Positions 1-64,000 of a DNA stretch of 64,000 nt are shown here, piece by piece. Each line of letters opens with the position of its first letter. Positions within the stretch are counted from its first letter, which is position 1. The stretch is from Blepharisma stoltei ATCC 30299 (lineage: Eukaryota; Protista; Ciliophora). A program made the position numbers and the translations under genes. The notes beneath the pieces are model-generated. The model had not been told where the DNA came from, searched no databases, and saw only the letters and a list, made by a program, of their open reading frames with translations. Location: the NCBI GenBank assembly GCA_965603825.1, contig CBFDEM010000029.1:124001-188000 (forward strand), written 5' to 3'.

Positions 1-2165
1 TTAAGCCTTGAGCTTTTCAAAGATATCGTGCTTATTTCACCTTCATTTTCAGATCATTTTGTAAAAATATCTTTAAAGTAGTTAATTGCAATTCCCGAAT
101 ATACCAGAAAGACTGGCTCATGAGGATTTTTCTTTGGGTTTATATATATTTCTAATTTCCCTGCTTTAAGTACATCAATTGCTAGCAATGCAAGCTCAGC
201 AAGCATTTTAAGGAAAGGAAAGTTAGGGTCAATATTTTTTGTTTGAAATAGCCAATCCATAAAATGATTGTTATAGTAGGACTGCAAAAAAAGTATAAAT
301 AAAAATCCGACAACAGAAATATTCCCAGAAAAATCGCTGTTTATATCTTTGATCCCAATTTCATTTCATAATCCATTATTTTTTGGCCACTCGTCTATGC
401 CTGTAATGTTCTTATAAATCTTTTGCAGCATTTTCCGATGAAATTCGACATTTAAATCAACATTTATTTTTGACCATTTTATTAAATAGTCACAAGGGCA
501 TGGCTGATCATCACATGATTTGTCATCTTTAGATGAGAAACAGCATTGGCAGATTTTATTTAAAATCCCTGGCTTTTTTTGAGGCTGATTTTGTATCTGA
601 GGCAGCGGCTGTTGTTGAAAATCCTGCAATGCTTGCATAAAAACTGTAATTTTTTCGCAATTCGATAAACTTCTGCTCCTATTTAAAAGGTCTATAAGCT
701 CGTTATGCCTGCTTGACATCAAATCGATGCCGAGTTCATTTTCTATTGAATTTCGATTTGTGTCGATTTCAAATGATCTTTGGAAATTCTTCTTGCTTCC
801 GCCGTTTGATTGCAGAGATTTATATGATGACTGCTCAGAAAATGAATCAACCATCTCTTGGCCTATAAAAACGTTGGGTTGCAAATTCTCTCTATTGCTT
901 GATAAATTCCCTCCAAAAATATTTGAGTTCATAATCCCATACACTGGGGTGTGAACTCCTGTGTGAGACCCACCACTATTAGAACCTGAGCCAATATTTT
1001 CAGGAGAAGGAGCTAAATCAGGGCCAAAAGTTTTAAAATCGTATATGTCTTTAGCTTGCTCTCTGCTGCTTACTTGCTCTTTTACATCAATTATGGGTTT
1101 TTTTGCTATCCCCTTCTGAGATAAAAATAATTTATCGTCTTCTCTATTACGCTGAAATCTAGCATGAAACGCTTTGCTTGAAGATAAAACGTCTTTTTTC
1201 TCTCCTTTATTAGAGGATTCATCTAGGTCTTCACCTGGAACCAAATGCTTTTTTGGGTTTTCTATATGAGAAATAGGCCCAGGATAATAGGCCTTTTCGT
1301 TTTCTTTAGGAAGTATAGGCTGCTTTTCTTGAATATTTGAAGCAATTTCATCTTTGCCTTCATCTATATAAACTTTAACGTCTTCCAGAAGAGTTTCAGG
1401 AATTTTTAATTTATCACTGCTTTCTTTCTTTTTGGATACATTTATTTCTTGTGGTAATTCTTCAGGTATTTCTATTTTCGGACTTCTTTTTTTGGCTGGC
1501 TCCGTGTCAAACCTACTAAATTGATTTTTTGAATTTTTTTCTCCGCTCAATTCTTTCGGGCTATTAGATATAATTTTAAAATCTGAATTTGGGTTAGTAG
1601 CAATTTTGCTCATTCCAAATTTGAATATATTTGCTTGATTCTCAGCTGAACTTTCATACAGTTTTATATTGTCTTTCTTTTCAAGTAAATTCTCTTTTTT
1701 TATGGAAAACTGATTTTTGGAGCTTGGGCTATCAAAAACTGCAGATCCTGATGAAGATGAAGATTTTTCTCTGCTTGAATCATATTTTTTCACTGAATCG
1801 CTTTTCAATGGATTTTTCTCTACTGATATTGATTTTTTAATTTTAAATGAATCAAACTTCAATTGCTTAAGCGAATTTTCAAGAGATGGAGGAGGTTGAA
1901 TGGTGCAATCGTTTTTAAGATTGCTTCCATTGTTTAATTGTCCAAGTTCAGCTTGAGAATCTGAGTAAGAACTGTCAGATGAATCTGAGCCCTCATCTCC
2001 ATTTTCTAATATTTGCTCTTTTTCTTGATTTTCTTGAATAGGCAAGGGAGCCAAAAATTTACCTTGAAAATTTGGAGAACCCATTTCAACCGAGATGCTG
2101 TCAACTGAAATTTCTGATTTTTGAACTGGCTTGGCATCCATATCTTGATTGAATGCTGGGTCCAT
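1..2165 (-). CDS. ELMO/CED-12 domain protein with long low-complexity N-terminus (3' end runs off window)
   Basis: ORFs 366-2165 and 54-287 join in frame through TGA=Trp at 366-368 and 54-56. C-terminal HRKMLQKIY...LWNEIGIKDINSDFSGNISVVGFLFILFL resembles the ELMO W..IGFQ..DP.TDFRG motif. The frame is open to position 3. Confidence 0.6.
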
Positions 2166-2319
2166 TTTTGGAATTAAATTATATCTGATCTGAGGAGATT
2201 TTAATTATTTAAATATTTTTTTGTTTTTGTATAATTTATATTAGTTTATATCAGCAATTTATACTCTATATAGATATTAAGGCTCTCAATGAAATAAAAA
2301 TAATATTACCTATTAATAT

Positions 2320-3237
2320 TTAGTTTTCTAAAATTTGAATGCTTTCATCCAATATTTCAATGTTTTCCTTTCTTCTTTGGGTATCTTTTTCAATAATTTT
2401 CTTTTGAGTTTCACACTCTGCTTGTTGAGCTTCCATTACCATTTTAAAATCTTCGTTAGCTCTAACAGCCTCCTCTTTAGCAGCTTCAGCCTGACTTAAG
2501 TCAGCTAGTAGCTTTTCAGCGTAATCTCCTTTCTGCTGCAGCTCTTCGCTTATCCTTTGTATCTCTTTTTTAATATTAATATGCCAATCTGCAAAATTTC
2601 TTGCATTTTGCAGTTCTTCATCTTCTAATTTTTTAACGTTTTCTTTAATCAAGGATTTCAAATTGTTCAACAAGTTTGGCACATCCAGAGCTGCATTTTC
2701 TGTCAGCTCTGTGAAGATATTTCCTGACTGTGGCACTAGAGAGCTGATTTTAGCAGCAATCTGCACCAATTCAGTGTTTTCGGTGTTGAAGAAGATGTTG
2801 GTGTTTTTTCTGAGGTCAGCAATTGAACTTTCTGCTTCTTTTATGTCTTTGAGATTATGCAAGAAAATAGTGGATTGGTCACACCTCAATCCAGATAACT
2901 CCTGAAGCCTTTTTTGGCTATATGAAAGGTTTTCATTGAGATAATCAATTTCACCTTTTACTGCTTCAATCTCGTCACTCAACAACTTTTGAGCATTTTG
3001 TCGATGCTCTAGAAGAGATTGAGTGCTAGCTCCTATCTTGCTGAAAGACGATAATATTTCTATACAATTTCTATTGTGACTGAATTGTTTTGAGTCATCT
3101 TCATTCTGTTCTAAGAGGAATTCTGATTTTAAATCTTGAAGCAAAGTGTGTATTGATTGAATTGATGATTGAGAATCCGGTGATTCACTTGCTGTAAGTG
3201 CGAAGATAGCGCAAGCAATAACTAATACACTGATCAT
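2320..3237 (-). CDS. Secreted coiled-coil extrusome core protein, trichocyst matrix protein / granule lattice (TMP/GRL)-like
   Basis: Signal peptide; LLQDLKSEFLLEQNEDD...C motif; acidic heptad repeats with spaced cysteines and a second helical unit, as in the ciliate TMP/GRL proproteins. Confidence 0.6.
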   Translation of the reverse strand: MISVLVIACAIFALTASESPDSQSSIQSIHTLLQDLKSEFLLEQNEDDSKQFSHNRNCIEILSSFSKIGASTQSLLEHRQNAQKLLSDEIEAVKGEIDYLNENLSYSQKRLQELSGLRCDQSTIFLHNLKDIKEAESSIADLRKNTNIFFNTENTELVQIAAKISSLVPQSGNIFTELTENAALDVPNLLNNLKSLIKENVKKLEDEELQNARNFADWHINIKKEIQRISEELQQKGDYAEKLLADLSQAEAAKEEAVRANEDFKMVMEAQQAECETQKKIIEKDTQRRKENIEILDESIQILEN

Positions 3238-3759
3238 ATTATTTAACTGTCACTTTAAATTTAAATCAAATAAGCACAAAATAAAATGGACCTTAAGGAT
3301 ATAAATCAACTAAATAATATAGCTTCTGCTAATATTTAGGCGGTTATTGGTAAAGAATGCTTTATAACTATAATCCTTTAAATCATAATTTCCATGCTCA
3401 ACCGTGTGTGAACTCTTTATCATCCCAAGCTTCATAATTTCACTGAATTTGATGCTTATATTTAGATTATGGGACATAAATTTAAAGATTATATAGTTAA
3501 AGAAAATTTGATCGTTTTAAGCATAGCATTTTCATATATTAATACTCAATCCTCAAATGCTTTCTTTTTGTAAGGCAAAAAAGCATATATAATTTATGAT
3601 TATGTGAATTCAAGCATAAAACTTCCTCAAGCTTCCAATTTGCATGATAATGCAAAATAACTGCTTAAAAGCTGTTTTTTTAGTTTTTTATGATAGTATC
3701 ATTCAATGTCTACATTTGTTCATAAAGTACTGTAAATTCAGATATTTTATAAATATAAA

Positions 3760-4689
3760 ATGTCGCAGGGATGCCCAAATGAATTATGCATGTTTCAAGG
3801 TCTAGTGGTAACTCGAGCTAGTGAAGGTACAATTGTATGCACAGGATGTGGTCTCGTGTTGGAAAACCGAATAATTGACGAAACTTCAGAATACAGGCAT
3901 TTCTCAAAAGACGTTAGCGGAATTGGTTTGAATGACCAATCCAGGTCAGGACAAGCTAATGATCGATTTTATTCTGACTGCGGTCTGGGCACAGTAATCT
4001 CTGAAACTAATCCTAACGGAGCTTCTCTCTCAGCTTATAATCGGCGAAATCTTCAGTCAGGTCATGATAAGACCCTTGCTAAAGGATCTCACAGCATTGA
4101 TGAATTATGCCGAAATCTCATGTTAAACGATACCGTTGGCACTGAAGCCAAAAGAATCTTCAAAAGCATTGGCGAGCAGAGAGGGCTGAAAGGAAGACCT
4201 CACATGGCAATTGTTTCTGCTTGTGTATTTATTGCAAGTCGTCGAAGCAGCCCTAGGTCTATAAGAGAAATTGCTGCTATAACTGGAGTTGATAAGAAAG
4301 ACATTCTCAGATGCTACTCTATGGCTAAGAAAATAGATCCTGGAATGACTGCAAATAGAACTGCAGTTGAATATGCTTCAAGGTACTCAAATGAATTAGC
4401 ATTTACCCCTATCCAGGTAAGATCTGCAAGACAAATAGCTGAGAGGGCTATAGAATTGGGTATCTTAACTGGTAAAAATCCTTTGAGTATTGCAAGCGCA
4501 ACTGTGTATATTGTGGGCAAACTTTATGGTAATGATAAAACTTTTAGCGAGATCAGTAATGTTTCTACAATGAAAGATATCACTATTAAAAATTGCTATA
4601 AAGCTATGCAGCAAAGAAAGAGTGAGCTATTGAAAGGCTTAGATCTTTCACTTGATCCGAGTAAATTGCTACCTTTGTCAAGTCAGTAA
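3760..4689 (+). CDS. TFIIB: Transcription initiation factor IIB
   Basis: N-terminal Zn ribbon (CPNELC...CTGCGLV), B-reader IDETSEYRHF, two cyclin folds (GRPHMAIVSAC, GKNPLSIASA). Confidence 0.95.
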   Translation: MSQGCPNELCMFQGLVVTRASEGTIVCTGCGLVLENRIIDETSEYRHFSKDVSGIGLNDQSRSGQANDRFYSDCGLGTVISETNPNGASLSAYNRRNLQSGHDKTLAKGSHSIDELCRNLMLNDTVGTEAKRIFKSIGEQRGLKGRPHMAIVSACVFIASRRSSPRSIREIAAITGVDKKDILRCYSMAKKIDPGMTANRTAVEYASRYSNELAFTPIQVRSARQIAERAIELGILTGKNPLSIASATVYIVGKLYGNDKTFSEISNVSTMKDITIKNCYKAMQQRKSELLKGLDLSLDPSKLLPLSSQ

Positions 4690-5207
4690 AGTATTGAGCT
4701 ATTATTATTATTATTGTGTAAATATAAATAGCAAGTGGTAAACTTAAAGCTAATAAGAATTCCCTTTGAGTAGTCTAAATTTAAAACTTTTCTGGTGTTC
4801 TGAAAAACTAAAAATATTGCTATAAATGTTTTATTTTTGCGAATATATTTTCTGATACACTTCAAAAAGAATAGATCATTGTATCCTAGGTGTTTGTCAC
4901 TCCAGTTTGTCGATTTTGAAAAAAATTTTAAGTTCTAATTTTAAAATGCCACTTATTTCGTCCATTTTAGCAAACGATAATTTAAAATTTAATCCTCTTA
5001 TAAATATATAATAATATTTTATTAAATAAATGTCTCTTTATAGGGTTTACTCACTTAGATCATCTATTAATCTTTTTTATTGCTATAATTTTGATGTTTT
5101 ATTTTATAATCATCACAACCAGCTTGTTTTTTTTCTTCTACTAATCTCTAATTGATTGATTAAAAAAAATATCAGCAAACTTTCGCATTTTATAAATCAA
5201 AAAATAA

Positions 5208-7898
5208 ATGGGTAACGCCTGCAATGGATGCTTCCAAAAAGAAATAATAAGTGACGGAAATAATACAGGACAGCCTTCCTCGAAACCTATAATTAACTTT
5301 GAAGAAATCGAAGAAACAAAGTCACCAAAAGGGGCAGGCAGAAAATCAAAGCCAAAAATTGCGGCAGTAACTTGGCAAAAAGTAAAAGAAGTCAATGAAG
5401 CAGTCACAGCCGTCATCTCAGCACGGCCGAAATCATCAGAAGACATCAATATGATTCTAAATGCACTAAATAGTCATTTTATTTTGAGGAATTTGGATGA
5501 AGACAGCCAACGGCATATTATTGATCAAATGAAACACTTCTCAGTAAATTCAGGAGAAATCATCACTCAGCAAGGATTCCCTGGGAAATATTTCTTTGTT
5601 TTAGCTACAGGTCGGCTTGAAGTAATTGTTAATGGAATCAGGCAAAACGTCCTAAAGCCAGGGACTGGCTTCGGAGAGCTAGCTTTATTGGACGACAAAC
5701 CTAGAACAGCTACAGTTAAATCTGCTCAGAAATCAACATTATGAGGGGTTGACAGACTAACCTTTAAACAAGCAGTAGAAGCTGTCAATAGAATGAATTA
5801 TGAGGAAAACAAATTGTTTATAAATAGTGTCCCAATTTTCGAAATTCTTACTTCTCAACAAAAAGAAGCCCTCCTCGCATCTATAACAACTCAAAAATGG
5901 GACAACAGACAAGCCATTGTCAAAGAAGGCGAAGTAGGAGATTTATTTTATATTATAAAAGAAGGCGTAGTTTTATGCACCAAAGAAGGTGTCGAAATAA
6001 GACAAATGATAAAAGGCGATTTCTTTGGAGAGCAAGCTCTTCTTTACAATTCTAAAAGAACAGCTACAATTACTTGTGTAGGAGCTGTCAAAGTTTTGTG
6101 TATAGGTAGAGGGAGTTTGCTTGAAGCTCTAGGAGAAAATCTGCAACAAGTTATATATAGGAATATTCAAAAGAAAGCAATAGAAAAAAGTGAACCTCTA
6201 AAAAACCTCACAAAAGAGCAGTCACAGAAAATGATGGATGCCATGAAAATCGCAAAATTCAGCTCTGGAGAAGTAGTGGTTTCAAAAAACTCGTTACAAG
6301 GATCTAAGCTGTGTATCATTATGAAGGGCAGAGTTAGAGGCCCGCTAGGAGTTTATGAAACTTTTTCATGCATTGGAGACGACAAGATTAGCCAAACTTC
6401 TGAACAAAATAATCCAGAAAATTATATAGCTGAGACTGATGCTGATATTGCTCAGATATCGAAAGAAGAGTTTGAACGATGCTTAGGAGTGGGAGGCATT
6501 GCCCCTGCTACAAATAATAATGCAGCCTTGGCTGTTTTAAAGCAGGTCCAGCTGCTTCGAAATCTGCCGAAAGATAGACTAAAAGCTTTACTCCAGGTTT
6601 TAAGGACTGTAGATTTCAGAGATCGAGAAGCAATTGTTCAGGAGAATGAAACAGGAGATACATTGTATATAGTAAAAACAGGGAAAGTGAGCATTTTTAA
6701 AGATAACACAAATGTAAGAACTCTAACAATGCATGATTATTTTGGGGAAAGATCAATTTTGTTTAATGAAAGACGAAGCGCTACAGTTGTGGCTGAAGGA
6801 AATGTTACTTGTTGGACGTTAGAAAAAAATGATTTTGAAAGTATTATTGATTTCAGCATGAGGACTCAGCTGCTTAAAAGAATTGAATTGCAAGACAACA
6901 CAATTATGCTTGACCAACTTGTGATGATAAAGCCACTTGGAAAAGGGATGTTTGGCAATGTATATCTGATGACTCATAAAGAAAAAGGCGCATTTTATGC
7001 TATGAAAACTGTACCTCGAAGTAAAATTGTAGCCTATAATATACATGAAAGTCTAGTACTTGAGAGGAAAATTCTTTTGCAATTAGACCATACGATGATA
7101 GTAAAGCTTGTAAAAACCTTTAAAGACAGCAAAAGGATTTATTTTCTCATGGAATATGTAAGAGGAATCGATTTATTTGATGTCCTTAGACAACTCGGTC
7201 TTTTAAAAGAAGATGATGCAAGGTTTTATACAGCTTGTCTAGTGGTTATCCTTGAGTACTTGCATAAGAGAGATATCATATACAGGGATTTAAAGCCTGA
7301 AAATATCATGATTGACGAAGAAGGGTACCCAAAGCTCATTGACTTTGGCATAGCAAAAATCGTAAATGGGAGATCTTATACCACTGTAGGGACTCCTCAT
7401 TATATGGCCCCAGAAGTGATTATGGGGAACGGATATAACTCAGCAGTAGACTGGTGGAGCTTAGGGATCATGATTTATGAGTTTGTGTTTGGAACTGTCC
7501 CATTTGGCGAAAATGAAGAAGATACATATAAAGTTTACGAAAGAGTGATTGAGCACAATTTAATTTTTCCGACAAATATAAAGCACACAACACATTTAAA
7601 GTCAATTATTACACAACTTTTAAGTGTCAAAGGAGCGTCAAGAACTGGCGGAAGCATTTCTAAGCTTAAAAAACACAAATTTTTAGCTGGGTTTAAGTGG
7701 GAAGTAATGTTTTCGAGAGGAATTTCCCCTCCATATGTCCCGAAGCTTCGATCTTTGACATCTGAAGCTGCGAAAGCATTTAAATCGAAAAAGAACTTTT
7801 TAGATACTATACTGCGAGACGAAATTTCAGTCGAGACTCCAATCCATGCAGGCAAATCAAAATCCTCAGTTCCTATGAACTGGGATATCGAGTTTTAA
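5208..7898 (+). CDS. PKG: cGMP-dependent protein kinase, alveolate type (896 aa)
   Basis: ORFs 5208-5744 and 5793-7898 are in frame via TGA 5742-5744 (STL-W-GVDR, conserved cNMP Trp). Three clear cNMP sites (FGELAL, FGEQAL, FGERSI) plus one degenerate; kinase motifs GKGMFG, YRDLKPEN, DFG, GTPHYMAPE; C-terminal WDIEF. Confidence 0.93.
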
Positions 7899-7916
7899 TA
7901 AATTATATATTTTAAT

Positions 7917-9041
7917 ATGACCGATTACATAACTAGAATATCTCGTTCAGGCCAGAACAACCCTTTTCTAACTCCAGACATTGATGAAAAAGAAGAGCTG
8001 TTAGAAATCAAGCAATACGACACAGAAAAAGAAAACATTGATAGGCAGATTTTAGAGCAGCAAGCATTAAATAAACAAATAAAAGAACATATAGAAACCA
8101 TTAAGGAAGACATAAAAAAGTTAAACGAGACTTGTGAGTCCTATGACTTCAAAAAAGATGACCAAGAAATAGAAGACCTAAAAAGAGAAATCGAACAGCT
8201 GAAAGAAAAAGATGCATTTTTAACCCAAGAATTAGAAAAGAAAGAAGAAATTTTGAAGCAAAAGCATTTAGAGGAAGAAAGAAACCAAGAAGAAACCCAT
8301 GAACTAATTAGAATTATCGAAGAAAAAAAAATAAAGCTTCAGCAATTAGAAGAAGAAGTCAAAATGAATAATTATTTTTTGGAAAAAGATTTGGAAACCA
8401 TCAGTATCAAAGAAAAAGAAGCCAAGCATCTATCTGAGATGCTAGAAGCCCAAGAAGCAGTCCTAAAGCAGCAAGAAGCAGAGTATGAGCAAGAAATGAA
8501 AATTGTGAGAGACAAGCAAAATGAAATGAACCAGCTCGCTGAAGAGAAAGAGCTGAAGCTAAAAGAACTTGAAGCACTGATAGATTTGGAGAGAAAAGAA
8601 AGAGAAAGATACCAAGAAATCAGCAGGCTGTTAGCACAAAAAGAAGAAGAAACACAAATTAAGAAGCAAACTTTGCGGAAAAAAAGACCAGAGGTAGAGG
8701 ATTTTGTAACAAAGCCAGAAACCCCAACCCTAGAAGATATAGAAAGTGAAGAGTCCCCTAATGAGCCTTATCGATCAAGAAATAAAAGATCTTTTATGTC
8801 TTTAAGCCCAAGCTCCGACCATGTAAATGATTATGAGTCTAGGAAGAATTACTATAAGCAAAAAATTAGGTCAGCTCAATCTGTGAAGAGTGAATTTGAA
8901 CTTAAACAGTCAGAAATAATTGGAAATAATATTTCATCAAAGGCACGAGCTATGAATTCACAGTTAAGAGGATTTTTCGTATGCTTAGTTGGGTTTCTAG
9001 TAGGAATTTTGGCTTATAAATTTTACTTCCGTGTTCTCTAA
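7917..9041 (+). CDS. Coiled-coil protein with C-terminal TM helix (tail-anchored, golgin-like architecture)
   Basis: E/K/Q-rich heptads; terminal GFFVCLVGFLVGILAYKFY. Confidence 0.75.
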   Translation: MTDYITRISRSGQNNPFLTPDIDEKEELLEIKQYDTEKENIDRQILEQQALNKQIKEHIETIKEDIKKLNETCESYDFKKDDQEIEDLKREIEQLKEKDAFLTQELEKKEEILKQKHLEEERNQEETHELIRIIEEKKIKLQQLEEEVKMNNYFLEKDLETISIKEKEAKHLSEMLEAQEAVLKQQEAEYEQEMKIVRDKQNEMNQLAEEKELKLKELEALIDLERKERERYQEISRLLAQKEEETQIKKQTLRKKRPEVEDFVTKPETPTLEDIESEESPNEPYRSRNKRSFMSLSPSSDHVNDYESRKNYYKQKIRSAQSVKSEFELKQSEIIGNNISSKARAMNSQLRGFFVCLVGFLVGILAYKFYFRVL

Positions 9042-9063
9042 TATTTCATTTTAATAAAAATCA

Positions 9064-9756
9064 ATGCAACTTAAATTCAGTCCAGGGTCTGTCCAACACA
9101 AGCCAGTCCTAACAGAGCTTACTGCTCAAAAATCTCTAATAGAAAACCTTGTGCAAGACAACAAAATGCTCCACGAAGACATCGGAGATTTCAAAGCTGT
9201 GCTTGAAATCCTTATTACTAAATACAACGAAATGAAAAGAGATCTTGAAGTAGAAAAACTAAAAAATACCAGAATCGACTTACTTGAGCAGCAGCTTGCC
9301 AAAGAAAAAACCCGAAAACAAAATCTATTACAAACACATCTCAGATTAAAAGAAAGATATATGGGACTATTAGATGTGATGAGAGAAGCCGCTTTTGATA
9401 TAAAAGACGAAGACAAAGAAGATATTTCTTTATTTGAGCAGCTGAACCGAGAAAACCATAAATTGAAAGAAATGCTGGGACTTTTAAAAATATCTGACCC
9501 AAAGGTACAAGAAATTGAAAAAGCGCTAAGAGGGGAAGACGTCACAGACCAAGTTAATATAGAAGAATATAAAGAAACATTGAGAAGCTACAGGAAAAAG
9601 AAAAACGAGCAGAAAAGATCAAAATCCTTTGGAATTGTAGGGAGAAAAAATTACCTCTTGATGTCGCCCCAAGAAAAGACTGAATCTTCAAATATTTGGG
9701 ACTCTTTCTTCAATAAGCAAGAAAAAGAGACTGTAAAATGTTTTGGAAAAAGATAA
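9064..9756 (+). CDS. SIKE/FGFR1OP2-family coiled-coil protein
   Basis: LVQDNKMLHEDIGDFKAVLEILITKY and QLNRENHKLKEML resemble the SIKE-family motifs LQQENxELxxSLEEHQxALELIMSKY and QLELENKELRELL. Confidence 0.65.
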   Translation: MQLKFSPGSVQHKPVLTELTAQKSLIENLVQDNKMLHEDIGDFKAVLEILITKYNEMKRDLEVEKLKNTRIDLLEQQLAKEKTRKQNLLQTHLRLKERYMGLLDVMREAAFDIKDEDKEDISLFEQLNRENHKLKEMLGLLKISDPKVQEIEKALRGEDVTDQVNIEEYKETLRSYRKKKNEQKRSKSFGIVGRKNYLLMSPQEKTESSNIWDSFFNKQEKETVKCFGKR

Positions 9757-9782
9757 TTTATTAGCTAAATAATTTTCTAAAT

Positions 9783-11918
9783 ATGAATTCCAGCATCGAG
9801 CATGTATGGGGCTGGGGCCACCTGCATGGTGACGTAATCGCACAAATCCCTATCAGAATCAACACTTCTCTAATCCCTTCAGGAATTTTCATAGAAAAAG
9901 ACCATTCTGTAATGTGGACTTCAAAAGCAGTTTATGCTTGGGGAAAGCCCTCAGTAGATATCTCAAATCAATTATTATTGCAAGACGAAGATGTCCAACC
10001 GAAACAAGTTTTGATACACAACAAAAATACAGTGATTTTAAAGTCGCCAGGCGGGCTTGGAGTGTTTAGTCATGATAACGAAGGATTGAAGAAAAATTTT
10101 GAAATTGTCTTGGCTCATAAAGTCAGGGCAATTGATCACACTAGGCACAGCTTGATTGCTTTGGATAGTCATGGCAAAGTTTACAACATTGCCGGCGATC
10201 TTGTAAAACAGAAAATCAGAGAATTAAATAATTTAAAAGAAATAAAGCAAATTGCGTGTGGATATAATCACAGCTTAGCACTTGATACTTATGGGGATGT
10301 TTATTCCTGGGGATCTGCGTCCGATGGGAGGCTTGGAAATGGAAGGTCTGGGTACTGTGAAGAGCCTGTAAAGATTGAAAATTTATCAGAATCTATTGTA
10401 ATTGTGGCCTGTGGATATCTCCATTCTGTTTTAGTTTCAGTTTCGGGTGCGTTGTATACTTTTGGGTTTAATGGATACGGCCAGCTTGGATTAGGGACTA
10501 CATCTAATGCAGTAATTCCAACTTTATGCTTATCATTGTCAAATAATGCAGTTATAAAAGCAGCGTGTGGTGCTTTTCACACATTTGTTCTATGTGATGA
10601 TGGGATGATGCATTGTATGGGCTTAGGAACGAGAGGGCAATTGGGGAACGGATCATGTGTAAATTCATTAGTCCCAGAACCTATTAGTTTACATTTAATA
10701 GATTCTTTTGATCAAGCAAACCTTATATGTGGCTCCGACTCTACATATATAATTATTCGAGGGAGGTATGAAAATAACAGTTATTCTTTTAGCTTTATAA
10801 GCACCAGTGAAAGCTCTGATAGGCTTGAAGGCTTGTATCTAGATACAGAAACCTCCTTTAGGCCGACAAATCTTCCACCAAAAGATCCATATGAGCTAGC
10901 CTTACAGAAAAAACTTATTGCAGAACAAGCTAGGATTTATCTGCAAAGAGTCAAAGAAAAAGAAAGAAAAAATAGGCTTAAAGTAGAACAGCAGCTCAGA
11001 AGGGAAGCCAAAATACAGAAAAGAATGAGAAAATGAGAAAATGACATTTTGCCTTTCTGAGACAGAATGAGGAGGACTAGCAAAGTAGAAAAATTATGCA
11101 TGAAAGGAATTCCACCAAAGGTGCGAGGCGAAGTATGAGCTAGACTGCTCCCAAATCCTTTAGGGATTTCTCAAAGCTACTTCAAGATAAATGTAGATAA
11201 AGCGATAAAATTTCAAGAAACAATGAGAGAGGAGCATGAATTTGTAGGAAAAGAAAAATCATTAATGTTGATAAGTCTAGATGTAACACGAACATTTAGC
11301 CAGCTTGGGTATTTTTGTGATGGGAGCCCATTAAGCAAGGAACTCAACAACTTATTAGGAGCCTTTACATTATGTAGGCCTGATATTGGCTATGTTCAAG
11401 GTATGAGCTATGTGGCAGGTCTCCTATTGTTAAATCTTGAAGTGTACCGAGCCTTTGTTGTTTTCAACAGCCTTGTGGCGTCTCCAGTTTTGAATCCATT
11501 TTACAGACTTGATGAGCCCGAAATCCAAACACGGGTTCAAATATTCCGATCAATCTTTAGGCATAATCTTGCAGAGCTATTTGACCATTTTGAGTCAGAA
11601 GGAGTTCAAACTTATTCGTTTATTCCTGAATGGTTTATAACAATTTATGCAAAAGTCCTTAATAACGAAATCGCTTGCAGGATATGGGACTGGTATTTTT
11701 ATAAAGGCACAGTTGTTTTATTTAAAACTGGCGTTGCTGTATTAAAAATTGTAAGCTCGCTATTATTGAAAGAAGATATAAGCGGCATAATGGAGATTTT
11801 AACCAATATTGGACAATATGTAAATCAAGACGATTCAATTATTAAAGAAATTGAAGGAATTGAAATTGTTGGGGAAATTGGAGTTGAACTTGAGCAGCTG
11901 GAAATTGAAAACTTATAA
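9783..11918 (+). CDS. RCC1-repeat plus TBC (Rab-GAP, TBC1D12/14-like) fusion protein (711 aa)
   Basis: RCC1 repeats (IACGYNHSLAL, GQLGLG). In-frame TGAs at 11034, 11058 and 11136 give W-ENDILPF-W and GIPPKVRGEV-W. R-finger ISLDVTRTF and Q-finger YVQGMSY are intact. Confidence 0.88.
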
Positions 11919-12005
11919 GAGTTATTGCTATATAGATTAGATAGCCAATTAAGAAATAATTTTGTTGATTAATATTATTAATTAATCGAATAAACTTTTG
12001 AAATA

Positions 12006-12068
12006 ATGATTTCGAAATTTATGTGATTTTAATTTCGAAATTTTATATGATTTTAGTTTTGAAATGAT
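12006..12068. repeat. Short imperfect tandem repeat (~24 bp, TTTCGAAATTT..TGATTTT) in intergenic DNA
   Basis: Two to three degenerate copies visible, each with a palindromic TTTCGAAA-like core. Confidence 0.4.
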
Positions 12069-12199
12069 TAGATTTAAGCTGATAGTCTCAAGCAAAGCAT
12101 TGGTAATCCATCAAGCAAGAAGAATTGTGCTTCTTAGAGAAAATATATAATGGGTACTTCTTATGAATTAATTCAAATTGTATCTAATTTAAATTGTAA

Positions 12200-13204
12200 A
12201 TGGACAAGCATCAGACCCCTGATCTCCTTTCAAGCCAACCTCTCAGATTGTTAGCTAACCATGTTCATGACCTTCGGAGACTGTGATTTGCAGAGCATGA
12301 GCAAAATAAAAGATTGAAAGCTGCTTTGCTTGAGGCAAAAGAAATTTTAATGAATGAAGCAAAAGAAAACTCTGTAAATGAGTTAATATCTCACATAGAA
12401 AAAGAAATTAAAAACCCTAAGTCGCTAAATACATCATTTCAAACATGCACTGAAGCAAGTTTTTCATTTAATCGCAAATCCCCAATGCTTTGCTATACTC
12501 TTAATAGCTTAAAAAAATCGCGACTTTCTTCCTCGTTCCATAGAATACTATGTGAAAGTAAAGTGAAAAAAGTAAAAGACCATGCTATTTCTTTATTAAG
12601 TGAAGTTTATTCAAGAATGAAAGCAAAAAAACTATCTTCATTTTTGAAAGGCGCTTATAAATCAAGAATTCAGCACTCATTCATTAAAATTCAATACACT
12701 CTTTGGCCTAATAAAGATCCTTTAATTACAGAAGAAAAGCCTAAAGATTATAAAATACACGAAAAAGCATTCTCAGATGCATCAGCTAAATTATCATCGT
12801 TTTTAGAGAAACATGAAAAAAATTATTATAACTACTCCTTGGAAAGAATCAAAGAAAAATGGGAAACAAGACTTGTTATTGAAGAAGGAATTGATATCTT
12901 GGTACCAATAGTTACAAGAATTTCTAAACCTATAAAGAACCTCGTCTTTAATTCTATCAAAAACTCAATGCCAATTATTGCGCCATCTAAAATAGACGAA
13001 AATAGCAGCAATCTACTATGCTCCGAAGATTTGGCTTTAACTTTACCATCTAAATCTAGCACACCATTTGAAGCAATAAAAGACTCTTCAAATAAAGAAA
13101 ACGAAAATTTTCTTTTATCACAAAATTTCAGAAAAAAAGGTTTGAAGAGAGTCAATATCAATATACCCCAGCTTGCTGCAACCCATTGCTTATATAATAA
13201 TTAA
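12200..13204 (+). CDS. Hypothetical protein (334 aa)
   Basis: ATG at 12200 is in frame with ORF 12314 through TGA at 12284; ends in TAA. Confidence 0.7.
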
Positions 13205-13275
13205 TTAAATCTCATTTATATAATTTTACTTCAAAAAGATAGAATATCATAAGCTTTGTATATTAATTAAATCAA

Positions 13276-13941
13276 TTAAATATCTATATTTTCTTCCAAT
13301 TCTCCAAAATTTTCTTCACCGGCCTCGCATTGATGATTAAAATCATCACCACAAAAGCAATCATATAAATGCTTACTTTTATCACGATTAATATATAAAG
13401 GTATTTGACTTGTACCTTGCACATGTAAATCTATATTGCTTCTATTGCCAAATATCATATTATTACATTTTCGTGGAGAATTTTGCACTGAAGATCTTTT
13501 CAGATTTTTATTTTCTGGGGATTTCAAAAACTTTGAAATAGGAGGCAAGTGCAGAGGGCTATCTTGGTCCAAAAAATTAGCATGATTTGGTTTGCAACTT
13601 TTTCATTTTTTATCTTTCTTTAAAAGTGATTTGAAGTTGCAACCATAAAGCTCTTTTAGTCTTGATGTCTTGAATTTGTTATTGTAAAAATTAAAAGGCC
13701 TTGGACTTAAAACATAGCTCGCTTTTTTTTGCCTCTCGAAATCTTTATTATATAGCCTTATAATCTTTTGGCCGCTCTCAAAATTTATTGAATCAACAAT
13801 GCACTTATAAGCCTTTTGTGTTTTTCCTTTATTTTGAGTTTCCTGCAAGTCAACAAGTGATTTAAGCTGTTGTATGCGCTGGTGGTAGTTGTTTTCTAAA
13901 ATTTCCTGTAGGAATTGATCGTTTTCCATGTTTTGGAGCAT
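13276..13941 (-). CDS. Hypothetical protein (221 aa)
   Basis: Two ORFs joined in frame by TGA at 13603-13605. Confidence 0.7.
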
Positions 13942-13994
13942 TTTATATCGATTATAAACAGTTACAATAGAGAATAAATTGATTTCATATTTAT

Positions 13995-14873
13995 TTATAA
14001 TTTAGTTGCAGTAGTTGCTGGGACAACAACAATAATAAGAATAACCAAAGCTATCACAAGTAGGCAGCATTTCCTCCACCTGGTTTTTTCCTGATGTCTT
14101 TTTGCTTCTGTTAAATTTTTTTCTGCCTTTTTAACAAAGTCTGTTGCTTTTTCTACATGAGTTTCAATACTATTGAGAATTTCACCTTGCGAATGGACTA
14201 ATGCTGCCATATCTAAAAACATCCTATGCATAATGTTCACATTGTTTTCAAGCATTTTTATGTCTTCTAGCCTATCTTCTATATTGTGTACCATTGATAT
14301 GATTTCATGATGAGCACCCATCATCTGTTTATTAACTATCATTTGGGCTTGAGCAGGGTCTTCTAAACATCTTTCAATAGTGGCATCGTCTATATTTTGA
14401 TCAACCATTCTAAGCTGGTTTGACGTTTTATTTCGAGCTGCTTGCCAAAATGCAGCTTCTGTTTTTTCAGTTTCTGCCAATGCGTCTTGAAATTGCCGCG
14501 CGAGTGTTGCATGCATTGTTATCTTCATTCGGCTTTCAATATCATTTTGACTCCGTACTTCATCAATTTCTTTGCTTAGTCCTTCTATCACATCTCTTAC
14601 TGCGTTCAGCTCTTTATTGCTTTCTCTTAAGTTTTCTTTGAGTCTGTTATTTATTTCGATTTCTTGCTCTGTCCTAACACTTCTGTTGAGCTCTTCTCTT
14701 AATTGTCTAATGTTATTATTATTGACTCTAACTCGATCAATGGATTCTTGTGCTTTACGAATATGAAGCATAAAAGGACCAGTTGCTCCTTCATCTTCTT
14801 GTTTAGGAATTAATGGGATTTCAGCATTTGAGTTATCTCTAAAGTTTTTAAAGTCTTGCAGCCGGTCTAACAT
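13995..14873 (-). CDS. Syntaxin, plasma-membrane Qa-SNARE (Syx1-like)
   Basis: N-peptide MLDRLQDF, Habc helices, SNARE motif MFLDMAALVHSQGEILNSIE, C-terminal TM. Confidence 0.93.
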   Translation of the reverse strand: MLDRLQDFKNFRDNSNAEIPLIPKQEDEGATGPFMLHIRKAQESIDRVRVNNNNIRQLREELNRSVRTEQEIEINNRLKENLRESNKELNAVRDVIEGLSKEIDEVRSQNDIESRMKITMHATLARQFQDALAETEKTEAAFWQAARNKTSNQLRMVDQNIDDATIERCLEDPAQAQMIVNKQMMGAHHEIISMVHNIEDRLEDIKMLENNVNIMHRMFLDMAALVHSQGEILNSIETHVEKATDFVKKAEKNLTEAKRHQEKTRWRKCCLLVIALVILIIVVVPATTATKL

Positions 14874-14964
14874 TTCTCACTATTTAAATGGCAATCTCAG
14901 ATAATCTATGAATAAATTGTTTATTGATTAGAGTTATAATCGGGAATTCCAAGAAAGATAAATA

Positions 14965-16186
14965 CTAAATAAAAGTTATTATGATCGAAAAAATTTCAAA
15001 GCTTTTCGTTGTCATAAAACTCAGACTTTCCATATCATCCCACACTTCTTTTCCAGATCCTAATTCTCCAACTTTTTGAAATACGCCTGATAAATAGCTG
15101 TTTCTTATATTTTCAGATATTTGCTTTTGAATTCACCCTCCTCCTCTAACAGCGCGCCTTGTCTCTTTTATTCTCTGATACCTTCTAATAAATCTTGCCA
15201 GATTAAGACTCAAGAGATCTAATTGAGGGTCAGTTGGGGCATAAATAAGAAATGTATTAAAAGAATCAAATCTAAAAAGTGCATGCAAAACATTTTCACT
15301 CTGAATGCTACTAAAGCACTCAAATCCATATGTGATATTCGGAAGATATTCTTCTTTTTGTATTGCACCTAGCCAGCTTTCAATTAATAAATTTTCGTAA
15401 AATCCTGCCCTGTTTTCAAGATCATTGAGCATTTTTAGAGGCAATGAAGAAATCCTTAGACAATCACTGTTCATTTCAAATGATTCAGGCGCTTCAGCTG
15501 AAAAAATAATTGCTGGATATGATATTTCATTTAGATCTGCCAAATCTTTAAAGATATACAGATTTCCTTTGAACATATAGACTGATTTTCCATCAATATT
15601 ATTGATGGAATATTTTTTCAAGAAATATAAAAAATTTGCCCTTTCTTCACTAATTAAAGAGATATAAGTTCCTTTTTCCAAACTAATTTTGGGGAAATAA
15701 GGACTAAAATTAATCATACTGTTTTATTTTTCTTATGTAATTTGTTTGCAGAGCACCTAAGTCTTCTATACCAATTAAGGCTTCTTTTATTAAAATATCA
15801 GTTTGGCTAACAAGACTCATAAAGATCTGGTGCTCAGATAAATAAGACAAGTCAATGATGCTATTATGAACGATATTTACAATCTCTTCATTCGATTCCT
15901 TTAGTAAGGCAATAAGACTATCTTTGTCAATAAAAGGCATTTCAGAAATTAAGAAATGAAGCAATACAACCATATATCTTCTGTGCAAAAAGTTCGATTT
16001 AAATAGATCTTTGATTTCTTTTATCATAAATTTAACCAATCGATTCTCAACCCTGAGTTTCTTAAGAATCACCCGAAAATCAGAAGTTGTTATTGAGTTC
16101 TCATCTATTTCAATATTTTTCATTGTAGTAGAGTCTTGGTAAAGAGATAAGCAAATTCTTGTGATAGAAGTTCATTGATAAGTCAT
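14965..16186 (-). CDS. Hypothetical protein (~401 aa), one 16-nt intron
   Basis: ATG at 16186, TGA=W at 16172 and 15133. Intron 15704-15719 joins the two ORFs in frame; stop is TAG at 14965. Confidence 0.7.
15704..15719 (-). other. 16-nt spliceosomal intron GTATGATTAATTTTAG
   Basis: Removal fuses CA|T-CCT-TAT in frame and removes a TAA. Confidence 0.85.
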
Positions 16187-16420
16187 TTTAATTTGATTCG
16201 AATTTTTGGCTAAGGAAATTAATTAATTGTAAATTTTGACCGATCATCAGAAAATTAATAGTTCAGCATATTTGCTTATTTCTGATCGAAAAATAAGTGA
16301 GAATCCTTAATCTTATTGAAGATTTTAATTTTTTTTAAGATTTACTATTAAATAGGATCAGATATTATTTTTTGCAACAGTTGTTGCCATCTATGATTAT
16401 ATCAAATCAATAGTAAAGTA

Positions 16421-17161
16421 ATGGATATTGGCAACCAATTTGAATCTAAACTAATCCAGATTGCAGATTTTGAGAGAATCGAAGGTAATACATTTTATGT
16501 CCCATGTATATGAAATTCTGGGTCTTCAACTTTTCTTCCTCTGATCAAACCTGACCAACCTAAGACTATTTCTTGCCATAAACTTGGCAAGTGAACCAAA
16601 ACTGAAGATCTTATTCTTTCGAAGATAATCGAAGTGAGAGGTCCCAATTCTTGGTCGAAAATAGCCAAAGAGTTAAATTCTTTGTTATATCAGAAGAAGC
16701 AGATCCGAAATGGGAAACAATGCAGAGAGAGATGGCTCAACCGCCTAAACCCTATTATAAATAAGAATGAATGAACTGAAGAAGAAGATTTGTATATAAT
16801 TAATCAGCAAGTCCTCATTGGCAACAAATGATGCGAAATTGCACGAGGATTAAAAGGAAGAACTGAAAATAGTGTAAAAAATAGATTTAAAAGCCTTATG
16901 GCTAAAAGAAGCAATGAAAGTCCTATTAGAAAAGTCCCAAAAATCGAGGAAGAGGCCGAGATTCAACGTTTTGATGCTCAGCCTCCAACTGTTACAATAT
17001 TAGAAAAAAAAGGCTATTTTTTGGAGTGCAATGTAAATAACGGAGATATTATGCACGAAAGTACATGTAGTGACTTTGAAAATAATTTACCATCAAAGAA
17101 TGGTCATGTGAAAAGAAATCGGCGAAGAAGTCCTTCGCCTTCAATGTTTTTGAATGTTTAA
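16421..17161 (+). CDS. R2R3-type Myb transcription factor (246 aa)
   Basis: GK-W-TKTED...NSWSKIA...RNGKQCRERWLNRLNP...NE-W-TEEED...GNK-W-CEIARGLKGRTENSVKNRF. Signature Trps are TGA at 16592, 16772 and 16829. Confidence 0.93.
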
Positions 17162-17224
17162 ATTAATTGTTATATAGTGTATATTAGAAATATTGTGTTT
17201 TTTGTTGTTTTTAGGGTGTTTTTG

Positions 17225-19843
17225 TTATCCACAATTTAAGATTTTTAATCTTATAAGTTTGCCTGTAGGGTTTTTATGGCACATTGAATTTAATATGGAA
17301 AAAAATTCTTCGAGATTTTGAGGATTTAGCAGAGGTTTTAGCCTATTGTAGAGATAGGGCAGATAATGAGCGTCAATTCGTGCATAATTTAGCATTGGAG
17401 AAGGTAAAGGTCTGATTCTTCAATCTGACACTTGGAAAGATTTATCGATTTTTAGACCTAAGTATTCATATATCAATGAAGCTAATGAAGGACAGTCGTT
17501 TTCTCCAGTTATCAGCTTGCTAGCTCTAGCAGTATCAAAAATGTTAGCTGAATAGGCTAAGAAGTCATTTTGCAATCACAAAAGATCAGAGTCTGCGCCA
17601 TGAAGGGCTTTGGTTTTAGTTGAATCTATCATCAACTCCTTCATAAATGCTGCTATTTTACTTCTATTAACAAACGGATCAATCACAAAATCCCTCTCTC
17701 CACTTGACAGCTGGATTAATGAAATGCATCCTTTACGAGGCTCAAAAGAATAATATTCCAGATCGACGCCAATCACTGATATATTATTGAAATACGAAGC
17801 CATTTCTTCGAATGCTATTTGGTTATCAACCCATATGAGCTCTGTTTCGTTTAATTCTCTCAATTTTATGTTTATTTCATAAAAGGCTGTTTTCATTTCA
17901 GATAAAGGGGTCGGATAGGTTGGGATTTGATCATAAACCTCTTCATACTCGATTTGAGTGATGTAACTCACAATTTTATTATTCGAGCTTTGGCTATGAA
18001 AATCTTTGAGAAATGCGGATAAATATCAATACCCATGATGCTCGGCAATTATAATAGAGCTCAGTCCTTGAGAATCTTGCAAATTGATATATTCTGAGGG
18101 ATTATTTGATAGCCCTACAAGGTGTGAAGCAAGATTGCATAGCCCTTTCTCTGCAGCAAAATGCAAAGCTGTCCTTCCTGATTTTGAATCTTTTTCAATA
18201 TATAGATCAGGGATGCATGACAAAATGTGCATTGCCAGTTCTTCCTTGCCTTTATTTATCGCAATTTGAAGCGTTTTTCTTGTTGGCTTGACTATTTGAT
18301 AAATTTTTTCTATATCTAAGTCATAATCAAGCAACTTTTCAAGTATTTCATGTTTAATATTTCCTACTCATCTTGGAAGAGCAATTTCTGAAAACGCTTT
18401 GCTTCTCATTACCACTGACTTAAATTCATGATAACTTAAAGAACTTTTGTTCCTCACTGCTCATAATGCGCAGTCATCATTTCCTTCTGTTATACATTTT
18501 TCAAAAAAATCATCTGGAGTTCCAATCCTATTTATTAGTAATTCAAGAATTTTGGAAGATCCATGCCTTATACAGAAAATAACATCAATATGTGATCGCT
18601 GAACTTCTTCTAAGTCAAGCAGAAAAATAACAGATCTTTCTTGCTCATGAGCAATGGCTACTTGAAGACAACTCCTTCCATCTTTGCAGCTTAAATTCGG
18701 ATCTATTCCATTCTGGATTAGTATGCTTGCACAATTCAAATGGCTTCTTATTAAAGCTTGATGGAGAGGTGTATATCCGTCTTTTCCGAAGTGATATTTA
18801 TTTGCATTATACTCAAGCAAAAGCTCCAATGAATTTATCGCACAAGAGTAAGCAGCAATGCATAAAGGGTTATTTCCAGTATCATCAAGAGCTTCTATGC
18901 TAGCTCCTGCATCAATTAAAAGTTTTGCACATTCAGAGCTATCCGCTAAGCTGAGAGTGCCTGGTCTTCGGCTTGCGCATCCTCAAACTGCGTTGTGAAG
19001 CGGAGTTCTTAACCTTGAATCTGGCTTATCAATTTCAATCCCTTTCACACTTAGCAGCAATTCAACTATTTTAGTATCCCCATTCCATGCAGCTTTGCTT
19101 AGTGGTGTGCTTCCTAGGGTAGTAGAGCTATTTACATTGCAGCCTAAATCAAGCAATATTTTTACAAAGCTGAATTTCATAGAGCTGACAGCAAAATAAA
19201 AGAGACTTCGATTTTGTTTGTCTTTATGATGGATATTTGCTCCAATTGAAATTAAATAGTTAAAAATATCAAGATTGCGGCCTCTAAGTGTGTAAAATAT
19301 AGGCGTTAATCCTTCGTCATCTTCTAGCTCAATACTAACCCCTTTTTCTACTAACATGACTAAGGCTGCTAAATTTTCTTGCTCACAAGCTATATGGATA
19401 GGCTTGATCCCTAGGACTCCAATGAATTGCTCATTTTGTTTTAGCATTTCTAAGTGCATGAAAAATTTCTTCATATCATTTTCTTTTAGTGCTTCAATCA
19501 ACAATTTAGAAATTCTTTGCCTCTGTTTCACAAAGTAACTGAAAGAGTCATCTGGGAAAACTGAGTTAACTTGGCTAAACCATCGACATAAATGAAAAGG
19601 CCTATTGGGGCTTGATAATATTTTAGAAAATTTTGGAATCTGTTTCAATTTATAGCAAACATAAAAGTCATTTGAAGAGATAGCTTCTCCAGCTAAATAA
19701 GTTTTATTGCAAAGAAAGTCGTCAATCATTTCGAAATCATTGCGGGGATTGTTTACGTTTATAGAATCTGCAATTGATTTTCATACTGGCTCAGTTGGGC
19801 TACTATTACAAAATAGCCTGATTCCATCATGAAGTCAGTCCAT
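17225..19843 (-). CDS. GST-C-like + ankyrin repeat + Rrp6/EXOSC10-type DEDDy 3'-5' exonuclease fusion (872 aa)
   Basis: Four ORFs joined in a single frame via TGAs. Ankyrin TPLH motifs; ExoI VDLEY, ExoII HGADSDLLWLQ, DWRIRPLP, ExoIII YARIDAHYL. Confidence 0.85.
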
Positions 19844-19991
19844 ATTCGTTTTTGTTTAGCAATTATTTAATATAAATTCAAATGATATACCCTATTAAAA
19901 CTTTTTGTCTTTACGAAAGCACAAATTACGAGCGAGGATTATGCTTTTTATAATTAAATTATAAAATTAAAAGGACTATATCATTTTATAA

Positions 19992-20588
19992 ATGATTGCA
20001 AAATTGTCACTTTTAAAAAATGCAGCAAGGCCTGAATTTCACGTGACTAATTATCAGAAGATCAACTTCTGAAACAATTTCAAGCTCAGATGGCACAATA
20101 ATAAATACAAGCAACTACTATTAAACACAAGAGATTTCGCATTCTGCTCTGAGCTTTACAAAATAATTCCGCCTGCAGAAAAAACATATACAAGAATTAA
20201 TATTCTATTTCTTCACGCTAGCTTGATTGGGAAAAATATTGAATCAGTGAACAGAAAGGAATATAAATTGTTCAATAAAGAAGTTGACTTTTTTAACAAG
20301 CACTGAGGGGTGTTTATGTTTGAAGTAATGTCAAGATAGAATGAAATCAATTGAAAAGTATATCGCGAGCTAAGAAGAAGCTGAATAGATATGTGTTTAG
20401 AAATAGATAAAGGGGAAATATGCAAAGAGTTTATACAAAATAATATTTATGAAGCAGAGGATAATTTAAATGAAGAGCAGCTTCATGCAGTAGTAGAATA
20501 TATTGATGTTTTAAAGGATGCCTTGAATAAGCTAGATGTAGGACAACTAGAAAGCTTTGATTGATTTAATTTAAAAATTGATAAATAA
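19992..20588 (+). CDS. Cbp3/UQCC1-like cytochrome b assembly chaperone (~193 aa), one intron; absent from ORF track
   Basis: Basic mitochondrial-type N-terminus; ILFLHASL, FIQNNIY and LHAVVEYI..LKDAL resemble Cbp3/UQCC1 motifs. Needs several TGA=W and intron 20325-20339. Confidence 0.55.
20325..20339 (+). other. 15-nt intron GTAATGTCAAGATAG
   Basis: Removes an in-frame TAG; A at position 10. Confidence 0.8.
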
Positions 20589-20662
20589 AAGTTATTGATA
20601 TTATATGATTCGCTACTCAAATCATAATATTGAAAACCATGGAATTATTTTATGAATAATAA

Positions 20663-23179
20663 ATGCAAAATCCTGTCCCTTTCAATGATTTTGAGAACAC
20701 AGAAAAGTCTGGCTGGGACCATCGAAGAGCCCTAGAAAACCCGAAGTTGTTTTGAAAATACAGTAAAAATCAAACTAAAAGAAGAAATGCTCTACGTTCT
20801 CTATCCCAAGAAGAAAAAAAAGTGCAAAAGCATAAAATAAAAGTGATTAAAGAGCAGCTTAATCTTGATCCTCCTTCAAAAGACTACTACAAATCTCTCA
20901 ATATAAAGCCCGGGTTCCTATTTTTTAGCTGCTTAATGAGAGCACCTAAAGCTTCAATAAACACTTTAAGCATTAATATCCCAGAAATGCTATATTATAC
21001 TGACAAGATCTATTACTTATATACAAATTCGGCTGGGAAAGTCCAATGCACAACAAATGTTAACTGCTATTTATTTCAAAATGCAGTATCTAAGCATAAG
21101 CCTGCTGAAGAGGAAGCTGTAACTGATACGATAGCAATAATTATACGAATGCCAGGCGAAAAGGAACAAGATATGAACGTTTCAATGATGGACTGGCTTC
21201 AATTTGAGCTAAAAATGGTCGCAAATGAAACTCTTCCTTATGCTATGATGCAAAGGTATATAAAATGTGCAAGTGGCAGGCCAAGCATTGTTAGACTTTA
21301 TTACTATGCTTATGAAAAAACAAACCGCGCCAACTTTGCATATTTTATAAACAGTTTAACCTTTGAAGACGCTGAAATGCAGAATAATATACAGCTTTGT
21401 GCTGTAAATACTTCGAAACCTAGAAAAATTGAAATTTTTAAACAATCAGGGACTGCCTTGCTTCCTTACGAAAATGAAGCCTCAAAAATCATCCATTATT
21501 TAAATAAAGGATACAACTGCAGAGTTCAAGAAATTGTGCTTGACTTTATTAGAGATTCAAATGGAACGGTATGACTTATAAGCTGCAAAAGGATTATTAT
21601 TGATCCAAGCACTTTTGCATTTTGCTTGCAGCCTGTAAAAGACTTTTGACCTGAAACTCACCTAGCAAATGAAGATCAGCATATAAAAAAGTTGAATTTT
21701 CCTATTAATGAAGAGAAAAGAAAAGGCGTATTGAGTTTTGTCCATTGTAAATTATGCAGATTAAGCTATCCTAACTATGAGCTTTCAAACTTAGTCTCAT
21801 CACGAGTTTTGCTCCTTTTTAAAAATCATGTTACGTTAAGATCTGATTTACCTTTGGACGTTTCTCATTTAAAAGTGTATGCAACTGGCCACGTTTCTCA
21901 AAGTGTCAGAATCTGCCAGCTCTGCTATACTCTAATTTCAAGTGAATTTGAGCTCATAGACGCACAAAAATCACTTGCCGAGTTTGTTCATATCACTATG
22001 AAAGAACTGACATACGATGACGATATAATGCCTATATCTCAAATTCCCTTTCTGCCAAGCGAACTAATACAAGTCCGCCTACTTTTCTATGCAATAAATC
22101 TCTGAGATATAGAAAAATCAACTATTAAAGGCACTTTATATATGCATTTTCTATTCTTTGGAAGCACAGTGTCTTTTCCTATACTAATTGATGAAGATGA
22201 GCAAGGGATTTCTCCAATAGATATCATGAGACTTAACTATCTATTTTATAGCCCCAATAAAACCTTAAAAAAATTCTTCCAAAATTTCATATTGGAAATA
22301 AGAATTACAAATGGCCCAAAAGTCGAAGATTCTTTACTAGCTCAAACAAGTGGGAAAGTGCTCACAAAATTTCCTGAAACTTTGAAATTAGGTAGTGCTC
22401 TTTATGAAAAGTGGCAAATGGATATGTTTAATTTTGACAGAAAAGAAATGTGCTCGCTAACTTTAATTATTGGGCTCAGCTTCGATAAAAAAGTACCGAG
22501 TAATAGAATTAATGTAAATTTAGACAAGCATCATGATGCTTATATTCCAGAAGATCATTATATGACAGTCGATCCATTTCCAACTCAGTGAATGGAGCTG
22601 TTTGGGGTCGGCAACAAGTTGGATGAGACTTTGGGCAAGCAGCTAGAACCTGAAGATTTTTATTCTCCACATCTGACTAAATGCGAAATGATGAAAATGG
22701 ACGCTTTGCCATTGTCTGGAAGAAGTTCAGAAAAGCATAAGAAAAATGGGAGCCATCTGCCCTTGTCTGGGAGAAGTTCAGATAAGGATAAAAGGAAAGA
22801 AGAGCCAATTAATAATATTATTAAAAATCAACCGACTATCAATATTAGAAGGGCCTCTAATTATAGCGCAACTCTTGAAAAGCCTCGAAAGCTTTCAGTT
22901 GTTCAAGATATTGATGTGTATAATATCGTTGACGGATTTCTTACACACCGTTCGAGCTCTACACATAATTTACCAAAAGGAAAAACTATCAGTCTTACAA
23001 GTACACCAACTAATTTGAAGACTTCAAAGGTTTCTATGAAAAAACAAAAATCATATTTAGAGCATGTAAAGAGCATGAATGATTATATTATAACAGACAT
23101 GGCTCAAAGAATGGAAAGGTATTCCACTTCAACAAAAAACTCCTTTAATTCTAGGGCGCAATCAGAGCCAAATCTTTAG
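20663..23179 (+). CDS. Hypothetical protein (838 aa) with ATP-grasp-like segment and Cys4 zinc-finger-like pair
   Basis: Four ORFs in one frame via TGA at 20753, 21572, 21647, 22103 and 22589. Motifs MQRYIK...IVR, IVLDFIRDSNGTVWLIS, HCKLC...RICQLC. Confidence 0.8.
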
Positions 23180-23244
23180 TGATTAGCATAATAATAACTG
23201 TTTCATTTAATTGCATACAAATTTGCTTATAATATATAATAAAA

Positions 23245-25065
23245 TTAATTTATGAGGTTAAATTCTTCAGGTTCTCTGACTATCTTTTTCCACCCGAAAT
23301 AGCAAAATCCAATGATGGCTCCAGCAATTATAAAGCCAAAAGTGAGCATCGAAGCTATTATCATTGGATATCCCTCTTTACTGCTAATTTTTGTATTGCA
23401 AAGATTCCCAGTCCATCCACTATTGCAATAGCATTCTTGATTAATACACTTTCCGTTTCCATTGCAATCATTTCCACATTCGCTTGATAAAGGTATTTCC
23501 GATTTAATGCTCATTTGTGTAAATACTGGTGAATTATTACTCGGATTGCTTACTAGAAGTTTTTGTATGAAAACTCCAGAGCTTGTTTCAGTGGAATTTT
23601 CATCATTACTTGATTCAGTTGAATTATCTTGAGCTTCACTTGCTTCCTCTGTACTATTAGTTTCTTCTTGAGTGTCACTTTGGCTTTCTTCCGATACTGA
23701 TTGAGACTCTTCTTCTATTTTAATATTGCAAATTGACCCCCTCCATCCTGCTTCACATATGCAGCCTCCATCATGGCAAACTCCATTGACACAGTCGCAA
23801 GTGCAAGAAGGCCCAGAATATCCAAGATTGCAGAGACACTCACCATTTGGCTGACAAACTCCATTTAGAATGCTTGTGCAATTATTAGGGCAATTTGATT
23901 CATATTCACAGATAGCACCTTTATATCCAGGGTAGCAATCACACTTTGCAGAGCTTGTGCATAGTCCTCTGTAAAGGCAATTTGCATAGCATTTTGGCTT
24001 GATTTCGCATTCATTTCCCATATATCCTTTATCACACAAACAAATGTCTCCTCTGCATACTCCATTATCATTGCAGTCATTAAGGCATTCAAGTCCTGTG
24101 TTAATCAGCATGAGGTCATTAAAGCAATGGTTTCCCAAATAGCACCCTCCAAAGACATAAATGTTTTCCCCCACATTTGCAGCTGCGTGTCTCTCCTTAA
24201 GTGCAGGCTGAGGGGTGAATTCTTTATGTTCAAGTTTTGTCCATCATAAAGTCAATAAATCAAGTACATACACGTCATTATAGCAAGTAGTAAGCCCATA
24301 GTCGCAGCCTCCAATTAAAAATAGAAAATCTCCAATTCTGACTGCAGCATGGCCTTCTCTTGGCTCTGGGATGTATCCATCATCTTTAAGCTGCTGCCAT
24401 ACCATTAGCTCAGCATCAAGCATATACATTTCTGAGCTAACTCCTCCTTCATGGAATCCACCAAAAGTATAAGCCTGCTTCAGGACAATATTCATAGACA
24501 GCAATTCTCTTGGTGTTGGTGCATCTCCTGAGGTCTGATAAGTAATCCACACATTATTTGAAGGAGAATATAGCCACACATCGTTTAAATAACCTCTTGA
24601 GTTGTAGCCTCCAAAAACGATCATGTTTCCATCTGCATCAACCCCTGCAGCATGATTAGTCCTCCCAGAAGGCCGTTCTCCTTCAGGCAATAAATTTTTC
24701 CAGTGGTCATTAACTGCGTCGTACTCATAAAGATCATTATAGTCCAGACTTTGTGAAGATCCTCCAAAAATGATTATTCGTGTGCCCAATACCACAGCTG
24801 AGTGGCCACCTCTCTTGCTTGGACGGTCTCCTGTTGAGTTCAGCCTTGACCAAGTGAAAGTTTCCGTATTAAAACTATGCAGGTCATTAAAGCATTGCAT
24901 AGTGACATCACATCCTCCAAAAATGTACAAAACCCTACCAATCGTTGACATTGTGTGGCCTCCTCTAGGTAAAGGGACTAATCCTTCCATGTGTGTAATC
25001 TGAACCCATGTATAAAGCGGGTATGAGCGTGCCCAAACTGAAACAATTAATAAGAAAATTAACAT
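23245..25065 (-). CDS. Type I membrane protein: signal peptide, Kelch beta-propeller, tenascin-type EGF repeats, TM (606 aa)
   Basis: Repeated PxxRxGH...FGG...ND Kelch units; CxxxGxC..CxCxxGWxGxxC EGFs; TM near C-terminus; joined through TGA at 24244. Confidence 0.88.
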
Positions 25066-25180
25066 TAGTAACGACTATATTTATATCACGCATCTTAAAA
25101 TTAAAAGGAATAATTTAATATAAGTATGCTTAATGAGCTTTGTTATTGCTATTATTTTGTTCTGTATTAATATATATATC

Positions 25181-25783
25181 ATGGGAAATACTGAAAATTT
25201 ATTTGAAGCATGCACTTTTAAGCCTTCTAATGGTAAGGATTGTGAAGATTCGACTAAAAAGCCGATGCCAAAAATAAACAGGTTTAAAGATAATAAGGTA
25301 AAGATTTTTGATTATACAGGTGAGTTTAAAGCTGCTCGAACTCTTGAGAAGTTAAAAGAAATAATTCCGCTATATGTTCCTATGGAAGTGAGATGCTTTA
25401 GAGGGACGTTTATTGAATCTAAACATTCTTATGTTAGGGTTTTAGGAGTATCTGTTACGAAGAAAAAGTTCCAAATAGTTTATATAGAAGTTTATTACAA
25501 GAGTAACAGATTTTTAATAAATCTTCGACCAGAAGATCTGTCTGAAAAGGAGCTTGGCCAAGATATTGGGAACTTACAATTAATTCATCTTTTTTCTGAA
25601 AAAGCTGTAGTTTGTATTTAGGTTTATCAGCAAAATTTCAAAGATTTTATAGGATGGCTTGACTCTATCAAAACAAACCCTAAGCAAATATTAACTCCTG
25701 AGCAAAAAAATATGGGGAAAATTGTATATGATTTTTTTAGAAATATGGGATCTAGCCCCACCCCTCAAACGATATTAAATTAA
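25181..25783 (+). CDS. Hypothetical protein (~195 aa), one intron, possible N-myristoylation (MGNT)
   Basis: Intron 25607-25621 removes a TAG and extends the frame to TAA at 25781. An upstream ATG at 25133 is possible but sits in AT-rich divergent-promoter DNA. Confidence 0.65.
25607..25621 (+). other. 15-nt intron GTAGTTTGTATTTAG
   Basis: Removes an in-frame TAG; A at position 10. Confidence 0.8.
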
Positions 25784-25858
25784 TAGGTGCTTATAGTTAT
25801 AATTTTATATAAATCTGAAAATGATGTCATATTTAATTATGAGTTAGCCTTAAATAAA

Positions 25859-27823
25859 ATGGTAGAAAGCAAAGATGTGACTATTGCAGACATAAATCTT
25901 AAGCAGTCTGAAGAAGAAAAAGAAAAAGGAAATGAGTTTTTGCGTTCAGGAGATTATGAAAATGCTATAGATTGTTACAATATTGCTGAATATTACCAGC
26001 CTACCAATCCAGCTATTTTTTGCAATCGAGCTCTAGCATACTTAAAATCAAAAAAGTATGAGAATGCTATAGAAGACTGCGATAAAGCCATTCATTTTAA
26101 GTCTAATTATGCCAAAGCCTATGTCAGGAGAGGAAAAGCTTATCTTGCTTTAAAAGAATATAGCAAGGCATCTAAAGACTTTGGATCTGCTTTAAAGATT
26201 GAGCCAAACAATAGCGAAATACAAAATGACTTGCAAATATGCATGGAAGAACTTTCAAAAATTAAAATTAAAAAAGATGAGAAACCCAGCGAGCTTACTG
26301 AAACAAAAATCGAAGATGTTTTAAATTATGAGATAAAAATTGAAGAATTTGATGATGATGCATTTATCAATCAAATACTTCAAATTTGTCATGAACAAGA
26401 AAAAAAGGCTGAAAACTTGTTTAGTGAAGGAAAATATGAAGAAGCCAAGCATCTTTATGAGGATACTCTTCATGATTTGATTAATTTGACTCCGAAGGAT
26501 ATTTATTCATTGAGCAAAGAAAAATGCAAATTTTATACTAGCATTGCATCGTGCTACTGCAAGCTTGGGGACTATAAAAAGGAAATTGAATGCTTAAATC
26601 TAGTTATCAATTCAAAATATGCTTATGAAAATCTAAAACTTGAAGCATACTTAAATAGAGGACTTTCCTTGGAAAGGCTGAATAATTTTATTGACTCATT
26701 TGAAGATTTTAAAAAAGCATCTGAATTGAGCCCAGATGATCCTAAAATTCAAGAAGCTCTGCAAAGAGTTTTAAATGTTACAAAAGAAATTGTTGAAAAT
26801 GAAAACATGAAAGAACTTCTGGATAAAGAGTCACTTATCAATCAAATTGAAAAAATGAAAGAGGGAGGAAATCAGCTGTTTAAAAAGGGCCAATTGGAAG
26901 GGGCAATAATCGAATTTTCTGGGGCAATTGAAATATTAGAGAAAAACACAAGCCAGGAAATAATTATAGAAGATAAAAGATTATCAACCCTTTTAGTTAA
27001 CTTGCTTAACAATAGAGCTTTGGTATATACAAAACTGGATTCTTGAAATAAAGTAATGCATGATACGCAACGTGTCCTGGATATTGATCCTTTAAATGCA
27101 AAAGCCTATTATAGATTAGGAAAAGCAGAAGGAAATACTGGAGACTATGGGAATGCTGCAAAACATATGAAAAAAGTAATGGAATTTGAGCCTTCTAATT
27201 TAGTTGCAAAAAATGATTTTGAAAATTATTTGAATTTAGCAATTGAATCTAAGAAAAAGTCCCAGGCTGCCAAAGAAGATATTAAAATTGATGATGCAAA
27301 GCCAAAAGTTGAGGTAAAAACAAAAAACAGTAAAAATGAAATTGAAGAAACAAAAGCAATACATAAGCAGAGCAACAATTTTTCTCAAAGCCAAAAGAAA
27401 TTTGTTGATGATGCTCTGGAAATGGCTGAAAAAGAGTCTTCAAGGCGCAATAATCCTAGAAGAATAAGCTCTTCAGAATTTGAAGGTAGCATCAACTCAT
27501 TTCGGTCGGATTGCTTCCAAATTTATAATTATATACACGTATTTTCTATATAGAATTTTCCAATAGAAGAAATTAGCTTGATCTACAAAAATAAACCAAT
27601 GAACCCCGATGTGCTTAGCAAGATAATCAAAGCTATATATCAAAACGCCAAAAATGATAGCGAATGGCTAACTCAATTTATTATCGAACTGTCCAATACT
27701 TCTGGCTTCATAAAAAACATGAAATTTATGTCAGGCCAAGAAAAGAAATGTCTAAAAGAAATTATCTCAGAGATGTCTGCAGACGAAAGCACAAAACTCA
27801 GGATAATAAATTCTATAATATAA
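25859..27823 (+). CDS. RPAP3/SPAG1-like TPR co-chaperone (R2TP/R2SP) (~649 aa)
   Basis: Three carboxylate-clamp TPR sets (KEKGNEF, NRALAYLK, KAYVRRG); TGA at 27044; intron 27539-27553; C-terminal RPAP3_C-like domain (SSSEFE...FIKNMKFMSGQEK). Confidence 0.85.
27539..27553 (+). other. 15-nt intron GTATTTTCTATATAG
   Basis: Removes a TAG and restores a continuous RPAP3_C domain. Confidence 0.9.
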
Positions 27824-27873
27824 AATAAGACACATGCACTTGAAATAAGTTTAAATATCTTAATAGAAAATGC

Positions 27874-28677
27874 TTAATAAAGTAGCGCAAAGAAAAGAAC
27901 TGAAAAATAGAACAAATTTTTACCAGAGTCATCTGCACCTTCATAAAGAGTTATCGTTCTTTTATTCAAGTTTTGGATTTTTCGATTATTCCCTCTGCCT
28001 CCAGCAAAATTTTGATTTCCAGCCCATTGGTCTGTAAAGAATGAAAGTTGGCTCAAGCTGATTTCTTGAATTTCAGCCCATATGTACCATGTCACATCTT
28101 CAGTGCATGGAGGAGATGTAACTGATCCTTTATAGCTGTAAAAATGATTTAATGAGCTTCTTCCTCCAAATAAATCGGATAAATCAATCTCTGTAGTCTT
28201 GCCATAAGCTCTTATAACTTTATCAATAAAAGAATTATCATCTTCTCCAAGCCTGAAAAAAACAGCAGTCTGCTGATTATAAATGTATCCAGGAGTATTG
28301 GTTGATAAAATCTGCAGCTCAAGATCGAATTGGTAACCATTTAATGTGTGCTCTGATGGAGCATGGAAGGAAAATGATTGTGATCTCATGAAGATTGTTA
28401 CACTTTCGAGTATTTCGGTTAAATTCAAAAAATTTCCATCAATAGTATATGTTTGATCTTTAAAAGTCCCGCTTTCAGGGTGTGATTTATATACCAGTTT
28501 CAATTGACTGATGGAACTTGAGGTTATATTAATTGCAGTTGTCGATTGGGCTTTAAGATCTATAGGAGATTGGCTAGTTCCATATAAGCATGTATCAGTT
28601 CAATCGCTCCCTCCGTTCTTATAGTCCCATGCCAATGAAAAGGTGCTTATCACTGTAAATAGAAAGAGTTTCAGCAT
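27874..28677 (-). CDS. Alpha-carbonic-anhydrase-related protein, secreted or GPI-type, probably acatalytic (267 aa)
   Basis: Signal peptide, WDY..GGSD-W(TGA 28600)..C..G.SQSPIDL, APSEH, YKGSVTSPPCTEDVTW, NNRKIQ; hydrophobic C-terminal tail. Confidence 0.88.
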
Positions 28678-28733
28678 TTCCCTTTATCTTAGAAAATTAT
28701 CTATATATATCCGCATAAAAATTTAATATAAAT

Positions 28734-31700
28734 ATGACTGAGCTTTCTAGACAACTAGAGCAGCTACGTCAAGTGACTTTACCATCAGGATCTCAGCCTT
28801 CTTTTCTTTTTGACTTAAAAGACGCAAGCAAAATAGACAGAGACACGATATTTATGATCGGAATGAATGGTTTAGAAGAAATACGTCGCATTGACCACAC
28901 ATTTTTATCATTCTATTCAGATGTTTTCCAAGAAGATTTTGCAAATGCCCACTTGCACAGAGATAATCTCACAAAATCGCAAATATCTAAGCTAGATGAA
29001 GAGCTAACAAAGGTCATCCATTTGCTTGCTCCCCATTTCCTTAACCCATCCTGCCATAAAATTCTTGAATTGCTGGTTAGATTTTACAAAGTCCATCAAT
29101 ACCAAAGAGATGAGCTTCTTTCCAGCTTTTTGCCTTATCATGACACAAAATTTTTCACTCGCATGATAATGCTTTGTAAGCTTCAAGGAAGCCAATGGGA
29201 ATTTATGATAAGACACCAGCAGCAAGGATATATTATGCTAAGGAGTGATATCGTAAAAAAAAGTATGCAAGACTTATCACTGCTGGAGGTGATAATAGGG
29301 AAAATGAAGCTCTCACAAATACACATGAGATTTGCAGGAGTAGTTTGTTTGGATGTGATTCACAAAATAAGCACGTTAAGCAACTCTTTGCTTTACATTT
29401 TGCTGCCGTTTCTTTCAGAAGTATTAAGTGGATCTAAGGAGGAAAAAGTGCTAGGCTATTCTTTAGCTGTCAGAATTTCATTAAGACAAAACTTTTCTCC
29501 TCATTATTTGCAAGCATTATTCATCGACATTCTTAAAACTGCTGGCCCTGAAATCGAGCAAGGTTTAGCTACAATTTCGCTTCTGATGCATATACATAAG
29601 ACCCAAAGTTTACCAAAAAACATCATTGATCTATTTTACAGCGAAGAGATTCTCAAAGCTCTTGCAAATGTAAGCCAAAAGCATGATATCACACAGATAG
29701 TTAAAGCTGTTGAAAAAAAATTCATTAATAATTTAGGAAAAGATAAAGTTAATGAGCTGACTTTTCAGCTTTGCTCTACAGTGAATTATTCGAAAGCTGG
29801 AATTGAAGCTATTCTTAACTCATTACTAATGCAGTACTTGAATGTCAAAAAAGAGCTAAGAGATAAGGTGAAAAGTGGGTTTATTAAAGTTTTAGCAAAT
29901 TTATGGCAAAGATATGGAGACCAGGTTTTGGAGATTATTCCAAAAATAGTCAAAGAAGTTTGTGCTTCACATCCAGGTGGAGAAAGCAAAACAATGCTTT
30001 ATGACTTAATTTCTAAAGGCTTAAGTGGAATGCCATATGATCCCAGCTCAGACCTCCCACTTGTATTAGCATTGAGACACCCATCTCGCGAAATCAGACT
30101 TCACTCTCTATCCCAAATAAATTCACAAGCTTCGAAATACTATCAAGTGCTTCTAGGAATGCTATCAAGTGAAGATGATGTAGAAATTTTATTAGAGGCA
30201 GTCTCAGTTCCTGAATTGTCTAAAGTAGACCCAGAAAGTCTTTATCCAGTGATCCTGAAAAGATTTACACAATTTATTTCATATGAGGCCCAATATACCC
30301 CTCTTTTGAGAAAGCTGTTCACAATTCTCACTGTAGAAATTGCACCTCATATAGCAATCAGTTCAGAGCATCTTAAACTGATCTTTCTCGCTTATGATAA
30401 GCCAGAGTTAAGAGATCTTTGCCATAATGCTGCTTCGAATGCAAAACATCATCAAATATTGAAAGGATACCAAGGCCAAGACTTAAGCATTTATTTAAAA
30501 CAGTGGCTTTCTCAGCATTGGTGTGATATTTATACGTCTGTTGCTGAACTTTTGGACTGCCAAGTGATACTAGGCTTAGTGCCTGAAATTATTGAAGAAC
30601 TAGAGAAAAAACGAGAATTTTTAACAAAAGAAATAATTTCAAGCAGCTATTTAATAGTACAAAAGCTTATTGAAATGGATAACAATGCAACTGATATTTT
30701 TGAAGCTGTAATTAGAGCATGCCCTATAGCAAGAAATATAAAGTCAGAGCAAGTTCGTAAAGAAGCTGTAGAACTGATGAAGTGTTTGGTCATTTATCTT
30801 ATTCCAAGAGGTTCTGAGCTATGCAAAGGACTCTTAACCAAGCATTTTGGTAAATACAGCTTACAAATCTTACTAGAAATTTCAGAAAAATGCCCAGAGT
30901 CCCTCCATCTTGCAGTGTGCATCGCTGCTAATTCTGGCCAATTTAACTCTTTTCTCCAGACATATCCATACATTATATTAAGTATGGGGAGAGATTCCAT
31001 ATATCGAAATGCAGCAATTGTAGCGCTTGAACAATTCTTGCTAAAGCAACTCCCTAAAATTGAGATTGAGATTGAAATAGAAGAACGTTCAGATTTTAAA
31101 CAATTTGAGGAGCATTCTTCATTAATAAAAAAAATGCTTAAGAGGCTATTAAAATATAAAGCAGGGATCTCTCAAGATTCAAATTATATTGAGCATGCAG
31201 TTGCCAAAGTGATGCAAAATGAAGTCATTGATCTAATTAGTGTCGGATTTAATCAAGTTGCTTATGATAGAGCAAGATATTTGAGCATCCACAAAAAAAT
31301 TAAAAGTGATCATTTGACAGAAGTGTTTCTAGAAGCTGCAAAGTCTGATGAGGAGCTTGCTGAGGTAGCTGACAGGTTATGTGAATATAAAAACTGGGGA
31401 AATTTCCAGCATGAAAGTGTTTTTCTTTCACTTTTTGAAAAAGCAAGGCTGAGATTGGCTGCACTCAAAATCGTTACTCCTGAGACGTTCCGCAATCTTT
31501 CGCAAGAATTAAAAGTAAATTTATTTTTTACTTTAACAAAAATCCTACCTGGACTATCCAGCACTCACTCTATCGCAGTTCACGAACTTATTGACAATCT
31601 GCCAATTGATGCAAGTCTTTTATCACAAGCCATCAAAAATGCAGATATTGAAAAAATCGAGCCACTACTTGAAATAGTCCAATACAAGCACACACAAAGC

Positions 31701-34181
31701 TCTCCAGTGCTTATAGAAAGCCTATTTAGCCTGCTTCATAAAATAAACGAAAGCATCCAAACTTCAGAAAATGAATATCTAAAGCAGCTTGTCTTATTGG
31801 CATTGAAAATTCATCTTGCTTCTGAGCGAAAATTTGAGCTTAAAGGGGAGCACTTGAATATTATTCTAAGCAGCTTCAGAAATGAAATTGAATTTAATAT
31901 GCAAACTAAGCAGCAAGCTTTACACACACTTGCTGGATTTGCAGCTACAAAGCCCGCAGAAGTTCTTATTGCAATGGAGTCCTTATTTATGAGTTCCAGC
32001 AAAGAAAACGCTGCTGATGAATTTACCCTTTTTAAAGCAGCTTTAAGAGCTTTAGTCCCTTCCTTAGTAGATACTGATCTTTCAGTTTCCACGCTAGTTT
32101 CACAGCTGATTAACTTTTTTGAAGTAATCCCATTTGATATTAATGAGCTTGAAGATATCATCAGAATTGGAGGCCACACACATTTGCATCTTGCAGTCTC
32201 TTATTTATGCCAAACAATTGAAGATTTGTTTATCACTCAAGAATTCTTATCAAGATTTACGCTAGAAGAAATTCTGAGCTCGTTCAATGCGCTTATTTCA
32301 AGTCTTGAGCTCGAAAAAGTCAAAAAAACCAATGATTTTAAAGTCTTAGATCTCTTTGACTTAGAATTCAACGCAAAGGAATTCTTAAGCTTGATTCCCA
32401 AAAAGAAAGAAAAATCATCGCAGCTTTTAAGCGAGTTCTTGTACAGTCTGTTCACACTTAAGCATAAATCTGAAGAAATCATAGGATCTGGAGATAAAAA
32501 ACTGATTTCTCAATCAAAATCAGTTAAAAAGCAGCTTTTAAAACTGCTAGAAAGCATTAACAGAGCACTTGATAATGAGACCCTTTCCAAGTCTTTATTA
32601 TTAATCCTTGAAAAACCAGAAAAAAGAGCAAATATTGACGTCAAAAAAGAAGCCCTTGAATTTCTTCTAAAAAGACTAGAACTTTCAAACCACAACAAAT
32701 TTCACTCTTTAATTCCAATACTTTGTGCGATTCTTGAACTCTACACAGACAAAGCATCAGCACTGCATAAAGAAAAATACGACTCAAAAGCTGTTTATTT
32801 GCAGCTTACTATATTAGCAACCTATAATCTGCTGAAATCCTATGAAAATCCTAATCAGTTCTTAGAACTTTATGGAAAAACTATTCTTGAGTTCACCAAG
32901 TCAACTTGTTCAGAAATCAGAAGTTCAAGCAGCTTATGCTTTTCAGTCTTTTTCAGTGCTAAGTCTTCTGATATTTTGCCTTTTATAGAGCCATATTTAA
33001 GTCAGATTCTAAATATTCTTGCTGAAAATGATGAGGTTGTTATAGAGTGTGCACTTTCTTGCATCAAACATATGATGTCAGGGGCTAGGGATTTCTTAAG
33101 TCCACATATAGAAGAGCTAATCTTTAAACTTTGCTCTATAGAATTCGATACTACTGAGTTACTGAGTCTTGTGCCCACTTATATTTCACCTAGAATCATT
33201 ATAGTTTGCCTTAATAGTCTGCTTGGTTGGCTTAAAGACAATTTCAATGGACTTATTAGACTGTTAGAGATGAGTAAAATTTTAGGTGAAAAAATAACCT
33301 CCCAAGATGCAGAAATATATAAAGAGTCATTATTTGCTTTTTATAAAGATGCTATAACTTTGCCAGAAAAGCTTAAAGATGAGTTAGATTTGAAGCAAGT
33401 AAAAGCCTTAAGTAGCACAACAAGTGACAGCTTTTCATCTTTTTCTCTATCTTTAACCAACCAGCAACTTAAGCCAGCATTTTCAGAAATAGCAGATTGG
33501 TGCTTGGAGAAGGCTGAAGATGATGACTATTCATTCCATAGACTTTTGACCTTATTTTCTATAACTGGAGCCCTCACTGATAAACTGAAAAGCCTATTTG
33601 TTTCCTATTATGCTTATTTATTTGACGTAATTATTGATACGCTAAATAAAATATATGAGGCTTACCAAATTGAGACTAAGAAAAGAAAGAGAAATCAGGG
33701 AAAATTGTATCTAGAAGTCAACTCAATTGTTTTGCAGTGTCTGGCCAAGCTGTCAGCTCATGATAAAGATAAGTTTTTGACTATTGATAGGTACGACAAG
33801 CTTTCAGTTTCGCTTTCAAATCAATTGAAGATGGTTGGACTTAAGAATAAATATAGGAAGTACACAGAAGCCAACGTTTTACCAGCCATTCATGCATTGA
33901 TTACTGAAACCCACGACCAAGCAATTTGGCAAAGCTTCAATTATAAGATTCTTTTGAATTCAAGAAACGAAAACCCTGAGGTTCGCTGTGTTTCTTTACT
34001 AACAGTCAACAAAATTCTCCTTACTCTTGGCAAAGAATACCTTACCTTATTGCCTGACATAATGCCTTTCGTTTCAGAAGCACTTGAAGACGAAAACGAC
34101 TCCGTTACAAACATTGCTAAAATGCTTTTGACTCAGCTCGAAACTCTGAGTGGAGAAAACATCAAAGAACACATAAGATAA
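28734..34181 (+). CDS. UTP10: U3 snoRNP protein UTP10/HEATR1 (1815 aa)
   Basis: MTELSRQL...SFLFD..A..ID N-terminus, FLPYHDT motif, HEAT repeats, C-terminal LLPDIMPFVSEALEDENDSV and BP28CT-like region. Confidence 0.92.
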   Translation: MTELSRQLEQLRQVTLPSGSQPSFLFDLKDASKIDRDTIFMIGMNGLEEIRRIDHTFLSFYSDVFQEDFANAHLHRDNLTKSQISKLDEELTKVIHLLAPHFLNPSCHKILELLVRFYKVHQYQRDELLSSFLPYHDTKFFTRMIMLCKLQGSQWEFMIRHQQQGYIMLRSDIVKKSMQDLSLLEVIIGKMKLSQIHMRFAGVVCLDVIHKISTLSNSLLYILLPFLSEVLSGSKEEKVLGYSLAVRISLRQNFSPHYLQALFIDILKTAGPEIEQGLATISLLMHIHKTQSLPKNIIDLFYSEEILKALANVSQKHDITQIVKAVEKKFINNLGKDKVNELTFQLCSTVNYSKAGIEAILNSLLMQYLNVKKELRDKVKSGFIKVLANLWQRYGDQVLEIIPKIVKEVCASHPGGESKTMLYDLISKGLSGMPYDPSSDLPLVLALRHPSREIRLHSLSQINSQASKYYQVLLGMLSSEDDVEILLEAVSVPELSKVDPESLYPVILKRFTQFISYEAQYTPLLRKLFTILTVEIAPHIAISSEHLKLIFLAYDKPELRDLCHNAASNAKHHQILKGYQGQDLSIYLKQWLSQHWCDIYTSVAELLDCQVILGLVPEIIEELEKKREFLTKEIISSSYLIVQKLIEMDNNATDIFEAVIRACPIARNIKSEQVRKEAVELMKCLVIYLIPRGSELCKGLLTKHFGKYSLQILLEISEKCPESLHLAVCIAANSGQFNSFLQTYPYIILSMGRDSIYRNAAIVALEQFLLKQLPKIEIEIEIEERSDFKQFEEHSSLIKKMLKRLLKYKAGISQDSNYIEHAVAKVMQNEVIDLISVGFNQVAYDRARYLSIHKKIKSDHLTEVFLEAAKSDEELAEVADRLCEYKNWGNFQHESVFLSLFEKARLRLAALKIVTPETFRNLSQELKVNLFFTLTKILPGLSSTHSIAVHELIDNLPIDASLLSQAIKNADIEKIEPLLEIVQYKHTQSSPVLIESLFSLLHKINESIQTSENEYLKQLVLLALKIHLASERKFELKGEHLNIILSSFRNEIEFNMQTKQQALHTLAGFAATKPAEVLIAMESLFMSSSKENAADEFTLFKAALRALVPSLVDTDLSVSTLVSQLINFFEVIPFDINELEDIIRIGGHTHLHLAVSYLCQTIEDLFITQEFLSRFTLEEILSSFNALISSLELEKVKKTNDFKVLDLFDLEFNAKEFLSLIPKKKEKSSQLLSEFLYSLFTLKHKSEEIIGSGDKKLISQSKSVKKQLLKLLESINRALDNETLSKSLLLILEKPEKRANIDVKKEALEFLLKRLELSNHNKFHSLIPILCAILELYTDKASALHKEKYDSKAVYLQLTILATYNLLKSYENPNQFLELYGKTILEFTKSTCSEIRSSSSLCFSVFFSAKSSDILPFIEPYLSQILNILAENDEVVIECALSCIKHMMSGARDFLSPHIEELIFKLCSIEFDTTELLSLVPTYISPRIIIVCLNSLLGWLKDNFNGLIRLLEMSKILGEKITSQDAEIYKESLFAFYKDAITLPEKLKDELDLKQVKALSSTTSDSFSSFSLSLTNQQLKPAFSEIADWCLEKAEDDDYSFHRLLTLFSITGALTDKLKSLFVSYYAYLFDVIIDTLNKIYEAYQIETKKRKRNQGKLYLEVNSIVLQCLAKLSAHDKDKFLTIDRYDKLSVSLSNQLKMVGLKNKYRKYTEANVLPAIHALITETHDQAIWQSFNYKILLNSRNENPEVRCVSLLTVNKILLTLGKEYLTLLPDIMPFVSEALEDENDSVTNIAKMLLTQLETLSGENIKEHIR

Positions 34182-34288
34182 TAGAATTCTTTTAAAATAT
34201 TTCTTGATGTTTCAGTTGTTATTTATTAGAAACAATTTATCGTATAAAAGCTCATCCATATAGCTTCTTCTAATAGTGTATTTCTAAA

Positions 34289-35240
34289 ATGGGATGCTGC
34301 CAAGGCAGAGTAAATTTTAAATAGAGCCAAAAGCCTTTACAAAGCATAAATGCACCAACTAAAAAAGAGGAGCCTGACACAATTGACAAAGCTTACTTTT
34401 CCTCTATAAGCAGCAATTTCCAAACAGCAGCTCACAACTATTATCGAAATAATTTCAGAGTAACGTCAGTTGACAGCAGGAAGGTTAACGAAGAACTAGA
34501 GTAAACGTAACATAGAGAATTTTACAATGCCAGAGCATCTGTAGATATCAATAAACTTGCCAAACTTCTCAGCTCCGAAACAGTTTTCACCCTTGATGAA
34601 GGAGTCCTTCTTCATCCATGGGCAGAAAATCCACGCACCATAGGAGCTCTAACTGCTATGCAGATTGGAATTTTTGCTTCAGACAATGACATACTAAAAG
34701 ATTCCAAATTTAATGAAGGAATGCTCAGCTCACGAGTCCTTGAACTTCTCTTGAACTTTGCAGCATCACTGGAAAGATACAAATTTGAGGCCTCAATTCT
34801 GACACTCAGTTATTTGTCAAAAAATAACCCAGACATTGCTGAAGCTTTGATTAAGAGAAACGCACTTCCGATCTTTATAAGACACATGAGAGATGGCAAG
34901 GAAGGACTGAGATCCACAGCTGCTCTGTGCTGTAGAAATCTATATGTAGGAAGACAAAATATGCAAAAACTGTTTGTTAGAGAAGGAGGATGCAGCTTAT
35001 TGGTACACTTATTGAAGTCAGATGACAGCTCAACTGTGTTTGAAACTATTTTGAATATATTAGATTTAATTTTAGACAATGAAGATACCATACAGCTGGA
35101 CATAAAGCGGCATTTAGAAGAATGCCACATTGTAAAGCATCTGCAGACGATAATAGAGGTAAAAAAGTATATAGAAATCTGATAAGTATGATCAAAATAC
35201 AATAAGTGAAGCTATAAAACTGAAGAATTCATTTGAATAA
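34289..35240 (+). CDS. ARO: Armadillo-repeats-only (ARO)-like protein, N-myristoylated/palmitoylated (~301 aa), three micro-introns
   Basis: MGCCQGR N-terminus; HPWAENPRTIGALTAMQIGIFAS; ALPIFIRHMR...AALCCRNLYV...GGCSLLVHLL...FETILNILDLILD is colinear with apicomplexan ARO as I recall it. Confidence 0.75.
34310..34324 (+). other. 15-nt intron GTAAATTTTAAATAG
   Basis: Removes an in-frame TAG after MGCCQGR. Confidence 0.88.
34501..34515 (+). other. 15-nt intron GTAAACGTAACATAG
   Basis: Removes an in-frame TAA; frame continues into ORF 34658. Confidence 0.88.
35159..35174 (+). other. 16-nt intron GTAAAAAAGTATATAG
   Basis: A at position 11; splicing yields a terminal helix KSDKYDQNTISEAIKLKNSFE* instead of an abrupt TGA-TAA. 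Confidence 0.7.
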
Positions 35241-35257
35241 AACTTGAAATAATATTA

Positions 35258-36145
35258 TTATCTTGCAAGCAGCCTTCTAGCTTTGAATCTTTTTCTTTGC
35301 ACTCCGTCATCGTTATTATCTGTAGGAATTTCTTCGTTGGAGGGATTAGTGCTTGTTTCTGAGTGAAATCCTGCACTATAGCACTGGTTGTTTCCTGAAA
35401 AAATAACGCATGTCTCATTCCTATAATCAGAAGCCCTAGTATAATTTTCATGAATTCCCCAATTCATTTGAGGAGAATAAGTGTCTGCTTGAGGGTATTC
35501 TTTATTGAATAATGAAAGAGGCGTGCTTGCTCCGAAAATACTTGAATTAGAATTAGAAAAAATGTATGGGCTTGGGCAGGCTTCTTCGTATATAGGAGTG
35601 ATGCTTCGGCAAGTTTCTTTGCGCTTACCGTAATTTTGGTTTGAAAAGCTATCAATACTCTGTTGTTTATTTATTTCTCGGTTTTCTTGTTTGAAGCTAC
35701 TATAAAATTCAAATGAACTCTTCGAGCCATTACTTTCTCTTCCAACTGTTTCAGTCAAATATGAAGATTTTCTTAGAGTCCCCCCTTTATAGTTTCTTCT
35801 GAAACCAGTTTTTAGCTTAGGTGAGTCTTTTAAGTCTGGAGATTCTGAGCTTATTTTTAATTCAGTCTTAATATCAAATAATCCCGCTCCTAAGCTTGAT
35901 TTTGGTGCAAAAAAGCTAATTGGCTTTATATTTTCTAGTTGTTTAAATTGTGCTTTTGATAAATTTGACATTGGAGGTGGAATTATAGCGTTAATCACTT
36001 TAGAAGTTATACTTGAAATTTGTCAGAAAATAAGATACGAGGTTCTAACTGAGCCAGAAATTAGTTGCACAGAGTTCCCTATAAATCTCCTGAGCACAGC
36101 AGAAGTTGGATTCAAAATTTTTGATTTAAATCTATCAAACGACAT
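35258..36145 (-). CDS. Hypothetical Ser-rich protein (295 aa)
   Basis: ATG at 36145 is in frame with ORF 35258-35998 via TGA at 36023. Confidence 0.65.
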
Positions 36146-36228
36146 TTATGTTAACGCATTTTCATAAGAAATTCAGTTTTATTCTAGCTCATTATTTTTA
36201 ATTTATATATACCTTTTAATTTTCAATA

Positions 36229-36771
36229 ATGAAAAGAGAAATTAAATGCGCAGTGCTTGGGGACTCAGGTGTCGGCAAAACTTGCATGATTACATCACAT
36301 TCCACTAACACATTTATTGACGTATATACGCCAACAACTTTTTCTAGTTGCAATGTGCCGCTTATCTGGGAGATGAAATGCTGACTTTAAATAGTTTGAT
36401 ACTTCAGGACAAAGAGAATGGACGAATTTCAGAAGCTCCATTATCCAGAATTCTGATGTAATTCTTGTATGCTACTCAATGGTTTTGATGTCTAGCTTTC
36501 AGAATGTAGGGGCATATTGATATTCAGAACTTCGAAAAAGCAATGCTAATCATGCTCCTGTGATCTTAGTAGTGACACAGAAAGATCAAGCTGATTAATG
36601 CTCATTGAATCTACAGATTTTTCTTTGGTGTCTCACAATAATCGAGCTCAACTTCTCTGCAATGAACTGAGGTTTCACTCATGAGCCACATGCAGCGCCC
36701 TCTCTCAAGAAGGCCTAAAACAAGTTTTCGACAAAGCTATCATGGTTTGTATAGGTAAATCTTCTCAATAA
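36229..36771 (+). pseudogene. Rho/Rac-family GTPase pseudogene
   Basis: IKCAVLGDSGVGKTCM, YTPT, DTSGQ, DVILVCYS, APVILVVTQKD, CSALSQEGLKQVFDKAI occur in order but need about 5 frame changes that micro-introns do not explain; no CAAX. Confidence 0.75.
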
Positions 36772-36785
36772 TCATTATAAATTAA

Positions 36786-39083
36786 ATGTTCACTTTCCTG
36801 TTTTTTCAATTATTTTATTTAGGATTCTCAAGGATCAATTATTTTAACAACGATTTGCCTTTTCCCTTTGACAACTACACAAGCAAGTCAACAATTATAG
36901 GAAAAGGCCCTTCTTCATGCATTTCAAGTGCTCAGACAGATGGAAGATGCAATAGCTATAACAACTTCGAAGACTGCAGCTATGATGGCGGTGACTGCTG
37001 CCGAAAAACCTGCGTTAAAAACTGTTATTATTCATCTAGTTCAACTACTCCATCACAAATGCCAATTGAAAATTTAAATAATACATGCCCTTATGAGTGT
37101 GGATATTCAGGATACAATTGTACAGATTCTCAAGGGTGCAGTGAATGCTACCATGGGACTTGCTACACAATCTCACAATGCCCCGACACATCAATGAAAT
37201 ACTCATATGGGCAATGTTGCATCTGTGAAGACGGCTGAGCTGGGTTTTCTTGTGCATCTCCTATATGCTCTGCAGGATGTAAACACGGAACTTGCATTAG
37301 TCGAGACAATTGTTCATGCCAAACAGGCTGGACAGGGACTACTTGCAACACTCCTATTTGTTCAAGCTGCATAAATGGGGTCTGTATATCCCCAGAAGTT
37401 TGTAAATGCAGCTCTTCGTTGTGAACAGGCTCAAGCTGTGATGAGCCATTAAGCAATCCAGCTTGTGTGAATGGCTACCCTATAAGCCCAAATGTGTGTA
37501 AGTGTAACACTGGGTTTGGAGGCGACATTTGTGATACTCCATTATGCCAGTCAGTTACTTGTGTTAATGGATGGTGCATTAATCCTGATATGTGTGAATG
37601 CTATGCTCCATATTACACCGCAAATTTGACTTTAAGCGTGCATTGTAATGATATTAACTGTGCTGATGTATACGGACTTTATTGTACTTCATGTGATAAA
37701 AGCTCTTGTTTGAAATGTGTTGAGGGGTTTTACCCGAGCGGAATTGACTGTGTATCTTGCAGCTATTTACATCCTGGCTGCTTGAAATGTAATAGCACGA
37801 CATGTTTCAAGTGTAATTTTCCTTATTCCGCAATGGCTTCTGGAGAAGGCTTTTGCGATTTTGGAGGATATATAGAATTTTCTAGTCCGACTTATAGTGT
37901 AGTCGATACCGACTCAGAGGTTGATATTCTTTTAAACAGGCTTGGAGGAAGCCTTGGAAAAGTTTCTGTTGATATTATTACTCAAGATCTAACTGCAAGC
38001 TCTGTCAATATTAAGCAACAAAAGTATTTAGATTATCAATATTATTACAAAACTATAACATTTTTGCAGGGAGAGACAAGCAAAACTGCAGCAATCACAA
38101 TTTTCAATACTTTTGATGAAAGCTCTAGCTCTAAACAGTTTAGATTGATCATGCACAATCCAACAGGAGGAGCTATTTTAGGAGCGGTGCAGAACACTCC
38201 TATATTGGAGTATTTTTGAAGCGATGAAGGAATCAACACTTATTCTTATGCTACAGTTGAAATCTTTGATGATCCAGATGCTCCTTATCCTCAATCAACA
38301 ATTTTGCTTTTAGATAATGACCCCATTGATTTTTATATGCCCTACACAGTTAAAAATAGCGACACATTAGAACTTGATATATTTTCCTATTATAATTCGT
38401 CTACTCCAATGGCAGAAGGGGGATATTATTTTATTGTGGAAATAAGAAAGCATGATGATATTTACTCCGGAATTACTGGAAATTGTTTTTTTCCAAATAA
38501 TGATTTTACAGTTTCTTCCAGATATTATAAAAACTTGCTATCTAATGATAATGGAGACGGGAGCTATACTTCAAAGTTTAGTATCCCAGACAGAGGACTT
38601 TATACAATTAATGTTACTTATGCATTAGGAGGAGTAGAAGCAACTATATGAGATAAACTGGGAAATTTAAATATTGCTCCAGAGTTCCAAATTCAAAATA
38701 AATTAGGGGCATTTGATTTGGATTATCACAAAATCGGGACAGTATCAACATCATTGTGGAAAGCAAAAATTGTTCCTCAAAGCGATCTGACGAATGCAGC
38801 AATTTCGGTAGTTCAACCGATTAATGACAAGATATCTGTGTATATTAATGAAAACATTTTGCTGGATTGCTTTGGAAATTGTACAAGCTCACAGATGAAT
38901 TTTTTAAGCAGTTCTGTATATGATTTAATTATAGATTATACTCACTTTAACGAAAATGAGTATATCGGCTTTAGTATAAGTTGGGTCGGTAGCTTTGGTA
39001 GCAAAGAAATTGAAAAGTTGTATGCAATTAAGGAAATAGGTCAAAAATTTAATGCTTATAGTGTTCTTCCGGATGAGTGTTAG
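36786..39083 (+). CDS. Secreted mosaic protein: LNR, EGF repeats, furin-like Cys, Calx-beta, filamin-like, PA14-like (765 aa)
   Basis: One frame via TGA at 37236, ~37422, 38217 and 38649. DGRCNSYNNFEDCSYDGGDCC (LNR); IEFSSPTYSV...R.GGS.G.VSV..T...TA...DY...TITF..GET.KT (Calx-beta); DNGDGSY (filamin-like). Confidence 0.8.
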
Positions 39084-40090
39084 ATTTAAATTCTTATAAA
39101 ATACAGAGTGAGCATCAACTAAAAAATCATTGAAGTCCTTTGATCATATAATTTTTTTATCTTTCTAAAATTTTGCTAAACTGCATATTAATTTAAAATT
39201 AAATCTCTTTACTATTTTTCTCTCAATTTTTTGCTCACATCGAAATAAAAAAATTTATAAAAAACTGATATGAAATAAAATGACATTGCTATTAATTTGC
39301 GAAGCATAATTTTATTTCTTAATCAATTCTCTCCAAAAATGAATTTTAGTTTAAGCTAGACGCCCTATTAAATATAATATTTTCAATTTAAATTTATCAT
39401 CATTTTTCAAATTTAAAAATTTAGGGATTAATCTGTTTGTAATACCATGAAACTTGCAAAAAGCTTATTTGTCTTGATACTAAAATTTTATTTTTTCACA
39501 ATTTCGTATTTGGGATTTATTTTCATAGATGGCTAGAAATTTCTTGAAAATTCTGAGCTGAGCGTATAGCCTTTGTGCACTATAGCATTTCATCAATTTC
39601 TAGTAGCGTTATGCCAGTTTTATTTCAAATTTTAAGCTGACTTTAAATAATAGCACCGAGACATATCCATCTTTTTTTAAATAATTTGAAATATGTAACC
39701 TTTTTATAAATGTGAAGCCAGTATAACGAAAGAAAGATTTTAATTGAAACATTAATTTTACAAGCCAAAGCATTCTTCCTTGCCGATGCTATCACATAAT
39801 TGGTAGGTGATGAAAATCAAATAGATCTTATATTCTTTAATGAATTTTTTAAAAAAACACTTTTATGGAATGCAAAGAACTTTAAAGAAAGAGAGAAATT
39901 AATAAATACCAATAATAGAATGAAGTAATGCGTTTTTAATTCTTTATTTCATAATTATTCATAAAAGTAGACTTTAATTAGCAATTTTTCTAAGGTAAAA
40001 TTCATATTTTCTAGCTGTAAAATGATGAAAGCAGAAATATTGGTCTCTTTTCTAATCATGTTTAATGCCTGAAAATTGCTAAGCTTATAA

Positions 40091-42310
40091 ATGAAAATAA
40101 GCCAATCTCCAAGCCATGAAGATGGCTTGCATGTTGCGTCAGTTAACACATACACAGGAGAAACACCTTTTAGAGGTGACAAGGCATTTTCTTTGAAATT
40201 TTCTAATGCTGTCACAGAGAAGGCTTTCCAAACTTCAGTTCTCTCTGGATCGGATTTATTTAGAGCTTTTTTGGAAATTCAAATACAAAAGAAGCACTTT
40301 TTTTTAAACTACTACTTGATTTGTGTCATTTATCTTATCGTTTACCTTTATTGTGCAATTAGCTCCAATCAGACATCAATTATTATAGCTTTTGAGCTTT
40401 CTTTATTTGGAGGTTTGATTGCTTTCAACTCTTTGGCCTTCTTGATCATCTTTTACTTGAAAATTAGGATTCAGCATATCCTCGTGCTTCAAGTAACTTA
40501 TTTTTTTACTGCACTATTTCTCATTCTAAATGATGCTCCTGTTCTTAGCAAAATCTTGGACTGCAATATATCAGAAGGTGTTTCCTGTATCCCTGGGCTT
40601 ATTATTATGCTCATCATTTCAAAATTCACTCTTCATATCAACTATTTGTACTTTGGAATCTGAAATTTATTTACAGCTTTAATATATTTCGTTGCTCATA
40701 TTTGTTCAGACCAAACAATTTTAACTACACTAATTGAGCTCGCAATTTATTTAGTTCAAATCTTTTTTGAAACCAAAAAATTTTACCTGATTGAGCATTC
40801 AGCAAGGGAACAGTTTCAAGTCGAGCAAATCTCAAAATCAAATGAACCAGATAACCATGATATCGAGCCAGCAACAACTGAGCTTGAAAGAGTGACTTCA
40901 AGCATAAAAGAGTCTATATCGCTCGTTCAAAGCGTGGCAGACTCTTTGGCAGGTGAGCTAAAATTTAAATTGAATGGGGCTGTAAAATTAGCAAATAATG
41001 TGATTAGTATCATTTCTTCAAAAAGCAACATATACTCACCAGATATTGATGCGATAACAAAAAATATCGACCCAGAAGATCGTAGATACATCAAAGAAAC
41101 TTGAACAGATCAACAAAATTTACCCGAAAAGCGCACTCGACACCGAATGAGAACGTTAAACACATCAGACCTCCAAAAAGAGTACCACGAAAACGACCTG
41201 ATCGGGGTTTTGAGCCAGATTGGAAAGAATTGGAACTTTGACATGTTTTTCTTGAAGGATGTCACACACGATAAGCCTCTTCACATTGTCGGCAGCTACT
41301 GCATTAAAAAATATCGCCTTGATGAAATGTTTAACATGCCAGAATCTGTATATACCTGCTTCTTCGAAACACTTGAGGGGCTATATAAGAGTAATCCATT
41401 CCATAACTCGTCTCATGCTGCTGACATGCTAGCATCTTCCATTTATTTTATTAACAAATCGATACTGTCAGAGTATTTTGTGGAGTTTGACATTTTGGCT
41501 TCAATTGTTGCATGCTTAGGCCATGATGTCGGCCATCCTGCATTTTCCAACAGATTCTTAGTCACCAACAAAGACGATCTGGCAATTCTTTATAACGATG
41601 CCTCTGTGCTGGAAATGATGCACTGTTCAACTGTATTCCAAGTTATGAAAGAAAATGGTGCAAATATATTAGGAACGCTAAGTGCTGAGTCATGAATTAT
41701 GGTGAGAAAAGAAATCGTCGAAATGATCCTTGCAACTGACATGCAAAAACATTTTGATTTATTAGGGCAGTTTCGAGTCAAATTAATGAGCTCTCCTCCA
41801 AGTGTATTAGAAAATTTCGAAAATAGAATTGATGTTATGAAGATTATGGTAAAATCAGCAGATATCGGCCATGCAGCCAAGTCAAGAGAGCTGCATGAGA
41901 GATGAAGCCTTTTGGTCATTGAAGAATTCTTTAATCAGGGAGATATTGAAAAGTCAAGAAGCCAGCCAATTTCTATGTATTGTGATAGGGAAACAACAGA
42001 TATTGCTAAATCACAAGCGGGGTTCTTGAAAAATATTGTTTTGCCGCTATATGAAGCTTTTAATCAGTTTTTACAGTCTTCGTATATTTCAACAAATTGT
42101 GTGGAGCAGTTGAAAGTAAATATGAGGGCATGGGAGTATAAGTCAGAAAGGCACCGAAACCGAGTTAGGACAGTTATTAGACATGAAAACCCATCAGAGT
42201 ATGTTAATCTTGCAAGTAAATGGGTTCCTCTCAGAAGAGGGTCAACTACTGTTGCGCGGAAGGATCCAACGGAAGAATCTTTGAATTCTTCATGTTCTGA
42301 TCATAGCTAA
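40091..42310 (+). CDS. Membrane-anchored class I cyclic nucleotide phosphodiesterase (739 aa)
   Basis: N-terminal multi-TM region; NPFHNSSHAAD, HDVGHPAFSNRF, LEMMH, LATDM, KSADIGH, HER-W(TGA 41903)-...EEFFNQGDIEK, SQAGF. Five ORFs in one frame. Confidence 0.92.
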
Positions 42311-42706
42311 ATATTATTACATTTAAAAGTAATCATTTATTTTTAATGTTGCTTATAAATTGGAGCTTAATAGTAAAAATATTTATAGACATATTTATCC
42401 AAAAAGCAAGAAATTCTCAAATAATTTTTTTCCCCCCATTGAGTTAGCTTAGATAAGCTTTTGTCTGCTTTAAGAAATGACTTTGCTTCCATTTTATATG
42501 CTCGTGCTATCTTTTATGTCTAATTATGGATTTATTAATAAATTGAAACGCCTTATTTTTTGAAACCAAGATTAAAACTTTAAAGATCTATTTCTGCTTA
42601 AGAAATTGCAGGTAGTATATTGGTCAAATTATGATTTTTTTTATGAGCTGAATTAAAGTGATAGTGAAAATGGATTTTTCATATATTGATATAAATAGCT
42701 GTAGAT

Positions 42707-44038
42707 ATGAACGAAATCAAACTTATTGGAAATATTCTGGCTGAAGACAATGATTCAGACGAAGAACAATTCAAGCGGTTCACAACAACTAAACGCCACG
42801 TTCTTCTTAATAAAGACGAACTTGAGCAGCTCATTGAAAGACCAACATCTGCTCCATCAGTATATCTGCCATTTCCACAAGTGTTTTGGCCAGAAAAAGA
42901 GCCGCAGTATTCAATACAAAAAGTTACAAATGACTTAGCTGGGCTTACCGTAAAAGAAGACATCGGGAAGTCTATTCAATCATCTTATGGGCCATCACTA
43001 AACTTAGCAGCAGCTGAATTCGTTCCAGGAGGCTTTCAAGCAATCCCGTCTCCTCCAAAGCGCAGCGAATTGGCTGAAATACGTGGCCGTGTCGCAGAAA
43101 TGGCAAGAGAGCAGGCAGGATCAAGATATCTTCAGCAAAAGATGGAAACAGCGATACCAGAAGACAAACAAATGATTTTTGAAGAAGTATTCAGAGCAGG
43201 GTTCGGATTACTTGTAGACGTCTTTGGAAATTATGTCGTCCAGAAGGTTTTAGAATTTGGGAATCTAGAGCAAAGAAGAGCAATTGCTAATTTAATGTCT
43301 GGCAGAGTAATTGAGCTATCTACTCACATGTATGGATGCAGAGTAATTCAGAAGGCTTTAGAAGTCGTAGAAGTAGACCAAAAAAGATATCTGGCTCATG
43401 AGCTTAGAGGACATGTTGAAAAGTGCGTAGAAGACCAAAATGCGAACCATGTTGTTCAGAAATGTGTTGAAACTTTGCCGTATCCTTATATGAGTTTTAT
43501 TGTTGATGACTTAAGACTAAATACTATTTACTGGACAGAGCATCCTTATGGCTGCAGAGTTATACAGAGAATCATCGAATTTTGTCCAAAAGAAGCAATC
43601 ATGGACATTCTAAATGCTATTATTAGGAATGCTGTAGATATTAGTAAAAAGAACTATGGAAATTATGTCATCCAGCATATTCTTGATAAAGAAGAAGCTT
43701 CAATTAAATCGCAGCTGATTATGGCTTTTAGTGGAAGACTATATGAACTTAGTAAGCATAAATTCGCCAGCAATGTTATTGAAAAATGTTTGAGTGCTGG
43801 AAACCCTGAACATATTCGAGCATTTTCAAAAGAATTATTTGCTCCAGAGCATGTATTTGAACTTATGACTGATAAATTCGCGAATTTTGTCATACAAAAG
43901 ACATTAGAAATGGCAAGAGGGGAGTTGCAAGCCCAGCTGATCTTGAAAGTTACTGAACATTCTGCAGCTTTGAAAACTTTTCCTTATGGCAGACATGTTT
44001 TAACTTGCTTAGAAAAAGTCAAAAAGGGAATTATTTAA
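42707..44038 (+). CDS. Pumilio/PUF RNA-binding protein with PAM2-like motif
   Basis: Eight PUF repeats (SRYLQ, NYVVQ, CRVIQ, NHVVQ, CRVIQ, NYVIQ, SNVIE, NFVIQ); SLNLAAAEFVP upstream. Confidence 0.95.
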   Translation: MNEIKLIGNILAEDNDSDEEQFKRFTTTKRHVLLNKDELEQLIERPTSAPSVYLPFPQVFWPEKEPQYSIQKVTNDLAGLTVKEDIGKSIQSSYGPSLNLAAAEFVPGGFQAIPSPPKRSELAEIRGRVAEMAREQAGSRYLQQKMETAIPEDKQMIFEEVFRAGFGLLVDVFGNYVVQKVLEFGNLEQRRAIANLMSGRVIELSTHMYGCRVIQKALEVVEVDQKRYLAHELRGHVEKCVEDQNANHVVQKCVETLPYPYMSFIVDDLRLNTIYWTEHPYGCRVIQRIIEFCPKEAIMDILNAIIRNAVDISKKNYGNYVIQHILDKEEASIKSQLIMAFSGRLYELSKHKFASNVIEKCLSAGNPEHIRAFSKELFAPEHVFELMTDKFANFVIQKTLEMARGELQAQLILKVTEHSAALKTFPYGRHVLTCLEKVKKGII

Positions 44039-44234
44039 TATTCATAAATAGTTTAAGGAAACTCCAGCATAGTAAAATAATTTCCAATATTATATTCTTT
44101 TCAGTTGAAATCAGCATCTTAATATCGATGCAGACTTATCTAAAATTTTGAAGGACTGTTCAATGCAAATATAATGCTTTAATTTTTTATATCATAATTT
44201 ATCTTTTACATAATTAAATAGTTATTCATATTAT

Positions 44235-45605
44235 ATGAAATCAGCAAAACATCAAGCATCCTCTATAATTAAATCAGGCCGCAAGGTTTCTCAGTCTTTT
44301 GAACAGAACCTAAATCAAATCAAATCAAGGAATTTAAGTTTACCAAAATTAGAGGACGAAAACGATTTAATACGTAAGGCAGAATTGTGTAATAAGCCAG
44401 TTACAGTTAACATCAAATTCACATTGGTTATTGAAGATAAATTATGAGAGATTTTAGATATGCTAAGAAAGAATGTGGCAGCGAAGTTTCCTTGTGATGA
44501 GTATTGATTAATGAATGAAGATGACCCAATTAATAAACTGGAGTTTCTTTTTGGTGAAAAGAGAATGAAGAGCCTTATAAAGCAGGCAAATGTTCTAGAA
44601 AAAACGTCTATCGGAATATCTCGATTTTGCTTTGGAAAAGAATTGCCTAATGATTTGATGCAGGAGTTTCGAAATTTATTCTTTTATGTCCATCAAAACT
44701 ATCTAATACTTATAAAATTGATGCTTCTCCGTTATATAGACTCAGGAAGCAACAATACATGGATCCGCCTCTTAAACCAAAGAATTGAAGAGAAGCAAGT
44801 AGATGTTATAAAAAATGGAAGCATCACAGGCTTTCTAAAACAGCATACAGAAATAATTTATAAACTACTACAAAATATTGCTGCTATAATAGATGGAGAA
44901 GCCAAAGATTACGTGAAATTAATAACTGACAACTTAGAGCAGATGACTATTTCGAAAGTAAAAAAAATTTTTAATTCTCTGGCTGATAATGTCCAAAGTT
45001 TCTCAGTTCAGAGCCCTTCATCACCTAAAAGCGAAATTCCTTATTTACCGCCAATGGCTAGCCCAGGATATACACTTGTAATCGACCTGGATGAAACATT
45101 GGTCCATTATGCTGACTCAGGCCCGAATGGAATTCTATTAGTTCGTCCAGGGAGTGTTGAATTTTTGAATGAAATGAAAAATTACTATGAAATCGTCATA
45201 TTTACAGCTGCATTGCCAGATTATGCAAACTGGGCAATTGAGCAAATCGATACTAGCAGTGCTGTTTCTCATAGACTGTACAGGCAGCATACCAATTTAA
45301 TGGGCCCAGCATTCATAAAAGATTTAAAATGTTTAGGGAGGGACTTAAGAAAAACAATAATTATTGACAACATACCTGACAACTTTAAAAACCAAATTGA
45401 AAATGGAATTACAGTAAAGAGCTGGTATGGAGAACTGGAAGATACTTTCTTATATGAACTCATTCCGTTGCTAAAAGAAATTGTAATAAAAAAGGTTCCT
45501 GATGTCAGGGTTGCATTAAGAATATTCCGAGACCAAGTTTTAAGACAGTTCTTAAAAGGCATATCAAAACCACATTTAAATTTGAAGACTACAAAATCTG
45601 ATTAA
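44235..45605 (+). CDS. CTD small phosphatase / NIF (FCP1-like HAD) domain protein (456 aa)
   Basis: TLVIDLDETLVH, VRPG, IFTAA...YA, LYRQH, KDL..LGRDL, IIDN; joined via TGA at 44445 and 44505. Confidence 0.9.
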
Positions 45606-45659
45606 ATGGGATATTTTAGCTGTATTTTACAAAATTATTTATTTTTAGAGATATATTAA

Positions 45660-46463
45660 CTAATCAAATTGCAATCGCCTTTCTCCATGTTCTGGGCTAT
45701 GACGTAATCTTGCTTTTGGGACTGGCTTAGTTTGCCTCTTTGATCTTTGTGCAAATTTTTCTATTTCTTCTCTAAATCCTGGAGGTTCGTGCTGATCTAA
45801 AAGTAATGACATTTCTCTTATAAAAACTCCAACACTTTCTTCTGAAGCTTTTATTTTTTCTTTTAGCTGTTTATTCTCTTCCATAATCTCATTTAGCACA
45901 GATCCACTTTCCCCCTTCATTTTTCTCTTCGTAATTTTAAATTTAAACTCTTTATTTTCTTTTTCCACTTTTAAAATTTCTTTTTGAAGTTTTTCTGAGT
46001 CATCAGATACAAGCTTGACCCATCTGTTTCAATATTTTCTGCCAACTATACCTCTATGCTTTTTTACATTTCATATAAGCTTTTTTAATCCAAATTTTAA
46101 TTCTACAGCAATGTAGAATTGGTTGCTTTTCTTGAGTGATCTTACGTTTTGTCGATATAAGTAGAATGCTTGGGCCAGAAGCAAACTGGCACGCTTTGTA
46201 AAGATTTTAAAAATTTTATGGGTTTCTAATTCAAGTTTTATTGCAACTGCGTTAAATCTAGTGTTGTATTGTTGAGATTCTAAGTTGGCTAATGTTTGTT
46301 TAAACTCGGATTGCTCCTTTTTATGCTGCTCGCTCTGTTTGCCCATTGTTTCTTTGCAAGAGCGAATATATTGTCTTGCTTTTTCTCTGTCATCAATTAG
46401 TTTCTTAACTTCTTCAGCTGCGACTAAAGTTCCTCCAGGAGTAGTGATCTCTCTGTCCTCCAT
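45660..46463 (-). CDS. Hypothetical coiled-coil protein (267 aa)
   Basis: Two ORFs in frame via TGA at 46071 and a second TGA. Confidence 0.72.
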
Positions 46464-46721
46464 GTTAATATAACAGAATTTTTCTAATTATATTATATTT
46501 TCTTGATTCAAGTTTGGCTTAATGAATAGATATAAATATTTATTATTAAGCAGAACTTGTATCAGATCTTCAACGCTATTGAATTGCCTGCATCAAGATT
46601 CAAAATGGCTTAATTTTCATAATTGCACAATACTTCAAAAAATTTTAATTCTTATATAAAATAAACTCAGAAGGTATTAATAGAGTATCTATTTTCCAAA
46701 CTCAAGTTATTTATCTAGAAA

Positions 46722-49050
46722 TTATTTAACTAAGCATTCGTCTATTGTATTCAGCAATACTTCTATAAGTCCCATATCCTCAGATTTTGAGGATTTTCTG
46801 TGTTCCTCTATTTGCCTTTTAATCCACAGGCATCTTTGTGCGTCTTCAAACGTTAAAATCAGCTGAGTATTATCAGTTTTTTGCTTCACCAAAAGAACAA
46901 GACTTCTTGGATCCGATCTATCAGTCATTGCTTCAACATCCCTCAAATTAGTAATGATAACTATTTTTGCATACCCCATTAGTTCAATATCTGGCTCTAC
47001 AAGTACAAATTTGTCATCATCTTCCGTAAAATAAAGAATTTTCTCCTTTTTCCCGTCTTTCACAAAGCACCTAAAGCAAGTTCTTCCATCTAAATAATAA
47101 TTACCCATTGAATGAACTTCGCCTTCTTTCCATAAACAAGGAGTTTTCATATAATTTAAAGGATAAGTGTCAATATCAAAATCTGTATTCACGTCTTTTG
47201 CACATAATAAATGATGCATTTTTCTATACAGGAAAAATAAACTCACATTGCATCTAGCTTCTTCTACGTCTCCTGATGGACGACGATGCTCAAGAGGGAT
47301 ATTGGACTCAAGCTCATTTAAAAGAGGCAGAAGTAAATGGCTTGGACAGATAATTTTGTCATTGAATTTTAAGCTTGATATTCTATTTCATTCTTCTTCA
47401 AATAGTTCTAATAACAGGCTATCGTGGAAATTGGCTTTAACTAACTTTTTTAAAGCTGCAATCGTTCGTTTTAAGGCTTTTTTAAGGGATAATTCATGCT
47501 CTGGAAGCAAGCAGATGTTAGAGTCTTTTTTATAAACCAAGCTGAGCATCAGTTTGCATATTGCATGGCATGTAAAAATCCTGAATGACGGCTCTAAATT
47601 TATAAGTCTTAAAAGCATTGAGATCACTCCAGATTCGTAATTTATCTTTTGCAGATCCTTTGCCTCTTCTCCTAAATCCTTGTTTTCTTCCCGGGGACGC
47701 CCAGATTGGTCTTTTATCTTCTTGTTTTCTACTGGCATTAATCCTGCTCCTCATAAAATTGTAGAGCTGACTGACCCATTTAAGATAACTCCTTGAATTA
47801 TCAGCACAGTTAAAGTAACAAGATTGTCATCTCTTGATCTCAAAAATGAAAATATAACATCTCTAATGGTATTATGTCTTAAGTTTTCAGGCTCTTCTAA
47901 GTAGTCAAGATAGTCCAGCATTTGAGATCCAAGCCTGATTGCATCAGTTGACGGCGATAAGTCTCTTGATCCTCCAGCTAACGCTTGCAATGGAGGAGAA
48001 TTCATAGTAAGTGTAAGCAATTCTTCTCGCACTTCTTTCAAAAATAAGCATGCTGCAAGGGTATTGATTAAAGGTGGGTGCCTTATTGTTTTCAATATTT
48101 GTATAATTAAATAAGCAGCAAGAGGGATCCCTAGATGATGCTGCATATGCCTTTCCGACCCTAAAGAGCCTACAAGTACAGGCAGAATTATATGTCTTAA
48201 TAACAAATCAGCTAATTCTTGATTAATTTCGATTATATCTTGCTCAAAAATATCATTCATAAAATACAAATTATCAACATGATCTTTGATAATTTGTTCA
48301 AGTTTAGAGGAATTTGACATACTCATTATTTTCTGATCCAAAGCATACCATTGCTCTCTCATAGACAGCACAATTGCTATAAAAAATCCACTCTGACTTA
48401 TGTACTGAATTATACTTTCGTCTTGCACTACTTAATCTTTACATTTAAATATACTTAAAATCACTGTTCTTGCTGCAGTTTTTATCATTTGGTCTTTTGA
48501 ATCTATAAACGCAAAAGCACCAGTATATAACGAAAAGTTTTGCCCTAAAACATAAGATTTCAGTTGTTCAGATTTCAGATTTGTTGCAAGACTTTTCAAT
48601 AGAGACATATAGTTTTCTACAATTTCTTCATCGTTTGAGTCATATGGGTGACTTATAACCTCGCCATAGAAAGGGGTATTGAGTAAGTATTCTATTTTGA
48701 AAATACGTTTATCTTCGTCCGAATCAAGATTGTGAACCAGCATGTTTGCTGATTGAATTAGTTGGATTAACAGAGGTTTAGATTGGAAACTCAGAAATCT
48801 TCTGAATAAACTTTGGACGTCAGCTTTCATAAAAAAGCTAGGTAGAGATTACTCAAAGAAATTTTGATAATTTTGTTCACTTCATACCAAGGCTTCTGTC
48901 ATTGATCTGACCAACTCGACTGCTTGTTCTTCATTTTTAGGAGTAATCTCATAGAAGAAACTAAGCTCTCTATGCATCTCTCTGGAATTATAATTACTGA
49001 AAGATTTCGTAAGTATATTTGGTTTTGCTTCCGAATATTTTGGAAATCAT
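46722..49050 (-). CDS. CLEC16A: CLEC16A/GOP-1/TT9-family protein (FPL domain) (~755 aa), four micro-introns
   Basis: VELVRSMTEALVWSEQ..NFFDFFM, DEEIVENYMSLLKSLA, FSLYTGA, MIKTAARTVILSIFK, HVDNLYFMNDIF, HLLLP...RRPSGDVEE. All four introns and three TGAs keep one frame. Confidence 0.88.
48428..48442 (-). other. 15-nt intron GTAAAGATTAAGTAG
   Basis: Removes a TAA; gives SIFKLQDESIIQYI. Confidence 0.9.
48692..48706 (-). other. 15-nt in-frame stopless intron GTATTTTCAAAATAG
   Basis: Matches the local consensus; removal restores CLEC16A spacing N-x8-YLL. Confidence 0.7.
48838..48852 (-). other. 15-nt intron GTAATCTCTACCTAG
   Basis: Removes a TAA; restores the conserved FDFF motif. Confidence 0.92.
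48982..48997 (-). other. 16-nt intron GTAATTATAATTCCAG
   Basis: Links the ATG 49050 exon in frame to exon 2. Confidence 0.85.
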
Positions 49051-49530
49051 TTATTAGAATTTTTGATTTAAATAAATTTCAAGATTAATAGTGTTAAATA
49101 TCTTTAAAGCATGAAACATTTTCTTGAAATTCACCGTAACTTTAATGAAGTTCTAGTAAAATTTCAGCAGTCTTAAAATAATTATTTTTCCACAAATAGT
49201 GAGTAAACAATCAGATGCAATTATGAACATTATAAAGCATAAAACTTCAAGTAAAAACTAAAATTGCAAGAAATAACATTTATCATAGCTTTATGAAATA
49301 TTTTCGGCTAGGAATAAATAAATTAATAGATGAACTGATATAAATAAAGAGCTTCAACCTTAATATAATGCTAAATTACACATATTATTATAAAAATTTT
49401 AATATTTATAGAAATTTAATTTTTAAAATAATTTTACTATTAAATTCATAATAAAATTTATTAGCTTTTTCTCTTTATCTTTAATTAAAATTTGTTTTAT
49501 TAGGTAGGGGGATACAAATTTGCAATTAAA

Positions 49531-49896
49531 ATGTCGAAAAGAGAGAGAGGTGAAAATCGTCGTGTTGTTGTGTCTGGATTCGGAAGCAATATCACTTCTG
49601 ATTCAATTGCTGCCGTTTTTACGCCTTATGGTAAGGTTGAGGGCATTCGCTTCAAAGGCAGGAAATGCTGCACTGTTCAATTTGAAGAATCAGAAAGCGT
49701 CTTGAAAGCAATACAGCTTCATGGTTCCCGACAGCCTTTACTGAATACGACTCAATTGAATGTCACTCCCATTGATCCGTTGCCTGTTAAGAAGTCGAAA
49801 GTTTATGCGGGATCCTTTGTTGTATTAGATCCACCCCGGTTTAATAATTTCTTGATTCCTGTTTTGCCATCTTTTATGTCATCAGGTTTCAAGTAG
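49531..49896 (+). CDS. Small single-RRM protein (121 aa)
   Basis: RVVVSGFG...VFTPYGKVEGIRF...CCTVQFE...AIQLHG fits a degenerate RRM. Confidence 0.75.
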   Translation: MSKRERGENRRVVVSGFGSNITSDSIAAVFTPYGKVEGIRFKGRKCCTVQFEESESVLKAIQLHGSRQPLLNTTQLNVTPIDPLPVKKSKVYAGSFVVLDPPRFNNFLIPVLPSFMSSGFK

Positions 49897-50060
49897 GATA
49901 ATTAACAATTTAAAAATTCTGTGTGTTTATGCCGAATTATGATTGAGATGTTGATTCTAGGGAAGATAGCTTTTAATAATAGTGAGGATTATACAAATAA
50001 ATTTAAAGAAATAAGAAATGCTCATTTGCCGTATTTTTAAGTTATTTGAGAAAAATTGTA

Positions 50061-50381
50061 ATGGGTTGTGGAACTTCAAGCGATACGAGTAGAGTCGTCG
50101 AACCTTTGGCTTCTCAAAGGCAAAGGCCAAAAATTAATAGCAAGACTTCTGTATCCAATTCACTTGCAAAGCCAACACTAAGAGATAATAGGCCAAAATC
50201 ATCCCAATTAATGAAATTTTTCAGAACTAAAAAATCGAAAAGCAAAAGCGCATCGCAAAAATATAGAATCTCAAGGCTTTCTACACTTCAAAGAAAGCCA
50301 ACTCATGATGGAAGCCGTGTTAATCTATTAATTGAAGATGGGCTTGACCTAATAGGTACTGATGATCTAATACTCAGCTAG
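50061..50381 (+). CDS. Small basic protein with N-myristoylation/palmitoylation motif MGCGTS (106 aa)
   Basis: MGCxxS consensus at ATG 50061; K/R/S-rich. Confidence 0.6.
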   Translation: MGCGTSSDTSRVVEPLASQRQRPKINSKTSVSNSLAKPTLRDNRPKSSQLMKFFRTKKSKSKSASQKYRISRLSTLQRKPTHDGSRVNLLIEDGLDLIGTDDLILS

Positions 50382-50618
50382 CTTATTGCTAACTACAATG
50401 GATTATAAGGAATATTTAGTTCAATTTAAAAGAATAATTCAATAAAATACTTTTATATATAAAGCACAATTCAATGCTAATTTTGTAAAGAACCTTAAAC
50501 TAATAATCATATATAAACGTTAAAAATTAATCAACAAACAATTTATTCAGGTAATCTAATCGTTAACTTAAAGTATTCGTTTTTGAACGCAATTACTTAA
50601 CGACATATTTTACAATCA

Positions 50619-51146
50619 TTAAGCATGTGCTGAAATCTCTTTTCCTATTATCCTACTATTAAACTCCCTATGACTTGCCTTCTCAAACACTTCCAGAGTC
50701 TTGATTATAGTTCTTTTGAGCTTTGAAAAACTGATTCCAATCTGAAAACTTTTAGGCACTTGATGCTCTTTCATGATTTGTTCTAGGATTTCTTTTGACA
50801 CACTTTTAATCTGCTCGACTTTGACTGAGTCCACCTCATATCGTAGCCGTTTCATTCGCTTGATACAAATTTCAACTGCATCAAGAAGGAGTGTTTTTCG
50901 CTTTTTATAAAGAATTTGTGCGAACAGACGAAGATGAATGTTTTGAGCTTCTATATCGAGCTCAGTAGTACTTCTACTACTCTCAAGTGCTGAGACTTTG
51001 TTTCTTAAGCTTTCTACTTGCCTTTCAAGATTCTAAATAGATAATACTTGTATAGCCTCTCCGACAACCTCAATATCCGAGTCAAGGACATGTGAATGGT
51101 CTCCTAAACTTTGAGCGAAAACAGTTCATCGATATATGTCTTGCAT
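50619..51146 (-). CDS. Hypothetical coiled-coil protein (~170 aa), one intron
   Basis: ATG at 51146, TGA at 51126; intron 51033-51047 removes a TAG. Confidence 0.65.
51033..51047 (-). other. 15-nt intron GTATTATCTATTTAG
   Basis: Consensus match; removes an in-frame TAG. Confidence 0.8.
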
Positions 51147-51447
51147 CTTGTGAAAAAATATAGTTATAAACGGATAGTTTTCATTAAACATTCTGAAAAC
51201 AAAATGGCTTTGATTTAGTTTGAATGGAACTTAAGAAAATTGTCATACACTGAAAAATAATGATTTCGTTTGAATAATTTAATTGAGGAGAAGAAGAAAT
51301 TGAAGAAGGTGAGGGGAAGAAGGCGAAGAAGATTAAATTAAATAATCTTTCTTTATTTTCAAAAATTTTATTAGAGCAGATTTTATCTTAACAAGAAAAC
51401 TGTGATAAAAAATACTAATTTATTGATATTAAATATTTATACGATCT

Positions 51448-52602
51448 TTACAAAGCTTTTTCTAATATCTTCCTATTCAGATCAAATTTATAGCAGTTCA
51501 TATTTCCATATGAAATAAAGCTAATAAATATTTCTTCTTTCCAAAACTTCCTCATCGCGCATGAATACCACATAATTTTGAATTCTCCAATAATATCCCA
51601 TTTATATTCATTATTTATACCGCTCTCAAAGATATTTCCAAGCTCTTCAATAGCATAAACCCTTGATTTCCCATTAAACAGCATCTTATTTTTATACATC
51701 TTTAAGCTTAGTTCTTTGATTTCTGAGTAGCTTTCAATTTCTAAGTCAAATTTGTAAAGATTTTCATGAAGATTCCCACATAATAAAATAGACCCATTAA
51801 AATTAACACAAGAGCATCTATAAGATCTCAATGGAAGAGGGGTAAGCTGGATTCATCTGTTTTCTTTTAAATTAAGCTTTATGGAAAGCCCTAATGAATC
51901 CTTTTCATCCAAACCTCCAAACAGAAAAATGCAATTTTTATAATAAAGTCCTTCAGAATATGATGAAGGCGGTCCTGGTGGTAGAATTTTTTTTATCGAA
52001 ATAGACTTGAGGTCAATTATGCAGCAAGCCCCAGAAGAAGGATAAGAATTTCCATAAAAAAATAATTCTTTGTTTGGGAGTTGAATTACAGTTGTCCCTG
52101 CATAAAATTGAAAAGGGGTTTCAAGAAATTCTTGGCTGGTTCTATTTGTTTCTATGTCGTAGCTTGATAAAACAGTTCTGTTGTTTTTAAAATCAACATT
52201 ATAAAGAAATCTTGAATCAAACTTGGATTGCTGTATAAAATTTTCGATTTTTTTCAAAAAATCATTATATTTTTGAACCATAGCTTTATAACTCCGGCTC
52301 TTTTTCAAATTAGGATTATTAAAAAAAGTTAGATTTTCCTTTTGACCAGCTCTGCGTGCAGCACTAAATTCACTTCTAAGCTCAGCTTTAAGTGTTTCAA
52401 ACTTTAGCTCATTAATTTCAAAAGTGCCTGATAAATATTTGCTGATCAAGCTTTCCAACTTATTTTCAAATTCTAAAATTGTAAGTAGCTTTGAGTTTAC
52501 TTCATCTTTTGAATGATGAGTAGCACTAGTTTTTTCTGGAGTTGCGTTAGGTAAGTTTCTTAGGCTTGATTCTCTACATATGGATAAATTTACTTCCTCC
52601 AT
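51448..52602 (-). CDS. Divergent kelch-like beta-propeller protein, copy 1 (384 aa)
   Basis: QLPNKELFFYG, YYKNCIFLFGG, ENR-W-IQLTPLP, YKFDL; joined via TGA at 51853. Confidence 0.75.
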
Positions 52603-52947
52603 TTCTTATGATAATTCAAATTAAAATATTTTCATAAGCTATAAATTAATCTATGCTATTTTCTTGCTTTAATAAAGAAATAATTTGAATATTTTGAAAT
52701 AAGGGTGTACTTAAATGAAAAATTAAGACGAAGATTAATTATGGAGATTATTAATGATTATAATGCTTTTTTATGATTTGTGAACTATTGTTTATATAAT
52801 CCATTTATAAATTGAAAAATTTTAAGGATTATCATTAGTCTATTTGGTGTCTTATCGATTTTAAAGCAACAGTTCTTACAATTTTTAATCGCAAATGCAA
52901 TTATTTGAAATCTTAAATTAATTAATGCATCTTTATTATTTAAGTGC

Positions 52948-53758
52948 TTATATTTCTTTGAAGACTAGCAGCATATCTTCAGTCATAAACAGACTTAAAC
53001 ACAATTTCGGATATTTTACAAAACTGAGCCACATTAGAATCAATAAAGGAGCCAAGAGCTTTCATATTGAATAGCAATTCAATTTTTGATTTCTAAGTGC
53101 CTTTATAAAGCAGCATAGTGAAATACCAAAAATTAAGGCTACCACGCTTGAGGAAATAATTAAATAAACGAAAATTTCAGGCATATTCAAAAGAACTAGT
53201 AATATCATGATGCAAATAAATATTGCAAAAATAGAATTAAACAACTTGGAATTAATAACGGCGAGCCCGAATTTTTGAGATTTGTTTTGATCAAGATTTG
53301 GCTGAATTTTAAACTCATCGCATTCTCGTAATTGATCTTCTGAATCAATTTCATATATGGTGAGCTATCTTAGTGCTTGTAAAGCAATTCACTTTTATGC
53401 TCCTAAGTCCTAGCTGGTATTTATAATTTAAAATGAAAATATCAACTATGATTGAAGAAGCCAGTGATGTAGCAAATTTGATATTCCATATTAGCATTTT
53501 TATTTTTGATGAAAATGCCAAACTAGGGACTTGAGAGTGCAAATGCAGTTTAGTGGGAATCTATTTCAATCTATAGCTATAAGATTTAGATGAATGACTG
53601 TCAATACAAGCCTCAATTTCGATATTAGATAAGTCTATAAAGACTGACTCTTCGCTATTATTGAGTATCTCAGCTTCGCAGCAGAATGATTTATCTGCAA
53701 CGGTTGCATTTTCTTCGTTGTACAAAGCCTCTTTAGGAGCATCTTGATTATTCATCAT
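52948..53758 (-). pseudogene. Decayed C-terminal multi-TM gene, copy A
   Basis: In-frame TAG at 53561 plus a frameshift. C-terminus WKLLAPLLILMWLSF...LLVFKEI* is paralogous to 55385-55946. Confidence 0.55.
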
Positions 53759-54096
53759 GATTCTACAATCTTATATATATTGTAAGGATATTTCATATTA
53801 TTAGTAATGTGCGTAACTTTTGATCATGCTTAAATTATTCTTCACCATTTTTAGATAATTGAATAAAATAATCCAAAAAATGCTAATTTATCATGTACAA
53901 AATTGATTTTAAAGGACTTATTAAGAAAAACTAAGGGTTGTATTCTTAAATTGCATAAATTTCTTATATGTAATTTTATAATATTAATAGCGCATTATAA
54001 TTGATATCACAATCAGCATTTGCCTATCAGTTATTTTAATACAATCAATGTTATATGAAAGATTTATTAAAAGCATTAATTTTAATTAAATAAATA

Positions 54097-55134
54097 CTAT
54101 TCTTGATACTCAAAATCTTCAAATAATTTATCAATTTGAATACTCTTTGTGCTTAAATCAAAATTGAAATAGCCAATACGGTTATAAAAGCTGTTATAAA
54201 TAGTTCCAATAAATATATGATTATCCTTAAATACTCAATTATTTTGCAAAATATTGCAATCAATATCTCATTGCCCTACAGTTGTTCAAAAATTTCAGTC
54301 TCCATCTTTGCACTCAGAAATTGACCTACCTTGCTCGATAGCATAAAATTTCAAGTTTCCATAGCAAAGTATCTTAGAAGTTTCTGAATTCAAATCAATA
54401 TTATAAATAGTAGAATAACTATCAATTTCAATATTATACGCATATAATTTATTATAATTAAATCCAGCAATCAATATTATATGCTTGAAAAGCACACAAG
54501 AGCAATTTTTTGAGGCTGTTGGCAATGGTGTCAATTTAAATCACATATTTTTTTCTAAATCAAATCTTTCTGCAAGAGTTTGTTCACATCAATTATCTTC
54601 AATATTTCCTCCAAAAATGTAAACAGAATTATTATGATATAATCCTCCCGAAGCGCAGCATGATTTTCCATATGGTAACAATCTTTTTAGTGAATAATTT
54701 TTCACGTCAATTATACACGCTATTCCTGAGAAATCATCGTAAGTTCCATAACAAAAAAGCTCATCATTTGGAAGGAGAATTATGCATGTAGCATCTGTTA
54801 ATGCTTCATGGGTATCCATAATAATTTCTTCTCTTATTTTTGTTTCGATATCATAGATTCATAAATACGTTAGAAAATCATTTCTATTTACTAAATAAAT
54901 ATATTTGTGGCAATATAAGTTATATTCTTGATCAAGGTTTAGTCTTTTCATTTCAAGTTCATATGCTTTCTTATTTATTTCTCAGCTATTTACTTAATAC
55001 TCTTTTGCTCTCTCTTTTATGTCTCCTTTAATATCTTCTGCTTCGATTTCTATTTGAGATCTAATTTTATAGCAGTCTTCCAAATTGTGATATTGATATA
55101 GAGTTTGGCTTAGCTCATTCTTAGTAGTCTTCAT
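54097..55134 (-). CDS. Divergent kelch-like protein, copy 2 (~340 aa), one intron, eight TGA codons
   Basis: LLPNDELFCYG, YHNNSVYIFGG, AERFDLEKNM-W-FKLTPLP. Frame intact from ATG 55134 to TAG 54097 after splicing 54986-55000. Confidence 0.78.
54986..55000 (-). other. 15-nt intron GTATTAAGTAAATAG
   Basis: Removes a TAA; A at position 10. Confidence 0.75.
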
Positions 55135-55384
55135 TTTATTGAAGGTTAAAATCTAATATTGAATTATTATTGCTCATTCATTGATTTTTAAGACTTCTTA
55201 CCATTCAGAATTTTGAAAAGCTCAAATAAATCTCGGTATGCTAATCCAAATTATTTAATTTTTCAGCATTAATTAAGCATTAGTGTTTTGTAAAATTCAG
55301 AATAATAAAACTTATGCTTCATTATTAAGTCTTCCTTTAAATATTTTGAAACCATTAATTAATGAAATATAATTTATAAATTGC

Positions 55385-55946
55385 TTATATTTCCTTAAAG
55401 CTGGTTAATAGAATATTCTCAGCCGGAAATAGACCGAAAATTTCCTTAGGTAATTGAATATTTGCACTAAAGAACCAAATAGAGATTAAAAGAGGTAGCA
55501 AAATTCATATTCCAGTCTTTACTTCAAAGTAATGTAGGCAAATAGCAGAAGCAATAAAAATTGTGACTAAAATGCATAAGGCATTAATTAGATAAAGCAT
55601 ATGTCAAAGAGTCAGCAAATTATTTATGCAAATAACTATGGCGAAAAAAATGCTAAGCTTCTTGTAATTATTTTGGAAATATTGTTCAACTTCGAATTGG
55701 TTTTGTTTGAGAGCGAGCTTTGCTGAAGGCTTGCTTGACAATTCAGAGGTGTCCTTAGAGATTATCTCATTTTTTTTTGTTGGTTTGATCTTGATTAGCA
55801 GCCTCAATTTCGTCATCGGATTGGCTTAGGAGATTTTTAAATTGCTCTGGATCAGCTTCCCTTCAGTTTGGTCTAAATTTATCAGTTGCATCATTTTCTG
55901 TGGATGAATTTGAGACCACATCGGAAGAATGGAGAGTATTAGACAT
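55385..55946 (-). pseudogene. C-terminal multi-TM gene, copy B, with a single +1 frameshift in an A9 run
   Basis: The ATG 55946 frame switches at the homopolymer 55770-55778; ends WILLPLLISIWFF...LLTSFKEI*. It may be intact if the run is an assembly error. Confidence 0.55.
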
Positions 55947-56322
55947 GAAAATAAAATATTTTAGGTGAGATAGCAAATAATCTGGTATAGCTAGGGAGGA
56001 TAAATAAATCTAAAATATATTTACACAATAAAGTTATAATTCTAAAATTGCTAAATATTGCACTTAATATCATAGAGTTACTGAATTTTAATTAATAGAT
56101 CAGACAGTACTTTCTATTAAACCGTTTGAAGATTATATGCATACGATAATCTTGCTTATGAAACATCAATTATTGTAAAATTACTCTATCATCTTTTTAC
56201 GATAATATGGATCCTCAAATAAAGTATCAATTTTAACATTATTTTAATTTGAATAGAAATATATAAATTGGCTTAATTTGTTCTCAATAGCTCTCATTTT
56301 ATTAAAAAGTAATTATCACAGA

Positions 56323-56868
56323 TTATTTTTTCTGCATTACCAAATTTGCTGCGATATTGAAAGCAATTTTAATATTTTTATTCGTTTTTGAAGATACTTC
56401 CAAATACATAATTCCGATCTCATCTGCTAAACTTTTACCCTCTTCATAACTTACAACTCTTTCGTTTGTTAAATCTGATTTAGTACCAATTATCATCGTT
56501 TTGACTTGTTTTCAGGCTTTCTCTTTCACTTCTTCAATTCATTTCTTGATACTTAAAAAAGAAAATTTGTTAGTTAGATCAAAAAAAATTAAGGCTACAT
56601 CACTGCTTTGATAATAGATTTGATAAGGATCAAACCTATCTCCTCACGTTTGTCATCGATAAAATGATATATCATTGCCATCAAATTTAAAATATTTTTG
56701 ATAGATTACTCAATCACTACCTCCAACTAGAATATGGTGATTATTAGTTTTATTTTCATACTTGGAGCACCTATTATAAAAAGATGTTATTCCTACATAT
56801 GGGTCTCCAAGTAATATAACTTGGTATCATTGGAGGCTAATTTATAAATACCTTGGTTTTAAGTCCAT
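56323..56868 (-). CDS. Atypical Rab-like small GTPase (176 aa) with degenerate G1/G3 and no prenylation site; absent from ORF track
   Basis: VILLGDPYVGITS, RWQTWGDRF, YYQSSDVALIFFDLT..SF.SIKKWIEEV, IIGTKSDL..ER.VS.EEG..LA, YLEVSSK. Six TGA codons; intron 56837-56851. Confidence 0.8.
56837..56851 (-). other. 15-nt intron GTATTTATAAATTAG
   Basis: Removes an in-frame TAA. Confidence 0.85.
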
Positions 56869-56989
56869 TTGTATTTTCGATATTAATAAAGATCATTTCA
56901 AATAGAATTCAATACGGGATTCAGGATATAGCCAAGAAGAGAGGAAATTAACTCAAAATTTTTTTTAGTGATTGAAAATTCATTTAATC

Positions 56990-57387
56990 TAACCTTCTAA
57001 CTTCAGAAACAAAAGTCACTCGTCTATCTACTCCTACATATGTTTTTTGATGGAAGGATTTGTGTATGCCTTTTGCCTGAAAACGTGCTATTTTGCTATG
57101 GAGGTACCAAAGCATGAGCAGAATTGATTGAAATTACTTGTTTGATCAATGAAAAGCTTGAAATTCAAATGCTGTCTTCTGGATTGCCAGCTCTTGGATG
57201 TATTGCAAGTTATTATCAAAATTTCGTTTATGTATTTGGGACTGCTTTTGCTAGAAAATTTAATTTAAATAAACGAAAATGGGAAAAATTGATACTGATT
57301 CCAGACTTTTATAGATTATGTAGCTGCATTACATTTAATGACTTTAGTTTGGCTTCTGAATATGATTCCCAAAAAATATGTTGGTAA
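56990..57387 (+). pseudogene. Kelch-like family fragment, copy 3 (inverted, frameshifted, truncated)
   Basis: ICVCLLPENVLFCYG...YYQNFVYVFG..ARKFNLNKRKWEKL closely parallels copy 4; frameshift near 57045 and early TAA at 57385. Confidence 0.65.
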
Positions 57388-57667
57388 ATATCTCATTTAA
57401 ATAGCATAAGCTAAAAGTCAATTGTTCTTAAAATCAATGCTAATTTGTTTATGATGATTAAAGTCATTATTTGCAATATATTTAGGATCAGTAAATTTAC
57501 GCATTACACTCTTCTAAGTTTGAGAATGTCTGAATGAAAATATATGTTCAAAAATATTTGGTGTTTGATATTTAAGACATATCTTGTTAATTGAGTATAA
57601 ATATGATACTAATAGGCGAACAGAACTATTATAATTATACTTATACTTATTCGAAGTAAAAATCTCT

Positions 57668-58474
57668 TTAATATGTAAGCGGTAAATTAATTCTTATAAT
57701 CTTCTTTTCTTCTAAATCGAATTTTATAATTTCTGAATCTCCAGTCAAAAAATACCATGCTTTATTGTAAAGAGCCTTACGTCCGATAATTCCTCCTTGC
57801 TCTGAACCTGCAAAATTTCCTATTAAATTCCAATTAAAAGGGTCATTTTTACCACTTTCAAAAATTTTCCCAGGGTAATCAATTAAGTAAGCTGAATCTT
57901 CAAAATTGCAAAGAAATTTTGTTTCATATCAAAGCAAAGAAATAGGGCATGAAGAAAAGGACAAAGTAAATAAATCTAAAGCAAATATTTTGTCCCAATC
58001 ATATCCTGTAACCAAAAGTATATCATTCAAAAAGGTAGAAGAGTATCAACGAGTTCTACTTGGAAGCTTTATCAATTTTTCCCATCTTCACTTATCTATA
58101 TTAAATCTCTCCGCAAATTCACCTCCAAAAACATAAACGCAATCTTTGTAATAAGTCCCACAGCATCCCAGGCTTGGTGTCCCTGTAGGGAGAACTTGAA
58201 CCTCATAATTTTCATTAAAAATAAAAGTAATTCCACTAAAATCTGCCCATCCTATTGTGTTTCCATAACAAAATAGCTTATTACCTGGTAATTGACAAAT
58301 ACAAATTCTTTCATCAATATTATTTTCAGGAATAATAAGTCTGTGAAGCGTTTTCTCAAAAGTTTCAAGGTCAAGTTCTATTAGATCAGACGTCTCATCA
58401 TAAAATCAGCAAATTTTGGACGTTTCGATTTCGCTTTCTTGATTGTATGGTAAAAGATTTTCCAAAATTTTCAT
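57668..58474 (-). CDS. Divergent kelch-like protein, copy 4 (268 aa); absent from ORF track
   Basis: ICICQLPGNKLFCYG, YYKDCVYVFGG.FAERFNIDKWRWEKL, KFDL. ATG 58474 and TAA 57668 are in the same frame with TGA=W. Confidence 0.78.
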
Positions 58475-58847
58475 TATTTATAAAAACACATAAATTAAAT
58501 TTTATGTGAAATTTATAATAAATAGAAAAATTCTGGAACGTCTATCAGCATATATAAAATTTTGCTAAAGACAAATGTCAACCCTATTACTTTTAGTATT
58601 TATTCTGTATTGGGAAATACAATCTCTATTTTATGTTCCGATAAGTTGGATAGAGTAAAAATTTGAAAACTGCTCGTCTTGCCATGCAAAGGAAAAAAAA
58701 ATATAAGAACAGTTGGGGAAATCTAAAAAATAAGAAGAAATAAGATGCAGAATATATATTAACTATTTGTAACTATAATTGATTAATTAGTACATAGACT
58801 TAGCATTCACTTGTATTAAAGCTATATATTTTAGTCTCAAAAAATGT

Positions 58848-59267
58848 TTATGCTTTAGAATGCACCTCTTTTATTTCCTTTTTTCTTAAATCAAATTTAA
58901 AAATTTGTATAAAAGCTGTTAAAAAATACCAGCAATCTTTATAAAACGCTCTTTGTCCATATGTCATTATTAAATCTTTTGAATTTCAATTTTCTACAAT
59001 ATTTCAGCTAAAAGGGTTATTAATCTCACTTTGAAATACTTTACCTGAAAAATCAATCAAGTACGCACAATTTTCATAACTGGAAAGCACTTTAATTACA
59101 TTACCTTTAAAATTCATAGAGCAAGCAGAAAAAGATAAGGTTAATAAATCAAAAACAAAAATATCCTCATATGAATAGCCTGAAGCTAATATTACGCCCC
59201 TCAAAGAAGTGCAAATACTTAGGAAAAAAAAAGAGACAATTTCAAAGTCAAGACAAGATATAACGTA
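58848..59267 (-). pseudogene. Kelch-like family, copy 5 (3' half only)
   Basis: DIFVFDLLTLSFSAC...AYLIDFSGKVFQS..NNPFSW...WYFLT...KFDL parallels the C-terminal half of copy 4; an in-frame TAA lies upstream at 59268. Confidence 0.65.
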
Positions 59268-59517
59268 TTATTTAGGCATCCATGAGTTATTATAACTCTA
59301 TGCACACACTAGCAAGTTTATATAACTCCGCTGACGAAAACTTAAATGAGTCCAGAACTAAAATTGGCGACTTATACACCCAATGCCACAAAATTCTGGT
59401 ATATTTTCAATTTAAAATAGCTTTGAATAAGATCGATTTCTTTAACTTAAATTTTTTAGATAATTAAAATCTTTTTGGATTTCCTTTATTAAAAATTGTC
59501 ATAATTTTATTGCTAAA

Positions 59518-60216
59518 ATGATGTCAATAAGAAGCCTGCGAAGAGTGTTTTCTTCAAACCCTATTCCTGAGTCTTCCACAGAGCAACAAAATGGTTTAGA
59601 TTACTATCAAACTCTTGAGTTTTTCAAGCCTATCATTTCTCTAACTAAAACACCGACTTACTTCAAAAACATTTCTCTGGTATCATTATTCCCTTTATTA
59701 GGAGGTGGAATATCAGTAATTGCGTGTCCTTATTTAGGCCTAATGCCAACTTTACTGCCAGAAATCGCAAAATATACTTGTGTTTATGCAGCACTTCATT
59801 CAACCTTTTTATCAGGTATTCATATAGGGCTTGGCTCAGTATTTTATGATCCTAATTTAATGAATGAAGACGGCCAATATATTAAAAAGCAGCTTGCGTT
59901 TCCTCTGATAGTGCCTGTAGTTAATTGGGCATTATGCTGCTTTATGTGGGCAGTCCCATGCAGTGAAATTAAATTTTTAAGCTATTTAGCTGCAATTGGA
60001 AGTGTTTATGTAGGGACTTTGGCATTAGACACAATGTATGTGGTGCAAAGGAAAACAGTTCCTTTATGGTACAGAAACTGGAAAGTTTGGATGACAATAG
60101 GATCTGTGTCTGGGTTGGGACTTTTAATAGCTGGCCTTTATATGCATCCAGAGCTTATTATAAAAATCAAATATTATGATGTGAAAGGTCTTAATGAAAT
60201 ACTTGAAGAACAATAG
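59518..60216 (+). CDS. TMEM69/DUF3429-family mitochondrial membrane protein
   Basis: Mitochondrial presequence MMSIRSLRRVFSS; YAALHSTFLSGIHIG and PLWYRNW motifs; several TMs. Confidence 0.75.
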   Translation: MMSIRSLRRVFSSNPIPESSTEQQNGLDYYQTLEFFKPIISLTKTPTYFKNISLVSLFPLLGGGISVIACPYLGLMPTLLPEIAKYTCVYAALHSTFLSGIHIGLGSVFYDPNLMNEDGQYIKKQLAFPLIVPVVNWALCCFMWAVPCSEIKFLSYLAAIGSVYVGTLALDTMYVVQRKTVPLWYRNWKVWMTIGSVSGLGLLIAGLYMHPELIIKIKYYDVKGLNEILEEQ

Positions 60217-60372
60217 CCAGTTATTAAATAAATTAACAAATAAGGTTAATTATGATCTATAAAGTTATAAGAAACAGAAATTCTATTTCTGCTTGGCATC
60301 AAGAAAAATAAGTTTTAATATTAATTAATCTTCATAATGGTTAATCTTGCTTACTTCATTGTTAAATAAAAT

Positions 60373-63300
60373 ATGTCTTTGAATAAAAAGTCTAAGAAAT
60401 ATGTTGGAAGCCCAGATTTTCACGATATGAGAGGCTTACTAAAAGAAGAATTCCAAAAAGGTTATTACACACTGAAAAAATCTTACCCAACAAGAGATGT
60501 TTCTCACATAAAGGATAAACTCACAAAGCTCCCTGCTTTATCATTGACTCCACTGCCTACTGAAATAGACCAACTTAAAAAGTTAAAAGAGTCTACCGAC
60601 TTTAAAGGCTTATCACCATCAATGAGTTCGCAGTTAGCTTTAAAAACCCACGTTTGCAATAGAGAGGGCTGCTTAGATATTTTTCATCACGCTCGGCAAT
60701 CAAGCACAGATCTTCCAAAACTAGGAACTTTTGATACTTATTCAGGCATGACAACTCCAGAAGTAATTGAAAGCGCATATCTAGGGAATCCAACTGGGAG
60801 GCAAGATATAAAGAATTTAAGGGAATGGTTCAATTACATGATAAAACATAATAAAAACCCAGAGGATTTAGACGTTATTTACTCGATGTGCGAAAAAGAA
60901 TTAATAAGGCAAGTATCTGTACAGTGTGTAGATAGAGGAAACTTGCTTAAAAGAATTCTGCGCCGAATTCCTAGTGAGTATGATTTAAAAGAAAAACAGT
61001 TGGAGCAAAAAACGAGAGAAATTATCAGACATAAAGAAGCGGAATTTGCAAAAGAACTAAAAACAATTAACAAAAAAAATCAGGAAACTATTAAAAATTA
61101 TGAAAATGAAATAGACAGGCTGCAAAAATTGGTCTATAAATATCAAAACGTTAACCCAAATCTAGCGAATAATATATTAGATAATAGGAGTAGGTGGAGA
61201 GAAGTCATGAGAATGTATGAAAACGAAAAAGATTACTGAGATAAAAAATTGTTAGAATTAACAGAGCTAAAAAAATCAAGGGCATCGGGTATCACTTCGG
61301 GAAACAAAAAAGTTGCATCAATTCTATGAAAGCAGAATAAATTAGAGAATTCAATTAGCAAGGATGAAGATTTTGTTGAGCCTCCAGGAGTTTTAGGAAC
61401 CTTAGGAGCTTTAGGAACCTCTGGAACTTTAGGAGTTCCAGGAATTGCAGGATTTCGAGAGTTATCTTTAAGAAGAAAAACAATTAAAACCTCAAGAGAT
61501 TCAATAATTGATATTGAAAGTGCTGAACTAAAAGTAAAGCGAAAAAACAAAGGTGTTCAGTTTGATTTTAATTCACTTTTAGAAGAAGCTTGGCAAGATT
61601 TAGAAAACCTGGCACCAGATGAAGATTTTTATGAAGACGAAAATGCAATAATAATCAATCAAATGGGTGGAATTCCTGATGTCTCTCCAAATGATGCTGC
61701 ATCAATTATCAAATTAATTAAGGTAGGGAATTCAGCAGCTTCTGATAAAAAAAATCCATATAATGGAGAGGAAATCGATAAAGATTATATGAACGCAAAT
61801 GCAATTAGCAAACGTCAAACTGAAAATAAAATACCTCAATTTAGCCCATCAATTCCAAAAATTGATATAAAAGAAATCGAAAACGATGCAAGATATGAAG
61901 AAAATTACGCAAAAAATTATAAGCACTCAGACACCATTTCTACTGAAGGAGATGGGCAGCTAAGAGCAGGGCAGCTTACAGTGAGTCCTTCAAGTAGAAA
62001 TTCTGAAGATGAGCTTTCTTCATCAAATTGCAGCATTGAGTCTAGAAATTTTCCAAATCTGCCAGGCGATACTAAAAGATCTCAAAGTCTGAGCCGCCAA
62101 GATACAGAAGAAAAAGAAGCTCAAATTCAAAAAGAAATAACTAAGCCATTTGTAAACAGAAAATCTATGATTTTTACAAGGCTGGCACCAACAGGGGAAA
62201 CAATTCAGTTTAACGTTAATTTTAATACAGATCTATCTGCAGATGAAGTCATCAATTTGTTAATTCCTGAAAACTCAAATAAAGAATCTTGGAAAGAAGG
62301 ATTCAGCACCGGCTTAGAGTTTGGAAAAGCTCAAGGATTCATAGATGGAGAAGATTTTGGAATTGAGCAGGGCAGATTAGCAGGCTATATTAAAGCCTTG
62401 CAAGAAAAAAAAGGCCTGAAAGAACTGATAAAAAATCAGGGAGATAAAAGTGAAGATGAGACTATAAATAGATCAGAAATCGCAATTGAAGACGCAACAA
62501 ACCAAAGCATAAAAGAAGAGTCCTCTGAGTTGTGGCCTGAAGAAATTAAAGAAGCAAAGAGATTAATGAAAAATGCAGTCAAAGTGAGATATAATGCTAG
62601 ATTAATGAAAAATAAAACTGATAAAGATTTTGGATTTGAAAGCATAAGAGATCCTTCATTGGATGGGACTATCAAAGAAGATAACTCTCTTCGAGTATTT
62701 AAGAAAGCTGAAAACTCACCTGATAACGGAAAAACAGATGGGCTTAAATTTTCATCTTATTTGAAAAAAGAAGCCAAAAAGAAAGATATGACAAAATTTT
62801 TTGAGTTTAAATTCAATCAAAGGGCAAACCAAGTTTCTACTAAAAAATTAGTGGCCTCAGGAATTATTGACAGGCTTATAAGGAAAAAATTGATATATAT
62901 AAAAAAGAAATCAACTATGAGCTCTCGAATGGTAAACAGAATTATTAACTCAGTTTACAGTTTTGCAATGACAAAACAAAAATCAGGAGAAATTATTGAA
63001 AACTTAGCTGAAATTATTTATGATGAATTTAACAAAAAATATGGCTTGAAAGCTGTGATTGACAAGAAGTTCATTGATTTTATTGCTTCCCTGTTTAAAT
63101 ATTCAGATTCTATAAAATCGATGATGTTTTTGAAGTTTTTAGGTTATGGGAAGAAGTTAGGATTGCAGGATTACAAGAGATTGAGCTTTCCATGGTTTTT
63201 AAGTTGCTTTAATTATATGTTGACATCAAAAACAGGCATAATGGCAGCATTTGACGACACTTCAAACAAAAATATGTTCCCTACGCTAAGAGCGATTGAA

Positions 63301-64000
63301 TACGTCAGAGATAAATTTGATTTTTTCGACAAACTTGCATTGACCAATTTAATTGGACAAATTGAAGATATTTCAACCCCAGACCCAAAACGCATCAACG
63401 CAAATGGCTTAGTTGAGCTTGATTCAATGCTAGAAATTGTAATTGACTCCTATGAGAACTACCAAAATAGAATAGAAGATGGAATTCTATATGCATTAAA
63501 AACAGTTGGATATGATGAAAACAACACAATTTCTAATGTAATTCTGCTTATCCTTGTCAGACATATCCTCCAGCATAAAATCTTTATTCCTCCAAAGGAT
63601 GAAGATTTTACAATTGATACTTTAAGCCCTAAGCAGAAAGCCTTTATCAATTTTATGCAAACAAATGAGAAAATAAACTTGGACGATCTCATGATAAAAT
63701 GCTTGGATTGCGATTTCTTTGAAATTAATGATTTCAAAATTTATTTTAATCCTCCAAAAGATTTAACAATTGAAAAGGTGCTTTCTGAAATTAATGCTGG
63801 GCTGGATGAAGTTATGGAAATTCTGGAGAAAATGAAAGAAAAGGAAGAAAAGAAGTGGAAAAGCTTGACAGTGAAGGAATGGAAGAAAAGGCTGGCAAGC
63901 TGTGAAGAAAATATTATTATCAAAGAACCAGCAAATACAATGTTTGAGTGGACGCTATATCAAGATGAATTGAGAAGAATAAAAGATGTATATTTGAGCT
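60373..64000 (+). CDS. Large protein (>1200 aa, runs off window) with axonemal dynein light chain (p28)-like domain; probable ciliary protein
   Basis: YSMCEKELIRQVSVQCVDRGNLLKRI matches the Ax_dynein_light motif. The frame continues via TGA at 61237 and 61327 and appears open to the window end; later KKYGLK...FIASL...MFLKFLG segment. Confidence 0.7.
61387..61455 (+). repeat. Coding 9-bp imperfect tandem repeat encoding (Gly-X-Y)8
   Basis: GGA-NNN-TTA-like units give GVLGTLGALGTSGTLGVPGIAGF. Confidence 0.7.

Follow-up and report, generated by a model that had tools for sequence, protein, structure and literature searches.

The locus and its transcripts

The window analysed here, i.e. the whole stretch of 64,000 nucleotides of Blepharisma stoltei DNA, contains at positions 34289-35240 a gene of the family of the apicomplexan rhoptry protein ARO, the parts of which are as follows.

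34289..35240, forward strand: ARO-family gene, 4 exons and 3 introns
34289..34309, forward strand: exon 1, 7 codons, with Met, Gly2 (predicted N-myristoylation) and Cys3-Cys4 (predicted S-palmitoylation)
34310..34324, forward strand: intron 1, 15 nt, phase 0, GT-AG
34325..34500, forward strand: exon 2, residues 8-66, covering the N-terminal arm (low confidence in the model) and the beginning of the first helix
34501..34515, forward strand: intron 2, 15 nt, phase 2, GT-AG
34516..35158, forward strand: exon 3, residues 66-280, most of the armadillo superhelix; Pfam Arm
34613..34672, forward strand: signature loop and helix, with H99, W101, A102, P105, L111, Q115 and I118
34934..34939, forward strand: conserved R206-N207 (R176-N177 in Plasmodium numbering)
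35159..35174, forward strand: intron 3, 16 nt, phase 0, GT-AG
35175..35240, forward strand: exon 4, residues 281-301 and TAA stop, terminal helix

The spliced exons sum to 906 nt, that is 301 codons and a stop. Introns of 15, 15 and 16 nt and a product of about 301 residues starting with MGCC had been proposed in the first-pass annotation, and both are borne out by transcript-like contigs from four public runs of one study, which are presumed to be RNA: 15 nt are missing at 34310 and again at 34501 in all four runs, and 16 nt at 35157/35159 in three of them, the contig of the fourth stopping short of the site. The contigs of the four runs start at 34288-34290, so that the exon encoding MGCC lies inside the transcript; gene structure and splicing are, in this way, directly established. 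The B. stoltei genome has introns of 15-16 nt and reads UGA as Trp (bioRxiv 10.1101/2021.12.14.471607).

It had also been anticipated that annotation would miss the gene, the list of open reading frames offering a 174-aa piece, which is part of exon 3. In fact, exon 3 is a 100% match to a 301-aa public protein (CAG9321754.1, UniRef A0AAU9J7J2; P0001 in the following) deposited as an 'unnamed protein product'. In public data the gene is unrecognised, rather than unannotated. The sequence motifs quoted in the first-pass annotation are all present. P0001 was used for whole-protein work (alignments, structure, Atlas and Pfam), and exon 3 for the sequence search.

Upstream, an intronless UTP10/HEATR1-like gene (BP28CT; window 28734-34181, forward strand; 1815 aa) ends 107 nt before the ARO gene, and no contig of the four runs spans the intergenic gap. 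Downstream, an expressed ORF of about 246 aa, convergent with the ARO gene and without a Pfam match, occupies 35258-35998 of the reverse strand, its transcript contigs abutting the ARO transcript at its 3' end or merging with it, and a multi-exon gene for a surface protein with Cysteine-rich EGF-like and Calx-beta regions lies at 36786-39083 of the forward strand. No functional clue comes from the UTP10/HEATR1-like gene or from the downstream ORF.

Sequence and structural evidence for ARO identity

When exon 3 is compared with the PDB, PfARO (5EWP) comes first (E 1.3e-21, 80 bits) in a single stretch of 203 residues that includes the non-repeat HPW loop, whereas SPAG6 and importin-alpha give partial, repeat-type matches only, at 33-51 bits. 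The HPWA..P.TIGAL block, on which the first-pass annotation had relied, aligns with PfARO within this one continuous match. With a profile of 47 family sequences, 5EWP scores 303 bits in the PDB, the best natural non-ARO protein 123 and Vac8 98. In the opposite direction, the top seven matches of Neospora and Plasmodium gaboni ARO in the B. stoltei genome are all family loci, the paralogue C27 ranking first (92 and 89 bits, respectively) and the window gene second (78 and 81 bits). Neither Vac8 nor another ARM family is the best match, PfARO leading the forward search and ARO-family loci the reverse one, and the reciprocal best hit with apicomplexan ARO holds for the in-paralogues taken as a group.

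Conservation is concentrated in particular columns of the alignment, 24 of which are shared by the heterotrich core, apicomplexans with chromerids, and dinoflagellates, including H99, W101, P105, L111, Q115, R206 and N207. The residues of the signature loop and helix (H99, W101, A102, P105, L111, Q115 and I118, equivalent to Plasmodium H72, W74, A75, P78, L84, Q88 and I91) are kept at 88-100% in the heterotrich core, in apicomplexans and chromerids, and in dinoflagellates and Perkinsus. Reportedly, H72/W74 and L84/Q88 of PfARO are tied to the recruitment of AIP. The Gly2 and Cys pair (G2, C3, C4) lies in a transcribed exon, as expected by the first-pass annotation, and the motif recurs in P. 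gaboni and Neospora ARO; Gly2 together with a Cys within residues 3-12 is found in 145 of 166 full-length-looking family proteins. In the 301 residues of P0001 Arm alone passes the Pfam cut-off, with no IBB hit.

The AlphaFold model of P0001 (pLDDT 87.7), obtained from an alignment that included apicomplexan homologues and without templates, consists of an all-helical domain at residues 57-301, preceded by residues 1-49 at low confidence. Foldseek ranks 5EWP first (E 1.7e-11, TM 0.86 by target), and VIA-align gives it a Z of 28.5 and an rmsd of 2.1 A over 234 residues, the next structure reaching 20.2 and Vac8 17.8. The nearest Atlas cluster is a 288-aa Arm family dominated by Apicomplexa (0.96).

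Two types of armadillo protein were considered as closest relatives and rejected. Vac8 is a many-repeat protein of more than 500 aa, as opposed to 301, with the lower Z and bit scores given above; SPAG6 (PF16) and importin-alpha, both of about 500 aa with 8-10 repeats, produce the partial matches of 33-51 bits, and the IBB domain of importin-alpha is not hit.

That the gene might not be ARO at all, being instead a generic armadillo protein (Vac8, importin-alpha or SPAG6) with a convergent N-terminus, or else a transferred or contaminant gene, draws on an overall identity to apicomplexan AROs of just 24-27% and on the fact that armadillo repeats attract one another in searches. We regard this as very improbable in view of the non-repeat signature loop, the continuous single-stretch match, the gap in structural scores, the shared introns described below, the heterotrich-type 15/16-nt introns, the ordinary ciliate-type neighbours and the many heterotrich relatives. 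Indeed, because intron positions are shared and because of the outcome of the reciprocal searches, it is effectively refuted.

Intron positions shared with myzozoan ARO genes

To map the intron sites of ARO genes, public proteins were fitted to the DNA that encodes them. Intron 3 agrees in alignment column and in phase with the final intron of the ARO genes of P. gaboni, Neospora and Vitrella, within a block that is locally gap-free. In the ARO genes of Plasmodium, Neospora and Vitrella the first intron comes one codon downstream of the site of intron 1, and a candidate intron is found exactly at the apicomplexan first-intron site in four B. stoltei paralogues. Intron 2 is common to the paralogues C27 and C2a and is not found in myzozoan AROs. 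Environmental heterotrich-type loci have candidate introns of 15-16 nt, predicted from the sequence, at two further myzozoan sites, in phase 1 after an SFL-x-x-x motif and in phase 0 after a D-L-I-L motif. In all, about four of the six heterotrich sites fall on one of the 11 myzozoan sites, an agreement that is rated at about 1e-6 under a crude uniform model; for the exact match of the window gene's own intron alone, the value under this model is about 0.04. Convergent armadillo similarity does not account for these coincidences.

Distribution, phylogeny and paralogues

A search of 1.84 billion representatives recovers a coherent family, mostly of 240-350 aa and with the same loop. Its named members include proteins from Plasmodium, Neospora, Eimeria, Cryptosporidium, Theileria, Babesia and gregarines, and, outside these, from Chromera, Vitrella, Platyproteum, Perkinsus olseni, Symbiodinium, Effrenium, Prorocentrum and Stentor coeruleus. 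In an IQ-TREE analysis of 50 sequences, unrooted and with some long branches, the ciliate-type sequences all fall on one side (98/96), the apicomplexans without Siedleckia form a clade (99/99) and the myzozoan groups follow taxonomy; the window gene lies on a short branch. Gene tree and gene structure fit vertical descent.

Candidate introns of 15-16 nt are present in most of the ciliate loci inspected, including two from an organism in which UAA/UAG encode Gln, and these loci look like those of heterotrichs or close relatives. The two loci in question (L034 and L035, SRR24204725) are Condylostoma- or karyorelict-like ARO-family genes in which this first-intron site is likewise taken by candidate introns of 15 nt. 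A search with a ciliate-centred alignment returned four heterotrich-like genes and one weak match. A 351-aa family protein without Gly2 (P0027, locus L031) is encoded by an AT-rich (28% GC), standard-code transcript of single-cell type (SRR22390408), the source of which may be another, non-heterotrich ciliate class. P0028 (TSA GILJ/GILK) we take to be probably from a colponemid, with the caution that both proteins share one 90% cluster. Among the best 150 of 266 matches, many of them unnamed, no member from Tetrahymena, Paramecium or spirotrichs was identified, which suggests that the family is absent from them.

In the B. stoltei genome (41.5 Mb, searched for paralogues, myosins and cyclases) 11 loci match the family profile at E < 1e-16 and a further one matches it weakly, 11 of the 12 having an MGCC start. 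Besides the contig of the window gene, these roughly 12 loci (L009-L019, L025) are distributed over contigs C27, C2, C51, C56, C58, C18, C37, C5 and C9. C27 and C2a, 56% and 45% identical to the window gene, make up with it a conservative group, in which the signature is complete and the three introns are shared, the C27 paralogue spanning 952 nt; H99, Q115 and R206 have been lost in most of the other paralogues. In the copies on C37 and C5, a few hundred extra residues separate the MGCC start from the ARO domain (P0192, 640 aa). In P0187 (L012, C2:343390-344151) the acylation motif is replaced by a REEP/HVA22-like N-terminal segment (PF03134, E 4e-4), matched at 6e-6 and 8.5e-4 among its relatives (P0088, P0091, P0144), all of these matches, that of P0187 included, falling short of the cut-off. 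The REEP-like variant is kept in several heterotrich-like sequences, suggesting, as far as sequence allows, an ARO form anchored in the ER or the alveoli.

The ARO identity has strong support from the sequence comparisons, the structure, the tree and the introns at shared sites, and family membership, fold and motif conservation can be taken as directly established. The family identity put forward in the first-pass annotation stands; what does not is the notion of a sole orthologue, as there are about 12 co-orthologues, C27 being the reciprocal best hit. Almost certainly, the gene is a heterotrich ARO co-orthologue that descends vertically from the ancestor of the alveolates and that has multiplied in Blepharisma to about 12 copies.

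Proposed function and partners

PfARO is found on the cytosolic face of rhoptries through dual acylation, and AC beta is recruited through AIP (PMC5746546); Gly2 of PfARO is likely essential (PMC8544853), and TgARO tethers rhoptries apically in a palmitoylation-dependent manner (PMC3567180). The canonical ARO-AIP system is not followed even by CpARO (PMC13432881). In the B. stoltei protein, Gly2 would be myristoylated and Cys3/Cys4 palmitoylated, fixing it to the cytosolic face of a membrane, and the armadillo superhelix would expose a conserved surface (the H99/W101/P105 loop, L111/Q115 and R206/N207) for the binding of a partner. From these features we infer that it is, with high probability, an acylated, membrane-anchored armadillo adaptor.

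MyoF is the motor partner of TgARO, and it had been named as a possible partner in the first-pass annotation also. This does not hold for B. stoltei: its genome has no WD40-tailed myosin of the MyoF type, the two myosins found (C21 and C9) having a head-IQ architecture with no recognised tail domain and a head-IQ-RCC1 architecture, respectively. The latter, in our view, resembles the Toxoplasma conoid myosin MyoH in architecture. The myosin loci are L049:967-5001 and L050:757-5532, and B. stoltei appears to have just these two. The same genome contains 85 cyclase domains, of which 78 are strong and, for the most part, paired at a spacing of about 1.5 kb, the other seven being weak and unpaired; neither a closely spaced, twin-domain type nor an AC beta-like cyclase was recognised in this domain-level search. 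There are about 39 genes for paired-domain nucleotide cyclases, with several tandem clusters (C5, C25, C37, C45 and C58). The apicomplexan ARO-AIP-AC beta-MyoF circuit cannot be intact in B. stoltei and, therefore, the gene is placed in the ARO protein family and outside that system.

The membrane to which the protein would be fixed is most likely that of a secretory organelle, namely the pigment (cortical) granules of Blepharisma, and the adaptor would couple these granules to the cortical cytoskeleton for their clustering, transport or positioning. This is taken as the leading reading because the cortical and pigment granules of heterotrichs are extrusomes (PMC9774955); the organelle and the role we infer by analogy with ARO, and an extrusome or secretory-organelle function of this kind is quite conceivable, though we would stop short of calling it probable. 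Counting against it are the lack of a MyoF-type myosin, the expansion to 12 genes, the departure of CpARO itself from the canonical system and the lack, among the best 150 of 266 matches, of any member identified in Tetrahymena, Paramecium or spirotrichs, all of which dock extrusomes efficiently, the Nd machinery having been defined in Tetrahymena and Paramecium.

Gly2-Cys motifs direct proteins to many membranes, and the adaptor might serve at another one, such as the cortex or alveolar sacs, the contractile vacuole, or the oral apparatus or ciliary membrane; the positioning of rhoptries would then be a myzozoan specialisation of a more general membrane-cytoskeleton adaptor. The 12-gene expansion and the copy in which acylation has given way to a REEP/HVA22-like domain, of a type usual in ER membranes, suggest several membranes and jobs, and the myosin result also fits; however, the surface residues are equally conserved in the core heterotrich clade and in rhoptry-bearing taxa, which suggests the same type of partner, and the localised members are all on secretory organelles (PMC3567180, PMC13432881, PMC5746546). 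We consider this alternative possible, if rather doubtful. Unlikely is a Vac8-like job in the tethering, fusion or inheritance of lysosome-related or food-vacuole membranes: Blepharisma is phagotrophic, Vac8 clusters are among the Atlas neighbours, and ARO has been described as a Vac8 homologue and rhoptries as lysosome-related (PMC3567180), but the similarity to Vac8 is that of generic armadillo proteins (Z 17.8 versus 28.5; 98 versus 303 bits) and the ARO literature surveyed places none of the localised proteins on a digestive vacuole.

Returning to granule positioning, a broader and more tentative proposal would be that ARO was the ancestral adaptor of alveolate extrusive organelles, that heterotrichs position their granules with an expanded family, that rhoptry positioning goes back to the handling of extrusomes by a free-living ancestor, and that model ciliates have lost or replaced the protein. 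The known shared alveolate machinery, i.e. the Nd proteins, acts at fusion, and an organelle-side adaptor, if true, would be a second layer of it and would bear on the homology of rhoptries and extrusomes. The question is testable in Stentor or Blepharisma, the extrusomes of which are pigmented and can be scored by eye.

Comparison with known systems

The members in heterotrichs, dinoflagellates and Perkinsus, along with the shared introns, make the origin of ARO at least as old as the ciliate-myzozoan ancestor; with relatives in the free-living Blepharisma, ARO predates parasitism. In the literature surveyed there is no report of a ciliate ARO; a 2026 paper takes ARO no further than Chromera (PMC13432881), and Beck 2013, in the part available, draws the analogy of rhoptry and trichocyst and names no ciliate ARO (PMC3567180). 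A ciliate ARO is, therefore, probably reported here for the first time. Ciliate AROs could easily escape notice, since the copies found belong to heterotrichs and their public entries bear no protein name.

With the apicomplexan AROs (PfARO 5EWP and those of Toxoplasma/Neospora and Cryptosporidium) the Blepharisma protein has in common Gly2 and the Cys pair, the H-x-W-A-x-x-P-x-T-(I/V)-G-A-L loop, the fold, the size class (about 270-350 aa), the intron positions and an architecture of armadillo repeats with no other domain. It differs in an N-terminal arm about 25 residues longer, in having about 12 paralogues instead of one gene, and in belonging to a host without rhoptries and without a WD40-tailed MyoF, where its role is putative. 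The chromerid AROs (two copies in Chromera velia, and Vitrella), recognised earlier as orthologues (PMC13432881), are likewise from free-living alveolates and have the same motifs and shared introns; chromerids, however, are myzozoans near the Apicomplexa, whereas the Blepharisma gene is on the other side of the split between ciliates and myzozoans.

Yeast Vac8 offers a parallel as an adaptor on organelle membranes that combines an N-terminal myristoyl/palmitoyl anchor with armadillo repeats, features that are in part predicted on the Blepharisma side, but it has more than 500 aa and many more repeats, does not match the signature loop and scores far lower. Finally, the Nd9/Nd6/NdP1/Nd-GTPase complex, an exocytic complex common to alveolates (PMC13739732), sets a precedent in being secretion machinery that ciliates and apicomplexans have in common, and Nd9 also has an armadillo fold. 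Nd9 is, however, a different and much larger protein that acts at the fusion rosette, and its likeness to ARO is one of fold class, for which homology is not claimed.
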